Origin: Bdellovibrionota bacterium
GTDB lineage: Bacteria > Bdellovibrionota > UBA1018 > CAIPTA01 > JAALKR01
Assembly: GCA_965207455.1 (NCBI GenBank)
Contig: CBDBMJ010000001.1
Span: 1,600,001-1,664,000, forward strand
DNA length: 64,000 bases
Direction: 5' to 3'
The notes under the pieces are model-generated. The model had not been told where the DNA came from, made no database searches, and saw only the letters and a list, made by a program, of their open reading frames with translations. The translations under genes and the position numbers were made by a program. Positions 1 through 64,000 of the stretch are shown piece by piece (positions within the stretch are counted from its first letter, which is position 1; each line of letters starts with the position of its first letter).

Positions 1-1
1 C

Positions 2-520
2 ATTCACAACGCTTGCTTGCAGCCACCGGTGAAAAGAAAAAAATGGCATAAGCAGGGAGGCAAGGAAGTTAATAGACAGCATGAGTGGAGGCAGGACATT
101 GGTTCGTGGAACTAATTGGTCTGGTGCTCCCAGATCGGGAATAACAGAAAAACTCTGACCCTTGAGGCTTGGCAGGTCCGAGAACAGATAAAAAGCAAGA
201 ATCAGAAAAGGTATTTGCACAAGCAGGGGAGTAATTCCTAAGATGGAAAAGATTGGATTATAGGAGTAGCGGTTAAACAGGGACTGTTTTCTTAGGAAGA
301 GTGCCTTGCCTTTATACAGTGATTTTAAATGATCCAGCTGTGGTGAGAGAATTTCATTATAGATGCGTTCCCATGCAGAGAATTTCTCTGCATATCTCAC
401 AAAAGGATAGGTGATTAGGCTTGTAAGAAACGAAAAGAGTAGAATGGAGAATCCATAACTGCCCGTAATATTTACGATGCCCAGGTATATATGTTCTGCG
501 CCAGATAGTAGGAAATTCAT
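2..520 (-). CDS. YidC/Oxa1-family membrane insertase-like protein, N-terminal part (runs off window start)
   Basis: Missing from ORF track; manual translation from ATG at 520 (ATGA overlap with upstream stop) gives MNFLLSGAEHIYLGIVNITGSYGFSILLFSFLTSLITYPF...LSPQLDHLKSLYKG...YNPIFSILGITPLLVQIPFLILAFY...IPDLGAPD, with YidC-type hallmarks (YG.SI, PQL..LK, NP, L.QIPF, DL..PD). Confidence 0.75.
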   Translation of the reverse strand, partial: MNFLLSGAEHIYLGIVNITGSYGFSILLFSFLTSLITYPFVRYAEKFSAWERIYNEILSPQLDHLKSLYKGKALFLRKQSLFNRYSYNPIFSILGITPLLVQIPFLILAFYLFSDLPSLKGQSFSVIPDLGAPDQLVPRTNVLPPLMLSINFLASLLMPFFSFHRWLQASVVN

Positions 521-1797
521 TTGTCGCTCGCCATATTTTTAGATGGTTGTGCTAGGTAATCGGCAATATATTCTGAGGAATTGCCGAGATTTTTAATTGT
601 TTTTTGTCGGAATTCTTTTAAATCTAGATTCGTATTTTGGAGAAGAGTTTTTTCCACAATTTTCGTTAACGTTTTTATTTCACTTTTTTTAATAAAGCTT
701 CCTATCTCATGGGTGGCTTGTTCTCCCCATATTTCTGCCAAATCATCTGCCTCAAATAGGAATAAATTTTCCCTAGGTACTTCCAAAGAAATTACAGGTT
801 TTTCGTATGTGAAGGCATAATCAAACCGTAATGAGGATGTGTCCGATATTAAAAGGCTGGATTTTTGCATAGAATCTCCGGGGGAGATTTCTCTATCCCA
901 GGTAATATTTTTATATTTTTCTGTTTCCTTCTCACAAGTGCGAATAAAATCAGCCTCGATTTGATAGGAATAGGGATGGGCTCGAATAATAATTTCATAG
1001 CCTGCACGTGCCAGTTCTATTATGAAACCTAGGCCATAGGTCTGTAGGCATCCCTTCTCTCCCCATGAGGATCCCACAAGTAGGGTGTTTTTGTCATAAG
1101 CTAAATTATTTTTCCTGTTTTGATAGAGTTTATCTAAATAGGGTAAGCCCATGGTCACTAATTCTTTTCTTTTGAGGTTTCTTTTTTTCTCTATAGTACG
1201 AATGGCGTTGATCTGGAAATCGCCGACGAGGAGTACGCTATCATAGTGGTCCAAAGAGCCTTTCTTGTAGTAGGAAATATCTGCCACTGAGTGAAAAACA
1301 TGAACGAGGTTTTTTACTTTTGCAGGTCGGTCAAAAGGATAACTTTTTGTCCCAATATTCGGTGACGTGGCTAGCATTACGGGAGCGATGCTCTTGGATA
1401 GTCGTGAAAATCCGAGAATATTTTTTCTTAGCAGCTTGGAGTGCATAAAGGGGCTATCTATTGTTAAGGCTTCATCATGGACGTCGAAAGTAAAATACCG
1501 GAACGAGATTTTCTTTTTTATCAAAGCCGCAATAATGGGTTGGAATGTGTCCCTATATTCCCTACCTTCACCGAATATAATGGGCATGTCCGTATTATAA
1601 AAAATATTTTTACTCCTACCCATTAGATTATAGATAAAAGATTGAACGGAATAAATAAGAGCGCCAAAGATGGATAGTATGGCTGTAACTAGGGCGCTGC
1701 TACTGCCGGGGTCTAGGTAGCCGTATGCTCGGTTGGGAAGAATGAATAGGATGAGAATGGGCCAAGCCAGCAGCGATGCCCTGTGTAAAAACGCCAT
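517..1797 (-). CDS. CDP-glycerol glycerophosphotransferase (TagF/TagB-like) family protein with N-terminal YLDPG membrane segment
   Basis: ORF 517..1833, likely ATG 1797; motifs VHVFHS, GLPYLD, SSWG, IRAHP, LISDTSSLRFDYAF, KPVI typical of this family. Confidence 0.75.
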   Translation of the reverse strand: MAFLHRASLLAWPILILFILPNRAYGYLDPGSSSALVTAILSIFGALIYSVQSFIYNLMGRSKNIFYNTDMPIIFGEGREYRDTFQPIIAALIKKKISFRYFTFDVHDEALTIDSPFMHSKLLRKNILGFSRLSKSIAPVMLATSPNIGTKSYPFDRPAKVKNLVHVFHSVADISYYKKGSLDHYDSVLLVGDFQINAIRTIEKKRNLKRKELVTMGLPYLDKLYQNRKNNLAYDKNTLLVGSSWGEKGCLQTYGLGFIIELARAGYEIIIRAHPYSYQIEADFIRTCEKETEKYKNITWDREISPGDSMQKSSLLISDTSSLRFDYAFTYEKPVISLEVPRENLFLFEADDLAEIWGEQATHEIGSFIKKSEIKTLTKIVEKTLLQNTNLDLKEFRQKTIKNLGNSSEYIADYLAQPSKNMASDK

Positions 1798-1897
1798 AGA
1801 TGAGAGAATAAAACAAAAAATATATAAGGTCAACCTTGGGCCTCCATTGAAGAGTTAAGCGATGGGTGGTATGTATGGGGAATATTGAGGATAGTCC

Positions 1898-3172
1898 ATG
1901 AGTGATAAAACAGTTTATGTTGGTATGAGCGCAGATTTACTGCATCCAGGGCATATAAATATTTTAAAAATAGCTGCTTCCCATGGAAAGGTGACGGTTG
2001 GGCTTTTAACCGATAAGGCTATCGCTAGTTATAAGCGATTGCCCTATATGGAGTATGAGCAAAGAAAAGCAGTTGTGGAGAGTATTGGTGCTGTTCACCA
2101 AGTAATTCCTCAGTACAGCTTGGACTATACGGAGAACTTGGAGCGTGTTCGTCCCGATTATGTTGTTCATGGTGATGATTGGATGTCTGGCTCGCAACGT
2201 AGGGTTAGGGACAAGGTTATTGAGCAAATAAAACAATGGGGAGGGGAATTAATTGAACCCAAGTATACAGAGGGTATTAATTCAACGAACTTAAATATGA
2301 TCTTGCGTGAGATTGGCACAACACCAGACATACGAAGGAAAAGATTATATCGTTTAATTCAGTCGAAATCGCTTGTGCGAGTTATGGAGGCCCATAACGG
2401 TTTAAGCGCATTAATTGTGGAGAAAACTCGGGTTAAAAAAGAAAATGTGGATCAGGAATTTGATGCCGTATGGGAGAGCAGCCTCACGGATTCTGGATCC
2501 AAGGGGAAACCGGATATTGAGCTTGTGAGTCCCAACGATCGTCTCCAAACCGTGAACGAGATTTTTGAAGTGACCACAAAGCCAATGATATATGATGGTG
2601 GCACAGGTGGTTTTCCTGAGCATTTTGTATTTACGGTGCGTTCTTTGGAGAGGCTTGGAGTTTCCGCTGTTATTATTGGAGATACACTGGGTTTAGGCTC
2701 CACTTTGGGTGCGGAATATAAGCAAGCTCCCACCGAAGATTTTTGTTATAAAATTAGGATGGGTTGCAAGGCATCGATTACCAAGGATTTTATGATTATG
2801 GCAAGAATAGAGAATATTAAAAAAGATATGGGGAGTGCTCTGGATCGAGTCGAGGCTTATATTCATGCTGGAGCCAGTGCCATTATGGTACATTCAGGGG
2901 ATGCGTCTGAGGAAATGAAATTTGCAAAGGAATACCACAAAAAAGGTCATACAGCGCCGCTAGTGTGTATGCCATCCAATTATAGTCATGCTTATGAAGA
3001 GGATCTTATGAAAGCAGGTTTTCAAATTATCATCTATGGAAATCAATTATTGTGTTCCGCATATCCTGCAATGAAGAAGACGGCAGAGCTGATTTTAAAA
3101 AATAATCGTTCTTTGGAGTGTGATGATTTTTGTGCAGACACCAGCGACATTTTTAATTTAATTTCAAGATAG
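1898..3172 (+). CDS. pepM: Cytidylyltransferase fused to a PEP mutase-like domain with degenerate catalytic motif
   Basis: N-term ADLLHPGH (HxGH) and VHGDDW; C-term [32 protein letters not shown]; expected EDKxxxxxNS replaced by [10 protein letters not shown]. Confidence 0.85.
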
Positions 3173-3182
3173 CGAGAAATAC

Positions 3183-4310
3183 ATGATAAAAGAATTTATT
3201 GGAAGGGGCAGTGTTCAGGCACTTTTTGATCATATACGATTGAAAAATCACTCTGATATTTTCATCGTCACGGGAAAGAAACCATTTCAAAACACAGGTA
3301 TAAAGGAACTGCTTACATCTTATTTTTCCACCACAAAGTGCCATTTCTTCACGGATTTTTCTGTGGACCCCAAATGGATGGACATGAAGAAAGGGATAGC
3401 TGCTTTTCAGCAAAGTAAGGCTGGAGCAATTATGGCTATCGGTGGAGGCAGTGTGATGGATATGGGCAAATTGATTAAGGCGGGTTCAGTTCATAAAGAA
3501 AATTTTATGGATATTGTGTTGAAGGGTAAGCCTTTGACGAATCCAGGAGTTCCCCTTTATATTGTACCCACAACGGCTGGATCGGGTAGTGAAGCTACGC
3601 ACTTTGCGGTTATCTATATAGAAGGAAAAAAATATTCTCTTGCCCACCCATTTATTTATGCAAATGCTGTTGCTGTTGATTCAGAAATGACAGCCTCAAT
3701 GCCTCTCGCGCTAAGAGCCCAAACCGCCTTTGATGCCCTATCTCAGGCCACAGAATCCTACTGGTCCTGTGGTGCCACAACAGACAGCAGAGTTCATGCA
3801 AAAAAAGCCATGCAACTTATTTTGCCCAATATGGTTGCAGCCGTTAATCAGCCAAACGATGAGAATAGAGGCGCGATGATGGAGGCTGCGCACCTAGCAG
3901 GGAAAGCGATTGATATATCCAAGACAACACTAGCCCATGCCCTGTCCTATCACTTAACTTCTGAATATTCCATTCCCCATGGTCATGCGGTAGCCCTTTG
4001 CCTTGGTAAATGTTTTACTCTTCATGGAAATGCCGAATCTCTTTCACCCCTATATACAAAAAATTCCTTCCAGAAAATCATGGAAGACATATATAAACTG
4101 TATGGTTGCAAAAACGCAAAAGAATGTGAAGAAAAATGGTATCGACTTATGGATGCTTGTCATCTAGAGCGTTCGTTATTGAAAATAGGTCTTAATACAA
4201 AAGAGCTCCAGGGGGTATTTTCTAAAAGTGCGAACCCGGAAAGGTTATCCAATAACCCGGTGAAAGTAATGCCGAGAGATATCCTAACGATGTATGATTT
4301 TTCTTATTAG
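3183..4310 (+). CDS. Iron-containing alcohol dehydrogenase (phosphonoacetaldehyde reductase-like)
   Basis: GGGSVMD, PTTAGSGSEATHFAV, DALSQATES, TTLAHALSY, HGHAVA; directly follows the pepM-like gene. Confidence 0.85.
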   Translation: MIKEFIGRGSVQALFDHIRLKNHSDIFIVTGKKPFQNTGIKELLTSYFSTTKCHFFTDFSVDPKWMDMKKGIAAFQQSKAGAIMAIGGGSVMDMGKLIKAGSVHKENFMDIVLKGKPLTNPGVPLYIVPTTAGSGSEATHFAVIYIEGKKYSLAHPFIYANAVAVDSEMTASMPLALRAQTAFDALSQATESYWSCGATTDSRVHAKKAMQLILPNMVAAVNQPNDENRGAMMEAAHLAGKAIDISKTTLAHALSYHLTSEYSIPHGHAVALCLGKCFTLHGNAESLSPLYTKNSFQKIMEDIYKLYGCKNAKECEEKWYRLMDACHLERSLLKIGLNTKELQGVFSKSANPERLSNNPVKVMPRDILTMYDFSY

Positions 4311-5339
4311 GATGGGCAGTATATAATAAAGAAAAGCAATAAGCATGTAAGGAATAAAAAGAAATGTGCTGTCCTTATGGAGAATGCTCATCATTATTCT
4401 ATCCATGTAGCCAGGTGTATGTGTTTCTTCTAGTTTTATTTCCTCTGGTTTTATTTTCTTCGCAGCGCTGCAAATTTTTTTGTAAAATTCAAACCATTTA
4501 TTTAATGGAGCATGTTTTACTAAATGAAGGAAAAAGAATCGTATATAGAATAGATGGAGCAGGGTCATGTCTCTCTTGGAGGCTTTGATGCTGTTATAGG
4601 CTTCCTTGGAGAACTCATACGACGGGAAAACATCAAAAGATTGAAGAGAGCGTTTGCTTGTTATGCTGCCTGCATGCCTCCGGTAGTAAAGCAAGGTATG
4701 GTTTATTTTGCATATCTTATTAGAAACAAGAAACATTTTTTTTGCAGGTAGAATATCCTCGCTCATCCTTAGATCAGCAGGAGCTTGTATATTATATTGG
4801 TTCCAAACGGATTTTTTAAAAAGTTTCCAGCATATCGTTATAAAATGAAAAGAATGATAGAAGAAATCGTCAGAGAGGTCTTGGCGACAAAACACTGAGG
4901 GAAGTGTACTAAATTCTTGATTAAATTTTGTAGAGGCTGGGGCAGGCAGTGGCGTATAATTTTTCTGGTCTTTAAATTTTTTATAATCCCCTAAGACAAT
5001 ATCAGCATTATGTTCTACGGCTGCTTTATGGGCTTCTTCTAGGGCGTTGGGAGGAATCAAATCATCCGGGTCGAGGAAGAATAGGTATTCCCCTTGGGCG
5101 TGCGCCACTCCTGAGTTGCGAGCAGCACCCGTGCCCTGGTTTTCTTGGGTTAGGATTTTAATTCGAGGGTCAAGTGCTGCTGCCTCGCGAACAATTGCTT
5201 CAGACTGATCTGGAGATCCATCTATAACGAAGATGGCTTCCCAATTTTCCATGCTTTGATTTTGCACGGAGATCAGGCAATTCTTTAGCCAAGGTTCCAC
5301 ATTATACACGGGCAGGATGATAGAAATACTAGGACCCAT
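4284..5339 (-). CDS. Glycosyltransferase family 2
   Basis: SIILPVYNVE, IDGSPD, NQGTGAARNSG, FLDPDD, SED, YYRR. Confidence 0.9.
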   Translation of the reverse strand: MGPSISIILPVYNVEPWLKNCLISVQNQSMENWEAIFVIDGSPDQSEAIVREAAALDPRIKILTQENQGTGAARNSGVAHAQGEYLFFLDPDDLIPPNALEEAHKAAVEHNADIVLGDYKKFKDQKNYTPLPAPASTKFNQEFSTLPSVFCRQDLSDDFFYHSFHFITICWKLFKKSVWNQYNIQAPADLRMSEDILPAKKMFLVSNKICKINHTLLYYRRHAGSITSKRSLQSFDVFPSYEFSKEAYNSIKASKRDMTLLHLFYIRFFFLHLVKHAPLNKWFEFYKKICSAAKKIKPEEIKLEETHTPGYMDRIMMSILHKDSTFLFIPYMLIAFLYYILPILIRKIIHR

Positions 5340-5395
5340 AGCTTGGAGCGTATCAGATTTTTTATTCGAACGGAACCAGAAACAGAGGCATATTG

Positions 5396-6484
5396 TTATT
5401 TATTGAACCATACCCGCAACTGCCTTACCCAAGATGGAGGAAGGTGATAGATGACTTGACTGCGAATCATACTATTGAATGTGAGAATCATGAGGTGTAG
5501 AAATACAATAAAAGATTTTCTTTTCCACTTATGCAAGTTGAGTCCATCTAATTTCTTTTCGGTTTTTGCGTACTCCATTTTTGCAATTAGTGGGGCGCAT
5601 TGGGTATAAAAGTGCCACCAGTCTTTGCGAGGGATTACGAACAGTATGGAGAACCTAAAGGAGCGAATAAAAAATTTCTCCATCTCAAGGCGGAGTGTTT
5701 TCCAGTGCGGTATGGATTGAAAAGATTCCATGGCCAGTGGATAGGCTCTTAAAATTTCAAGTGATTTTTTTGTTCGTTGGCCGGTATTACTATTGTATCT
5801 TCGGCGATACAAAACAGTTACAAATGGGCAAGAGACAATAATTTTACTGGAATGGAAGAATTTTTTCACTGGGATAATATCTTCTGCCATTAATAGGTTT
5901 TCAGGAACATGGCAATTCAGCTCTGCCCATAATTGTCTTCGGAACAATTTTCCCCAGCACGTTATGGTAAAACTACTTAGGATTAATTTTTCATATTTGT
6001 CTTTGAGCGTAGTCCAATCCAACGTTTCTGTTTCTTTGGGAAAAAAATTAAGAAAGGAATTTTGTAATGGATAGTTTTTATTTGCATGGGGTTTTTCTTT
6101 TTTATCTATAAAGGTATGGAAATCTCCAATCACCATATCAGCTCCGTGTGACTGGGCTGCTTGGTATAGATTTTCTAAGGCGTTATTGGCAAGCACATCA
6201 TCGGAGTCTAAAAAGCACAGGAACTCTCCCCCAGCATGTTGGCATCCCGTATTGCGAGCAGCTCCTAGACCCATATTTTTTGTATGCTCTAGGATTGTAT
6301 ATCTCTGGTCTGCCCCAGCGTAGGACTCCATGATTTCTTTAGAGGCATCTTGAGAGCAGTCATTTATCAGAATGGCTTCCCAGTCCTGAAAGCTTTGATT
6401 TTGCACGGAGCTTAGGCAATCATTTAGCCAAGGTTCCACATTAAATACGGGAATGATCAGGCTAATTTTGCAGGTTGATGGCAT
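5396..6484 (-). CDS. Glycosyltransferase family 2 (paralogue of neighbour)
   Basis: SLIIPVFNVE, NDCSQD, NMGLGAARNTG, FLDSDD, AED; likely ATG 6484. Confidence 0.9.
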   Translation of the reverse strand: MPSTCKISLIIPVFNVEPWLNDCLSSVQNQSFQDWEAILINDCSQDASKEIMESYAGADQRYTILEHTKNMGLGAARNTGCQHAGGEFLCFLDSDDVLANNALENLYQAAQSHGADMVIGDFHTFIDKKEKPHANKNYPLQNSFLNFFPKETETLDWTTLKDKYEKLILSSFTITCWGKLFRRQLWAELNCHVPENLLMAEDIIPVKKFFHSSKIIVSCPFVTVLYRRRYNSNTGQRTKKSLEILRAYPLAMESFQSIPHWKTLRLEMEKFFIRSFRFSILFVIPRKDWWHFYTQCAPLIAKMEYAKTEKKLDGLNLHKWKRKSFIVFLHLMILTFNSMIRSQVIYHLPPSWVRQLRVWFNK

Positions 6485-6536
6485 GGTATGTTCCTTGCTT
6501 ACTATAGTGTATGGGCGTAATCCAGTCAAGTGCCTG

Positions 6537-9410
6537 TTACAGGTCAAATTTTGACTTGTTCGGAATGAAAATTGTCTTTACTCGTTTATCCATAAATACT
6601 TTATCTTTGGTCAGTAACTCCATAAAAGAGTCTTCCTCTAGGTGGAGTGTGTAGTTCACATGATAGTTTATATTTTTTATTTTCACATAACGTTTCACAA
6701 GTGGATACAATTCTCTATTAAAAGACAACGCCCGCAGGTTTGCTGTTTTCATTTTCTGGGATATTTTTGCGCCCCATTTTTGAGCCTCGGATTTAGAGAG
6801 TTTCTTTTCCATTGGCAGAAGATGGCGGGACACAGACCAGCCTTTTTTTTGTATTTTTTTGAGAATGGGCATAGTTAATGAGAATACAAGGATGGATTTA
6901 TTTTTTATTTTAAATTTTTTATCAATGCCATCCAATTGCTTTAGGATTTTTTTGTAATTATGTTCATTTAAATTTTTCAATTCCAAAACCAACCGCTGTA
7001 TTTTTTTGTGTGAAATTTTGCTGAGATAATTTTCTAGCTTCAAACCTAGGGAATTAGCATTTTCTCCAAGATGAAGATTTCCATCCTTTGCAAGCCAAAG
7101 GTTTAGCCCAAAAGATCGGAAGCCATTATTCCATGCTTCTTTTAGCTTTCCCAGTGAGTTTACTTTACTTAAAAAAACTCGGTTGGATTGCTTGGATTGT
7201 ACAAGGTCCATCGTATTTTTCCTTGTCCAGTAAATAGCATTATCACTATCTGTATATTTTTTCTTTCTACGCAAGACGTAGGCTTCACTTGGTTTTAGCT
7301 CATAGTTTGAGGAAGATAAATCGTATTTAGAGTGATAGCGTTTTGTTTTTATATTGAAAATTCCGATTAAAGTATCGTAGAGAAAACCGTTGGAATACAG
7401 CGATTGGGTGTTATTTAATAATGCTTGGAATTTATTTGGGTATCGTTTTTTGTATTTGGGGGAAAACCACGCAAGCATGGGGATTTCTGTCATCTCGTAG
7501 GTGAAACTTCCAGAATTATGCCCCAGATTATTAAAAATATCCTCACTGTGATCGGAAATATAGAGAAAACCAGTAACACCACCTTTCTTTTGTACTATTT
7601 TTAAAAGAGAGCTAACCACATAATCATTATAGAGTACGCTGTTATCATAGCAATTTATATTCTCCCAGTTGAATTTTTTTGAATCGCTTGAAATTGTTGA
7701 ACCAAAATTTCCTGGCTTTAAGCTGCCCGTAAATAGAGGAAACTCATTTTTCGGATATCTTGCACAATAATGTGAATGACTGCCCATTAGGTGCACAAAA
7801 ATTATGCGGCTCTTCTTGGTTTTCTCCATTAACACATTTTCCACTTCTTTAATCATTCCTCCATCATATTTATCCGCTCGTACTCTTTTCCCGATTGTTG
7901 AGTTTATACTCACCACATTTTTTGCCTCTAAGCCAATGGCAGCAGCCATATTATCCCAAGGACCCATTAAATTCTGATTGGAAATCCAATGGGTTTCTGC
8001 ATGGGATTTATTTATTATATTTATGATAGAGGGTGACTGGTGATATTTTTTTTCGTTTAATTGGTTTGCCTCTGTTAATGCCAAGCTAAGAGTTGCACCT
8101 GTATGGGTGTGGCTGGAATAAGCATTTTGGAATACAATTAAATTTTCCATTTTTGACAAATTCGGTGTTGTTTCCCGTGCGTAACCATAAAGACCCATAT
8201 GCTGTTTATTTAATGATTCGCCAATTACCACAATATAGATTTCATCTTCCTCAGTCTTGCTTGCAGTAATGTCAACTCCCTTTGTTCGTGATGATTGGAA
8301 TTTTCTAAATAATATTAGTTGACGGGTATACCGGTAAGAACTCATTATAATGAGTTCTGGAATTTTAGGGTGCTTGAGTTGAGCCAGACCTATGGTAAAT
8401 GTGATAAGTATTAGAACTATAAGGTAAGAAGCCTTTATTTCCACACCCTTCATTTTCTTTTGTTTCCATAGCAGCGCTATAAAAATAGCTGATATAAGGC
8501 TTGCAATAAGTCCCCATTGGAGAGGAATAAAACTAAGAGCATGCTCCCATACCTCCTTATAATTAGATTGGAGTAATGCAACCACAGTATGCCTATCAAT
8601 GCTTGCCCCATAATTTATGGTGTATGCTATGAACAATGCCGGCACAACGTATGCTGCAAAAAATACGATATGAAGGCAAGCTGAAAGAACTTTAAATCTC
8701 AAGGATTGTGAGGATTTTTGCTGAAAAAGAATAAATAAAAATGTAAAGCCCATTGCTAGGGAGGTATAAATAATTGCCGTTCGAAGATCTTGCGCTCCCC
8801 AGTTGATTTTTTCTGCCAGTAACGATAATAGAAATATAAAATAGGAATTTATAAAAATTACGGCATAGCCCTTAGTAAATAAAAAAATGAAAAGTATGAA
8901 CCATAAAAATACTGGTATACAAGAATATAGAAAGTGCCATCTATCTTTGATTTTTATTCGAAGATCTGCTCGATGGAAGAAAGAATTACCATGCCCAGTT
9001 GCAATTATCTCAATTTCATCACCTGTGCGAACATCTAAGAATAACTGACTCTTTGCCGTTACTAGGACTTTTTGAATTATTTTCCCATTCTTCTTAATAC
9101 GAAAATCTATATTTCCAGTACTTGAGGCTGGTGCAATGGAAAAATTGAATCGAATATTTGCTGGCTGGAGAAATACAATACGTCCAGTGGCAGAATTTTT
9201 TGTACTTATTTGGATAAAAAAATAGCTATCTGTAACTTTTTTAAATAAAGCTTCTTGGCTTGTGCTTACGGTGTTAAATTTGTAGTAATCTTTATTTATA
9301 TCCTGATAGCCATCTCCCATGGGAGCTAGAATGAAGTACGTCGCAAATATACTGATAATCCCTAAGAATAGAAGAATTTTTTTTCTTTTATTGTCCAGCA
9401 AGTGTTTCAT
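6537..9410 (-). CDS. Phosphoethanolamine transferase (EptA/CptA sulfatase family) with extra N- and C-terminal domains
   Basis: TM block then VIGES, GLYGYARETTPNL, HLMGSH, YDNSV, SDHSE. Confidence 0.85.
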   Translation of the reverse strand: MKHLLDNKRKKILLFLGIISIFATYFILAPMGDGYQDINKDYYKFNTVSTSQEALFKKVTDSYFFIQISTKNSATGRIVFLQPANIRFNFSIAPASSTGNIDFRIKKNGKIIQKVLVTAKSQLFLDVRTGDEIEIIATGHGNSFFHRADLRIKIKDRWHFLYSCIPVFLWFILFIFLFTKGYAVIFINSYFIFLLSLLAEKINWGAQDLRTAIIYTSLAMGFTFLFILFQQKSSQSLRFKVLSACLHIVFFAAYVVPALFIAYTINYGASIDRHTVVALLQSNYKEVWEHALSFIPLQWGLIASLISAIFIALLWKQKKMKGVEIKASYLIVLILITFTIGLAQLKHPKIPELIIMSSYRYTRQLILFRKFQSSRTKGVDITASKTEEDEIYIVVIGESLNKQHMGLYGYARETTPNLSKMENLIVFQNAYSSHTHTGATLSLALTEANQLNEKKYHQSPSIINIINKSHAETHWISNQNLMGPWDNMAAAIGLEAKNVVSINSTIGKRVRADKYDGGMIKEVENVLMEKTKKSRIIFVHLMGSHSHYCARYPKNEFPLFTGSLKPGNFGSTISSDSKKFNWENINCYDNSVLYNDYVVSSLLKIVQKKGGVTGFLYISDHSEDIFNNLGHNSGSFTYEMTEIPMLAWFSPKYKKRYPNKFQALLNNTQSLYSNGFLYDTLIGIFNIKTKRYHSKYDLSSSNYELKPSEAYVLRRKKKYTDSDNAIYWTRKNTMDLVQSKQSNRVFLSKVNSLGKLKEAWNNGFRSFGLNLWLAKDGNLHLGENANSLGLKLENYLSKISHKKIQRLVLELKNLNEHNYKKILKQLDGIDKKFKIKNKSILVFSLTMPILKKIQKKGWSVSRHLLPMEKKLSKSEAQKWGAKISQKMKTANLRALSFNRELYPLVKRYVKIKNINYHVNYTLHLEEDSFMELLTKDKVFMDKRVKTIFIPNKSKFDL

Positions 9411-9419
9411 ATCTGAATT

Positions 9420-10649
9420 CTATTTGATTTTTACCTCCACACTATTTGCCACAATGGACCGAGAGTGTATCTGAGGGGGAGTTTCCATCACAAAAGCTAT
9501 TTGTATATGGGATATATCCAGAAGCACTTCTCGCTGGGAATGTGTACTAATGTATAAACCTGCCATATAGTCCCCAAGATTTAATTGCATGGCACACATC
9601 CGCACATTTATTTCCAGTATACCTTTATTGAATTCAAATATGGAGTTGGTATGCAATCCTGGAATATGGAGAATGGGGTCTATTTCATTATTATGAATCC
9701 ATGTGTCCACAAAACAAGGACCATAGTCCTTATCAGCCTTCAATTTAAAATGAAAATTCCAGTCATCTCCAGATTTTACGTTTCCGCATGATTTGACCTC
9801 TAAAATTTCTATTCCATCCTCTTGGTGCTTTATTTTAATGTCCTCAAATTCTCTCCCCATGGAATCCCTTGCGTACCTATCTGCCGTGGATTCAATATCG
9901 CCTAGGTGGACCAATTTCCCGTGGTTTAATAATAAACCTTTATTACAGAGTTGTTTCGTGAGGTTAATATTGTGGGAGACAAATAGGATCGTCTTTCCTT
10001 CACTTTTTGAGGCCGCGTTCATTTTTTGTATGCATTTTTGTTGGAACTCCACATCCCCAACTGCGAGAGCTTCGTCTATAATCATAATATCACTCTCCAA
10101 ATGGGCTGCAACGGAAAAGCCCAGGCGTGCACCCATTCCAGAAGAGTAGCGCTTTAGGGGGACTTCTAGGAATGTTTCCACGCCGGCAAAGTCCACAATT
10201 TCATCGAAGCGTCGCCCTATTTCTCGTTTGTTCATGCCCAGTATGGCGCCGTTGAGGTAGATGTTTTCCCGCCCCGTTAATTCGGGATGGAATCCTGTGC
10301 CCACCTCTAAGAGGCTAGCAATACGCCCCCGTATGGAAAGGCGTCCCGTGGTGGGTTCTGTGATTTGACTAAGGATTTTCAGTAGCGTGGATTTCCCTGC
10401 TCCATTACTACCAATAATACCCAGCTTGTCGCCTTTTTCTACTTCCAGGTTAATCCCTTGGAGGGCCCATATTTTTTTTTGGTTGCTTTTTTGGTTTTGA
10501 AAGAACCGCCAAGGGCGCAGAGATTTTTTCGCTCCTCGAACTAGGGACTCCCGGAGGGTGTCATACCCGGAGTAGCGGTTTTTTTTACTTTCTTGGATTT
10601 GGTAGCACTTGCTAACATCCTCTATTTTAATGGCTAGATCATCACGCAT
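9420..10649 (-). CDS. wzt: Polysaccharide ABC exporter ATP-binding protein with C-terminal Wzt domain
   Basis: GSNGAGKST, LLEVGTGFHPELTGREN, YSSGM, DEALAVGD; likely ATG 10649. Confidence 0.93.
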   Translation of the reverse strand: MRDDLAIKIEDVSKCYQIQESKKNRYSGYDTLRESLVRGAKKSLRPWRFFQNQKSNQKKIWALQGINLEVEKGDKLGIIGSNGAGKSTLLKILSQITEPTTGRLSIRGRIASLLEVGTGFHPELTGRENIYLNGAILGMNKREIGRRFDEIVDFAGVETFLEVPLKRYSSGMGARLGFSVAAHLESDIMIIDEALAVGDVEFQQKCIQKMNAASKSEGKTILFVSHNINLTKQLCNKGLLLNHGKLVHLGDIESTADRYARDSMGREFEDIKIKHQEDGIEILEVKSCGNVKSGDDWNFHFKLKADKDYGPCFVDTWIHNNEIDPILHIPGLHTNSIFEFNKGILEINVRMCAMQLNLGDYMAGLYISTHSQREVLLDISHIQIAFVMETPPQIHSRSIVANSVEVKIK

Positions 10650-10650
10650 A

Positions 10651-11478
10651 CTATATTTTGTCCGCAAACTCGCGCTCCATTTTGAAAAATACCTTAAAGC
10701 CAACAAAAATCGCTATGAGGGTTAAAGCAATAGACATAAAAAAACCTGGTAAATAAAAATCTACGTTTTCTCCTAAAATACTCCATCGGTACCCATCAAT
10801 TACTCCCACCATTGGGTTTAGGGAATACCAAAAACGCCACTGATCGGGAATAGTGGCACTGGAAAAACCCACTGGGGAAATATACAGACCGAACTGAACA
10901 ATAAATGGTATTACATAGCGGAAATCTCGATAGAAAACATTGAGGGTGGAAATAATGAGAGCAATGCCAATGGTGCTCATTATGCCAAGAAGCATAAAGC
11001 AGGGAAGGAGGAGGATTTTCCAGTCGGGTACGAATTGATAGTAGACCATAAGACCAAATAAAATAAACAGAGAGATGAAGGTGTCCACAAGAGCAGTCAT
11101 GATAGTACTCATGGGTATGATGAGGCGGGGGAAATAGATTTTTGAAATGAGTTGGGTATTGTTAATCAAGCTGTCACTACTGAGTTGAATAGCAGAGGCA
11201 AAGAATTGCCAGGGAAGCAGTCCCGCAAACACGAGAAGTGCGTAGGGGGTGTCTCCTTCTGTGGGCAGTTTTGCCAGCTTTCCAAAAATTAGGGTGAACA
11301 CCACCATGGTAAGAAAGGGACGAAGCACAGACCATAGTATACCAAGGAGGGTTTGTTTGTAACGAATGAGAATATCTCGCCAAGCTAGGACAAAGAATAA
11401 TTCACGGAACGCGTATAAGGATTGCCAGTAATTCCTTGTTTTTTTATTGGCGACGATTTCTAGGACTGTATCACTCAT
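10651..11478 (-). CDS. wzm: Polysaccharide ABC exporter permease
   Basis: RYKQTLLGILWSVLRP, LISKIYFPR, YRDFRY, LNPM. Confidence 0.93.
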   Translation of the reverse strand: MSDTVLEIVANKKTRNYWQSLYAFRELFFVLAWRDILIRYKQTLLGILWSVLRPFLTMVVFTLIFGKLAKLPTEGDTPYALLVFAGLLPWQFFASAIQLSSDSLINNTQLISKIYFPRLIIPMSTIMTALVDTFISLFILFGLMVYYQFVPDWKILLLPCFMLLGIMSTIGIALIISTLNVFYRDFRYVIPFIVQFGLYISPVGFSSATIPDQWRFWYSLNPMVGVIDGYRWSILGENVDFYLPGFFMSIALTLIAIFVGFKVFFKMEREFADKI

Positions 11479-11530
11479 CTGTATAGGTAATAGCTATTTT
11501 ATATGAGGAAAAATGTCAAACAAAATATCT

Positions 11531-12682
11531 CTATCTGGATAATTTGATAAGAACGGATATGGGAAAATGGTCGGAAAACCCGGCATTTCTTGGAGTAGAC
11601 GCATGAAAGTTATAGCGAAGAGGAATATTGGTAATACGAGTGCCATAGGAGGGGTGTTTATTGGCAGTGTATGTATAGGTGGTGGTGATTTTTTCATGGG
11701 TAAATATCTTGAAGGATCGGGATTGTACTTCCATGCCTTTTCCGTCGTTGAGGTTCTGGGTGAGAAAGAAATAGTCCAGAAAATTCCATGCCATTTTAGG
11801 TGGGTAAAAGTAGGTACCGAATGGATTCCTTTTTTTGGCTCCTGTATTTATATTTTCACCCATCTTTTGGCGCTTCATCCTTTTTATATCCATAAGGGCA
11901 TTGGGCAATTCGCTATTCAGTAGAACAGACTGGAATGGGTGGGGGTAGTCTCTTGGGATAGTATTAAAATCTCCCGTTACTAAACCGTGGTAGTTATTTT
12001 CTCCAAAGTGTTTTCTATCGGAGTCCATAAATTCTTTCAATAGCCTAGCCATAACTAATCGACGGTCGCTGGGGTTAGCTTGTGAGGGCCAGTGGTTATT
12101 ATAGATAGCAAGTACATTATTTGTATTTCCTTTTTTCGGTCGAAAGTACACACCTAAAATATCTCGAGCAGGTCGCTTGGAAAAAACTGCAGAGGTTCTG
12201 TGACTAATATATTCCACCTTATTCTCATTGTATAAGAGGGCAACATCTATTCCCCTGGGGTCGGAACCTTCCTCAATAATAAAGTGCTGAAATCCCAAAG
12301 CAGCAGCGATCTTCTCCACCACATATTTATTTTCCACTTCCTGTACAGCAAGAATATCGGGAATACCTCCCTGTAAATCAAAGAGCAATTTTATTTGTTG
12401 TAGCTTGAGTCGAAATTTTTTCTCTGTCCAGTCCGTCAATAAACATTCTTTTTTACGAAGGCTACTCATTTTTTCACAGGCGTCTACTTTTCCCGGCCAG
12501 TCCGCAGGCAGAAAGGTCCAATCGTTTTTCCTTTCGTCGTGTTTATTGTCGAAAAAGTTCTCCACATTATAGGATGTAACTTTTAATACCCTATCTTTTG
12601 CAACATTGCTGTATTCTCCGGCATCGATCTTTTGGGATTGAATAAATACCAAGACCGCGATTATAATTAATGTGAACTTCAT
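11531..12682 (-). CDS. Secreted endonuclease/exonuclease/phosphatase family protein
   Basis: Signal peptide; YNVENFFD, QEVEN, NHWPS, GDFN, SDHFP. Confidence 0.88.
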   Translation of the reverse strand: MKFTLIIIAVLVFIQSQKIDAGEYSNVAKDRVLKVTSYNVENFFDNKHDERKNDWTFLPADWPGKVDACEKMSSLRKKECLLTDWTEKKFRLKLQQIKLLFDLQGGIPDILAVQEVENKYVVEKIAAALGFQHFIIEEGSDPRGIDVALLYNENKVEYISHRTSAVFSKRPARDILGVYFRPKKGNTNNVLAIYNNHWPSQANPSDRRLVMARLLKEFMDSDRKHFGENNYHGLVTGDFNTIPRDYPHPFQSVLLNSELPNALMDIKRMKRQKMGENINTGAKKRNPFGTYFYPPKMAWNFLDYFFLTQNLNDGKGMEVQSRSFKIFTHEKITTTYTYTANKHPSYGTRITNIPLRYNFHASTPRNAGFSDHFPISVLIKLSR

Positions 12683-12863
12683 AGATTCTCCTATTTGTTA
12701 AATTTCATTGATTACATGGGTAGTGTCTCCTATGTGCGGAGTTTCTAGCAATTCTTTATTTTAATTTTTTAATTTTTTTTCTTTTGAAATTTTTACAATA
12801 AAGGTAGCTGCGTAAATATATTCTTACGTTCCCTAACATTAATGCGCAACAATCTGGAGTTTT

Positions 12864-13172
12864 TTATTGTAGTAATTTTTTTTGTAAGTCCCCGGACGCA
12901 TGCATTTCTGTAATAATATCACAACCGCCAATGAACTCACCATGAATGAAAACCTGAGGAGAGGTGGGCCACTGTGTGTATTTCTTGAGTCCCTCCCAGA
13001 TTTCTCTTTCTTCCATGATATTTATATAGTCAAAATCTGCATGCACCGCTTTTAGGGCCTCCACAGTGCGAGCTGAAAACCCACACATGGGAAAAGAGGG
13101 CGTTCCCTTCATAAAAATAAAGGCAGGCTTGGATTTTACTTTTTTTTCAATGATTTGCTGTATGTTACTCAT
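12864..13172 (-). CDS. grxD: Monothiol glutaredoxin Grx4
   Basis: FMKGTP..PMCGFS, WPT.PQVFI.GEFIGGCDI. Confidence 0.95.
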   Translation of the reverse strand: MSNIQQIIEKKVKSKPAFIFMKGTPSFPMCGFSARTVEALKAVHADFDYINIMEEREIWEGLKKYTQWPTSPQVFIHGEFIGGCDIITEMHASGDLQKKLLQ

Positions 13173-13209
13173 AATGTGGGCTCCTTTTACAATAGCTATT
13201 GTTATTCAG

Positions 13210-13470
13210 TCACTTAGTCTCCATAAACCCCTGTTCCTTGGCTTGCTTGGGCGTAAGGGTCTTCATGGATAGTGCATGAACGTCGTTTGTTTGAATTTCT
13301 TTCGCAAAGAGGTCTAAAATAAGCTTGTGCTGCTGTATGAGACTTTTTCCCTCAAAGGCATCAGCAATGACCAATGCATGAATATGGTCGCCCCCCCCAA
13401 GATCCTTTATTTCAGCACTGGCCCCAGGCACCTTATGCTCAATGCGCTCTTTAATCTCCTTTAACTCCAT
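13210..13470 (-). CDS. bolA: BolA/IbaG family protein
   Basis: GGDH, FEGKSLIQQH, VHALSMKTLTP; adjacent to grxD. Confidence 0.92.
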   Translation of the reverse strand: MELKEIKERIEHKVPGASAEIKDLGGGDHIHALVIADAFEGKSLIQQHKLILDLFAKEIQTNDVHALSMKTLTPKQAKEQGFMETK

Positions 13471-13638
13471 AGCTTGGGTATAGATGATTTTTACTTAGAT
13501 TGGAAGTGAAAACGATGGTGAGGTAGGCATTTTTGCCGCAAAGGCCCAGCGGTCTGGGTGATTGCATGATGGGTTTGCTGTACGCTCAAATCAGCTATAC
13601 TATTTTGATACCAATAGTCTGATGTTGCAAGCCGATAC

Positions 13639-13673
13639 AAAAAAAGCCCTCTTTTAAAAGAAAGCTTTTTTTT
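13639..13673 (-). terminator. Intrinsic terminator (probably bidirectional)
   Basis: Minus strand AGCTTTCTT-TTAA-AAGAGGGCT followed by a T-run; A/T tracts on both sides. Confidence 0.65.
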
Positions 13674-13695
13674 AGTATAAATTTATTCAATTCAG

Positions 13696-14421
13696 TTAAT
13701 TGATAATAGGGATAAGATACGTTGCATCCTCATTATTATTCAAATGGGCTGCGATTCTTTCAACCTCATCCGTAGAGGCTTCAGGAATTAATTTGTTGTC
13801 TATCATATAATACAATTTAGCTAGGCTATCGACCTTATAAGCAGCGATTGCGCAACCATTCTCTATATATTCATTAACTACTTTATTTATTCTGTTTTTA
13901 TTATCACGGCCTCCTCGTGAATAAAAATAATGTTCTTCTATTTCAGGGTAGTTACATATTTCAGCTATATTTTGGAAATTTTCAACTAAAGGAACTGTAT
14001 TGGCAATTTGCTGTATTGATTCTGCTGACGCTCCCTTGGGATCGAACACAAGTTCCACCTCTGGGTTCAAATCAGCGGCTACGGCAGATCCAACATAAAA
14101 AAATAAGGATATTGCTCCCAGAATCCCACCTATGCTGGTCATCATAGCCCTATATTTCATAGAATCTGAAGCAAGGTAAATATTTCTAGTATTTACAGCA
14201 TTTCCTAACCCACGTGCATGTAATTGCTTGTGATGCTGCAAAGCAAGTTGCGCTTTATTGAAGGCCGCTCCTTGGTATAAAGCAAGAACAAAAGATGCTC
14301 CAGCTGCTACGAGAAGTCTGCCATTACCGGCGGCCGCATATTGTGGGCTAACTAAAGCAAGACAAAGCAGCATAGCTAATATATTTTTTATTTTTTTCAT
14401 TTCATTTTTTATTTTTTCCAT
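13696..14421 (-). CDS. Hypothetical exported/membrane protein
   Basis: GGGAG RBS before ATG 14421; signal peptide ..LCLALVSPQYAAA; two further hydrophobic helices; TTGACC-17-TATGGT promoter upstream. Confidence 0.7.
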   Translation of the reverse strand: MEKIKNEMKKIKNILAMLLCLALVSPQYAAAGNGRLLVAAGASFVLALYQGAAFNKAQLALQHHKQLHARGLGNAVNTRNIYLASDSMKYRAMMTSIGGILGAISLFFYVGSAVAADLNPEVELVFDPKGASAESIQQIANTVPLVENFQNIAEICNYPEIEEHYFYSRGGRDNKNRINKVVNEYIENGCAIAAYKVDSLAKLYYMIDNKLIPEASTDEVERIAAHLNNNEDATYLIPIIN

Positions 14422-14577
14422 TTCTTTCTCCCTATTGTGTTTAATTATTTGCTTCAATCAATATTTAAGACACCATACGTCAAATTAGGTTATTGGTCAA
14501 GTATTATTTTCGCATATTATTATTTTTTTTAACTTATTGTTTTTACTGGATTTATTGAAATTATTGCCATCTTGCGC

Positions 14578-15234
14578 CTATTCTAAACGATCGTAGGTGA
14601 GGTAGAGTTCTCCCGAGCGGACGAAATTTTCTTTTAATTTCCAGCGAGTAAAATGGGGTGGAGTAAACCCCGTTCCCTCAAAGAGGCTGGGGGCCTTCCT
14701 ACCACCAATGAGTAGCGGACACAGGGTGAGGTAAATACGACTCACTAAATCCTGCTCCAAGAAATCGCTATTAAGTTCTCCACCACCCTCTAGGAGCAAG
14801 TGCTGAAAACCAGCTTTGCCCAAGGTCTGAAGAATCTTTTTGGGACGGGGACGTAGCGTTGGACAAACCACTACCTGCACACCCTTACTCTCGAAGTATT
14901 TTATGGCACTCGTAGAGGCATTTTTGCCACAAAATACCCAGCGGTCTATCTTGTGGGCTTGTTCCCAGGGGGTTTTTTTGGGGAGTCGGAGCCGAGAGCT
15001 AATAATAATGGTGGCTGGTTGTTTTTTTTTCGACCCTGAGGTTAGGGGTCGGGGATGGGCAACGAAGGTCTTGGCTCCCATAATTACGGCGTCGACCTTT
15101 CCGCGTAGTTGGCGCATGCGGGTTCTGTCAAAGGGACTCCCCATTTCTATGGGGCCACGCAGAAAGCTCGCAATTTTTCCATCTATACTGGAAGCCATAT
15201 TAATAGATACATGTGGTAATTTCACCTGAGGCAT
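14578..15234 (-). CDS. RibD C-terminal / dihydrofolate reductase-like protein
   Basis: MASSIDGKI, DAVIMGA, LLEGGGELN, PLLIGG. Confidence 0.88.
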   Translation of the reverse strand: MPQVKLPHVSINMASSIDGKIASFLRGPIEMGSPFDRTRMRQLRGKVDAVIMGAKTFVAHPRPLTSGSKKKQPATIIISSRLRLPKKTPWEQAHKIDRWVFCGKNASTSAIKYFESKGVQVVVCPTLRPRPKKILQTLGKAGFQHLLLEGGGELNSDFLEQDLVSRIYLTLCPLLIGGRKAPSLFEGTGFTPPHFTRWKLKENFVRSGELYLTYDRLE

Positions 15235-15371
15235 GAGTCCTTATAATATGAATCCTATGGAAAACCAAGGTAACAGCCTTGCATTGCTACTTCTCCACAA
15301 CCGATATGCCGCATTAAATTAATCCTCCATTCCATTGACGCTCCCCTGAATTATTAATAATAAAAAAGATT

Positions 15372-15408
15372 ATACACTGTGGTGTGATCTTTCCTTTTGC
15401 CCCTACAT
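15372..15408. repeat. Copy of dispersed motif (putative IS terminal repeat)
   Basis: ATACACTGTGGTGTGATCTTTCCTTTTGCCCCTACAT closely matches 56570-56607. Confidence 0.7.
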
Positions 15409-15422
15409 TTAAAATTAAAGCT

Positions 15423-15514
15423 TTGACATCAGATGACCGATCAGATTATTGTGCACCTTACAAAAGAAACGCGCGGTGTGTTTCTTAAATTTAATAAATA
15501 GAAAGGAAAAAATT
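15423..15514 (+). promoter_or_regulatory. Sigma70-type promoter plus conserved 5' hairpin leader
   Basis: TTGACA-18-TATTGT, hairpin 15464-15486, AGGA RBS; homologous element at 37555-37653. Confidence 0.7.
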
Positions 15515-16123
15515 ATGAATAATATACTAAAACTAACTTTTGCACTCGGTATAGTCTTTGCTTTGTTGAGTCCTCCAGTTTTCGGAGCAACAAGTGTAGA
15601 GAAAACGCTAGAATGTACCGACGGGAGGAATCTCAGGGATTCCATGGAGCAACGTTTTATAGTGTGCTCTACAGAAATAATAGAGCTTGAGGTGAACGGA
15701 GAAGTAAAAACTTTTACAGTTCAATTCAATTTCAGATCTTTACATCACGGCGATCCTGTCCCGGCTCAATCTACACATAATAGTGCTAGGAGTCCCAATG
15801 GTGGTTACTCGGTTTATTATCAGGAAGATCCCTCTCAACTGGGAGGTTTTGTACACGTATATGCCAAAAATACTCCGAAAGACGAGAGAGTATTCAAGAA
15901 ATACTATTGCAGCAATGATCCAGATACTTTTTCAGAGTGTTACTACATGTCAAAGAAAATTCAATCGTATGAAGGAGATCTGGGCAAGGATGTTAAACTT
16001 GAACTTGAAATTAACGTTAAGTTATTTGGTAGGAAGACTGAAGTCCAGTCTTGGGGAAAGGAATATCTTCCTATAAAAGTTGTTGCTGTGCTTCGACTTA
16101 GAGCGCCTATTTCCTCCCTGTAG
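15515..16123 (+). CDS. Hypothetical secreted protein (C-x16-C...C-x9-C)
   Basis: ATG 15515 after RBS; Sec signal MNNILKLTFALGIVFALLSPPVFGA; own terminator. Confidence 0.75.
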   Translation: MNNILKLTFALGIVFALLSPPVFGATSVEKTLECTDGRNLRDSMEQRFIVCSTEIIELEVNGEVKTFTVQFNFRSLHHGDPVPAQSTHNSARSPNGGYSVYYQEDPSQLGGFVHVYAKNTPKDERVFKKYYCSNDPDTFSECYYMSKKIQSYEGDLGKDVKLELEINVKLFGRKTEVQSWGKEYLPIKVVAVLRLRAPISSL

Positions 16124-16167
16124 TTTTTATTTTTTTTAAAACTAATACAAGTATAGAGAATAAAATG

Positions 16168-16197
16168 AAATCCCCTCCATGATGAGGGGATTTTTTT
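16168..16197 (+). terminator. Intrinsic terminator
   Basis: AAATCCCCTC-CATGAT-GAGGGGA followed by T7. Confidence 0.8.
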
Positions 16198-16431
16198 ATT
16201 TAGCCCTGCACTCGTGACAACTACCTAGAGCTAAGTTATAAAAGCCTCTATTCTGCCTACTATGCGTCTGAACTGAGGCACATAGAAAAAATCTTATTAC
16301 TTGAGCCTTCTCCTATTTGATTTTCCAGCCCACTGGCCTTAAATTATTACAAATAAAGAATATTATGCAATGTGTTGTAAGATTTCCATTTTGCTGAGGT
16401 GGAAATTTTCATTTTGGAGCAACGATACGCG

Positions 16432-16460
16432 TTGACAAATGCGCCGCATTTGTATAGCTT
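16432..16460 (+). promoter_or_regulatory. Promoter with perfect dyad in the spacer
   Basis: TTGACA-17-TAGCTT; ACAAATGCG-C-CGCATTTGT at 16435-16453. Confidence 0.6.
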
Positions 16461-16467
16461 AATCAGC

Positions 16468-17595
16468 ATGTTCCAATTCCGACGCAAGCGACCTAAAAAG
16501 ATAAAGATTGTTACCAGCGACATGCATCTCTCTGCGGGTCTATTCATTGACGGAAAGCCCAATCCCTACGAGGACTTTTACCACGACCACGAGTTTGTGG
16601 CCCTATTGGAATATTTTTCTCAGGGAATTTATGGCGACGGTTGTGAGGTGGAGCTTGTTTTAAATGGGGATGTCTTCGATTTTCTCAATGTATCTTTGGA
16701 TGGTGCGTTTTCTGAGCAGATTACGGAGGCCATGAGTTTAAGAAAGCTTCAAATTATTTTCGACGGTCACCCTGAGGTTGCAAATGCCATGCGGGAGTTC
16801 GTGGCCTGCCCTGGTAAATATATTGTATACAATGTGGGCAACCACGACCCTGATTTCTTTTTCCCCAAGGTGCGGGAGCTTTTTTGTAAAACTTTGATGG
16901 GGTCCAATGTTTCTCCGAGCAAAGTTCATGTGAATGTGGAAAAGGAGTATTTGGAATATCCCGGATTGCGAATTCACCATGGTAACGAATATGAAGCCAT
17001 ACATGTGATGAGTTATGAAAAGCCAATTATTACAGAGGGGGTGAAGGAGCCCATATTAAATATTCCTTGGGGAACGGTTTTTGTTTTGAGTATTGTGAAC
17101 CGATTTAAGCGACAACGGGATTATATCGACAGGGTCAAGCCTGCAAAGCTTATGATCTTTTGGGGTTTACTCACGGATCCCATATTTATGATAAAGCTTC
17201 TCTTCATCACGTCGGTCTATTTTTTAAAAACAAGATTTATTTACAGTCCTTCGAGGCGCGCTCCCCTTAGAACCACAATGCGTATCTTAAAGGAGGGGGC
17301 CACTCCCTTTCATAGTATGAAGGGTCACGCTGAGGCTATTTTGGAGAGTAAGCCAGATGTGCATACAGTGATCTTTGGTCACACACACGGGGCCATGCAA
17401 CACCGCTATTCCACGGGAAAGACCTATATCAACACGGGCACTTGGACTCGTATGGTGAACCTCGATCTGCTCCACCTTGGTCAAAGTGTACGCCTTACCT
17501 TTGCTTTAGTGGAATACGATAAGAAGGGGGATTGTGTGGCTACTTTGCAGGAATGGATGGGAGTGCCTGCGCCCCATAAAATGTATAACGTATAG
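16468..17595 (+). CDS. Calcineurin-like metallophosphoesterase
   Basis: SDMH, NGDVFD, GNHD, HHGN, FGHTH, YINTGTW; likely ATG 16468. Confidence 0.88.
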   Translation: MFQFRRKRPKKIKIVTSDMHLSAGLFIDGKPNPYEDFYHDHEFVALLEYFSQGIYGDGCEVELVLNGDVFDFLNVSLDGAFSEQITEAMSLRKLQIIFDGHPEVANAMREFVACPGKYIVYNVGNHDPDFFFPKVRELFCKTLMGSNVSPSKVHVNVEKEYLEYPGLRIHHGNEYEAIHVMSYEKPIITEGVKEPILNIPWGTVFVLSIVNRFKRQRDYIDRVKPAKLMIFWGLLTDPIFMIKLLFITSVYFLKTRFIYSPSRRAPLRTTMRILKEGATPFHSMKGHAEAILESKPDVHTVIFGHTHGAMQHRYSTGKTYINTGTWTRMVNLDLLHLGQSVRLTFALVEYDKKGDCVATLQEWMGVPAPHKMYNV

Positions 17596-17596
17596 A

Positions 17597-18553
17597 TTAT
17601 TTTTTCTGGATAATGGAGGCGTTTCTTTGTAGGCCTTGTAGTTTGGGTCGAGAAAGAGCCCTATCTCGAAATTCTGTTTGGAATTGTTTTTCGTCCATGG
17701 TTTGTATTTTATTGAGGGAGATCCATTCGATGGGAGGAGCGCCTTCTTCTTTTCGTTCATGTCGTAGGTTTTTGTCGTTCCAGGGGCATACCTCTTGGCA
17801 GATGTCGCAGCCTAAGATCCAGTCGCCCATAAGTGGGTGGTATTTCTCGTCGATATTTCCCTTATGTTCAATGGTTAAATAGGAAATGCATTTGCGACTA
17901 TCTACGGCCCGCTTATTTTCCAAAATAGCTTCGGTGGGGCAAGCGTCGATACAGCGACGACAAGATCCACAGTGATCCGCAATGGGCAGATCTGCCTCTA
18001 ACTCTGCTGTGCTAATAACCTCTCCCATCCAAAACCAAGAGCCCTCTTGGGGATGTATCAGCATGGCGTTTTTTCCAATCCAGCCCAGTCCTGCTTGTAC
18101 GCCGAGGCTGCGTTCTGGAATAGCGCCAGTGTCCACGTAAGCGAGGCTTTTATTTTTTTGCTTCCCATGACCGTCGATAAATGCGGCTAGTTTTTCCAGT
18201 AGGGCTTTGAGTACAAAGTGGTAGTCTTTGCCTTGGGCATAGCGAGCGATACGACCATATGGTTCGTTTGGATCTTTTTCGAGAAGGGGTAGTGTCTTTT
18301 CGCCGGGGAAGTGGAGGCCGCAGACGATGGCAGATTTTGCATCGGGCAGAATATTGCAAAGGCTTCCTCGACGTTGTTGTTGTCGTTCCAGGTATTTCAT
18401 TTCCGCACCATAGCCTTGGTCTATCCACCACTTATAGAATTTTTCCTGTGTGGCGTTCATTTCGCTGGTGATCCCTACTAGATGGAAGCCCAATTGACGC
18501 GCCTTATCTTTCACCATAGTAGAGGACAGAGTTTCCATATCTTTTTTTAACAT
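17597..18553 (-). CDS. queG: Epoxyqueuosine reductase
   Basis: ARYAQGKDYH, AGLGWIGKN, CGSCRRCIDACPT, CISYLTIE, GCDICQEVCPWN. Confidence 0.95.
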   Translation of the reverse strand: MLKKDMETLSSTMVKDKARQLGFHLVGITSEMNATQEKFYKWWIDQGYGAEMKYLERQQQRRGSLCNILPDAKSAIVCGLHFPGEKTLPLLEKDPNEPYGRIARYAQGKDYHFVLKALLEKLAAFIDGHGKQKNKSLAYVDTGAIPERSLGVQAGLGWIGKNAMLIHPQEGSWFWMGEVISTAELEADLPIADHCGSCRRCIDACPTEAILENKRAVDSRKCISYLTIEHKGNIDEKYHPLMGDWILGCDICQEVCPWNDKNLRHERKEEGAPPIEWISLNKIQTMDEKQFQTEFRDRALSRPKLQGLQRNASIIQKK

Positions 18554-18592
18554 AAAGACTCCAGCGGTCCAGTTTTGTGATACCTAAAAGTC

Positions 18593-19435
18593 ATGGATCA
18601 AAAAGAGTTAAGTAGGGACGAGCTGGAGGGTCTAGCTAGGGATGTGCGTGTTCATATTATCCGCATGCTTTGTGAGGCAGGCAGTGGTCACCCAGGGGGC
18701 AGCCTTTCCTTAGCCGATATTTTAACTACTTTATATTTTCAGGTGCTTCGTCACGATCCCAAAAATCCGGACTGGGAGGATCGGGAGCGTTTTATTTTAA
18801 GTAAGGGTCATGGTGTGCCCACTCAGTATGCTTGTCTTGCGAAGGCGGGGTATTTTTCCGAGGATAGGCTTATCACCCTGAGGAAGAGGGGAAGTGCTTT
18901 GCAAGGTCACCCGGACCGTATGCGTTTGCCGGGAATAGAGGCAAGTACGGGAAGTTTAGGACAAGGGCTTTCCGTTGCCCAAGGAATTGCTTTAGCGATG
19001 CGACTGAATAAGAAAGACCACATGACCTATTGTGTATTAGGGGATGGGGAGCTTCAAGAGGGGCAGGTTTGGGAAGCAGCAATGAGTATTCCCATGCTTA
19101 AGTTGGGTCATTTGTGTGCTGTTGTGGATGCGAACGGATGTCAGATTGACGGCAATGTATCCGACGTGATGAACATTGAGCCCTTGGGTGCAAAGTTTGA
19201 AAGTTTTGGTTGGCAAGTGGTGGAAATCGACGGTCACGATGTGTGTGCTATACGAGATGCTTTTTTTCAAGCCAAGTCTGCGGCCAGTGGTGGAAAGCCC
19301 ACCATGATTATTGCCCGCACCACTAAGGGAAAGGGTGTGAGTTTTATGGAAGGAAAAGTAGGTTGGCATGGAGTAACTCCCTCTCGGGAAGAGGCGGACA
19401 GGGCTATTAAAGAACTAATGGCAGGTGGGCAATGA
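18593..19435 (+). CDS. tktA: Transketolase, N-terminal subunit
   Basis: SGHPGGSLS, LSKGH, LQGHP, STGSLGQG, GDGELQEG. Confidence 0.93.
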   Translation: MDQKELSRDELEGLARDVRVHIIRMLCEAGSGHPGGSLSLADILTTLYFQVLRHDPKNPDWEDRERFILSKGHGVPTQYACLAKAGYFSEDRLITLRKRGSALQGHPDRMRLPGIEASTGSLGQGLSVAQGIALAMRLNKKDHMTYCVLGDGELQEGQVWEAAMSIPMLKLGHLCAVVDANGCQIDGNVSDVMNIEPLGAKFESFGWQVVEIDGHDVCAIRDAFFQAKSAASGGKPTMIIARTTKGKGVSFMEGKVGWHGVTPSREEADRAIKELMAGGQ

Positions 19436-20388
19436 GCACTACTACTAACAAACCTCAGGTTACGCCTCAGGCTACACCCAAGGCCACACGCCAAGCATTT
19501 GGTGAAGCTCTTTTGGAATTAGGATCCAAGCATCCCGACATTGTTGTTCTCGATGCAGATCTTTCCTGTTCCACCAAAAGTAGTCTTTTTGCGAAGGAAT
19601 TTCCCCATCGATTTTTTCAGATGGGTATTGCTGAAGCAAATATGATTGGTACGGGAGCGGGTTTAGCTCTTGCGGGAAAAATTCCTTTTATTTGCAGTTT
19701 TGCTTGTTTTCTTACGGGTCGTTTTGATCAAATTCGTATGTCCATTTCCTACACCTGTGCGAATGTGCGTATTGTGGGAACCCATGCGGGTGTGGGTATT
19801 GGAGAAGATGGTCATTCGCAGATGGGTTTAGAGGATATGGCGTGTATGCGATCCCTTCCCAATATGACTGTTTTGCAGCCAGCAGACGAGGCTGAGACAA
19901 AGGCTATGGTGGAGGAGCTTATTACCTATGACGGACCTGCTTACTTGAGGCTCCTTCGTCAAAATGTTCCCCCTGTTCATGCTCCCAATACAAAATTTAA
20001 AATAGGCGCTATGCACGTTTTAGAAAAAGGATCGGCTGCGTTGGTATTGGCTACAGGTGGAGTGGTGCATACAGCGTTAGAGGCAGCTAAGAGTTTACAG
20101 CTTCCCTTAGAGGTGGTGAATGTATCGTCGATTAAGCCCATAGATCGGGAGTTTTTGCAAAAAGCCACGGAGCGATTTTCCACTTTTATTACGGTGGAGG
20201 ATCACTATATTGAGGGTGGTTTAGGGGGAGCAGTGGCTGAGGTCTTGGGAGATTTAGGCACGCCCACTAGGCTTCACCGGATTGGTGTGGAAAAGTTTGG
20301 TGAGAGCGGTAGTCCCAGTGATTTATACGAAGAGCATGGTCTTTCGGCTGCTGGTTTGGAAAGTCGCTTTTCCAAGCTTTTATTATAG
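19432..20388 (+). CDS. Transketolase, C-terminal subunit
   Basis: DADLS.STK, GIAEANM, GEDGHSQ, TVEDH; ATGA overlap with N-subunit. Confidence 0.93.
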   Translation: MSTTTNKPQVTPQATPKATRQAFGEALLELGSKHPDIVVLDADLSCSTKSSLFAKEFPHRFFQMGIAEANMIGTGAGLALAGKIPFICSFACFLTGRFDQIRMSISYTCANVRIVGTHAGVGIGEDGHSQMGLEDMACMRSLPNMTVLQPADEAETKAMVEELITYDGPAYLRLLRQNVPPVHAPNTKFKIGAMHVLEKGSAALVLATGGVVHTALEAAKSLQLPLEVVNVSSIKPIDREFLQKATERFSTFITVEDHYIEGGLGGAVAEVLGDLGTPTRLHRIGVEKFGESGSPSDLYEEHGLSAAGLESRFSKLLL

Positions 20389-20391
20389 CGT

Positions 20392-20805
20392 ATGGGTATT
20401 TTTTTAGATCATATTGGTATAGCGATACAAAAGAATTCTCCTTTGATAAAACTTTTTGAGGTTTTGGGCTTACCGGTGGACGCCACTGAGGTGGTGCCGG
20501 AGGAAAAGGTAAAGGTGCATTTCGTTCCTCTTCCCAAGGGCAAGGCTAGAGTGGAGTTATTGGAGGGTGTGGAGCCTGAATCAAAAATCACCAAGTTTTT
20601 AGAGAAAAGAAAAAAAGACGGTGTTCATCACCTTTGTTTTCGAGTCGACGACTTAGATCTAGTTAGTCAAAAGATACGCGCCCTAGGTTTTTCCCTTGTT
20701 TACGACCAACCGGGAAAGGGTGCTGGTGGATGTAAGGTAAATTTCATTCATCCCAAGACCACGGGCGGGATTTTGATTGAGCTTTCTAGCGCTCCCGCTG
20801 ATTAA
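20392..20805 (+). CDS. mce: Methylmalonyl-CoA epimerase (VOC family)
   Basis: DHIGIA, VELLE, GVHHLCFRV, FIHPKTTGGILIEL. Confidence 0.88.
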   Translation: MGIFLDHIGIAIQKNSPLIKLFEVLGLPVDATEVVPEEKVKVHFVPLPKGKARVELLEGVEPESKITKFLEKRKKDGVHHLCFRVDDLDLVSQKIRALGFSLVYDQPGKGAGGCKVNFIHPKTTGGILIELSSAPAD

Positions 20806-20823
20806 TACAAAGCTCTCTGTTTA

Positions 20824-22668
20824 TTACAAATCACAGGTTCTGCCATGAATAACAACCCCTGGAGTGCCGCAGATTAAAGTGAGTTCGCTGTCTTTTGGTG
20901 TGGCGCCTGAAAATATTTCAGTCTCTCGCAGTAATTGATTATTTAAATCCCAACCGCTTATATTCAGTTCGGTCAGATTGGGTGCAAAGGCAAAAATATT
21001 AGAAAATTTCATCACATTAGAGATATTGAAATTAGATACATTAAGGGTAATTAAATTCTCAGCATGAGAAAACATACTGCTCATATCTATTACTTGAGAG
21101 GTATCAAAATTAGAGACATCCAGAGAAATTAAGCTCCTGTTGTTATAAAACATATCACTCATATCTATAACACGAGAGGTGTTGAAACTAGATAGATTAA
21201 GAGAAGTTAGGTTGAAGGCATTGCTGAACATGTCTCTCATATTTGTAACACGAGAGGTATCAAAGCTAGATATATCAAGAGAAGTTAAATTATTAGTATG
21301 AGCAAACATATCACTCATGCTCATTACATTGGAAGTATCGAAATTAGATAGGTTAAGTTCGGTTAAATCCGAAGCAAACCAAAACATTCCGCTCATATTT
21401 TTCACGCTAGAGGTATCAAAGTTAGATACATCCAAAGTAGTTAATTTATCAGAAACAGCGAACATCCAGCTCATACTCGTAACATGGGATGTATTAAAAT
21501 TAGAGACATCTAGGGCAGTTAAACTTTTCATATAAGAAAACATACCTCTCATATTTGTAACGAGAGAAGTATCAAAATTAGATACGTCAAGGGCAGCTAA
21601 ACTATCAGTACCTCTAAACATATTTTTCATATTTGTAACACGAGAGGTATCAAAATTAGAGACATCCAGAAAACTTATGATATCAGAATTAGCAAACATC
21701 CTGCTCATATCTGTAACGAGAGAAGTGTCAAAATTAGAGACATCCAGTGCAATTACGCTACTCGTACGCCTAAACATATTTTTCATACTTGTAACACGAG
21801 AGGTATCAAAATTAGATACATCCAGCGCGGTTAATTCCCGAGAATCATCGAACATATTGCTCATATCGGTAACACGGGAAGTATTGAAATTAGATACATC
21901 CAGCGCAGTTAATTTCTGGGTATGCGCAAACATCCAGCTCATATCGGTAACACTAGAGGTATTCAAGTTAGATACATCAAGCGAAGTTAATTTATTCGCT
22001 CGAAGAAAGATATTGCTCATATCGGTAACACGAGAAGTATCGAAATTAGAGATATCCAGGGTAGTTAAGCTCCTAGTATAAGCAAACATCCAACTCATAT
22101 CGGTAACACTGGAGGTATCTAGACCAGACAGATCAACAGAATTTAGTTCTATAGCATGGAAAAACATACCCACCATACTCGTTACCTTAGAGATATCCGT
22201 ACTGCCAGAGGTAAATGAAGTAAGGTTGCACCTACTAAAAGCATCCTCAAGACTCACCCAACCCACCTTTCCAAGGCTTTCCACTTCAAGAATCTGCGTG
22301 CTCTCATCAAGTGAGCAACCGGACAGTGCCTCTAAGGTTCCTTGAATTGTAACTTTATAATAACCAGATGATCTATAGGTATGATGTTTTGCAGGATCGT
22401 CATAAGAGGTGACTCGTTGAGGCTTGGATCCATCACCCCAATTCACAGTAAAATTGTAATGATAGCCTTCTCTTAGGGAAAGGGTACGATTAAGAGTTTC
22501 ACCAGTGGGCCAGAAGAATACAAAGGGTGCTTTCTCATCCACAGCCGGGTTTGCTGATGATAGGCTGGTAGCGAGAGTGTGCGGTGCTAAAGCAGCAAAA
22601 GCATGCATTGGTGCGCCTCCCACAATAGCTAGCGTTAGGATCCATAATAATAGAACTTTATTTTTTAT
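20824..22668 (-). CDS. DUF285/BspA-like LRR surface protein 1 (~16 repeats); canonical start codon missing
   Basis: 26-aa repeats LDVSNFDTS.VT.M..MF; N-domain YNFTVNWGDG; in-frame signal peptide extends to ATA at 22668 behind GGAG. Confidence 0.85.
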   Translation of the reverse strand: MKNKVLLLWILTLAIVGGAPMHAFAALAPHTLATSLSSANPAVDEKAPFVFFWPTGETLNRTLSLREGYHYNFTVNWGDGSKPQRVTSYDDPAKHHTYRSSGYYKVTIQGTLEALSGCSLDESTQILEVESLGKVGWVSLEDAFSRCNLTSFTSGSTDISKVTSMVGMFFHAIELNSVDLSGLDTSSVTDMSWMFAYTRSLTTLDISNFDTSRVTDMSNIFLRANKLTSLDVSNLNTSSVTDMSWMFAHTQKLTALDVSNFNTSRVTDMSNMFDDSRELTALDVSNFDTSRVTSMKNMFRRTSSVIALDVSNFDTSLVTDMSRMFANSDIISFLDVSNFDTSRVTNMKNMFRGTDSLAALDVSNFDTSLVTNMRGMFSYMKSLTALDVSNFNTSHVTSMSWMFAVSDKLTTLDVSNFDTSSVKNMSGMFWFASDLTELNLSNFDTSNVMSMSDMFAHTNNLTSLDISSFDTSRVTNMRDMFSNAFNLTSLNLSSFNTSRVIDMSDMFYNNRSLISLDVSNFDTSQVIDMSSMFSHAENLITLNVSNFNISNVMKFSNIFAFAPNLTELNISGWDLNNQLLRETEIFSGATPKDSELTLICGTPGVVIHGRTCDL

Positions 22669-22716
22669 GATATGTCTCCACGTTCATAATCCGCCATCCT
22701 CAATGAGGTGCTTTTG

Positions 22717-24105
22717 TTACAAATCACAGGTTCTGTCACCAACAACAAACCCTGGAGTGCCGCAAATTAAAGTAAGTTCATCGTTCTTTGGTGAGGTGCC
22801 TGAAAACATTTCTGATTTTATTAAAAATTGATTACTCAAATCCCAACCACTTATATTAAGCTGGGTGAGGCCCTTCATATAAGAAAAAATTTCACTAAAG
22901 TTCAACACATTGGCAGTATCAAAATTAGATAGATCAAGGGAAGATATATTATAAGCACCAAAAAACATATACCTCATATCCCTCACATTAGAGGTATCAA
23001 AATTAGATACATCAAGAGAAGTTAAGCCCGAAGTAACAGAAAACATACTAGTCATATTTTGCACTTTAGAAGTGTCAAAATTAGATACATCAAGAGAAGT
23101 TATATTATAAGCACCAGAAAACATATGCCTCATATCCCTCACATTAGAGGTATCAAAATTAGATACATCAAGAGAAGTTAAATTGACAGTACGAATGAAC
23201 ATCCCACTCATGTCTGTAACATTAGCGGTATCAAAATTAGATACATCAAGAGAAACTAAAAGATTGTTATCAACAAACATGTTGTCCATAGTTGTGACAT
23301 TAGAGGTGTCAAAATTAGATACATCGAGTGCAGTTAGTTCCCTTAAATCATAAAACATTCTCTGCATATTTGTAACACTAGAGGTGTCAAAACTAGATAC
23401 ATTTAGTGTAGTTAAATTACGAGCATGCAAAAACATGCCCCGCATATTTGTAACACTAGAGGTATCAAAACTAGATAAATCAAGAGAAGTTAATTTGAGA
23501 GTATTCGCAAACATCCCACGCATATCTGTAACACTAGAGGTATCTAGACCAGATAAATCGACAGAGGTTAAGTCTCGAACCCCATAAAACATATCAGCCA
23601 TACTCTTTACTTTAGACGTGTCTGTATTGCCTGCGGTAAATGAAGTAAGGCTGCATCTACTAAAAGCGTTTTCAAGAGTTAACCAACCAACTTTTCCAAG
23701 ATTCTCCACGCTACGAATTTTACTATAGTTATATGAACAGCCAGATAGGGATAAGGCCTCAAAGGTTCCTTTGATTGTAACTCTGTAAGTGCCAAGTGAT
23801 TTATACTTATGATATTTAGAGGGATCATCATAAGAAGTAATCCGTTGAGGTTCAGAACCGTCGCCCCAATCCACAGTAAAGTCGTAATTATAGCCCTTAC
23901 TTAGGGGAAGGGTAGTATTTTTGTAGGAATGCCAAGTAAATACAAAAGGGAAATTCTCATCCACTGTCGAGTTTGCTGATGGCATGCTGGTATCGATAGT
24001 GGGTGGTGCTAAAGCAGCAAACGCATGCATTGACCCTCCCGCAGCAACGGTTAGCACTAAACTCCATAACAATAGAGCTTTATTTTTTATTGTTTTATTT
24101 TTCAT
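22717..24105 (-). CDS. DUF285/BspA-like LRR surface protein 2 (~10 repeats)
   Basis: Signal MKNKTIKNKALLLW..HAFA; YDFTVDWGDG; repeats; C-term ICGTPG..RTCDL. Confidence 0.9.
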   Translation of the reverse strand: MKNKTIKNKALLLWSLVLTVAAGGSMHAFAALAPPTIDTSMPSANSTVDENFPFVFTWHSYKNTTLPLSKGYNYDFTVDWGDGSEPQRITSYDDPSKYHKYKSLGTYRVTIKGTFEALSLSGCSYNYSKIRSVENLGKVGWLTLENAFSRCSLTSFTAGNTDTSKVKSMADMFYGVRDLTSVDLSGLDTSSVTDMRGMFANTLKLTSLDLSSFDTSSVTNMRGMFLHARNLTTLNVSSFDTSSVTNMQRMFYDLRELTALDVSNFDTSNVTTMDNMFVDNNLLVSLDVSNFDTANVTDMSGMFIRTVNLTSLDVSNFDTSNVRDMRHMFSGAYNITSLDVSNFDTSKVQNMTSMFSVTSGLTSLDVSNFDTSNVRDMRYMFFGAYNISSLDLSNFDTANVLNFSEIFSYMKGLTQLNISGWDLSNQFLIKSEMFSGTSPKNDELTLICGTPGFVVGDRTCDL

Positions 24106-24153
24106 AACTTGTCCCTCCATTTATAATCTACCATCCTTAATGAACTCCTTTTG

Positions 24154-25776
24154 TTACAAATCACAGGTTCTGCTATGAGTAACAATTCCTGGAGTGCCAC
24201 AAATTAAAGTAAGTTCATCATCCGGTGTAGTCCCGTAAAACATTCTGGAGGTTCTCCATCTGGGTACTTTACTTAAATCCCAGCCACTTATATTAAGCTG
24301 GGTGACCCTCATATAAGAAAAAATTTCACTAAAGTTCAGCACATTGGCAGTATTAAAATTAGATAGATCAAGGGAAGATATCTTATAATTACCAGAAAAC
24401 ATATTACGCATATTATGCACTTTAGAAGTGTTGAAATTGGATACATCAAGGGAGGTTAAACCCGAAGCGTTAGCAAACATATACCTCATATCCCTCACAT
24501 TAGAGGTATCAAAATTAGATACATCAAGAGAAAGTAAACTATTGTTATCAGTAAACATTTTGTACATAGTTGTGACATTAGAGGTATCAAAACCAGATAC
24601 ATCGAGTGTAGTTAGTTCCCTCAAATCATAAAACATTCCATGCATCTTTGTAACGCTAGAGGTATCAAAACTAGATATATTTAGTGTAGTTAAATTACGA
24701 GCATGCGAAAACATGTACTGCATATTTGTAACACTAGAGGTATCAAAACTAGATAAATTAAGAGAAGTTAAATTAAAGGTATTAGCAAACATCCCACTCA
24801 TGTCTGTAACAGTAGAGGTATCAAAATTAGATAGATCAAGAGAAAGTAAACTATTGTTATCAGTAAACATGCTGTACATAGTTGTGACATTAGAGGTATC
24901 AAAACCAGATACATCGAGTGTAGTTAGTTCTCTCAAATCATGAAACATTCCATGCATCTTTGTAACGCTAGAGGTATCAAAACTAGATATATTTAGTGCA
25001 GTTAAATTACGAGCATGCGAAAACATGTACTGCATATTTGTAACACTAGAGGTATCAAAACTAGATAAATCAAGAGAAGTTAATTTTAAAGTAGTCGAAA
25101 ACATCCTGTGCATATCTGTAACACTAGAGGTATCAAAACTAGATAAATCAAGAGAAGTTAATTTTAAAGTAGTCGAAAACATCCTGTGCATATCTGTAAC
25201 ACTAGAGGTATCTAGACCAGACAAATCAACAAAGGTTAAGTCTCGAGCTCTATAAAACATCTCAGCCATACTCTTTACTTTAGACGTGTCTGTATTGCCT
25301 GCGGTAAATGAAGTAAGTTTTGTGTATTTACTAAAAGCACGCCTAAAGCTTAACCAGCCAACCTTTCCAAGTTGCCTTACTTCAATCAATTTATTATTAG
25401 GTTCGTAAGAACGCCATGCTTCCAAGCGTCCTTTAATTTTAATCACATAATCTCCAGCTATCTCATAAGTATGAGTTGAATCTTCATCATTGTAAGAATT
25501 GATTTTTTGAGGACGTGAACCATCACCCCAATCAACAGTAAAGTTATAGTTATAACCTTTTGGTATGTCCATGGTTATACTAGGATCTTCATCGCGAATA
25601 CGCCAAACAGATATAAAGGGAACACTCTCATCTATTGTTGGATTTGTTGATAGTGTACTAGTGGCAAGAGTGGATGGTGCTAAAGCAGCAAACGCATGCA
25701 TTGACCCTCCCGCAGCAACGGTTAGCACTAAACTCCATAATAATAGAGCTTTATTTTTTATTATTTTATTTTTCAT
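24154..25776 (-). CDS. DUF285/BspA-like LRR surface protein 3 (~13 repeats)
   Basis: Same architecture; contains recent internal duplications. Confidence 0.9.
   Translation of the reverse strand: MKNKIIKNKALLLWSLVLTVAAGGSMHAFAALAPSTLATSTLSTNPTIDESVPFISVWRIRDEDPSITMDIPKGYNYNFTVDWGDGSRPQKINSYNDEDSTHTYEIAGDYVIKIKGRLEAWRSYEPNNKLIEVRQLGKVGWLSFRRAFSKYTKLTSFTAGNTDTSKVKSMAEMFYRARDLTFVDLSGLDTSSVTDMHRMFSTTLKLTSLDLSSFDTSSVTDMHRMFSTTLKLTSLDLSSFDTSSVTNMQYMFSHARNLTALNISSFDTSSVTKMHGMFHDLRELTTLDVSGFDTSNVTTMYSMFTDNNSLLSLDLSNFDTSTVTDMSGMFANTFNLTSLNLSSFDTSSVTNMQYMFSHARNLTTLNISSFDTSSVTKMHGMFYDLRELTTLDVSGFDTSNVTTMYKMFTDNNSLLSLDVSNFDTSNVRDMRYMFANASGLTSLDVSNFNTSKVHNMRNMFSGNYKISSLDLSNFNTANVLNFSEIFSYMRVTQLNISGWDLSKVPRWRTSRMFYGTTPDDELTLICGTPGIVTHSRTCDL
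24523..25212. repeat. Intragenic tandem duplications (312-bp and 78-bp periods)
   Basis: Block from ~24523 recurs at ~24835 (offset 312) with few substitutions; identical unit at ~25069 and ~25147 (offset 78). Confidence 0.9.
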
Positions 25777-26490
25777 AATTTGTTCTCCTCTTTATTTTAT
25801 CGTTTAAGCAAATTAATTTTTTAAATGTCTTTTCAAAAGTAAAGGTTAAGATGGAATAAGATAAAAAGTCAATGCAGTAAATTAGTTTATTTAGTTTGGT
25901 CGCAAAACACATAACTAAAAATGATTGTGTCATAGAATTTTTATTTGCATTTGTCTAAAGGCATTATGAGTAACGTGTCAGAATATATCAATTTTAGTTT
26001 CGCCCCCCACAGTATTTAAAAATACTTTATTAGTGCCACGACTATATTAAGTGCCAATGAATCTATCACCTTACCTATAAAAGAAGGTTACAACTGCAAT
26101 GGGGAAAATGGAACCAGCAGTACCGTCAGGAATCCATCTTGTTATTTATCACTGGAACATATAGTCAGTCAGAAATTGGATGAATCACCAAGCTTTATTT
26201 TTCAATAAAAAAAATACAGCGACGCATGAGGCATAAAGTTCAAAAGAATTTGAACTGTTGCTTGCAGTCAATAATTTCCTTTTCGATAACAAGTTGATAA
26301 CGGTGATGCGTAAGGAAAAAATTGTTTTATTAATTCTTGACATGATTATTAAGTGTCGGCAAACTTTTTAAAGAAAGGTTACAAACTTTAATGAATGATA
26401 TGGAAATAAATCAGGAGGAAAAATGATACAAAAAGAAAAACAATTTATGAAAAATAAAATAATAAAAAATAAAACTCTATTATTATGGAG
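25733..26490. repeat. 44-bp inverted repeat (25733-25776 / 26447-26490) flanking the divergent intergenic region
   Basis: ATGAAAAATAAAATAATAAAAAATAAA(G/A)CTCTATTATTATGGAG on opposite strands, one mismatch. Confidence 0.85.
26020..26100 (+). pseudogene. Relic of DUF285-protein N-terminal domain
   Basis: Manual translation KYFISATTILSANESITLPIKEGYNCN, compare FVSTWKTITANESITL (27605 ORF) and TLPLKEGYNYN (26447 gene); no start codon, no repeats. Confidence 0.65.
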
Positions 26491-27517
26491 CTTAATCTTG
26501 ACCGCCGTGGTGCTTGTGCCAATGCATGCTTTTGCTGTTTTGATGCCGTCCACTCTTGCTACCAACATATCACCAACAGATCCAACGGTGGATGAGAACG
26601 CTCCTTTTGTATTTACTTGGCGTGCTCACCGCAATGCTACTCTTCCCCTAAAGGAAGGCTATAATTATAACTTTACTGTTGATTGGGGTGATGGATCTGA
26701 ACCCCAAAAGGTCACTTCTTATGACGATCCTGCAAAACACCACGAGTATAAATCACGCGACTCTTACAAAGTTACAATTAAAGGAACCTTCGAGGCTATG
26801 GGGAATTGGTCAACTTTCGGTAAGGGAGAACTTCTTAAAGTAGAAAATCTCGGAAAGGTTGGCTGGGTGACTCTTGAAAGTGCCTTTTCTAATTGTTGGA
26901 TTGGTAACCTTACCTCGTTCACCTCCGGCAATACGGATATTTCTAAAGTAAAGAGCATGGCTCATATGTTTCATTGTGCTGCACACTTAATCTCTGTTGA
27001 TCTATCTGACCTAGATACCTCTAGTGTTACAGATATGAGTGAGATGTTTTCGCATACTCCCAAATTAACTTCTCTTGATTTATCTAGTTTTGATACCTCT
27101 AATGTTACAAATATGAAGAGCATGTTTTATAAGGCAAAGAACTTAGCTGCACTTGATGTATCTAGCTTTGATACCTCTAATGTCACAACTATGAGCTATA
27201 TGTTTGCTAAGACCTTTAATCTAACCTCTCTTGACCTATCTCACTTTGATACTTCTAATGTTACAAATATGTACAATATGTTTGCTAAGACTTTTAGTTT
27301 AACCTCTCTTGACCTATCTCACTTTGATACCTCTAATGTTATAGAAATGAGTGGGATGTTTGCTTTTTCTAGCTTGGTTTTGCTTGATGTCACGGGATGG
27401 AATACTCAAAATGTAAAAAGTCGGTATGTTTTTGCTAGAATGGCAGAAGATCTAATTGTGTACTGTGAATCAACAAGATCAGAATTCTTTGGCAGGCCTT
27501 GCTACCACAAATCTTAA
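26447..27517 (+). CDS. DUF285/BspA-like LRR surface protein 4 (~6-7 repeats)
   Basis: Signal MKNKIIKNKTLLLW..HAFA; YNFTVDWGDG; repeats (alternative ATG 26423 with GGAGG RBS). Confidence 0.9.
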   Translation: MKNKIIKNKTLLLWSLILTAVVLVPMHAFAVLMPSTLATNISPTDPTVDENAPFVFTWRAHRNATLPLKEGYNYNFTVDWGDGSEPQKVTSYDDPAKHHEYKSRDSYKVTIKGTFEAMGNWSTFGKGELLKVENLGKVGWVTLESAFSNCWIGNLTSFTSGNTDISKVKSMAHMFHCAAHLISVDLSDLDTSSVTDMSEMFSHTPKLTSLDLSSFDTSNVTNMKSMFYKAKNLAALDVSSFDTSNVTTMSYMFAKTFNLTSLDLSHFDTSNVTNMYNMFAKTFSLTSLDLSHFDTSNVIEMSGMFAFSSLVLLDVTGWNTQNVKSRYVFARMAEDLIVYCESTRSEFFGRPCYHKS

Positions 27518-27604
27518 ACTAGCCTTGCATATATACTATTAAGCACGAGCAAACTTTCGAAAGAATATTATAAATTTAATAAATAATACAGAAAGAAAAA
27601 CAAT

Positions 27605-27796
27605 ATGAATTGCCGCTTAGCTTTGGCTATTTGCTTATCCGTTGGGCTTTTCTTTACAACAGCACTGAAGGCTGCGCCTGATCGATCAAATGAAAAGACC
27701 CCTTTCGTATCAACATGGAAAACAATTACTGCCAATGAATCCATCACCCTGTCTTTAGTACAAGGCTTCAAGGTATTAGGAATAAAATCATTATAG
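27605..27796 (+). pseudogene. Truncated DUF285-family paralogue (signal peptide plus start of N-domain)
   Basis: NEKTPFVSTWKTITANESITLSL then stop; upstream sequence resembles that of the 26447 gene. Confidence 0.7.
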
Positions 27797-27804
27797 TGAA
27801 AGGT

Positions 27805-28272
27805 TTAGTTGTTCTCGGCTAGAGAAGCAGAAACAATAAAAGCAGCTTTAATATTTTCCTTACGTGCGTCTACAGTCAGTGAGATATCCAGTTCGTATTT
27901 CGAGTTATGAACTCCACCCTTAGCTCTACAAATGAATACCTTGGAGTCACGAGTGATACACCTATGAGTCACATAGCTTCTTACTGAAGATCCGTTGTCG
28001 TGAAAAGATATTTCTAATTCAAGTCCATTATCGCTATCACTGAATTTAGCTACAACTTGAAGACCTCTCGCACTAGCAGTGCAACGCAATCTAAAATACT
28101 CTCCGTCAATAGGAGTCTGTCTACTACACTTACTTGTTTCGCTATCAACCTCCACCATATTACCAAGATCTGGGTATGTGGCTTGACCAGGGTGTTGTTC
28201 TACTCCGCAGCCATATAGCATGCTAGCGCTAATAAGGGCGGTTATAATTATATTTTTTCTTGTACGCATCAT
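27805..28272 (-). CDS. Hypothetical lipoprotein (C-x14-C...C-x9-C)
   Basis: Lipobox MLYGC; GGAG RBS; TTGACA upstream. Confidence 0.75.
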   Translation of the reverse strand: MMRTRKNIIITALISASMLYGCGVEQHPGQATYPDLGNMVEVDSETSKCSRQTPIDGEYFRLRCTASARGLQVVAKFSDSDNGLELEISFHDNGSSVRSYVTHRCITRDSKVFICRAKGGVHNSKYELDISLTVDARKENIKAAFIVSASLAENN

Positions 28273-28501
28273 TGTTTTATACTCCGTATTATTCGTGTTT
28301 ATTCTGCTACATACTGACCATAGATCAATACTGCTGTCAATAAAAAATTACCCATGTGTAGGAGCACAGCTAAAACCTCATAATGCGACATATTGTTTTC
28401 TTTGTTTTAATGGTTCTTGCATTTACTTTTTATCCATCATAGGCTTCAGCTTGAAAGAGACAACATGAATTAAAAATCAACTTAAAAGAGGAAAACAAAT
28501 T

Positions 28502-29335
28502 ATGAAAAATAAAACTCTATTATTATGGAGCCGAACACTAACCATTGCTGCTTTGTTGGCACCTGCTGTCCTCTTCACTGGCTGCGTAGACTCATCAGAG
28601 GGGCCAACAGTAGATGAGACGGCACCTTTTATCTCTGTTTGGCATATTAAAAGTGAAAACCTTACGGTTACCCTTCCTCTAAAAAAGTATTATAACTACA
28701 ATTTCACTGTTGATTGGGGTGATGGTTCATTTCCTACAGCAGTCCTCTCTTACCATGATTTAAATAAAACGCACACTTATGAGAGAGCCGGGAAGTATGT
28801 AGTTACAATTGCTGGACTTTTAGAAACATGGGGTGTTGACAGGTTTTATGGCGAAAATCCTACTGAGTTCATTGAAGTAACGCAACTTGGAAAAATGGGC
28901 TGGTTAAGTTTGAGAAGAGCATTCCCTGGGAATTCCATTAAAAAATTCAATGCTGGTAAAACAGATACCTCTGGAGTAACAAGTATGAGCCGTATGTTTG
29001 AAGGTGCCGAGAATATAACCTCCCTTGATTTATCTGCTTTTAACACCTCTAGCCTAATAGATATGAGTGAAATGTTTTCTGAAATGTCGAGCGTAACTGT
29101 TCTGGATTTATCCCATTTTGATACCTCTAATGTAAAGTATGTTGAAAATATTTTCAGGGATATGCCTAGTCTCATTCAGTTGAATATAATGGGCTGGGAT
29201 TTAAGAGCACTGAGTGAAGCACATAGTCCTCTAATGTTTGTAGGTACTACAACGGAAGATAGTAAACTCAAGTTAATTTGCAATCCAAATATTATTGCAG
29301 CCTCTATTTATGGAAGAACCTGTGACCGGCAATAA
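28502..29335 (+). CDS. DUF285/BspA-like LRR lipoprotein 5 (~3 repeats)
   Basis: Lipobox LFTGC; PFISVW, YNFTVDWGDG; C-term GRTCD. Confidence 0.88.
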   Translation: MKNKTLLLWSRTLTIAALLAPAVLFTGCVDSSEGPTVDETAPFISVWHIKSENLTVTLPLKKYYNYNFTVDWGDGSFPTAVLSYHDLNKTHTYERAGKYVVTIAGLLETWGVDRFYGENPTEFIEVTQLGKMGWLSLRRAFPGNSIKKFNAGKTDTSGVTSMSRMFEGAENITSLDLSAFNTSSLIDMSEMFSEMSSVTVLDLSHFDTSNVKYVENIFRDMPSLIQLNIMGWDLRALSEAHSPLMFVGTTTEDSKLKLICNPNIIAASIYGRTCDRQ

Positions 29336-29359
29336 AAAATTATTATTTCATTAAGAGAG

Positions 29360-30823
29360 ATGGTAAAAAAATCACCCCGCTGGCTCTATAAAATTCTATT
29401 ACTATGGGGCTTGCTAACTATTACTGTTGGGCTAATATACTTTTTTGCTCCCACTGCTATGAACATGTTGTGGAGAAACTCGACAATAGATGAAAAAGCA
29501 CCCTTTATATCTGTTTGGCAGATCAGCCGTAAAAATCCCAGTGTTACGCTTCCCATAAAAAATCTGAGTGGTGATATCGATTTAAAGGGGCATAGCTATA
29601 ATTTCACCGTTGATTGGGGGGATGGTTCAGAACCAAAAAAAATTACTTCTTATAATGATACGGATAAAACCCATGTTTATAAGAAACCTGGAAAGTATAT
29701 AATTACAATTAGGGGAGATTTAGGAATTTGGTACAACGGTCATAGAGCAGATGAGAGCGACCATGATTTTGTAGGCTTTCCGCGCTCTATCTCTGGCGAA
29801 GACCGGCTCATTGAAGTAAAACAACTAGGAAAAGTTGGCTGGAGGAGTTTGGCAACAGCTTTTTTTGAACATAAAAACCTTAGAAAATTTACCCTTGGTC
29901 ATACAGATACCTCTAAAGTGCTGGATATGAGCAGTATGTTCTCTGATGCCACAGGCTTAACTTCGCTTGACTTATCCGGCTTGGATACCTCTAGTGCGCT
30001 ACTTATGATAGAAATGTTTAATGAAGCTTCCAACCTAAACTCCCTTAATCTTTCTAATTTTGATACCTCTAATGTAATAAATATGAGCGGTATGTTTCGT
30101 TATGCTTCGAGTTTAACTTCCCTTGACCTATCTCATTTTGATACCTCTAAAGTGCAAAGTATGGGAGAGATGTTTCATCGTACTGCAAGCTTAAAATCCT
30201 TAGATATATCTAACTTTAATACCTCTAAGGTGAGCAGTATGGTGGAGATGTTTCACGGTGCTTCAAGTTTAACTTCCCTTGATCTATCTCATTTTGATAC
30301 TTCGAATGTAGTGCGTATGGGATCTATGTTTACTGACACCTCAAGTTTAACTTCCCTTGATCTATCTCATTTTAATACTTCTAAAGTGCGCAATATGAGT
30401 AGTATGTTTGCTGTTACTTCGAGCTTAACTTCTTTGGATGTCTCTAATTTTGACACCTCTACTGTGGAATCTATGGGCGGTATGTTTTTTAAGACTTCAA
30501 GTTTAACCTCCTTGAATCTATCTAGTTTTAATACTTCTAATGTGAGGAGCATGACCCACATGTTTTCTGATGCTTCGAGTTTAACTTCCCTAGATTTGTC
30601 TAATTTTAATACCTCTAATGTAGAAAATGCTGAAGATATCTTCAAAAACATGACCCGTCTCAAGCAACTGGATATAAGTGGCTGGAATTTAAAATCACTG
30701 AATAAAAAAAATAGTTTCCGAATGTTTTCAGGCACTACACCAAAAGATAGTAAGCTTGCCTTGACTTGCGATCCAAAGGTTATTATTGCTTCTGTTCATG
30801 GCAGAACTTGTGACCTGAAATAA
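29360..30823 (+). CDS. DUF285/BspA-like LRR surface protein 6 (~10 repeats), N-terminal membrane anchor
   Basis: N-term TM helix; YNFTVDWGDG; repeats; C-term HGRTCDLK. Confidence 0.9.
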   Translation: MVKKSPRWLYKILLLWGLLTITVGLIYFFAPTAMNMLWRNSTIDEKAPFISVWQISRKNPSVTLPIKNLSGDIDLKGHSYNFTVDWGDGSEPKKITSYNDTDKTHVYKKPGKYIITIRGDLGIWYNGHRADESDHDFVGFPRSISGEDRLIEVKQLGKVGWRSLATAFFEHKNLRKFTLGHTDTSKVLDMSSMFSDATGLTSLDLSGLDTSSALLMIEMFNEASNLNSLNLSNFDTSNVINMSGMFRYASSLTSLDLSHFDTSKVQSMGEMFHRTASLKSLDISNFNTSKVSSMVEMFHGASSLTSLDLSHFDTSNVVRMGSMFTDTSSLTSLDLSHFNTSKVRNMSSMFAVTSSLTSLDVSNFDTSTVESMGGMFFKTSSLTSLNLSSFNTSNVRSMTHMFSDASSLTSLDLSNFNTSNVENAEDIFKNMTRLKQLDISGWNLKSLNKKNSFRMFSGTTPKDSKLALTCDPKVIIASVHGRTCDLK

Positions 30824-30895
30824 AAAATCCCATCTCACCCCTCCCCAATTATATCAATCAAGAAATTCTTGAGGGGGGTTGAGATAGGTCAGCCC

Positions 30896-31216
30896 TTAGG
30901 CGGCCTGAAAATATTTTTTCAACTCTAATAGAGTTCTTTTGTCCATATCTATGAAATGATAGCCAACACCTTTGTGCTGACCGAATCTTTTTTCATGCAC
31001 TATCTTTGCGGTAACATTTTCTAAATGTACGCCGTTAGGTAGTGAGAAAGAGAGATACGACACATACTCTTGCTCCTGAGACAGCTGCTTGTTTTTCGCC
31101 AAAAATCCATCTTTGGATAAGTTGCTAGCCTCTAGGGTAAAAGTATAGTCTCCATTTCTTTCAGATACGAACAACCCTATTGTTCTAATCCGGTCTGATT
31201 TTCTACGTTCTTTCAT
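30896..31216 (-). CDS. PilZ domain protein
   Basis: ERRKSDR (RxxxR) and NLSKDG (D/NxSxxG); GVGYHF. Confidence 0.85.
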   Translation of the reverse strand: MKERRKSDRIRTIGLFVSERNGDYTFTLEASNLSKDGFLAKNKQLSQEQEYVSYLSFSLPNGVHLENVTAKIVHEKRFGQHKGVGYHFIDMDKRTLLELKKYFQAA

Positions 31217-31462
31217 AGTAACTCCAACTCTTCTCTAGCTACATCACTTCAGTTCTACCTGCGCTAGAGTCGCAGACATTGCTCCATTAGATGCAAGAAT
31301 GCTGCCAACATTCCGGTTTTGGGGAATTTTTTATTATTCTCTAGTGGAATTAAGCACTTAACGATCCCCTGGAATAATCCTTCGGCTTCCGTGGGGGGAA
31401 TTGTAGGGATTTTTTTTGCCTATATGTTCGACACTCCGTTATCTTTCATACACAATAGGGTT

Positions 31463-32248
31463 ATGCCGCATGGTCAACAAGTCCAGTTCCATATTCCCAG
31501 AATGGGTATGGTTATTCGTACTATTCTAATTGTGAGTGTGGTGATGTTCCTACTTCAGCTTATTGGAGAGCAGTTTTTTCATTTTCCTTTGAGTGCTTTT
31601 TTGGGATTTGTGCCTGCGCGTTTGGCTTCGGGGTGGATTTGGCAGCCTTTTACGTATGCGTTTCTTCATGGAGGAATATGGCATCTGGTGTTTAATTTAT
31701 TTATTCTTTGGAGTGTGGGTTCTGAGTTGGAGCAGATTTGGAGTCGGAGGTTTTTTCTACTTTATTTTTTTGGTTGTGCTGTGGGTGCGGCTCTCACATA
31801 CGGTTTATTTGCGTCGATGGGTGTTGGGGGTGGGCCTTTCGTTCCTGTGGTGGGTTCCTCTGGAGCTGTCTACGGTTTTTTATTGGCCTACGGTATTTTA
31901 TTTGGAGAGCGCGTGCTTTACTTTTTTATGATCTTTCCCATTAAGGCGAAGTATTTTGTGATGATTTTGGGTGGGATTGTATTGGTTTCCACTGTTTTTT
32001 ATTCCGACGGTGGAGTGGCCCATACGGCGCACCTGGGGGGCATGGTGGTTGGCTTGATTATTCTGCTTTCCGTCACAAAATGGAAGCAGCTCCAGGCACG
32101 TTCCTCTGGTGAGGGGCTGGACAAATGGCGCCTAGATAAGCAACAGCACAAGCGCAAGCAGTTCGATCAGGCCTCTTACTTAAAGGTGGTGGGTCTGGAG
32201 GACAAGGAAGGGTCGGAAAAAAAGGATGATAAGACCGTTTGGCACTAG
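31463..32248 (+). CDS. Rhomboid family intramembrane serine protease
   Basis: WQPFTYAFLH, HLVFN, GSSGAVYG, AHTAHLGG; likely ATG 31463. Confidence 0.92.
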   Translation: MPHGQQVQFHIPRMGMVIRTILIVSVVMFLLQLIGEQFFHFPLSAFLGFVPARLASGWIWQPFTYAFLHGGIWHLVFNLFILWSVGSELEQIWSRRFFLLYFFGCAVGAALTYGLFASMGVGGGPFVPVVGSSGAVYGFLLAYGILFGERVLYFFMIFPIKAKYFVMILGGIVLVSTVFYSDGGVAHTAHLGGMVVGLIILLSVTKWKQLQARSSGEGLDKWRLDKQQHKRKQFDQASYLKVVGLEDKEGSEKKDDKTVWH

Positions 32249-32293
32249 GCTCAGCCCTTGACTCTCTCCCTGCCTTAGATTAGTGTGTTTCTC

Positions 32294-32602
32294 ATGAAGG
32301 ATTTACAAATTAAGGAAGCAATGGAAAATAAAGAGTGGGATGTGCGGCTTATTGAGCGTGCTCGTGACGTGGGCGGTTTAGAGGAAAAGGCATACACTGC
32401 GCACCTCAGTACCCTGCCCGACGATAGTTCCACAATGAGCGAGGTAAATTTAGATGACCTCATGGCTACGGACAATCCTGTGCACACTGGTCGCAACTTG
32501 CCGTCTCTGGAGCCACACAAACCCCAGCCTTTTGAGGATTTAGAGTTAGAGGAGCAGGCGGCTCGCCTCCAGTCGGACTCGATAGGAACCCTTAGGCGGT
32601 GA
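32294..32602 (+). CDS. Hypothetical acidic protein
   Basis: Promoter-like signal just upstream of ATG 32294; GTGA overlap with dcd. Confidence 0.65.
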   Translation: MKDLQIKEAMENKEWDVRLIERARDVGGLEEKAYTAHLSTLPDDSSTMSEVNLDDLMATDNPVHTGRNLPSLEPHKPQPFEDLELEEQAARLQSDSIGTLRR

Positions 32603-33135
32603 TTCTCTCCGACAAGCAGATTTTAGAGGAGTTGGATCAAGGGAGCATTCTCATCCAGCCCTTTGATCGTCAATGCTTGGGATCCAATTCCTACGACGTG
32701 CACTTAGGTTCCACCATGGCACGATATACGGACAAGGAGTTGGACGCAAAAAAAGACAACCCTGTAGAGTATTTTGAGATTCCAGACTCTGGAATTCTTT
32801 TAAACCCCTCCGAGCTATATTTGGGAATTACTCAAGAGTATACGGAGACTTGGAAGCACGTTCCTTTTTTAGAGGGAAAGTCCTCTGCGGGTCGTTTGGG
32901 AATCGACATACATGCCACAGCGGGAAAGGGTGATGTGGGGTTTTGCAACCACTGGACGTTAGAGATTTCCTGTAAGATGTCTGTTCGTATTTATAAGGGG
33001 ATGCCCATTGGTCAGCTTATTTATTTTCGAGTGCAGGGAGATGTGATGAATCCCTATCACGCCAACCCTAAGTCAAAATACAATACAAAGAACGTTCGTC
33101 CCATGAGTTCTCAGATGTGGAAAAATACATTCTAG
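32599..33135 (+). CDS. dcd: dCTP deaminase
   Basis: MILSD, NSYDVHL, LEGKSSAGRLGI, AGKGDVGF, TLEI, PIGQL. Confidence 0.95.
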   Translation: MILSDKQILEELDQGSILIQPFDRQCLGSNSYDVHLGSTMARYTDKELDAKKDNPVEYFEIPDSGILLNPSELYLGITQEYTETWKHVPFLEGKSSAGRLGIDIHATAGKGDVGFCNHWTLEISCKMSVRIYKGMPIGQLIYFRVQGDVMNPYHANPKSKYNTKNVRPMSSQMWKNTF

Positions 33136-33142
33136 GGTTCCT

Positions 33143-33529
33143 GTGAAGCTATCTAGTTGTACTCGCTGGCTTTGGGTTCTCCTTGGATGGGTATCCGTAG
33201 TTTTGGGAGGAATCGGCGTTCTGCTCCCTGTGCTTCCCACAACTCCATTTCTTCTATTAGCGACTGTTTGTTTTTCCAAGGGTTCTCCTAGGCTTCATGC
33301 TTGGATTTTGTCCTACCCGTATGTAAAACGGGCAGTTACGGAGTGGCAGCAATTTGGTGTGATTCGCCTACGAGCAAAAATCATGGCAACGGTGCTAATT
33401 CTAGCTTCTTTTTCCTATACCTTCCTAGTAGTGGACATTTCTCTTGGGTTAAAAATTTTTCTAGCTTTCGTGGGGGTTTCTTGTCTACTATTTATTTGTA
33501 CAAGGCCGTCCCAGAAAAAAGGGGGGTAG
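33143..33529 (+). CDS. YbaN/DUF454 family membrane protein
   Basis: LGGIGVLLPVLPTTPFLLLA..CF.KGSPRLH.W. Confidence 0.9.
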   Translation: MKLSSCTRWLWVLLGWVSVVLGGIGVLLPVLPTTPFLLLATVCFSKGSPRLHAWILSYPYVKRAVTEWQQFGVIRLRAKIMATVLILASFSYTFLVVDISLGLKIFLAFVGVSCLLFICTRPSQKKGG

Positions 33530-33600
33530 CAATACGAGGGCTAGCAATTTTGCTGGAATGTGTTAGAAGGGTGTGGAGATAGCAAGCAAGGGGAAACAAT

Positions 33601-35160
33601 ATGAATACAATGGAGCTCATCGAGGAAAGTCTAAAGCGTGGCTTGGGCGTTTGTAACGACGAGGGAGTATTGCTCGTTGATACGGGAGCATTTACGGGAC
33701 GAGCAGCGAAGAATCGTTATTTAGTCGACCACCCGGAGTTAAAAGAGTCGGTGGACTGGGGCAAGGTGAATAAGCCCCTAGACGTCACCCTTTCCCATCA
33801 AATCTTTGAAAAGTTAGCGTCCCGGCTTCAGGGAGAAAAGACCTACTCCATGGACGGTTATGTGAGTGCTTTTCCCATTTCCGTTACGTCCACCAGTCCT
33901 TGGCATATTGCCTTTGCAAAAAACATGTTTCGTAGCGAGCCCATTGAGGCGTTAACCAGCCGTCTTCCCAAGGATAAAACCATACAGGTTTTCCATTACC
34001 CTTTTGGCACTACTGAGGATTTGGGTATTTCTGGTGCTCCCAATACTACGATCATTCTTTTGGATTTGGTGGAGTTAAAGGTAGCCATTATTGGCACTGC
34101 CTATGCTGGGGAGATTAAGAAGTCTGCATTTACTATTTGTAATTATCGTTTAGTGGATTTTGGTTTTTTCCCCATGCACGCCTCTGCTAACTGTTTACAT
34201 AATGGTGATGATTCCTGTGTATTGTTTGGTTTATCGGGCACGGGAAAAACAACTTTATCTGCCAGTCCAGAACGTTACCTTATTGGCGACGATGAGATTG
34301 TTTGGACACCCAAGGGTTTATCCAATTTAGAGGGAGGATGTTATGCCAAGCTTATTAATCTTTCTGAAGACAAGGAGCCTGAGATTTATCGAGCCTGTAA
34401 CAAGATGGGTGCGATTTTAGAAAATGTTTCCCACAATTCGGAAATGAAAATTGACTTTAGCAACGCTAGTAAGACAGAAAATACTCGGGGTTCTTATCCC
34501 ATTGAAGCCCTTGGGGATACGGTATATGTTCAGGACAGGGAGGCCCAAGCGCCCAAGAATGTTGTGTTTTTAACAGCCGACGCGTTTGGAGCGTTGCCTG
34601 CGGTGGCACGCTTGGATTTCAACCAAGCTCAGTACCATTTTATTTCTGGTTATACGGCTAAGGTTGCAGGAACGGAAATGGGTTTAAAAGAGCCACAGGC
34701 CACCTTCAGTGCTTGTTTTGGCGCTCCCTTCATGCCTCGGTCGCCTGTGGTGTATGCAGAGCTATTGGCAGACTTTCTTCGCAAAGAGAACGCCACAGTG
34801 TGGTTGCTCAATACGGGTTGGACAGGAGGAGCCTATGGTGTGGGTAAGCGATTTCCCATGCACATTACTCGCGCCATTTTGGAGGCGATTCAGTCTGGAG
34901 AGCTAGCCAAGCAGCCCACTCAAAGGCATGGGGTTTTTGGTTTTGAAGTGCCCACTGTTTGTCCGGGAGTGGATCCAAAATACTTAGCTGTTCCCACGGG
35001 AGAGCGAGTGGATCTTGTGGCAAAAAAGTTTCGTGAAAATATGAAGTCCTTGGGTTTACGTTCCAGTGTTTTGGACTTGGGCAGTCCCCAGTTATTGGAT
35101 CAACGTATGCGGCATATGGAAGACCGCACCCCATCCACAAGTGCCCCAAGTTTAGTATGA
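33601..35160 (+). CDS. pckA: Phosphoenolpyruvate carboxykinase (ATP)
   Basis: YAGEIKKS, MHASAN, GLSGTGKTTLS, LIGDDE, EGGCYAK, TENTR, SACFGAPF. Confidence 0.96.
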   Translation: MNTMELIEESLKRGLGVCNDEGVLLVDTGAFTGRAAKNRYLVDHPELKESVDWGKVNKPLDVTLSHQIFEKLASRLQGEKTYSMDGYVSAFPISVTSTSPWHIAFAKNMFRSEPIEALTSRLPKDKTIQVFHYPFGTTEDLGISGAPNTTIILLDLVELKVAIIGTAYAGEIKKSAFTICNYRLVDFGFFPMHASANCLHNGDDSCVLFGLSGTGKTTLSASPERYLIGDDEIVWTPKGLSNLEGGCYAKLINLSEDKEPEIYRACNKMGAILENVSHNSEMKIDFSNASKTENTRGSYPIEALGDTVYVQDREAQAPKNVVFLTADAFGALPAVARLDFNQAQYHFISGYTAKVAGTEMGLKEPQATFSACFGAPFMPRSPVVYAELLADFLRKENATVWLLNTGWTGGAYGVGKRFPMHITRAILEAIQSGELAKQPTQRHGVFGFEVPTVCPGVDPKYLAVPTGERVDLVAKKFRENMKSLGLRSSVLDLGSPQLLDQRMRHMEDRTPSTSAPSLV

Positions 35161-36946
35161 GTCTCACTCCACAAGAGGAAGAAATTTATCGTATCCGTCA
35201 CAGCTTAGCTCATGTGTTAGCGCAAGCCGTTTTGGATTTTCGTCCCGGCTCTAAGTTGGGTTTTGGTCCTCCCATTTCGGACGGTCTTTATTATGATTTC
35301 ATTTTATCCGAGCCCATATCTGAGGAGGATTTTCCACAGATTGAAAAGCGCATGAAATATATTATTAAGAAGAACCAAGCGTTTGCTTCTGAGGAGTTGG
35401 AAACAAAAGAGGCGCTTATGCGTATTAAAGAGATGGGGGAGCCCTATAAGGCGGAATATGCTCAGGAGTTAATCAAAAAAATGGGCTTACGTCTTTGTGC
35501 TTTTACACCAACGGTCCGTTTATGGATATGTGTGAGGGTCCCCATGTGAAGAGTACTAGAGAGCTTCCTTTGGATGGATTTAAGTTGCGTAGTTTAGCGG
35601 GAGCTTATTGGCGAGGAGATTCCAATAACGTTATGATGACCCGTATTTATGCGTGGGCGTTTAAGGATAGAAAAGATTTGGAAGAAAGGGTGCGGGCCCA
35701 TAAGGCAGCTATTGCTAGGGATCATAAAAAATTGGGTAAGGAGTTGGAGTTATTTACCTTTAGCGATTCCGTCGGACCTGGGCTTCCTCTGTGGATGCCC
35801 AATGGAACGATCATTCGGGATGAGTTGGAAAAGTATGTGAAGGAGTTGGAGTTTCATGGAGGATATCAGCGTGTAGCCACGCCCCACGTGACGAAAAAAG
35901 ATTTATACGAGACCACGGGCCACCTTCCCTATTATGCGGAACACATGTTTCCCTTTATGGAGGGTGATTCCGAGGTTTATTGTTTAAAGCCCATGAACTG
36001 TCCCCATCATCACCTTATTTTTGCAGCCAAGAAGCGCAGCTATAGGGAGCTTCCGGTGCGCTTGGCAGAGTATGGTACGGTTTACCGTTACGAAGATTCA
36101 GGAGCTGTTTCTGGTCTTTTGCGTGTGCGTGGCATGTGCATGAACGATGCCCATATTTATTGTACAGAAGCGCAGATCAAGGAAGAGTTTTTAGCTGTGA
36201 TGAAAATGCACGAGGCTATTTATAAAACATTGGGCATTAAGGATTACTATATGCGCTTTTCCACTTGGGATCCGGACGACGCCAAGGGAAAGGAAAAGTA
36301 TGTGGATAGCCCTGAGGCTTGGGCGCGCACTGAAAGTATTATGCAAGAAGCGATGGATGCCAGTGGTTTGCCCTATACAAAGGTAAAGGGAGAGGCTGCT
36401 TTCTATGGACCTAAGATTGATTTTCAATTGAAGACAGTGACGGGCAGGGAGGAGACAGCCAGTACCAATCAATTGGATTTTGCCGTACCTGAGCGTATGA
36501 ATCTTTCGTATATGGATGCCGACAATACGGAAAAGCGTCCCTACATTATTCACCGGGCGCCAGCTGGCACCCATGAGCGATTTGTGGCCTTTCTTATTGA
36601 GCATTTTGGCGGGGCCTTTCCCACTTGGTTAGCGCCCATACAGGTGCGAGTGATTACGGTTCATGAGCGTTTCAACGACCATGCAAAAAAGATTGTTCAA
36701 GACCTGCGATCGCAAATGGTTCGTGCAGAGTTAGATTGTAGTGGAGAAACCATGGGAAAGAAAATTCGTTTAGCATCACGGGCAAAAATTCCTTCGGTAT
36801 TGGTAATTGGTGAGCGAGAAGTGCAGGACAATACGGTTACGGTGCGCGAGTATGGTAAGGAAGAACAGAAAACCCTTCCCTTGGAAGAGTGGAAAAAACT
36901 TCTTTTATCGTCCATTAAGAATCGACTTACAGAACCTCAATCCTAA
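35157..36946 (+). CDS. thrS: Threonine-tRNA ligase, split by a single-base frameshift at A7 run 35475-35481
   Basis: [12 protein letters not shown] in first frame; [31 protein letters not shown] in second; one extra A gives [12 protein letters not shown]. Confidence 0.93.
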
Positions 36947-37065
36947 AAAATTTATATGCCTCTTTGCCTTCCCCCATTTTCAATGCTGTGCACTCCATAG
37001 GAAAGGCAAGAAGCATGATTGAAGGAGCTAAGCGCTCCTAGCGAGCAGACTTATTCTTTGTTTTT

Positions 37066-37554
37066 TTATTCTCCTGTGAGTCCAATTATAGTACCCGGCA
37101 CAACATCAAAGGAAAATACCCCCCCATCCTCAGTATCCCAGTGAGGGAGCCAACTAAGATCAAGGTTTGGTACTTTTGTTTTGAATTCCATATTACAGGC
37201 TTTGCTGAGATACTCCCGAGCATTACACTCAAATTCTGCATAACCTACTGAACTGAATATATCCGAGAGGAGATATACATCCATTCTAACTTTAAAAGAC
37301 GGACCTTTTGCTTCTAGGGCACCTGGATAGAATGCCTCTTTAGTTAGGACCATATAAGACGTGTCTTTTCCATTCATTGTAACTATATGCTGTGATGCAC
37401 AAGTTGCTGTTACCGAACCCTCACTGGGGTGCTCTCTCGTGTCGCAGGTTGCCACTTGACTAGTAAAAGATCTAGCAGAAACTGGAGCACTCCATAAAGC
37501 GCAAGCCATAGTTAATGCTAAAGTTAATGTTGTTGATTTTAATATAGTTCTCAT
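37066..37554 (-). CDS. Hypothetical secreted protein (C-x14-C...C-x9-C)
   Basis: Sec signal MRTILKSTTLTLALTMACALWSAPVSA; AGGA RBS. Confidence 0.75.
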   Translation of the reverse strand: MRTILKSTTLTLALTMACALWSAPVSARSFTSQVATCDTREHPSEGSVTATCASQHIVTMNGKDTSYMVLTKEAFYPGALEAKGPSFKVRMDVYLLSDIFSSVGYAEFECNAREYLSKACNMEFKTKVPNLDLSWLPHWDTEDGGVFSFDVVPGTIIGLTGE

Positions 37555-37653
37555 AATTTTCCTTCTTTCTTTGATTATTAATTTTTACCAAGAGACACGC
37601 CGCACGCCTCTTTTATAAGGAGCACCATAGCCTTGGTTGCCGCTTAATGTCAA
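37555..37653 (-). promoter_or_regulatory. Sigma70-type promoter plus conserved 5' hairpin leader
   Basis: TTGACA-18-TATGGT, hairpin 37590-37612; homologous to 15423-15514. Confidence 0.7.
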
Positions 37654-37735
37654 TATTTTTCTGTGCATTTTTTAGGTGCGCTGCGATAAATCAGGGCATG
37701 CGCATAAACAAACTAAAAAAACTCGGAATTGGGGA

Positions 37736-38992
37736 TCAAAGATCGGGTTGCACAAACCCGATAGAGGTGTGGAAGTCCACTACTTCCTTTGAGGCTCGAA
37801 AGGAGTTGGGGGTCCATCCTATGATGCTAATGTCTTTAGCTTCTCGTACCCGGCTTAGGGCCACATAAGCATGTCCCGGTTCCCAAAGATTTTTCAGGTC
37901 CACAAACATTTTATCGAAGGTGCTGCCTTGGGCTTTATGAATGGTGGTGGCGTAGGCTAGGTTGATGGGAAAATTTTTAGCGATAGCGATAACTTTTCCG
38001 TCGCCGTTGGAGAGAGAGAAGTCGGACTTTTCCAAATAAATTTTGAGTCCGCTCATGAGTTCAATGCCTATCTTTTTTTTCTGGATGGATTCCACATACC
38101 CCAGGCTTCCATTTACCCATCGTCCCCTGGGATCATTTTGACGAATCATAATAAAAGCATTTTTTTTGAGGCATAGTTTTTCAGGAATGGGTGCTTGTTT
38201 TTTAATGGTGGCCACTGCTGCCGCAGCTCCTTCGTATTCTGTTTCAAAGACGGTTTCTTTTTGAGGAATTTCGTTCAATCGTTTTTGATTATATTTTTCC
38301 ATGGCGTATTTTCTAGGGAATAGGTGGGTTCCCGTTTCTGGGGAACCTTTCTTTGGGGCATGGGCATTTAAAAAATCTCGTACTTCTTGGTTAAGGGTAC
38401 CTATGCGTATGAAATTGAGGATGCGGATGAGGTTCGCGTCTTTGGTGCGTACGATAGTGGAGAGAATGGCAGGTTCAAATTTTGTACGTTCCCATACGTC
38501 GTCCTGAAAGGCCCATGATTTTTCTTTTTGTGTTGTATTGACGGGCGGGAGTTGGGAAAAATCTCCCACGGCAATTACTCGCAATCCTCCCCAGGGTTTA
38601 TCTTCCACTTGGCGTGCTTTGGAGGTGATCCATTCTGCTGCGTCCAGGGCTTCTCCAGAGAGCATGGATATTTCGTCGATAATAATTCCCTTGGCTTCAC
38701 GGATTCTTTTTTTCACACGGGAGTTTCGAAGGGCTTTTTCCACGGTTTTTTCCACTCCGCCTTCCATGATACCGAGGCCAAAAAAACTATGAAAGGTTCG
38801 TCCTCCCACGAGGATGGCAGCAACTCCTGTGCTAGCCAGTATGGGAAATTCTTTATGATTTTTTTCTTTTAAAAATATGCGAAGCAGGTGGCTTTTTCCG
38901 CTGCCGGCTACGCCGGTGATAAAGATATTTTTAGAGCTTTCCTTGAGTTGTGCGAAGGCTTTTTCTTGGCAAGCAGTGAGTTTGTGTTTCAT
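37736..38992 (-). CDS. PIF1-family SF1B helicase
   Basis: ITGVAGSGKS, ASTGVAA, TFHSFFG, IDEISML, VGDFSQLPPV, WVNGSLG, LAYATTIHKAQG, YVALSR. Confidence 0.92.
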   Translation of the reverse strand: MKHKLTACQEKAFAQLKESSKNIFITGVAGSGKSHLLRIFLKEKNHKEFPILASTGVAAILVGGRTFHSFFGLGIMEGGVEKTVEKALRNSRVKKRIREAKGIIIDEISMLSGEALDAAEWITSKARQVEDKPWGGLRVIAVGDFSQLPPVNTTQKEKSWAFQDDVWERTKFEPAILSTIVRTKDANLIRILNFIRIGTLNQEVRDFLNAHAPKKGSPETGTHLFPRKYAMEKYNQKRLNEIPQKETVFETEYEGAAAAVATIKKQAPIPEKLCLKKNAFIMIRQNDPRGRWVNGSLGYVESIQKKKIGIELMSGLKIYLEKSDFSLSNGDGKVIAIAKNFPINLAYATTIHKAQGSTFDKMFVDLKNLWEPGHAYVALSRVREAKDISIIGWTPNSFRASKEVVDFHTSIGFVQPDL

Positions 38993-39093
38993 TATGAAGA
39001 CCAGCTTAGCGCGTTTGGGGGGATATGTAATTACGCAGGCTTGTCTGATTCCTTTATATTTGGTGTTTTGAGCTTTTGGGCGTTTTTAGGGGC

Positions 39094-39633
39094 TTAAAAC
39101 CGAAGGCCACCTCGGACGAGAAAGGATATCCAGCTTCCAGACACCTCTCCTGAGTCAACACTAGCGTTAGAGGCAAAGATATTGTGGAACTCCATACTGA
39201 GTCCAATGAGGCTCGTATTATTGAGATCCAGGTCCGTACCAAAGCTAAGGTTCATGCCAAAGTGGGTGGTATTATCCTTTTTTTTTGCGTTATACAGGCC
39301 CACACCTGCGGAGACGTAGGGAACGAGTTGATCCACAAAAAATAAATTTCCTCGAATGCCAAGGGTAGCTGAGGTGAGGTAGAGCAGTTCGTTATGGGTA
39401 CTGCGGGTAATATTAGAGTGGAGGGAAAAGGACTCGCTAGCAGCGTATTCATAGAACAAGCCGGGAGAGGTATTTGCGTTTACTCCTTCTCCGAGGATTC
39501 CAGCTGGCCAAACTTGACCAAAGCGAACCCCTACAGTATGTGGGGAATTTTCAGCCCACGCAGGGGTGCTTAAAAAAAAGAGCAGAAAGAGAGCAAAAAA
39601 CTTGCTCTCTTTCTTTAAACGTTTACAAAACAC
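39094..39633 (-). CDS. Outer-membrane beta-barrel protein
   Basis: Signal ..STPAWA; PYVSAGVG; amphipathic strands; terminal Phe (GLRF). Confidence 0.75.
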   Translation of the reverse strand: MFCKRLKKESKFFALFLLFFLSTPAWAENSPHTVGVRFGQVWPAGILGEGVNANTSPGLFYEYAASESFSLHSNITRSTHNELLYLTSATLGIRGNLFFVDQLVPYVSAGVGLYNAKKKDNTTHFGMNLSFGTDLDLNNTSLIGLSMEFHNIFASNASVDSGEVSGSWISFLVRGGLRF

Positions 39634-39664
39634 AAGCGTACAACTTCCTATTGTTAACGAACAC

Positions 39665-40060
39665 CTATTGGGTAACAGGGGTTTCGCTTACAGCAGAAGG
39701 TGCTTCTTTTGTAGGCATACTTGTATGAGGTACTTTTTCCGTTGTTTCATACCTTGCCATCTCTGGGGCAAAATTCTTGCGAATATAGCCAGAGAAGGAT
39801 CCATCACCATCGCTGATGATTTTCTTTAGCAGCTCTACAGGAATTGGATTGCTGTTTCTGCGCTCCGATTCATATAATAACTGAGTCAATGTTACCTGAG
39901 TAATATTGTTCTTTGTTTTGTTGTCAATAACACATAGATCATCACCATTTTTTATCATCTGTGAGATCTCTGCTAGAGTTACATAGCAACTCTGGTACGT
40001 GTCATATAGTTTACGGTTTTGGTATCTCTTTATTACTTTTTTTTCATTCATTTCATTCAT
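39665..40060 (-). CDS. PhaR-like (PHA synthesis regulator) DNA-binding domain protein
   Basis: IKRYQNRKLYDTYQSCYVTL, VIDNKT..IT..TL.Q. Confidence 0.85.
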   Translation of the reverse strand: MNEMNEKKVIKRYQNRKLYDTYQSCYVTLAEISQMIKNGDDLCVIDNKTKNNITQVTLTQLLYESERRNSNPIPVELLKKIISDGDGSFSGYIRKNFAPEMARYETTEKVPHTSMPTKEAPSAVSETPVTQ

Positions 40061-40433
40061 AATTTTAACTCCACCTTTTGTATACAGCCCCATGTCAAAT
40101 AATACAAGTACTAAAAAACATTAAACTGTAGATTCCTCCAAAATAAACTAGTTATTTAAGTTTCTATTTTTCTATTAAGTTTCTTATAGAGGTTCTTAAT
40201 GTAATTATGCTGTCTTGCCAATAAAAAAATGTATTTTCCTTACATTTATAACGTACCGACTAAATTAGTTAATATACGAAAATCTCTACCCTAGCCACTA
40301 TGGCGGCTATACAGCATTTTTTTTGCAGCATAAAAAACAATATCATATCAAAAAAATACAGTAAAAAAAGACTTTTTGCAGAAAAAAAAGAGAATTACTA
40401 AGCATTTTGCACGCCGCATCCGAAGAGCTAGGT

Positions 40434-42320
40434 ATGGCCGCTAGGATCAAACAAAAAAATAAAATAAAGTTTTTATGGGTGTTTTTGCCTCTTTTAGCAA
40501 CGAGCTGTTCTACTTTACCTATTGCTCTAGAAGAGTCCCCTTTTCTGTCCCTATCATTGTGGGATGAGGAGGATTCAAAAAAAGTAGGGGATGAGAAAGA
40601 AAGTGCTCCGTTACACACACTTTCCTCCAGTGAGCACGCGGCTGCGGCCATTCGAAACTTTTCCTTAGGCCAGGCGTACTCTTTAAATAATAAAACAGAC
40701 AGGGCAATTGAATCCTATAGGGCTGCGTTGGTCTATGATCCCAACTCTCCATTGGTCCATACAAGTTTAGCTGCTGAGTTGTTAAAGAAGGGACACAATT
40801 TATTGGAGGCAAAAAGTATTTGTGAGAAAGCCATTGCCCTTGATTCTAGTTATGTAGATGCGTATTTATTGTTGGCAGGTATTCATGTTTTGTCCAAGGA
40901 ATACACACAGTCCATTGCCACGTATAAAAAAGTACTACAGATCAGTTCCACGAATAGGGATGCACTCCTATACTATGGGATCACGTTAGCAGAAAGTGGA
41001 AAGTTGGAAGAGGGTGAGGGGATTTTAAAAAAATTAGTGAAGTTGGAGGATAGCTTGGACACTCAGATCACTAAGGCCATTGTTTGGTTTTATTTGGCAA
41101 AGGTGCAGGTGCAAAATAAAAAATTTCAAGCAGCTACTTTTTCTTTGCAGCAAGCGTTACTAGAGAATCCGGGTTTTTTAAAGGCTGGGCTTTTTCTAGC
41201 CGACACGTATTTAGCATTGGATATGGAAAAGGAGTCCATTGCAGTGTTAAGGAATGTATTTGCAGAGCAGGAGGACCCGCTGATTGCAGCGCGTTTAGCT
41301 GCGTATTTTCTCAGCACATCGAAGTTTGAAGAGTCGGTTCCCTATTTAGAGACGGTGGTGGAGTCGGATCCAAAAAACATCAATGCTAAAATTCGTTTAG
41401 CTCTTATTTATTGGCAATTAAAATGGCATGAAAAATCCCACAGGCTTTTCCTATCTATTTATGAGGAGCAGCCTCAGAGTAACGAAATATTATTTTACTT
41501 AGGCGAGTTGGAATTGGAGCGTGTGGGAGGGGATCGAGCCATACAGTACTTTAAGAAAATCGATCCACAGTACTCTCGTTATGAGGAATCGGTTCACCGG
41601 GTGGTGTCGATTTATCAAGGCATGGATAAAATCCAAGACGCGGTGGTATTTTTAGAGAATTCCATGATAGCCCGTCCTGATCTAGCTTCTTTTTATGCCA
41701 TTCTTGGGCGAGTGTATGAGGACAAAAAAAGGTTAGTGATGGCCATTCAAGTTTTGAAGAGGGGACGGGAAGAGTTCCCTGATCAGGAGGATATTCTCTA
41801 CTACTTGGGATATCTCTACGATCGTGTGGGAGAAAAGAAAAAAGGATTTCAGGTAATGGAGATTCTTTTAGAAAAAAATCCGGAAAACGTTCAAGCGTTA
41901 AATTATATTGGTTACACATTGCTTATTTCTAGGAAGGATATGAAAAAGGCTCAAAGCTATTTGGAGCGAGCAATACGACTCCAGCCCAACGATCCTCATA
42001 TTTTGGACAGCTACGGCTGGTCGCTTTTCCAACAGGGAAAAGTAGAGGAAGCGTTAATACAGTTGGAGCTTGCGGCAAGGATGAAGCCTGGGGAAGGCAT
42101 TATCGCGGAGCACTTGGCCGAGGTATATTTAAATTTAAATTGGAGGCATAAAGCCTTGTTAGCGTATAAAAATGCCTTGCAAGGTATGACTAAAGGTGAA
42201 GACCAGGTGCGCGTGCAAAATAAAATCGAAAATATTAGTGGGATTTTAGGAGTGCGTATGAAATATGAAAAGATTAGACTTCCAGCGTCTCGAACCTGTA
42301 AAGGAGTGGACTGCCTTTAA
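40434..42320 (+). CDS. TPR-repeat lipoprotein
   Basis: Lipobox LATSC; many TPR helices; ALNYIGY, DSYGW, EHLAEVY; C-term RLPAS. Confidence 0.88.
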   Translation: MAARIKQKNKIKFLWVFLPLLATSCSTLPIALEESPFLSLSLWDEEDSKKVGDEKESAPLHTLSSSEHAAAAIRNFSLGQAYSLNNKTDRAIESYRAALVYDPNSPLVHTSLAAELLKKGHNLLEAKSICEKAIALDSSYVDAYLLLAGIHVLSKEYTQSIATYKKVLQISSTNRDALLYYGITLAESGKLEEGEGILKKLVKLEDSLDTQITKAIVWFYLAKVQVQNKKFQAATFSLQQALLENPGFLKAGLFLADTYLALDMEKESIAVLRNVFAEQEDPLIAARLAAYFLSTSKFEESVPYLETVVESDPKNINAKIRLALIYWQLKWHEKSHRLFLSIYEEQPQSNEILFYLGELELERVGGDRAIQYFKKIDPQYSRYEESVHRVVSIYQGMDKIQDAVVFLENSMIARPDLASFYAILGRVYEDKKRLVMAIQVLKRGREEFPDQEDILYYLGYLYDRVGEKKKGFQVMEILLEKNPENVQALNYIGYTLLISRKDMKKAQSYLERAIRLQPNDPHILDSYGWSLFQQGKVEEALIQLELAARMKPGEGIIAEHLAEVYLNLNWRHKALLAYKNALQGMTKGEDQVRVQNKIENISGILGVRMKYEKIRLPASRTCKGVDCL

Positions 42321-42340
42321 ATAAAATCTTATTTATTTTT

Positions 42341-42655
42341 GTGGAAGCCGATGGTGAATATATGAATTTACAATGCTTTACTTGGGACGACGAAGAGTTT
42401 TTAGAATTAACGGAAAACCTTTTAGCCTTTTTACCATTTCAAGATGTATATCTCTCTCCCTACCTTGTGGCACCATACATTGGAGTCATGCAATATAACA
42501 GAGAGCTTCTTCCCGTGGAGGGACCGGCACCATTACAAGAAAGTCCTCGGAAGCAGGGATGGTTACTTGTGTATGAAGATCACGCAAAGGCTGTGCGACA
42601 TATTCCCGATTTCATCGACGATACTTTGGAAAAACCAGATATGGAAAAAAAATAA
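42341..42655 (+). CDS. Hypothetical protein
   Basis: 104-aa ORF 20 bp after TPR gene on the same strand; no recognised motif. Confidence 0.5.
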   Translation: MEADGEYMNLQCFTWDDEEFLELTENLLAFLPFQDVYLSPYLVAPYIGVMQYNRELLPVEGPAPLQESPRKQGWLLVYEDHAKAVRHIPDFIDDTLEKPDMEKK

Positions 42656-42824
42656 GATCGTATACAGAGTGCTACTTCTTAGTAGCACTCTGTATTACGA
42701 AATGAGTGTGTTGTTCTTGACTAACTGAAGGGTCAGTGTTTGACTATTCATTCAGTATAAATAGTTTTAATTTATTTGCAACAGTCTTTAATAAAATATT
42801 TAAAATAATTTAAAAAAAAAAATT

Positions 42825-44015
42825 TTAATGTTTAAAAGTGGGGTCCGGAAATCCTTTTAAGTGGTTATCCACAATTTTTACAAACTTTTCAGTGAAGATT
42901 TCTCTAGAAAAATGTAACGCGTGGTCGCGGCAATCCTTATTTTGAAAAGATAATTCCCCTGTCTCTAATTTCCTTACACTTTCCATAAGTGATTCCACAC
43001 TTTGTTCTGGAAATAATATGCCGGTTTTTTCTGTAACAGTGTCTAGTACACCGCCGGCGCCGTATGCAATAACAGGTCGTCCACTGGCCATGGATTCGAG
43101 AGGAGTAATTCCAAAATCTTCTAGGCCGGGAAAAATAAGAGCTTTGCTTTGTTGGTACAGTGGGGTAAGTTCCTCATTGGAAAGTTTTCCTAAAAATTCA
43201 ATGTTAGTGCCGTTTGTACGAGAGGCTATTTTTTTTAAACGCTTCTCATCCTGCCCCCCACCCACAATTTTTAATGGAAGGTTTAATTGCTGGAACGCTT
43301 CTATAGCTAAGTCGATACGTTTGTAGGGAGCGAAGGCAGAAACGACTAAATAAAAATTATTTGGCTCCGCATTGTCTCCAACATAAGGGAAGCGATGGAT
43401 GTCTGCAAAGGGAAATAAAACGGTAGACGTACGGTCCCAATATTTTTTTATCCGATTTTGTATAAAGTGGGAGTTGGCAATGAGGTGGTGCACATTTTTT
43501 GTGGAACTTTTGTCCCACCGTTGCAGGGGTTTTCTTAATAGGTTAGCGAGTACGATAGTGGGGTAGTTGGTACTTTGGGTATTGAAGTAATCGTGGAACA
43601 TGTCCCAGATATAGCGCATAGGTGTGGATATATAGGAAATATGAATGGCACTAGGGCGCACCTGCACAGCCTTTGCCACACAATGGCTGTGACTGAGAAC
43701 CATGTCGTAAGAGGAAAGATCAAACGTAGAAATGGCGTGGGGAAAGAGGGGGAGCATCTTGCGATAGGATTTGGAGATTCCCCCAAAGCGCATACATTTT
43801 TGTAGGTAGCTGGTATGTACCTTACGTCCATTTAAAATATTGGGACTCATTTTTTTATCTGTCCACAGGAGAGTGTAGAGATCCGCATTAGGAAATAATT
43901 CACAAATTACATCTAGGATGGCTTCCCCACCGCGCATTCCCGTAAGCCAGTCATGAACGATGGCCACTCTTCCTTTTTCTTGTGTCCATGGGGGAAGAGA
44001 AAATTCTCTAGGCAT
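42825..44015 (-). CDS. Glycosyltransferase family 4
   Basis: VHDWLTGMRGGE, TPMRYIWD, PYKRIDLAI, EDFGITPLESMASGRPVIAYG. Confidence 0.93.
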   Translation of the reverse strand: MPREFSLPPWTQEKGRVAIVHDWLTGMRGGEAILDVICELFPNADLYTLLWTDKKMSPNILNGRKVHTSYLQKCMRFGGISKSYRKMLPLFPHAISTFDLSSYDMVLSHSHCVAKAVQVRPSAIHISYISTPMRYIWDMFHDYFNTQSTNYPTIVLANLLRKPLQRWDKSSTKNVHHLIANSHFIQNRIKKYWDRTSTVLFPFADIHRFPYVGDNAEPNNFYLVVSAFAPYKRIDLAIEAFQQLNLPLKIVGGGQDEKRLKKIASRTNGTNIEFLGKLSNEELTPLYQQSKALIFPGLEDFGITPLESMASGRPVIAYGAGGVLDTVTEKTGILFPEQSVESLMESVRKLETGELSFQNKDCRDHALHFSREIFTEKFVKIVDNHLKGFPDPTFKH

Positions 44016-45327
44016 GATTCTTTTCCTTCCTCTTTTTTGTTTGGGCTTGTAGGGCAAGCACAAGGGTAATCCATAGCATTAAGCCGTGATGGCTCTTGGC
44101 ATCGAAAAAATTCACTTGAGTGAGACCGTTTACTTGAAAGGAAAGGCCGCCGACTAACAGAGCAGCGGGTAGCCATCGTTCTGATAGCGGTGTTTTTTTA
44201 TAGATTTCCCAAATAACATAAAACAGATAAGCCCACCATGCGAGGAAAGCCAGAAGACCCAGCAGCCCCATGGTGGAAAATATTTCTAAGATATTGTTAT
44301 GGGCATTGCTACTAAACGCTCGTTGTTTCTTAAATGCTTTGATGGCATAGGCGTTGGAGTAGTGGGTGGATTGTCCAAAGCCTATACCGAGTAAGGGACG
44401 ATCTTTGGCCATCTCCAATGCATTTTGCCACATATATATTCTGTTCCAGCCGAAGCCACTATGGAAGCGATCGCTCACGGAGGGCACTGTTTCCCAAAGA
44501 AGAGCTCCTAGTAGCACAAGGCCTGTCGACACGATAAGGGCTCTTTTAGGGCTCTTTAGGAGAAAGAGAGCTATGGTGCAAGCAAACAGGGTGACCCAGG
44601 CTATGCGGGAGTAGGATAGGAAGAGAGCCACTCCGACAATAAGTGCCAGCACTCCCCATGACTTTCTCCAAAGCGGGGAGTCGTTAGGGCGTTTCCAAAG
44701 AAATCGAGCAAGAGCATAGCAGTAGGAAAAACTAAGGGTGGAGGCAAAGGCTAGGTGAAACAAGAAGAGTCCTTGGGCGTGGGAGTAGCGTGCCTGTGTA
44801 CCTTGTATCGTTCGGAAAAACAGGGGGACTTTCTTGTTTACTTCGTGAACAAATTCTGCTCCGAAAATAGCTCCAGCAAAGAATTGAAAGATACCTACTA
44901 GGGCAGCAAATAGGCTTGCCCAGAAGATCACATTCCATAGGGGGTGATCTTCCAGTGAGGTTTTTTTCATGGCGACAAGGCAAATGAGGCACCAGGCAAA
45001 GGCAGGGGCAATGAGAAAATAAAGGAATTTTTTTAAAAAATATGGTGGGAGGATGGGGTCTCCAAAGGGGGGGGACCACCAGGCGTAGAGTAAGCTAAGA
45101 ACAGCAGAAAGAACGAGCAGGGCAGTAAGTTTCCAGTAGGTGGAGGGAAAGAGAAGGGGGGGGTATAGGGATTGTTTTTCTCGATACAGGAAGAAAAGGG
45201 TGACGAGGAGAAGGAGGATGCCGCTAATTGTCATTGCGAACATAAATGTAAGCGTGGCTCCTACCCATAGGAGTAGGCTCCACTGCCATAGTCTGCTTGC
45301 TTGGGGGGACAATTCCATGTCTCCCAA
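44008..45327 (-). CDS. O-antigen ligase/polymerase family membrane protein
   Basis: Multiple TM helices; SYSRIAW, R..MW..A, PLLGIG.G, AHNN.L. Confidence 0.85.
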   Translation of the reverse strand: MGDMELSPQASRLWQWSLLLWVGATLTFMFAMTISGILLLLVTLFFLYREKQSLYPPLLFPSTYWKLTALLVLSAVLSLLYAWWSPPFGDPILPPYFLKKFLYFLIAPAFAWCLICLVAMKKTSLEDHPLWNVIFWASLFAALVGIFQFFAGAIFGAEFVHEVNKKVPLFFRTIQGTQARYSHAQGLFLFHLAFASTLSFSYCYALARFLWKRPNDSPLWRKSWGVLALIVGVALFLSYSRIAWVTLFACTIALFLLKSPKRALIVSTGLVLLGALLWETVPSVSDRFHSGFGWNRIYMWQNALEMAKDRPLLGIGFGQSTHYSNAYAIKAFKKQRAFSSNAHNNILEIFSTMGLLGLLAFLAWWAYLFYVIWEIYKKTPLSERWLPAALLVGGLSFQVNGLTQVNFFDAKSHHGLMLWITLVLALQAQTKKRKEKNHA

Positions 45328-45362
45328 AATTATACAATTTGTGGTATTTGTCTACTGGTTAT

Positions 45363-45932
45363 ATGGGATGGTTTAGAAAGGTGCAGTTTATTTTTTTCCT
45401 ATGCTTCCCCCTACATGTATGGGGGAGTGCAGTGCCCTTGCCCCCAAAGCCTCAGGACAGTTCTTCCTGTAATGAGGAGTATATGAAGTTATCCAGTGGC
45501 GTGGCTGGGTGCAACTGGTTGGTGACGTATCGTAACCGTACCTATGATTTATATCCATTAACTCGGTCGAATTTGTCCCGTCCATTGAAGAGAGGAATCC
45601 GTTCTATCTTACATAGTGTGCCCAAGGCGCGCGGGCATATGGAGAGAGCAGAGCGATCGATTCAGGAGGCCAAGGAGTATGGCAGGTGGGCCAGTCTTGG
45701 TTTATTGAGTCTTGCGGGTATGCAATTGGCCTATGCTTCCAGTGATTATTTACAGGAGGAGCTGAAGGTGGTGGTTTATCCTCTTTCCATTGTTTCGGGT
45801 TTAGTTTTTCTTCGTTCTGCGATTTTAGGTTGGAGGAGGAATCAGGAAACAAAAGAGGAGTTAGCGTTAGCGGTGCAAACATTTAATGCTGAAAGTAGGG
45901 AGCCCATTTTGCCCTATAAAGGAGATCCGTAG
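45363..45932 (+). CDS. Hypothetical exported/membrane protein
   Basis: Signal-like [21 protein letters not shown]; two TM helices; ends 4 bp before carB. Confidence 0.65.
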
Positions 45933-45936
45933 GCAT

Positions 45937-48900
45937 ATGCCAAAGCGTAGCGACATACATTCTGTATTAGTAATTGGTAGTGGTCCCATTGTGATTGGTC
46001 AGGCCTGTGAGTTTGATTATTCTGGGAACCAGGCTTTGCGAGCGTTGAGGCAGGAGGGTTGCCGTACGATTTTGGTAAATTCCAATCCAGCCACTATTAT
46101 GACGGATCCAGATTCTGCGGACGTGGTGTATATAGAGCCTCTCACGGTGCCATTTCTAGAAAAGATATTAGAAAAAGAGCGTCCCGACGCAATTTTATCG
46201 ACGATGGGAGGGCAAACTGCGCTCAACCTAGCGGTTCGTTTGGAAGAAAAAGGAATTTTAAAAAAATATGGAGTGGAGCTTCTGGGTGCGAATGCTGAAG
46301 TGATTAAGCGAGCAGAAAATCGGAGTGAGTTTCGGAAGATTATGTTGGATGCGGGAATTTCTGTTCCCAAGAGTTGGTTAGTGCATTCTTTGGAGGAAGC
46401 GGAGTCTTTATTGACTGAGGATACATTTCCTCTTATTTTGAGGCCATCTTTTACTTTAGGTGGAGAGGGTGGTGGTGTTGTATACGACAAAAAATCCTGT
46501 TTTTTAGCTTTAGAAAAAGCTTTAAAAATTTCTCCAGTCTCTGAGGTGTTGGTGGAGGAGTCACTCATTGGTTGGAAAGAGTATGAGTTGGAGGTGGTTC
46601 GAGATTCTAAGGACAATGTAATTATTGTTTGTTCCATTGAGAATTTGGATCCCATGGGTGTGCATACAGGCGACAGTATTACGGTTGCTCCTGCACAAAC
46701 GTTGACAGATGGAGAATACCAGCGACTACGGGATCTGGCCATCACCGTTGTTCGTTTAATTGGTGTGAACACGGGGGGAGCTAATGTGCAATTTGCGGTG
46801 GACCCCAAGACGGATCGTTATGTGGTGATTGAAATTAATCCCAGGGTTTCCCGATCGTCGGCCTTAGCGTCCAAGGCAACGGGTTTTCCCATTGCAAAGG
46901 TTGCTGCTCGTCTAGCGTTAGGTTATACATTGGACGAGTTAACGAACGACATTACGAAAATTACACCTGCCAGTTTTGAGCCGACCATGGACTACGTGGT
47001 GGTAAAAATTCCTCGCTTTGACTTTGAGAAGTTTCAAAAAGCCACGCCCTTTCTCAACACCACCATGCGATCTATTGGGGAAGTCATGGCCATGGGTTCT
47101 ACCTTTAAGGAGGCTTTTTTAAAAGCGCTTTCTGGTTTAGAGACGGATCAAACCTATTTAATGCCCACAAAGTTCGACGAGGATCCCAGTGCCACCGATA
47201 CTGAGTTATTGGAATTTTTATCCCGTTCCCACCACCGGAGGGTTTTTTATTTAGCCAGTGCCATTCGTAGGTCGATTCCTTTAAAAACTCTCCAGGATGT
47301 AACGGGAGTGGATCTGTGGTTTTTATCCCAATTCTCAGAAATTATTGCCATGGAGAAGGGTCTTAAAGAATTAAAAACATTGGATGTGTTTCGTACGGAT
47401 CCAGGATTATTAGCCAGGGTGAAGTCCTATGGATTTAGCGACCACGCTCTTTCCCATATTCTTGGCGTGGAGGAAGCGGATATTCGCACCCTTCGACACA
47501 AATTAAATGTTCGCCCCCAATATTTGCCTGTGGACACTTGTGCCGCTGAGTTTGAAGCCTTCACTCCCTATCTTTATAGTACCTATGGTAATTGGCAAGA
47601 GCCGGGTAGTGCGCACTCCACTGCTGTGGAATACCCGCCGGTGAGTGAGAAGCAGGAAAAAACGGTGATCATTCTTGGTGGAGGCCCCAATCGTATTGGT
47701 CAAGGTATTGAGTTTGATTATTGTTGTGTTCATGCTTCTTTGTCGTTACAGGAGGCCGGTTATCATGTGGTTATGGTTAATTGCAATCCGGAAACGGTGA
47801 GCACGGATTTTGATATTTCCAATCGTCTATACTTTGAGCCGTTAACAGCGGAGTCCGTGCTAGAGATTGCTTATATGGAAAATCCCAAGGGGGTAGTTGT
47901 GCAGTTTGGGGGGCAGACACCGTTGAACATTGCCCGCACATTGGAGCAGGAGGGGGTTACCATTTTAGGCACTTCCGTGGATTCCATCGATTCCGCAGAG
48001 GATCGGGATCGTTGTCAGGATTTAGCTAGAAATTTTGGTTTGAAGATTCCAGAAAACGGTACTGTTTCTTCTATTCGTGAGGCATTGGTATTGGCAAAGC
48101 GTATTGGGTTTCCTGTTTTAGTTCGACCCAGTTATGTGCTCGGAGGTCGAGCCATGCACGTTTTATATTCAGAGTCGTCGTTAGAAACGTTAGCCCAGGA
48201 GGCGTTTACCATATCGCGTGGTTCGCCCCTGTTTATTGATCGTTTTTTAAATAACGCCACAGAGGTGGACGTGGACGTGCTTTGTGACGGAACAACTGCC
48301 GTGGTGGGTGCAGTGATGGAGCATATTGAGAAGGCAGGGATTCATTCCGGAGATTCTTTTTGTGCCATACCGCCCTTTTCCCTTTCACCGCAGATGAGTG
48401 AGCGTATTCGTGGTGCTGCTCGGGAACTTGCCTTTGCGTTTCAGGTAAAGGGTTTAATGAATGTGCAGTTGGCAGTTCAGGGAGAGGATATATATCTTAT
48501 TGAGGTAAATCCCCGGGCTTCCCGAACGGTTCCCTTTGCTAGTAAGGCTATTGGAGTTCCCATGGCAAAGATAGCTGCCCAGTTATTATTAGGAAAGCCC
48601 CTTTCCTCTTTTCAATTGCCTGCGGCTTTAGACGAGACACCTGCCCTATATAGTGTAAAGGGCCCCATCTTTCCTTTCGACCGTTTCGATGCGACGGATC
48701 CGATACTAGGGCCAGAGATGCGCTCCACGGGAGAGGTTATGGGCAGGGACACGAGCTTTGGTTCTGCCTTTGTAAAATCTTTGCTTGCCAGTAATGTGAT
48801 TATTCCATCGTCGGGCAATGTATTTTTATCCGTCCGTAACGAGGACAAAGATGCCCTATTGGGTGTGGCTAGGGAATTGAGCAGTCGAGGGTTTTCTATT

Positions 48901-49188
48901 TTCGCTACCTACGGCACCCATTTCTTTTTAAAGGACCATGGAATTGAGTCTTCCCATATTCTTAAGTTACAGGAGGGTAGTCCCAATTGTGTGGAGGAGA
49001 TTCGAGCCAATCGGTATGCATTGGTGATTAATACTACCAGCGACGAAAAAGCAGTTCAAGATTCCTATACAATCCGTCGGTCTGCTCTTGAGACAAAAAC
49101 GCCTTGCTTTACAACTATTTCTGCAGCAATAGCAATGCTCAAGGCATTGGAAGCCAATGAAGAAGAGATGAAAGTAAGTGCTTTATGA
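45937..49188 (+). CDS. carB: Carbamoyl-phosphate synthase large subunit
   Basis: [59 protein letters not shown] domain. Confidence 0.98.
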
Positions 49189-49475
49189 AGTGTTACCACT
49201 GTGGGAGTGCTCTTAGTCGAGGAGACGAAGCACAATGGAGCCGTCGAGATACTTGTTCCCATTGCCACCAGGACGTGCGCATCTGTAAAAATTGCTCATA
49301 CTACGACGAGAGTACTTACAACGAGTGCACAGAAAGCCAAGCAGAGCGTGTATTGGATAAAGAAAAAGCAAATTTTTGCGACTGGTTTCGTCCAAGCATT
49401 GTAAAAGCAGGGAAAAGCAAAGAGACTGGTGATGACAGCAGGCAATCCGCCGAATCCTTATTTAAGAAAAAATAA
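49185..49475 (+). CDS. Cys-rich putative zinc-binding protein
   Basis: CxxC x3, then C...ANFCDWF; ATGA overlap with carB. Confidence 0.8.
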
Positions 49476-49547
49476 AAATAATTATTGACCCAATGTATTA
49501 ATTATGAAATAGTGCATAAAAACGCTCAGGCAAAGGAGATAAAGAAA

Positions 49548-50249
49548 ATGATAAAAGTAAAAAATATAGCAGCAATACTCACAATGGCTCTTGTTATAGC
49601 ATTGCCAACACTTGGATATGCCAATGATAGTGCGGATCTTGCATCGCTTGAAAAAAGCCTTGCAACAGCTAAAAGTGCACAAGCCGCTAGAGTAGCTGAA
49701 TATCGAAATGCATTCTATGTAATTGATTTAGAACTAGAACGTATTAAAGACGGTGAGATAAAGATTGGAACGCTTGAAAGAAGAATCGAACTAGCAGAAA
49801 AGGGTGATAGGAATGCTCTCAACGATGGCTATAAGCTGAATTTTGTGGATCAAAATATTGTAGATCTTGGAGCAGAATATCTGAAAGCTAGAGAAAGCTT
49901 TTCCCGCAGGCAAGATATATATATAGATTATTCGTGGCTTTCTGGTTTCACACTGGAAAACATACTTAGAGTTAAAAGGGAAAGTTCCGCACGTAAAGAA
50001 AAGTACGAGCTAGCTAAAGATCGCAGAGATAATCCAGGGTCACCCTCGATTAAAATAGAGGCGAAAATAATCTTAAAATCTCTTGTTAAAGGTTTTATTC
50101 CTGAAAATTATGATTACTGGAAAAATCAATATAAGGATAGTGAAATAATCTTATATAAGATAGTAAATACTTTGTCCCGTGAACTCAGCAAAAATATTAG
50201 AGAAAATGGCAGCATGGACGAAGGATATGAAACAATGCTCTGTAAATAA
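49548..50249 (+). CDS. Hypothetical secreted helical protein
   Basis: AGGAG RBS, ATG 49548, signal MIKVKNIAAILTMALVIALPTLGYA; AT-rich. Confidence 0.72.
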   Translation: MIKVKNIAAILTMALVIALPTLGYANDSADLASLEKSLATAKSAQAARVAEYRNAFYVIDLELERIKDGEIKIGTLERRIELAEKGDRNALNDGYKLNFVDQNIVDLGAEYLKARESFSRRQDIYIDYSWLSGFTLENILRVKRESSARKEKYELAKDRRDNPGSPSIKIEAKIILKSLVKGFIPENYDYWKNQYKDSEIILYKIVNTLSRELSKNIRENGSMDEGYETMLCK

Positions 50250-50342
50250 ATTGAATAGCGGCAACGTTTATTTTATTAATTAGGGCAAAGAGGTATCTAA
50301 AGGTTCTCTAATAGAAACGCCTTCTTTAGAAATAGAGAAGGT

Positions 50343-50915
50343 TTAGTTTTTTTGAAATACGGAGATACCTGCTGGTCCTTGTGTCCGGTGGGAATGGAGA
50401 GAGAAGGATGGAGGTGGAGCAATTTCTTGTTGAGGATCGTGCTCGAGAACAAGGATGGCTTTGGGAGAAAGAAAGGAAGCGCTATCCACTAATTGTAGAA
50501 ATTTATCCCAGTGGGGATATTCGTATGGTGGATCAGCTAGAACAAGATCCACGGGGAAGGATTTTTTGAGTTGAGGAAACGCAGCCCATATATGCTTTGC
50601 CATGATGGTTACTCGATCGTCGCAGCGGAAGTGTGTCACATTTTTCTGTATGGTGTCTAAACTTTTTTGACTATTTTCCACAAAAGTACAGTGTTTTGCA
50701 TTTCGACTGAGGGCCTCAAATCCTAATGCTCCACTGCCAGCAAAAAAGTCAAGGCAATGCCATTGCGCACAGTCTGGAGTTTCGCCTTGCTTTATACGCA
50801 GGGAATTGATAATTCCAAAGATGCACTCACGCACCCGGTTTGTCGTTGGGCGAACGAGTTCGGTTTTGGGACGCTGGAACTTTTGACCACACCAGTCTCC
50901 ACCAGTAATTTTCAT
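50343..50915 (-). CDS. rsmD: 16S rRNA m2G966 methyltransferase
   Basis: RPTTNRVRE, DFFAGSGALGFEALSR, DPPY, LVLEH. Confidence 0.93.
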   Translation of the reverse strand: MKITGGDWCGQKFQRPKTELVRPTTNRVRECIFGIINSLRIKQGETPDCAQWHCLDFFAGSGALGFEALSRNAKHCTFVENSQKSLDTIQKNVTHFRCDDRVTIMAKHIWAAFPQLKKSFPVDLVLADPPYEYPHWDKFLQLVDSASFLSPKAILVLEHDPQQEIAPPPSFSLHSHRTQGPAGISVFQKN

Positions 50916-50997
50916 TCCCCCGTATTACCACAAGGGGCAATGTAGTGCGACGACTTATTTTTTCCACATCACATTAACTTATTTTTCTACATCACAT

Positions 50998-53898
50998 TTG
51001 TCCGTCTTCGTGATACAATTCATCGTTGTACAGCATGGAGTATTTAGTTTGAAGGGTAAAAATCAACACAAGAATATTAGGGAGCTTCTAAATCCAGCCA
51101 TTTTACAAGGGAGTGTTTCCCCCTCTTCCGCCTTATTTTTAAAAGAATGGATAGCAGATGATTTCTCTCCCCCCCTCCCCAGAGACACAGTCTCGAGAGG
51201 CACAGCCTCAAGAAACACCCCCCCAAGAAACACATCCCTTCCTCCACGGCTTTCTTCCTGGGAGAAGAGTCTAGGTCTCTTAGTGAACTATTTTATGGAG
51301 GAAAAGTATACCTTAGTGCAGTTAAACCCTGGTCGCAGGAAGCAGATAGAAGCTTATATTAATAAGTTGGGGAATCTTTCCTCTCTAACAAGTTTAGACC
51401 GAATTATTACTGCACCTGCGGAGAGTAAAGAGCATGAAGGACTTCTATGTTTTGCTCAAGAGATGGCTGTTTTCCAACTTCTTCAATTTTTAGTGCTTAA
51501 GCGATGGCACGATTTGGGATGCATTCCCTCGGCTTCCCTAGAAGACTTGGCGAAAAAACTCAATTGGCAGATTACCTCGTACCTTCGTAAGCGAAATAAG
51601 AATCAGCTTTTTATGTCTTACCAGTGGTCCTTTTTAAAGATTAATATTTACAGTTGGTTTAAGCCTTCCATGCAGGTGTGGAACAAAATTATTCACCTCA
51701 CGAAAGATATTAATCTTGCCACAGCGTCGGAGAATTTTTTAATTGAAATGTTACAGCGGTCCCATAAGAAGCCGTTTTTAAAAAAAATGGGGCTTACCTT
51801 TTCCTCCATGTATACTCGCCTCACTTGGGAGTTACTGTTCAAACAGAAGCAATTGGACGAAGGGAGCGAAGATCAGGTGACCCTTGGGTTTGGAGAGGCC
51901 AACAGAACATTTATTTCTGGTTTATCTGGAGGTTGTTCCCTTACTTCATTGTATGCAATGGACCCCAACTCTCACTGGGAAGGTATTTATGGTTTTGCCA
52001 ACAGTGAGTTTGAGAAGTTTATTTCGGAAATTCTTTTACTCTGGGCTATTGGTTTGGATACGGTTCCCGCGGTGAAGATTGAAAAAAATGATCTATTATT
52101 TCATGGAAAGAATAAAAGCCAGAAGAATTTTCCCTTTCAGTCGGCCCATGTTCCCAACGACATTGGCCATATACTTTGTTTTCCAGAAGATGCACTGGAG
52201 AGTTCATCGGATATAAAGGCAGCCATCGAGCTACTGCCGCGTATATTGGAAAACGGCACTTTGCTATTGGCGAGCAATACGTATTGGATTACAGATAATA
52301 GTAAGTTGTCTGAGTCCATGCGCAAGCACTGTTTGAGTGAATGTACTTTGCGTTTGATTATCGACTTTCGTCATCTTATTTTTCCCGACTCCGAACTTCA
52401 TGGTGGTCAGCCACCCAAATGCCTATATATATTAGAAAAGCATTCCAACCGGGAGATTCGAGATGCCAACCGTCCCCGTATTATTAAGGCAAGAGGAGTG
52501 ATTGCTGACGCCGCATCCTTAGAAAAGCTATGGCAACTTGTTTTAGATTGCATGGATATAGACTGTGACCCAGGCGAGGTAAAGAGGTTTAGTGTGGGAG
52601 AAAAACTCCAACGAGCCAATGTGGAGTGCATGTCTGCGGCTACGGACCAACGGCATCTAAACATAGCTCCATGGACCAGTTTATCGGATCCTGCTTTTTA
52701 TACTATTTCCAGCAGTCTCAAACGTCACCCCTATAAAATTGCTCATCGGGGAACATTAATTCCTCCCCAGCAACACGCTCAAATGGTGCCTTCCTTACAG
52801 CGAGGAGTATGCCTCATGGAATTGCCGGGCAAGTCTTTGTACGGAAGTTGTTACTTGAGTGAGATAGAAAAAACCTATCCCGACTATACCAAGCAATCCC
52901 GTCAATATATATTTATTCCGGATATTAATGTTATGGAAAGTCGCGCTTTCTTTGCAGCCATGATCAATTCCAGCCCTGTGCAATTTTGGTACCGACTGGA
53001 GTGGGAGCAAAACTGTTACGGCAGGAAGAGGCGTTGCACGGGCAAGCAATTGGAGATGCTCCTAAAGTTCATGCCTGTGGCGCAGTTGTTTTCCCAGGGG
53101 GATAAGTACCCGCCGTTTCAGAGTCGTGGTTCTGCTCTAGATGTGTTTCCCAGCATAGACGATATTCTGCCTTTGTTGGATCCAGATTCTTCCATAGAGG
53201 ATCGGCTACGCTTGCACCAGTATATTTTAGATTTGGAATTTACGACGGCTCACCATATTAGTATTGTAAAAGAGTGTGCAGCCCATCTGTTTCCTGATTA
53301 TGAAATTAGTCGTTGGCATATTCCAGAGGAGTTGCCGGATATTTCAGGTGAGTGTTCTTTCCAAGCGTTAAGTCATTTAGAGCAGGTTCCGTTGTGTCAA
53401 CATCCTGCCTTTCAGTTTACCTTATTAAAAAATACAACGGACTTTAAGGTTAGTAGTGTAAAGATACGTCCTCTTCATACTGGTTACCATGAGCTTACCC
53501 TGTACAGTGGATCAGTGCCCATGTTGAAAGTTCAGGGTTCCAGCCTATTGATACAAACAGCAAATGGGGCCATTCAACGTCGTATTGGACGAGCTTGGTC
53601 TGAAATATCTAAAAAGGTTACATTCCCACTGGACGAGTCATTAACACGGAAACAGATTAGTCAATTTGTGCAGCTTACGGAAACGGAAATTCAAACCACG
53701 GTGAGGGCTGTGGCTTTATTGGATTTTATTTTTTGTCGCCTGTTCCACCTAAGTGGTTCTTCTCCATTTGAGGGCGACACACAAATTATTCGCAACTACC
53801 TCAACCCAGAGAATGTGGCTTCTCTTTTAAAAACGCCTCTATTTCCATTGGACACTAAAGAATTACCTGTAAGGACCACAGGGTTCCCACAACAATAA
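50998..53898 (+). CDS. Large protein resembling a degenerate type IIG/Eco57I-like N6-adenine methyltransferase-TRD protein
   Basis: LENGTLLLASNTYW..SESMRKHCLSECTLRLIIDF..IFPD..KCLYILEK; FFAAMINSSPVQFWY; LDFIFCRLFHLS; no NPPY/DPPY; start uncertain. Confidence 0.6.
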   Translation: MSVFVIQFIVVQHGVFSLKGKNQHKNIRELLNPAILQGSVSPSSALFLKEWIADDFSPPLPRDTVSRGTASRNTPPRNTSLPPRLSSWEKSLGLLVNYFMEEKYTLVQLNPGRRKQIEAYINKLGNLSSLTSLDRIITAPAESKEHEGLLCFAQEMAVFQLLQFLVLKRWHDLGCIPSASLEDLAKKLNWQITSYLRKRNKNQLFMSYQWSFLKINIYSWFKPSMQVWNKIIHLTKDINLATASENFLIEMLQRSHKKPFLKKMGLTFSSMYTRLTWELLFKQKQLDEGSEDQVTLGFGEANRTFISGLSGGCSLTSLYAMDPNSHWEGIYGFANSEFEKFISEILLLWAIGLDTVPAVKIEKNDLLFHGKNKSQKNFPFQSAHVPNDIGHILCFPEDALESSSDIKAAIELLPRILENGTLLLASNTYWITDNSKLSESMRKHCLSECTLRLIIDFRHLIFPDSELHGGQPPKCLYILEKHSNREIRDANRPRIIKARGVIADAASLEKLWQLVLDCMDIDCDPGEVKRFSVGEKLQRANVECMSAATDQRHLNIAPWTSLSDPAFYTISSSLKRHPYKIAHRGTLIPPQQHAQMVPSLQRGVCLMELPGKSLYGSCYLSEIEKTYPDYTKQSRQYIFIPDINVMESRAFFAAMINSSPVQFWYRLEWEQNCYGRKRRCTGKQLEMLLKFMPVAQLFSQGDKYPPFQSRGSALDVFPSIDDILPLLDPDSSIEDRLRLHQYILDLEFTTAHHISIVKECAAHLFPDYEISRWHIPEELPDISGECSFQALSHLEQVPLCQHPAFQFTLLKNTTDFKVSSVKIRPLHTGYHELTLYSGSVPMLKVQGSSLLIQTANGAIQRRIGRAWSEISKKVTFPLDESLTRKQISQFVQLTETEIQTTVRAVALLDFIFCRLFHLSGSSPFEGDTQIIRNYLNPENVASLLKTPLFPLDTKELPVRTTGFPQQ

Positions 53899-54043
53899 AA
53901 AGAAGGGCCATTTGCTGAGATCTGCGGGCCCGACCTTTCCATGGGTGTCGGGAGTCAAAGGCAGTTCGTAGTTTCGGAATGGAAAGCAGAACCCATAGGT
54001 ACAGCCCTGAACCCAAAACAATAAAAGGAAAAAACTCATTCAT
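53855..54043 (-). CDS. Small two-TM hypothetical protein
   Basis: MNEFFPFIVLGSGLYLWVLLSIP..MALLFIVVGTLWSLQVIL; GGAG upstream; overlaps 3' end of convergent gene. Confidence 0.45.
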   Translation of the reverse strand: MNEFFPFIVLGSGLYLWVLLSIPKLRTAFDSRHPWKGRARRSQQMALLFIVVGTLWSLQVIL

Positions 54044-54119
54044 TTTTCTTCTCCTTCTATCTCTTCGGTTGTTTTTCATGAATCTTGACCCCTAAGTCCT
54101 CCTAACTTACACTCAGACC

Positions 54120-54812
54120 ATGGTGGCTTTAGGAAAATCTCAAATTATCTACCAGCAGTTGCACTGGATCCAGCGTCGACGGGTTCGTGTGGAGAGGGCC
54201 ATTCAAAACGCCTTTGGCAAGAAAAGCATGGATAGGGTTATGGAGGGATTAGTGCCTCCCTTGGAGATGCACGATTTTTCGTTGCCCCTAGAAGAGGCAA
54301 GATCTGAGCTAAGTACCAATAAGTTTTTGCGCCAGCTTGCCTACCAGGTGGAATACAACGAGGGACGATTGTTTCAAGCCATGTTGCTCAGTATTTCTTC
54401 CCATCGCGAACAGGTAGCTCAACAAATTTTGCATTCTTCTCAGCACTCTGGACAAGAGGCTGCCCGACACTACCTCACCACATCCAGTGTAGAGTCCACC
54501 CTTTCCAGTATTTATTTTGCTATTTCTCAGGTCACATATTGGGGGTTTCCAGAGGATAAGTGTTTTTTCTCTTCCGTTCGACCTTTGAGCGATATTTTGA
54601 TTTACCACCGCACCTGCCCCCACACCACTGCATGGAAGGCCTCCGGCGTGGACACTTCATTTATGTCCGACGTTCAAAAGTGTTGGGTAGACGGACTATT
54701 AGATATTTTTTCACCAAACTTAGTGCACTATTGTACAGCCTCCATTCCCAAGGGCGACGCCTGCGGAAAAGAACATTTCATGTTTCAAGACAAGTACGTG
54801 ACCTTTGATTAG
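54120..54812 (+). CDS. Hypothetical protein with V4R/ATC-hydrolase-like C-terminus
   Basis: HRTCPH..W..C.W.DG....P...SIPKGDAC.EHF pattern; TTGACC-17-TACACT promoter. Confidence 0.6.
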   Translation: MVALGKSQIIYQQLHWIQRRRVRVERAIQNAFGKKSMDRVMEGLVPPLEMHDFSLPLEEARSELSTNKFLRQLAYQVEYNEGRLFQAMLLSISSHREQVAQQILHSSQHSGQEAARHYLTTSSVESTLSSIYFAISQVTYWGFPEDKCFFSSVRPLSDILIYHRTCPHTTAWKASGVDTSFMSDVQKCWVDGLLDIFSPNLVHYCTASIPKGDACGKEHFMFQDKYVTFD

Positions 54813-54945
54813 AGCTTCAGATTCACCTCGATGTTTTTATAAATCAATCCACCCATCGTGCCATCATGCGCATTAGGATTTATCTGTTTACTTATCATTA
54901 ATAGTTGTTATAATAAGCAAAAATTGACACAAGAGGGGGTTTAAA

Positions 54946-56096
54946 TTGGGAGTGTATGCTGAGTACTTGGATAAGCGTTTGAGTTTTGAAGAGATAACTA
55001 AAGAAAGAAAAAATCAGTTAGAGAGAATATCTAAATTAAGGGGGAGTGATGTTTTAGCTATTGTTGCAGACCTTAATAAGGACAGTGCTCCAATTTCTAT
55101 TAGTTACCCTGACTTACTGCCCTTGCAAGAACAATTGCAAAACCTCAAAGGAAATAAGCTTGACTTGATATTAGAAACTCCAGGTGGTTCAGGTGAAGTT
55201 GCAGAGGATATAGTACGAATATTGAGAGATAAGTATGAGGAAATAGCGGTGATTGTACCTGGATATGCGAAAAGCGCCGGGACAATAATCGCAATGTCTG
55301 CTGACGAAATATTGATGGGTCAAACTCTGCATTAGGACCGATAGATGCGCAGATTCAATGGCATGGAAAGGTCTTCTCAGCAGATGCACTGTTGGATGGA
55401 ATTAACAAAATTAAAGAAGAAGTGACATCTACGAATAGTCTGAACAAAGCATATATTCCAATCTTGCAAGGGATCTCTCCTGGCGAACTGCAAGCAGCTG
55501 AAAATGCAAAAAACTTTGCTATCCGTTTAGTTAAGGAGTGGTTATTAAAATACAAATTTAAGAATTGGGATACTCATTCAAGCAACAATCAACCTGTCAC
55601 ATTAGAAGAAAAAAAACAGAGAGCTAAGGAAATTGCTAATGCGCTTAGCGATCATAATCAATGGCTCACCCATGCTCGATCTTTGAGAATCAAAGATCTA
55701 AAGAAGCTGAGATTGAAAATAGAGGATTATTCGGAAAATAACGATTTAAACGATGCCGTAACTAGATATTTTGTACTTTTAGAAATGACTTTCCAGACAA
55801 ATATCTACAAGATTTTCGAAACAAAAGACTCTCAAATATATAGATTTATTAATCAAAATGTACCTCCTCTAAAGCAAAGCGATAAAGCTGACGGTTTCGT
55901 GATTGACGTAACCTGCAAAACGTGCCATACTCTTAATAAGATAGAAGGAAAATTCGGGAAGTCAAAAAAAATTCAAGTTGGGCATATCCCTTTTCCGAAG
56001 AACAATAAGTTTAAGTGCAGTGGTTGTGGCATTGAAATTGATATAGCTAATATTCGCCAGAAAGTTGAAGCACAAACTAAAAGGGTAATTTTCTAA
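54946..56096 (+). CDS. SDH-type ClpP-fold serine protease with C-terminal Zn ribbon, split by a single-base frameshift near 55317-55322
   Basis: LDLILETPGG, AKSAGTIIAMSADEILMG then shifted NSALGPIDAQ, THARSL; C-term CKTC/CSGC. Confidence 0.8.
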
Positions 56097-56296
56097 TGAC
56101 TCAAATTGAGAATGATAAATTCAAGATTATTTTCCAAAAGCTGAATGAAGTTCAATCCAGCGGCGATGATATTATCAATGCTTCCCAAGAAGTCTCTGAT
56201 GAACTCGAAGCTAATTCAGGCATACTAGAAGAATTGCGAATGCTTGCAGAGTCCAAGGAAGAAGCAGATCACAGGGAATTTTATACTGGAACCTGA
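56096..56296 (+). CDS. Small acidic protein translationally coupled to the protease
   Basis: TAATG stop/start overlap; 66 aa. Confidence 0.55.
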   Translation: MTQIENDKFKIIFQKLNEVQSSGDDIINASQEVSDELEANSGILEELRMLAESKEEADHREFYTGT

Positions 56297-56389
56297 TCGT
56301 GAAACTTGTTTAAAAACTATGATCTTTCCCGAAAAGCTCTCTTCCTCTCCTATATATAGAAGAATTGTACAGCCTCCATTCCCAAGGGG

Positions 56390-56607
56390 AGGACTAGGGT
56401 CCTTTTGCAGGCGTCTGATGAGCTGCTTGCGGTTCAGTGGACACACGCTCATGGCCTCATCGAGCTGTAACTCACTGCTCTCAAAGCCATTTTGGTGACG
56501 TTTTTTATGAGTCAATTCGAAAATATTAAAGAAAATAAGTCGGAAACTGGATTTTGACCTCAAAAAATGATACACCGTGGTGTGATCTTTTAGTTTTGCC
56601 CTTACAT
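56390..56607 (-). mobile_element. Probable IS remnant (terminal repeat plus decayed transposase N-terminus)
   Basis: Minus strand starts TGTAAGGGCAAAACTAAAA; downstream LDEAMSVCPLNRKQLIRRL resembles the ILDE..vcGy.RK.aIR.L N-terminus of integrase-type IS transposases (from memory). Confidence 0.45.
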
Positions 56608-56690
56608 GTGTACGAGGCTTGGGTGAACACTAGCAACGGAGAAATTATCCGTACTTATAAAAATGTAATAGAACATTGAAGGAAGAAAGG

Positions 56691-56726
56691 TAGGATTCAA
56701 GGAAGCTTATGCTCCCTTGAATCCTA
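56691..56726 (-). terminator. Hairpin terminator after 5S rRNA
   Basis: TAGGATTCAAGGAAGC-TTAT-GCTCCCTTGAATCCTA near-perfect stem. Confidence 0.75.
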
Positions 56727-56751
56727 TAAACAAGTAAGAAAAAATGAAAAA

Positions 56752-56868
56752 TAGGACATCGTGCTGTTTTCCCACAAAGTCTCCCTTGCAGTATCATCGC
56801 CGCTGATCAGCTTAACTTCCGAGTTCGGAATGGAATCGGGTGGTTCCTGACCGCTATCAATGTCCCGA
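56752..56868 (-). rRNA. rrf: 5S rRNA
   Basis: Minus strand GAACCACCCGATTCCATTCCGAACTCGGAAGTTAAGC; ends approximate. Confidence 0.93.
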
Positions 56869-57036
56869 TTAAGGTATAGCGTAAAAGAGATGGTATGTAA
56901 AGAGGGAAAAGAAGAAAAAAGAAGAAAAGGTGGAATCTGTTTAAAGGCATTAAGAGCCTAACAACAGTGGAAGAAAGAAAGTAATAGTCAATTAAGTAGG
57001 TAGATAAACTATTCACATTATACGAGTATAAAAAGA

Positions 57037-60039
<3,003 letters not shown>

Positions 60040-60234
60040 AGTTATTTGTATACTCGAGTTTGCAGATAGTTTGTCTACTTTTTATTTACTTTTTCAACTA
60101 TTGCTTCTCTCATCTACTGTTGGAGTGCTCCCAAAGAGCCTCCAACATGATTCCACCTTTTCAAAGAACAAGGGAAGAAAAAATTGCTTTTCTCCTCCCA
60201 TAAAATCGTAACGCCTACTAAATACCTTGCTCAA

Positions 60235-60311
60235 TGGTGGGCCAGGATAGACTCGAACTATCGACCTCACCCTTATCAGGGGTGTGCTCTAACCAACTGA
60301 GCTACTAGCCC
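60235..60311 (-). tRNA. tRNA-Ile(GAT)
   Basis: GGGCTAGTAGCTCAGTTGGTTAGAGCACACCCCTGATAAGGGTGAGGTCGATAGTTCGAGTCTATCCTGGCCCACCA. Confidence 0.97.
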
Positions 60312-60413
60312 CAACCGTTAGTTCTTAGTTTTAGTAGCTGTTCTTTCACAGCTAAACAGAATGTAAAGGAAATACGATAATGAACTTTTTAAATGCATAT
60401 TTTTGCATTGACT

Positions 60414-61966
<1,553 letters not shown>

Positions 61967-62126
61967 AAACCTGTATAAATTGTCATTTTTGTATTCACCT
62001 TCGCAAAAAGCAAAGGCAAGGAACATTATCCACTACCTCGGTATATACTCCCGATTCAGTGGCGAAACCTTCTTCAAAATATGACGTAAAACTCATCAAC
62101 GCATTTTCTCTACATTACTGTTTAGG

Positions 62127-62280
62127 TGTCAAAGAACAAACTTCTGGTCAAATAAACCTCAGAACTTAAAAAGATCTAAAATTTAATTGAGAAGAAGCAC
62201 AAGTGCATTTATATGGAGAATCCTATCTCCCGTCAAGTTATTCTTTTAAATTCTTTTAAATAAAATTTTTTTTCTTTCAC
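62127..62280 (-). promoter_or_regulatory. rRNA promoter, UP element and boxA
   Basis: TTGACG(62236-31)-17-TATAAA(62213-08), A-rich upstream tract; boxA-like TGTTCTTTGACA at 62138-62127, repeated in the spacer near 60170. Confidence 0.7.
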
Positions 62281-62350
62281 TTGCGGTGCGCCCCTGCTGG
62301 AAAAGTGGAACAATCTAGGGAAATAGACCCCATATCTGCTAAAATAAGCC

Positions 62351-63904
62351 ATGGCTCCAAACCTTTCCCTGAAATTCAAGATCCTTGGCAGCTTGTTCGT
62401 TATTGCCAGCCTTTCCGTGGGGTCGTCCCTGTTTGGCGTATGGAATCTCTTCCAGTTGGAGCAGAAACTCCAGCAAACCAATATGGAGTATATCCCCTTG
62501 TTGAAATCCCTTAGTCAATTGGAGAACCTCCAGTACCTATTGGATAATGAGTTAAGTAATGCCATCACCAGTGGGCAAGATAGGCTGGAAAGTCTCCATG
62601 CCCAAGCTATGCAGTCCAAACTCACCCGTATGCAGAAATTGTTCGACCAAGGACAGGGCGACATGCAAATTCACCTTGCCTCTCTGGAAAAGCGTTTTGC
62701 CCTTTTTCTTACCAGTATTGAGGATGTCTTCCAGAAGAAGCCTTCCTCGGAGGTTTATTTTTCGTCCACACGGGCAGCGTTCAAAAACCAGCTTAGGCAA
62801 CTCATTAGTAAGGTGGATCAGGATATCCAGCGAAACTCCCTGGAGGTGCAGAGTAATATTGGTCAATCCCTACTTTTGGTGGGGTTATTATTTGCCCTGC
62901 TTTGTGCCCTTTCGGGGTTGATATTTTATAAAATCGACGAAATATTGCAGCCCTTGGAGGGGCTTACAAAAATTGTAAAGCGTATATCTAAGCACAAGTC
63001 TCCTAGTTCGGAGTGGGGGGAACTCACAAAATACGCTCGACGTTCCGACGAGATTGGTGTTTTTTCCAAAGAATTCAGTCGCATGACATCTTCTCTCCTG
63101 GATCGCAATCAACAACTGGAGCAGCAGCAAATCACCTTGGAAAAAGCCCATCAGTCCATGCGCAAGCACAACGAAGCTTTGCAGAAAACAAAGTCCAAGC
63201 TCCTGCACCAGGAAAAGTTGGGGCTTATTGGAAAGCTCTCTGCTCAAATGGCCCATGAAATCCGAAACCCTCTCAACGCTCTTTCCCTGCAGTTAGAAAC
63301 CTTGGAGTTCGACATGCCTGCGCCCACTGAAGATTTTCAAAAAACTGTCGCCTGTATGCAGGAGCAGATCCAGTACTTAAGTTCCCTGACGGATTCCTAC
63401 CTGTCCCTGGCCAAAGCCCCGGATCTGAAGTTTGAGCATTCCGACCTAAACGAGCTTATTGAAAAATTAGAGCGTTTATATATGCCCTACTTGAAAGAAA
63501 AAAAGGTAGAGTGGCGACGGGAAACAGAGCCCCTACCTCCACTCATGCTCGACCGAAACCAGATTGCCATTGTTCTTGGGAATTTAATGAAAAACGCCTG
63601 TGAGGCAATAGAGAATAAAAGGGAGAATTTTCCAAAAGAAAGTTTTTGGATACATGTGAAATCGAGATACAATAAGGACAGGAAGCAGGTAGAGATGGAG
63701 TTTCGAGATAATGGTCCGGGTATAGTCGAGGGGGAATCCGTGTTCACCCCATTTTTTACAACAAAAGCTAAGGGAACGGGGCTGGGGCTTGCCCATTCCA
63801 AGCAAATTATTAATGCGCACAAAGGAGAAATTTCCATACTACCAGCAACGGGAACCTGTTTTCTCCTCCAGTTTCCGGCAGAGCAGGGATGGATAAATGT
63901 ATAA
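62351..63904 (+). CDS. HAMP-domain sensor histidine kinase
   Basis: Two TM helices; AHEIRNPL, NLMKNACEA, DNGPG, FTPFFTTK, GTGLGL. Confidence 0.95.
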   Translation: MAPNLSLKFKILGSLFVIASLSVGSSLFGVWNLFQLEQKLQQTNMEYIPLLKSLSQLENLQYLLDNELSNAITSGQDRLESLHAQAMQSKLTRMQKLFDQGQGDMQIHLASLEKRFALFLTSIEDVFQKKPSSEVYFSSTRAAFKNQLRQLISKVDQDIQRNSLEVQSNIGQSLLLVGLLFALLCALSGLIFYKIDEILQPLEGLTKIVKRISKHKSPSSEWGELTKYARRSDEIGVFSKEFSRMTSSLLDRNQQLEQQQITLEKAHQSMRKHNEALQKTKSKLLHQEKLGLIGKLSAQMAHEIRNPLNALSLQLETLEFDMPAPTEDFQKTVACMQEQIQYLSSLTDSYLSLAKAPDLKFEHSDLNELIEKLERLYMPYLKEKKVEWRRETEPLPPLMLDRNQIAIVLGNLMKNACEAIENKRENFPKESFWIHVKSRYNKDRKQVEMEFRDNGPGIVEGESVFTPFFTTKAKGTGLGLAHSKQIINAHKGEISILPATGTCFLLQFPAEQGWINV

Positions 63905-64000
63905 AGCAAAAATTTTAATTGTCGACGATGAAATGAGTAACTTGATGGCTCTTAGGAAAGTGTTGGAACAGGAGAATTACAAGGTGGCCATTGCTCAAAG
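63897..64000 (+). CDS. Response regulator receiver domain (partial)
   Basis: Manual translation MYKAKILIVDDEMSNLMALRKVLEQENYKVAIAQ; overlaps kinase stop. Confidence 0.85.
   Translation, partial: MYKAKILIVDDEMSNLMALRKVLEQENYKVAIAQ

Follow-up and report, generated by a model that had tools for sequence, protein, structure and literature searches.

A cytidylyltransferase-PEP mutase fusion with a predicted dead mutase domain in a Bdellovibrionota genome: a probable satellite branch for 2-hydroxyethylphosphonate

The window, a stretch of 64,000 nucleotides from a Bdellovibrionota bacterium, carries a four-gene cassette at its left end, in which a TagF/YidC gene pair is transcribed away from a cytidylyltransferase/dehydrogenase pair. 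The following features were assigned:

1-520, minus strand: 5' part of a gene for a YidC-sulfatase-like fusion protein of 788 aa (open reading frame, Pfam, fold match); the whole gene is C1:1598154-1600520, its remainder lying beyond the left edge of the window
517-1833, minus strand: TagF-like gene (PF04464), putative CMP-donor phosphotransferase (Pfam, profile match)
1834-1897, no strand: divergent intergenic gap of 64 bp, no promoter signal above chance
1898-3172, plus strand: CT-PepM-like gene, 424 aa
1898-2317, plus strand: Fom1-type cytidylyltransferase (CT) domain, aa 1-140 (match to PDB 5X3D)
2318-3172, plus strand: degenerate PEP mutase domain, aa 141-424 (residue losses, score below cut-off)
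3183-4310, plus strand: Fe-ADH of the phosphonoacetaldehyde-reductase type, 375 aa (PF00465, named relatives)
4284-5339, minus strand: GT2 gene, overlapping the Fe-ADH end by 27 bp
9420-11478, minus strand: Wzt and Wzm
4284-11478, minus strand: context genes as a whole, namely two GT2 genes, a CptA/EptC-like phosphoethanolamine transferase, Wzt and Wzm

The original prediction had described a pepM-like gene, a gap of 10 bp and an Fe-ADH gene with no phosphonopyruvate decarboxylase gene (ppd) between them, diverging from a TagF-like gene, and this layout was confirmed in its reading frames and strands. The stop of the TagF-like gene overlaps the start of the fusion gene by 4 bp, and all four cassette frames are open. 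Contigs from the public run X1, which may be the source sample of the window DNA, are identical to positions 836-4063 without a gap or a letter difference. Since the changes in the degenerate motif described below are also in-frame, an assembly or frameshift error behind them could be dismissed. Run X2 contained short pieces only of the region and run X3 none. A promoter scan of the 64-bp gap was uninformative (2 sites, 1.4 expected). GC and GC3 of the cassette show no clear difference from the rest, so that the case for a horizontal origin draws only on the patchy distribution and the tree given below.

The "pepM" gene of the window encodes a Fom1-type fusion, a CT domain followed by a PepM domain. 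The CT motifs HxGH, SYKR and HGDDW are intact, and only 1 of 54 conserved columns is changed. The domain matches PDB 5X3D, the HEP-CMP-bound domain of Fom1, with an E-value of 3.5e-54, 65% identity and an rmsd of 0.7; with 50 bits against a cut-off of 165 for the glycerol-3-phosphate cytidylyltransferase (TagD) profile, identity with that enzyme was rejected. Judged from these matches, the CT domain is likely a Fom1-type cytidylyltransferase for 2-hydroxyethylphosphonate (HEP), and the non-phosphonate polyol offered as an alternative in the original prediction is unlikely.

The PEP mutase domain departs from the consensus at 16 of 101 conserved columns, compared to a median of 1 and a maximum of 6 in 119 homologues. 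The motif EDKX5NS, present in 118 of these 119, is absent. Taking active-site and motif columns together, 5 of 15 are altered. The Mg-site acids Asp87 and Glu114 are replaced by G235 (codon 2600-2602) and G261 (2678-2680), T263 stands in place of the motif Lys, and the shortened capping loop has lost Lys120/Asn122. According to PMC7916636, Asp87 and Glu114 of PepM hold the Mg-water shell, and Asn122/Ser123 lie in a mobile loop. The score against TIGR02320 (289.7 bits) falls below the cut-off of 319.55; phosphonopyruvate hydrolase, methylisocitrate lyase and CPEP mutase scored much lower and were discarded as identities. The model (pLDDT 92) predicts an intact PepM/ICL barrel with PepM as best fold match (target TM to 5UNC 0.87). 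On the basis of these losses, a catalytically dead domain is predicted. It may have residual or altered activity, because the equivalents of Asp58 and Asp85 (D206, D233) and of Arg159 and His190 (R303, H332) are kept, as are W192 and S194.

The Fe-ADH matches PF00465, differs at 1 of 51 conserved columns and retains its NAD and metal motifs (GGGS, D184, H252 and H266/H268). Its named relatives are mostly labelled phosphonoacetaldehyde reductase and are found in pepM-ppd clusters. TIGR03405 is the best NCBIfam match, although the 156 bits obtained are far below its cut-off of 423.7, so that the assignment relies on database names and gene context. By tblastn, no second match to the window query was found in the genome.

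The TagF-like protein scores 28.9 bits in Pfam (cut-off 22.1); it has a hydrophobic anchor at its N-terminus and contains a YLDPG motif. A profile of 10 relatives matches Cps3D, TarL and TagF, and H181 and H286 are invariant. Its 788-aa partner combines a YidC-like membrane domain (PF02096, E 1e-17), further membrane helices and an LtaS/EptA/PbgA-like domain of the alkaline-phosphatase superfamily (weak Sulfatase match). The model (pLDDT 90) matches PbgA, EptA, EptC and LtaS with E-values of 1e-7 to 1e-5 at low whole-chain TM, and also YidC. A basic residue in the groove helix has a functional role in the YidC insertase; the fusion carries Ser where the canonical YidC of the genome, encoded elsewhere, has Lys, and it stays below the cut-off of the insertase family TIGR03592 (60.5 against 84.3). 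The TagF/YidC pair is not phosphonate-specific, being found at L113 and L227 next to other cytidylyltransferases without an adjacent pepM. Fusions of CT and ADH (P0148) and of TagF and the phosphotransferase domain (P0451) link the cassette parts; a metagenome scan with the TagF-like protein gave no matches. Transfer to the Wzm/Wzt-exported glycan, as originally proposed, is suggested by proximity only, the TagF-like gene being coupled to the YidC-phosphotransferase fusion instead.

Genes of this type seldom occur without ppd. Of 80 metagenome loci, 46 carry an intact CT-PepM and extend 2.6 kb or more beyond it downstream; ppd follows in 44 of these, and ppd together with the ADH in 42. No ppd lies within the cassette; the sole match in the genome over the Ppd cut-off is C1:684659-685768. 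It belongs to an intact pepM-ppd-aepZ operon at C1:682986-686923, 0.92 Mb from the window, with 399, 396 and 387 bits for PepM, Ppd and AepZ, each over its NCBIfam cut-off. The PepM is a PepM-PntC fusion of 536 aa and the one motif-bearing pepM found in the genome. A complete pepM and ppd cluster elsewhere is what the original prediction had named as its refutation, and the premise of salvage fails on it, as phosphonoacetaldehyde can be made in the cell; the proposed reduction, CTP activation and surface transfer do fit the evidence. The search for phn genes revealed a phnDCE-like ABC importer (C1:740538-743060), so that some uptake is possible, whereas PhnX, PhnJ and PhnS2 were not found in the 94.7%-complete genome. 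The binding protein of the importer exceeds the TIGR01098 cut-off and its permease that of PhnE, but the binding protein does not reach the PhnD equivalog cut-off, and among solved structures it matches phosphite-binding PtxB types best.

Among 40 relatives, a full CT-PepM was found only in G015, which also holds the only ADH match, adjoining its ppd. A parallel is present in G321, where a dead CT-PepM and an ADH without ppd have genes for TagF and a YidC fusion nearby, while another contig carries an intact AEP locus; a genus-level search around it revealed no further dead copies in 6 genomes. In G260, G290 and G1268, too, CT-PepM and ADH occur without ppd and an AEP locus lies apart from them, and these three genomes and G321 have one ppd each. 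In G041, one live pepM and one ppd are divided between two loci. An intact pepM was observed in the same genome or contig for all 6 assessable dead copies (G000, G041, G321, G936, L130, L205), a set outside which the dead copy L131 falls with its 7.8-kb contig.

Of the 9 two-copy genomes read, 4 have one dead copy, compared to 0 of 61 single-copy ones (p 1e-4; p 0.009 after removal of the two cases that prompted the idea), in a comparison of related genomes and incomplete assemblies. The 61 single-copy pepMs comprise the best and weakest scorers of one match list and all of another; matches between these could hide dead copies, because the dead copy of the window scores in the intact range. 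Of the motif-less fusions, 33 of 34 retain HxGH, as against 21 of 30 fusions with intact mutase, and the live-mutase partner is without HxGH in G041, G321 and L130. The motif-less share of 34 among 64 representatives at 50% identity overstates how common dead copies are, since each diverged copy forms its own cluster.

The tree places the window copy beside an intact copy as its sister (support 97/92), and a single clade of dead copies was rejected (p-AU 4e-5) with 10 dead and 25 intact rows picked from a larger set, long branches and no mixture model. Mutase loss, as predicted from the sequences, arose at least three times. The dN/dS ratio of one dead-domain pair, from another lineage than the window, was 0.22 (0.15-0.31) compared to 0.03-0.10 for six intact pairs. 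Over 41 dead copies, non-motif active-site columns are kept in 33% versus 56% for other conserved columns (p 0.01), and the decay pattern differs from copy to copy.

Taken together, we consider it probable, at roughly 70%, that the cassette is a satellite HEP branch whose own mutase is predicted to be dead and which depends on the complete phosphonate operon elsewhere in the genome. According to the chemistry of the families, PepM and Ppd of the distant operon would make phosphonoacetaldehyde, part of which AepZ would convert to AEP, while the Fe-ADH of the window would reduce the remainder to HEP and the CT domain would form CMP-HEP as in Fom1. More tentatively, the membrane-anchored TagF-like enzyme might use CMP-HEP to load HEP onto a membrane-bound carrier or glycan, and its delivery to an outward-facing acceptor might fall to the YidC-LtaS/EptA-like fusion. 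Historically, a cassette of CT-pepM, ppd and ADH may have entered a host that already had the AEP operon, whereupon the redundant ppd would have been lost and the redundant mutase would have decayed; the barrel would have persisted, being fused to the CT domain that is still required and probably keeping a structural role. A bolder extension, which we regard as doubtful, is that motif-less CT-PepM fusions form a recurrent and overlooked pseudoenzyme class, their dead barrels being kept by selection for a function of their own (e.g. CT oligomer formation or reductase docking), so that one live PepM and one Ppd split phosphonoacetaldehyde into an AEP lipid and a HEP surface coat, with paired copies dividing the labour of mutase and cytidylyltransferase.

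Other readings were weighed against the satellite branch. That the cassette runs mainly on AEP, HEP or phosphonoacetaldehyde imported from prey or the environment would fit the phnDCE-like importer, for whose cargo no C-P lyase or phosphonatase was found, and the ability of AEP transaminase to run from AEP to phosphonoacetaldehyde (PMC6697681). We judge it very unlikely, as the genome holds the de novo genes in full, the binding protein resembles phosphite binders, and salvage does not predict the live pepM that accompanies every assessable dead mutase. This tie to a second live pepM also speaks against an exit from phosphonate chemistry, in which the CT, ADH and TagF-like proteins would have shifted to a polyol phosphate or another phospho-alcohol. 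TagF-family enzymes do use CDP-polyols, and the TagF/YidC pair is found with other cargo enzymes, but the CT domain is far under the TagD cut-off and, like the ADH, almost fully matches the consensus of relatives from phosphonate clusters, which makes such a shift improbable.

The loss of ppd, the eroded mutase and the failure to find the cassette in 39 of 40 relatives could also mark the whole cassette as the decaying remains of an operon acquired by horizontal transfer. With four open frames and decay confined to the redundant domain (1/54 CT and 1/51 ADH columns against 16/101 in the mutase), there is little probability in this reading. Finally, the residues kept by the window copy (W192, S194, D206, D233, R303, H332) might suit an altered barrel that has taken on a new function in catalysis or ligand sensing, or the ADH might reduce phosphonopyruvate directly to a ppd-independent product. 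Dead copies that each decay differently and keep active-site columns less than other conserved columns argue against the former, and the known phosphonopyruvate reductases, which according to PMC8942020 are 2-hydroxyacid dehydrogenases and not Fe-ADHs, against the latter; we hold both to be highly improbable.

The locus bears on genome mining for phosphonates, which keys on pepM and infers the product from neighbouring genes. Name-based annotation counts the dead mutase as a producer gene and takes the "missing" decarboxylase for new chemistry, while a motif filter discards the locus and so misses a probably active HEP branch. The surveys of Li and Horsman 2022 (PMC8942020) and of Rice et al. 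2019 (PMC6697681) both filter on EDKX5NS, so that the window gene would be removed by either; the latter dropped 22 of 905 fusions as motif-less, without description in the passages covered. Two ppm neighbourhoods are known for about 18% of ppm genomes, and no description of one live PepM and one Ppd serving two loci was found in the passages covered of either survey. A search of mostly open papers found no described dead PepM, in-trans supply or YidC fusion; the supplementary lists of PMC6697681 (22 motif-less fusions) and PMC8942020 (multi-ppm genomes) may bear on novelty. The case also illustrates how duplicated two-domain enzymes can repeatedly divide their labour, and in no more than four genes it offers a putative route of CMP-HEP to the cell surface via an uncharacterised pair of TagF-like protein and YidC fusion.

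Among known systems, the two-domain layout and the Fe-ADH partner are shared by Fom1 of Streptomyces wedmorensis, a fusion of HEP cytidylyltransferase and PEP mutase (PDB 5X3D) with Fom2/FomC-type partners. In contrast to Fom1, the window mutase is degenerate, the locus has no decarboxylase, and surface-transfer genes take the place of antibiotic tailoring genes. With the PhpC-type (HEP) ppm neighbourhoods of Li and Horsman (PMC8942020) and the PF01467-Ppm fusions of Rice et al. (PMC6697681), the cassette as predicted has in common the branch from phosphonoacetaldehyde to HEP and CMP activation for cell-surface tailoring. TagF/TarL/Cps3D polymerases and LtaS/EptA/PbgA phosphotransferases show distant sequence or fold likeness, the TagF-like histidines being conserved here. 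In contrast to them, the TagF-like protein of the window consists of one short domain anchored at the N-terminus, and the YidC-like domain of its partner lacks the basic residue of the groove. The distant operon has the same kind of layout as the Bacteriovorax stolpii-type AEP cluster (GCF 761 in PMC8942020), both, in a comparison by layout only, uniting PepM-PntC fusion, Ppd, AEP transaminase and CDP-alcohol phosphotransferase. Unlike that cluster, the distant operon is predicted here to feed a second, unlinked HEP branch as well.

The pepM-like gene of the cassette appears, as judged by its sequence, to be half alive: the cytidylyltransferase (CT) domain is intact and the PEP mutase (PepM) domain is degenerate. 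The ORFs are arranged as follows.

517..1833, minus strand: TagF-like gene
1898..3172, plus strand: CT-PepM-like gene (424 aa), divergent from the TagF-like gene
3183..4310, plus strand: Fe-ADH gene, 10-bp gap after the 424-aa gene
beyond the Fe-ADH gene, minus strand: GT2, GT2, CptA-like, Wzt and Wzm genes, in this order

The layout agrees with the original prediction, from the divergent TagF-like gene and the 10-bp gap to the Fe-ADH and the minus-strand glycan genes. The lack of a phosphonopyruvate decarboxylase (Ppd) gene is genuine as well, and unusual, with ppd found at that place in 44 of the 46 intact relatives with sufficient downstream DNA. Contigs of a public sequencing run (X1), which may be the source sample, show zero differences to window 836-4063. 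At 4034-4463 a low-depth X1 contig has 35 differences over the stretch and probably represents a related strain or sequence.

Residues 1-140 form a Fom1-type CT domain (E 3.5e-54, 65% identity to the domain 5X3D with bound HEP-CMP; HEP, 2-hydroxyethylphosphonate) with 1/54 conserved columns altered. Residues 141-424 adopt the PepM barrel fold in the predicted model (pLDDT 92), score below the PEP mutase family cut-off and are altered in 16/101 conserved columns, compared to a median of 1 and never more than 6 among 119 homologues. The EDKX5NS motif, carried by 118 of these, is missing, the equivalents of Asp87 and Glu114 are glycine, and the capping loop is shortened. In a review (PMC7916636), Asp58, Asp87 and Glu114 belong to the Mg-water shell of PEP mutase and Asn122/Ser123 to a mobile loop. 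Because the equivalents of Asp58, Asp85, Arg159 and His190 are retained, inactivity of the mutase domain is only a prediction.

Salvage of scavenged, e.g. prey-derived, phosphonoacetaldehyde had been proposed as the source of the substrate. A complete pepM and ppd cluster elsewhere, the result stated in advance as refuting this proposal, is present together with aepZ in the host genome (G000, 2.38 Mb, 94.7% complete; window at C1:1600001-1664000). The operon at C1:680588-686923 (L008 588-6923) has genes for a PntC-like nucleotidyltransferase, a CDP-alcohol phosphotransferase and a LysE-like protein, together with three whose products exceed their cut-offs: a PepM-PntC fusion with intact mutase motif (399 bits), Ppd (396 bits) and AepZ (387 bits). 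This Ppd is the sole one above cut-off in the genome, and the PepM-PntC fusion the sole further PepM match found besides the window copy. The cell is therefore able to make phosphonoacetaldehyde. The operon is probably a phosphonolipid pathway and is predicted to supply the cassette. About 6.5 kb upstream of it lie three pieces of transposase-like ORFs (L007 6578-8073, G000:C1 about 672.6-674.1 kb; family called by eye). PhnX, PhnJ and PhnS2, phosphonatase and C-P lyase included, were not found in the 94.7%-complete genome. The search for phn transporters revealed a phnD-phnC-phnE-like ABC importer at C1:740538-743060 (L212 6538-9060), but its binding protein scores below the PhnD cut-off and its nearest structures are PtxB-type. 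Phosphonates may thus be taken up, but the cell would not depend on it.

The Fe-ADH is intact (1/51 conserved columns altered) and is the only match to its own query in the genome. Among those of its relatives that carry a name, phosphonoacetaldehyde reductase is the most frequent and applies to the majority; its own score is below the TIGR03405 cut-off. Of 40 related genomes, just one has an ADH match, and this one alone has a full CT-PepM. P0148 is a natural CT and Fe-ADH fusion without any mutase. A Ppd and ADH fusion also occurs (L186 9242-11500). G015, of the same class as the host, divides the HEP pathway between C25:4253-5554 and C24:46056-48024, with an intact CT-pepM within a glycan cluster and ppd and ADH side by side on a different contig.

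The genes and residue losses are observed, and each reaction of the pathway is inferred. Most likely, the distant operon would convert PEP via phosphonopyruvate to phosphonoacetaldehyde. One share would yield AEP; the window Fe-ADH would reduce the remainder to HEP, from which the CT domain would form CMP-HEP. Transfer to the envelope by the TagF-like protein and a YidC-fusion protein may follow, as the weakest step of the scheme.

The TagF-like protein exceeds the cut-off of PF04464, and with 10 relatives combined into a profile, matches to Cps3D, TarL and TagF are obtained. Its N-terminus (window about 1690-1720, minus strand) has a YLDPG(S/T)GS-type motif amid hydrophobic stretches, kept in most aligned relatives. 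Its stop overlaps by 4 bp with the start of a 788-aa gene, whose product combines a YidC-like domain with a domain of PbgA-, EptA-, LtaS-like fold; whole-chain scores are weak. A separate canonical yidC is present in the genome, and the fusion has Ser at the position of its basic groove residue, a feature of YidC insertases. Insertases can reportedly scramble lipids (10.1101/2023.09.01.555937). P0451 is a natural fusion of TagF and a phosphotransferase domain. In further genomes, the TagF-like and YidC-fusion pair is found beside pepM loci, but also beside other cytidylyltransferases with no adjacent pepM (L113 in G401, L227 in G1246). It thus resembles a general module for head-group transfer, with other cargo too. 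The sole tie between HEP and the Wzm/Wzt-exported glycan, on which its display was originally proposed, is proximity. Between the GT2 and wzt/wzm genes, window 6537-9410 (minus strand) encodes a phosphoethanolamine transferase (957 aa, CptA/EptC-like) that is extended at its C-terminus by an unexplained ~250 aa, a second candidate for decoration of this glycan.

CT-PepM fusions without EDKX5NS, i.e. with a mutase predicted to be inactive (dead copies), recur. Among the best 150 matches, 34/64 full-length representatives lack the motif, a share inflated by the 50% clustering; HxGH is retained in 33/34 of these vs 21/30 mutase-intact fusions. In 41 dead copies 92% of conserved CT columns are kept, compared to 56% of non-loop mutase and 33% of non-motif active-site columns (p 0.01 between the latter two). 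For one dead-domain pair dN/dS is 0.22 vs 0.03-0.10 in six intact pairs; selection on this pair is relaxed but remains purifying. In the tree, an intact protein is the sister of the window copy (97/92), within an intact clade (99/98); another such clade (100/100) includes two spirochaete copies. The tree requires at least three changes, and a single clade of dead copies is rejected.

An intact pepM accompanies the dead copy in all six assessable cases (genomes G000, G041, G321 and G936, contigs L130 and L205; contig L131 was too short for assessment). Dead copies occur in 4/9 two-copy vs 0/61 single-copy genomes (p 1e-4; 0.009 without G000 and G041), in a comparison of related, often incomplete genomes whose sequences were read for part of 110, 24, 21 and 132 matching genomes. 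The spirochaete set shows successive steps: both loci complete (G087), a HEP locus without ppd (G260, G290, G1268), the same with dead mutase as in the window (G321), and live pepM and ppd at separate loci (G041). One ppd each is present in G260, G290, G1268, G321, G936 and G041. HxGH is missing from the partner with the live mutase in three cases (G041, G321 and L130), a reciprocal split. Six spirochaete AEP loci (L114, L115, L230, L232, L234, L236) encode CT-PepM fusions without the second His of HxGH and with intact mutase motif, the opposite of the window copy; they adjoin an AepZ gene, and AepZ is sometimes fused to PntC.

EDKX5NS was used as a filter in surveys (PMC8942020, PMC6697681, PMC8931226, PMC12723261), and Rice et al. 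(PMC6697681) discarded 22/905 fusions without the motif. The literature already covers HEP branches, CMP activation and genomes with two ppm loci (PMC8942020; PMC6697681). Dead CT-PepM fusions supplied in trans were not found described in the literature searched.
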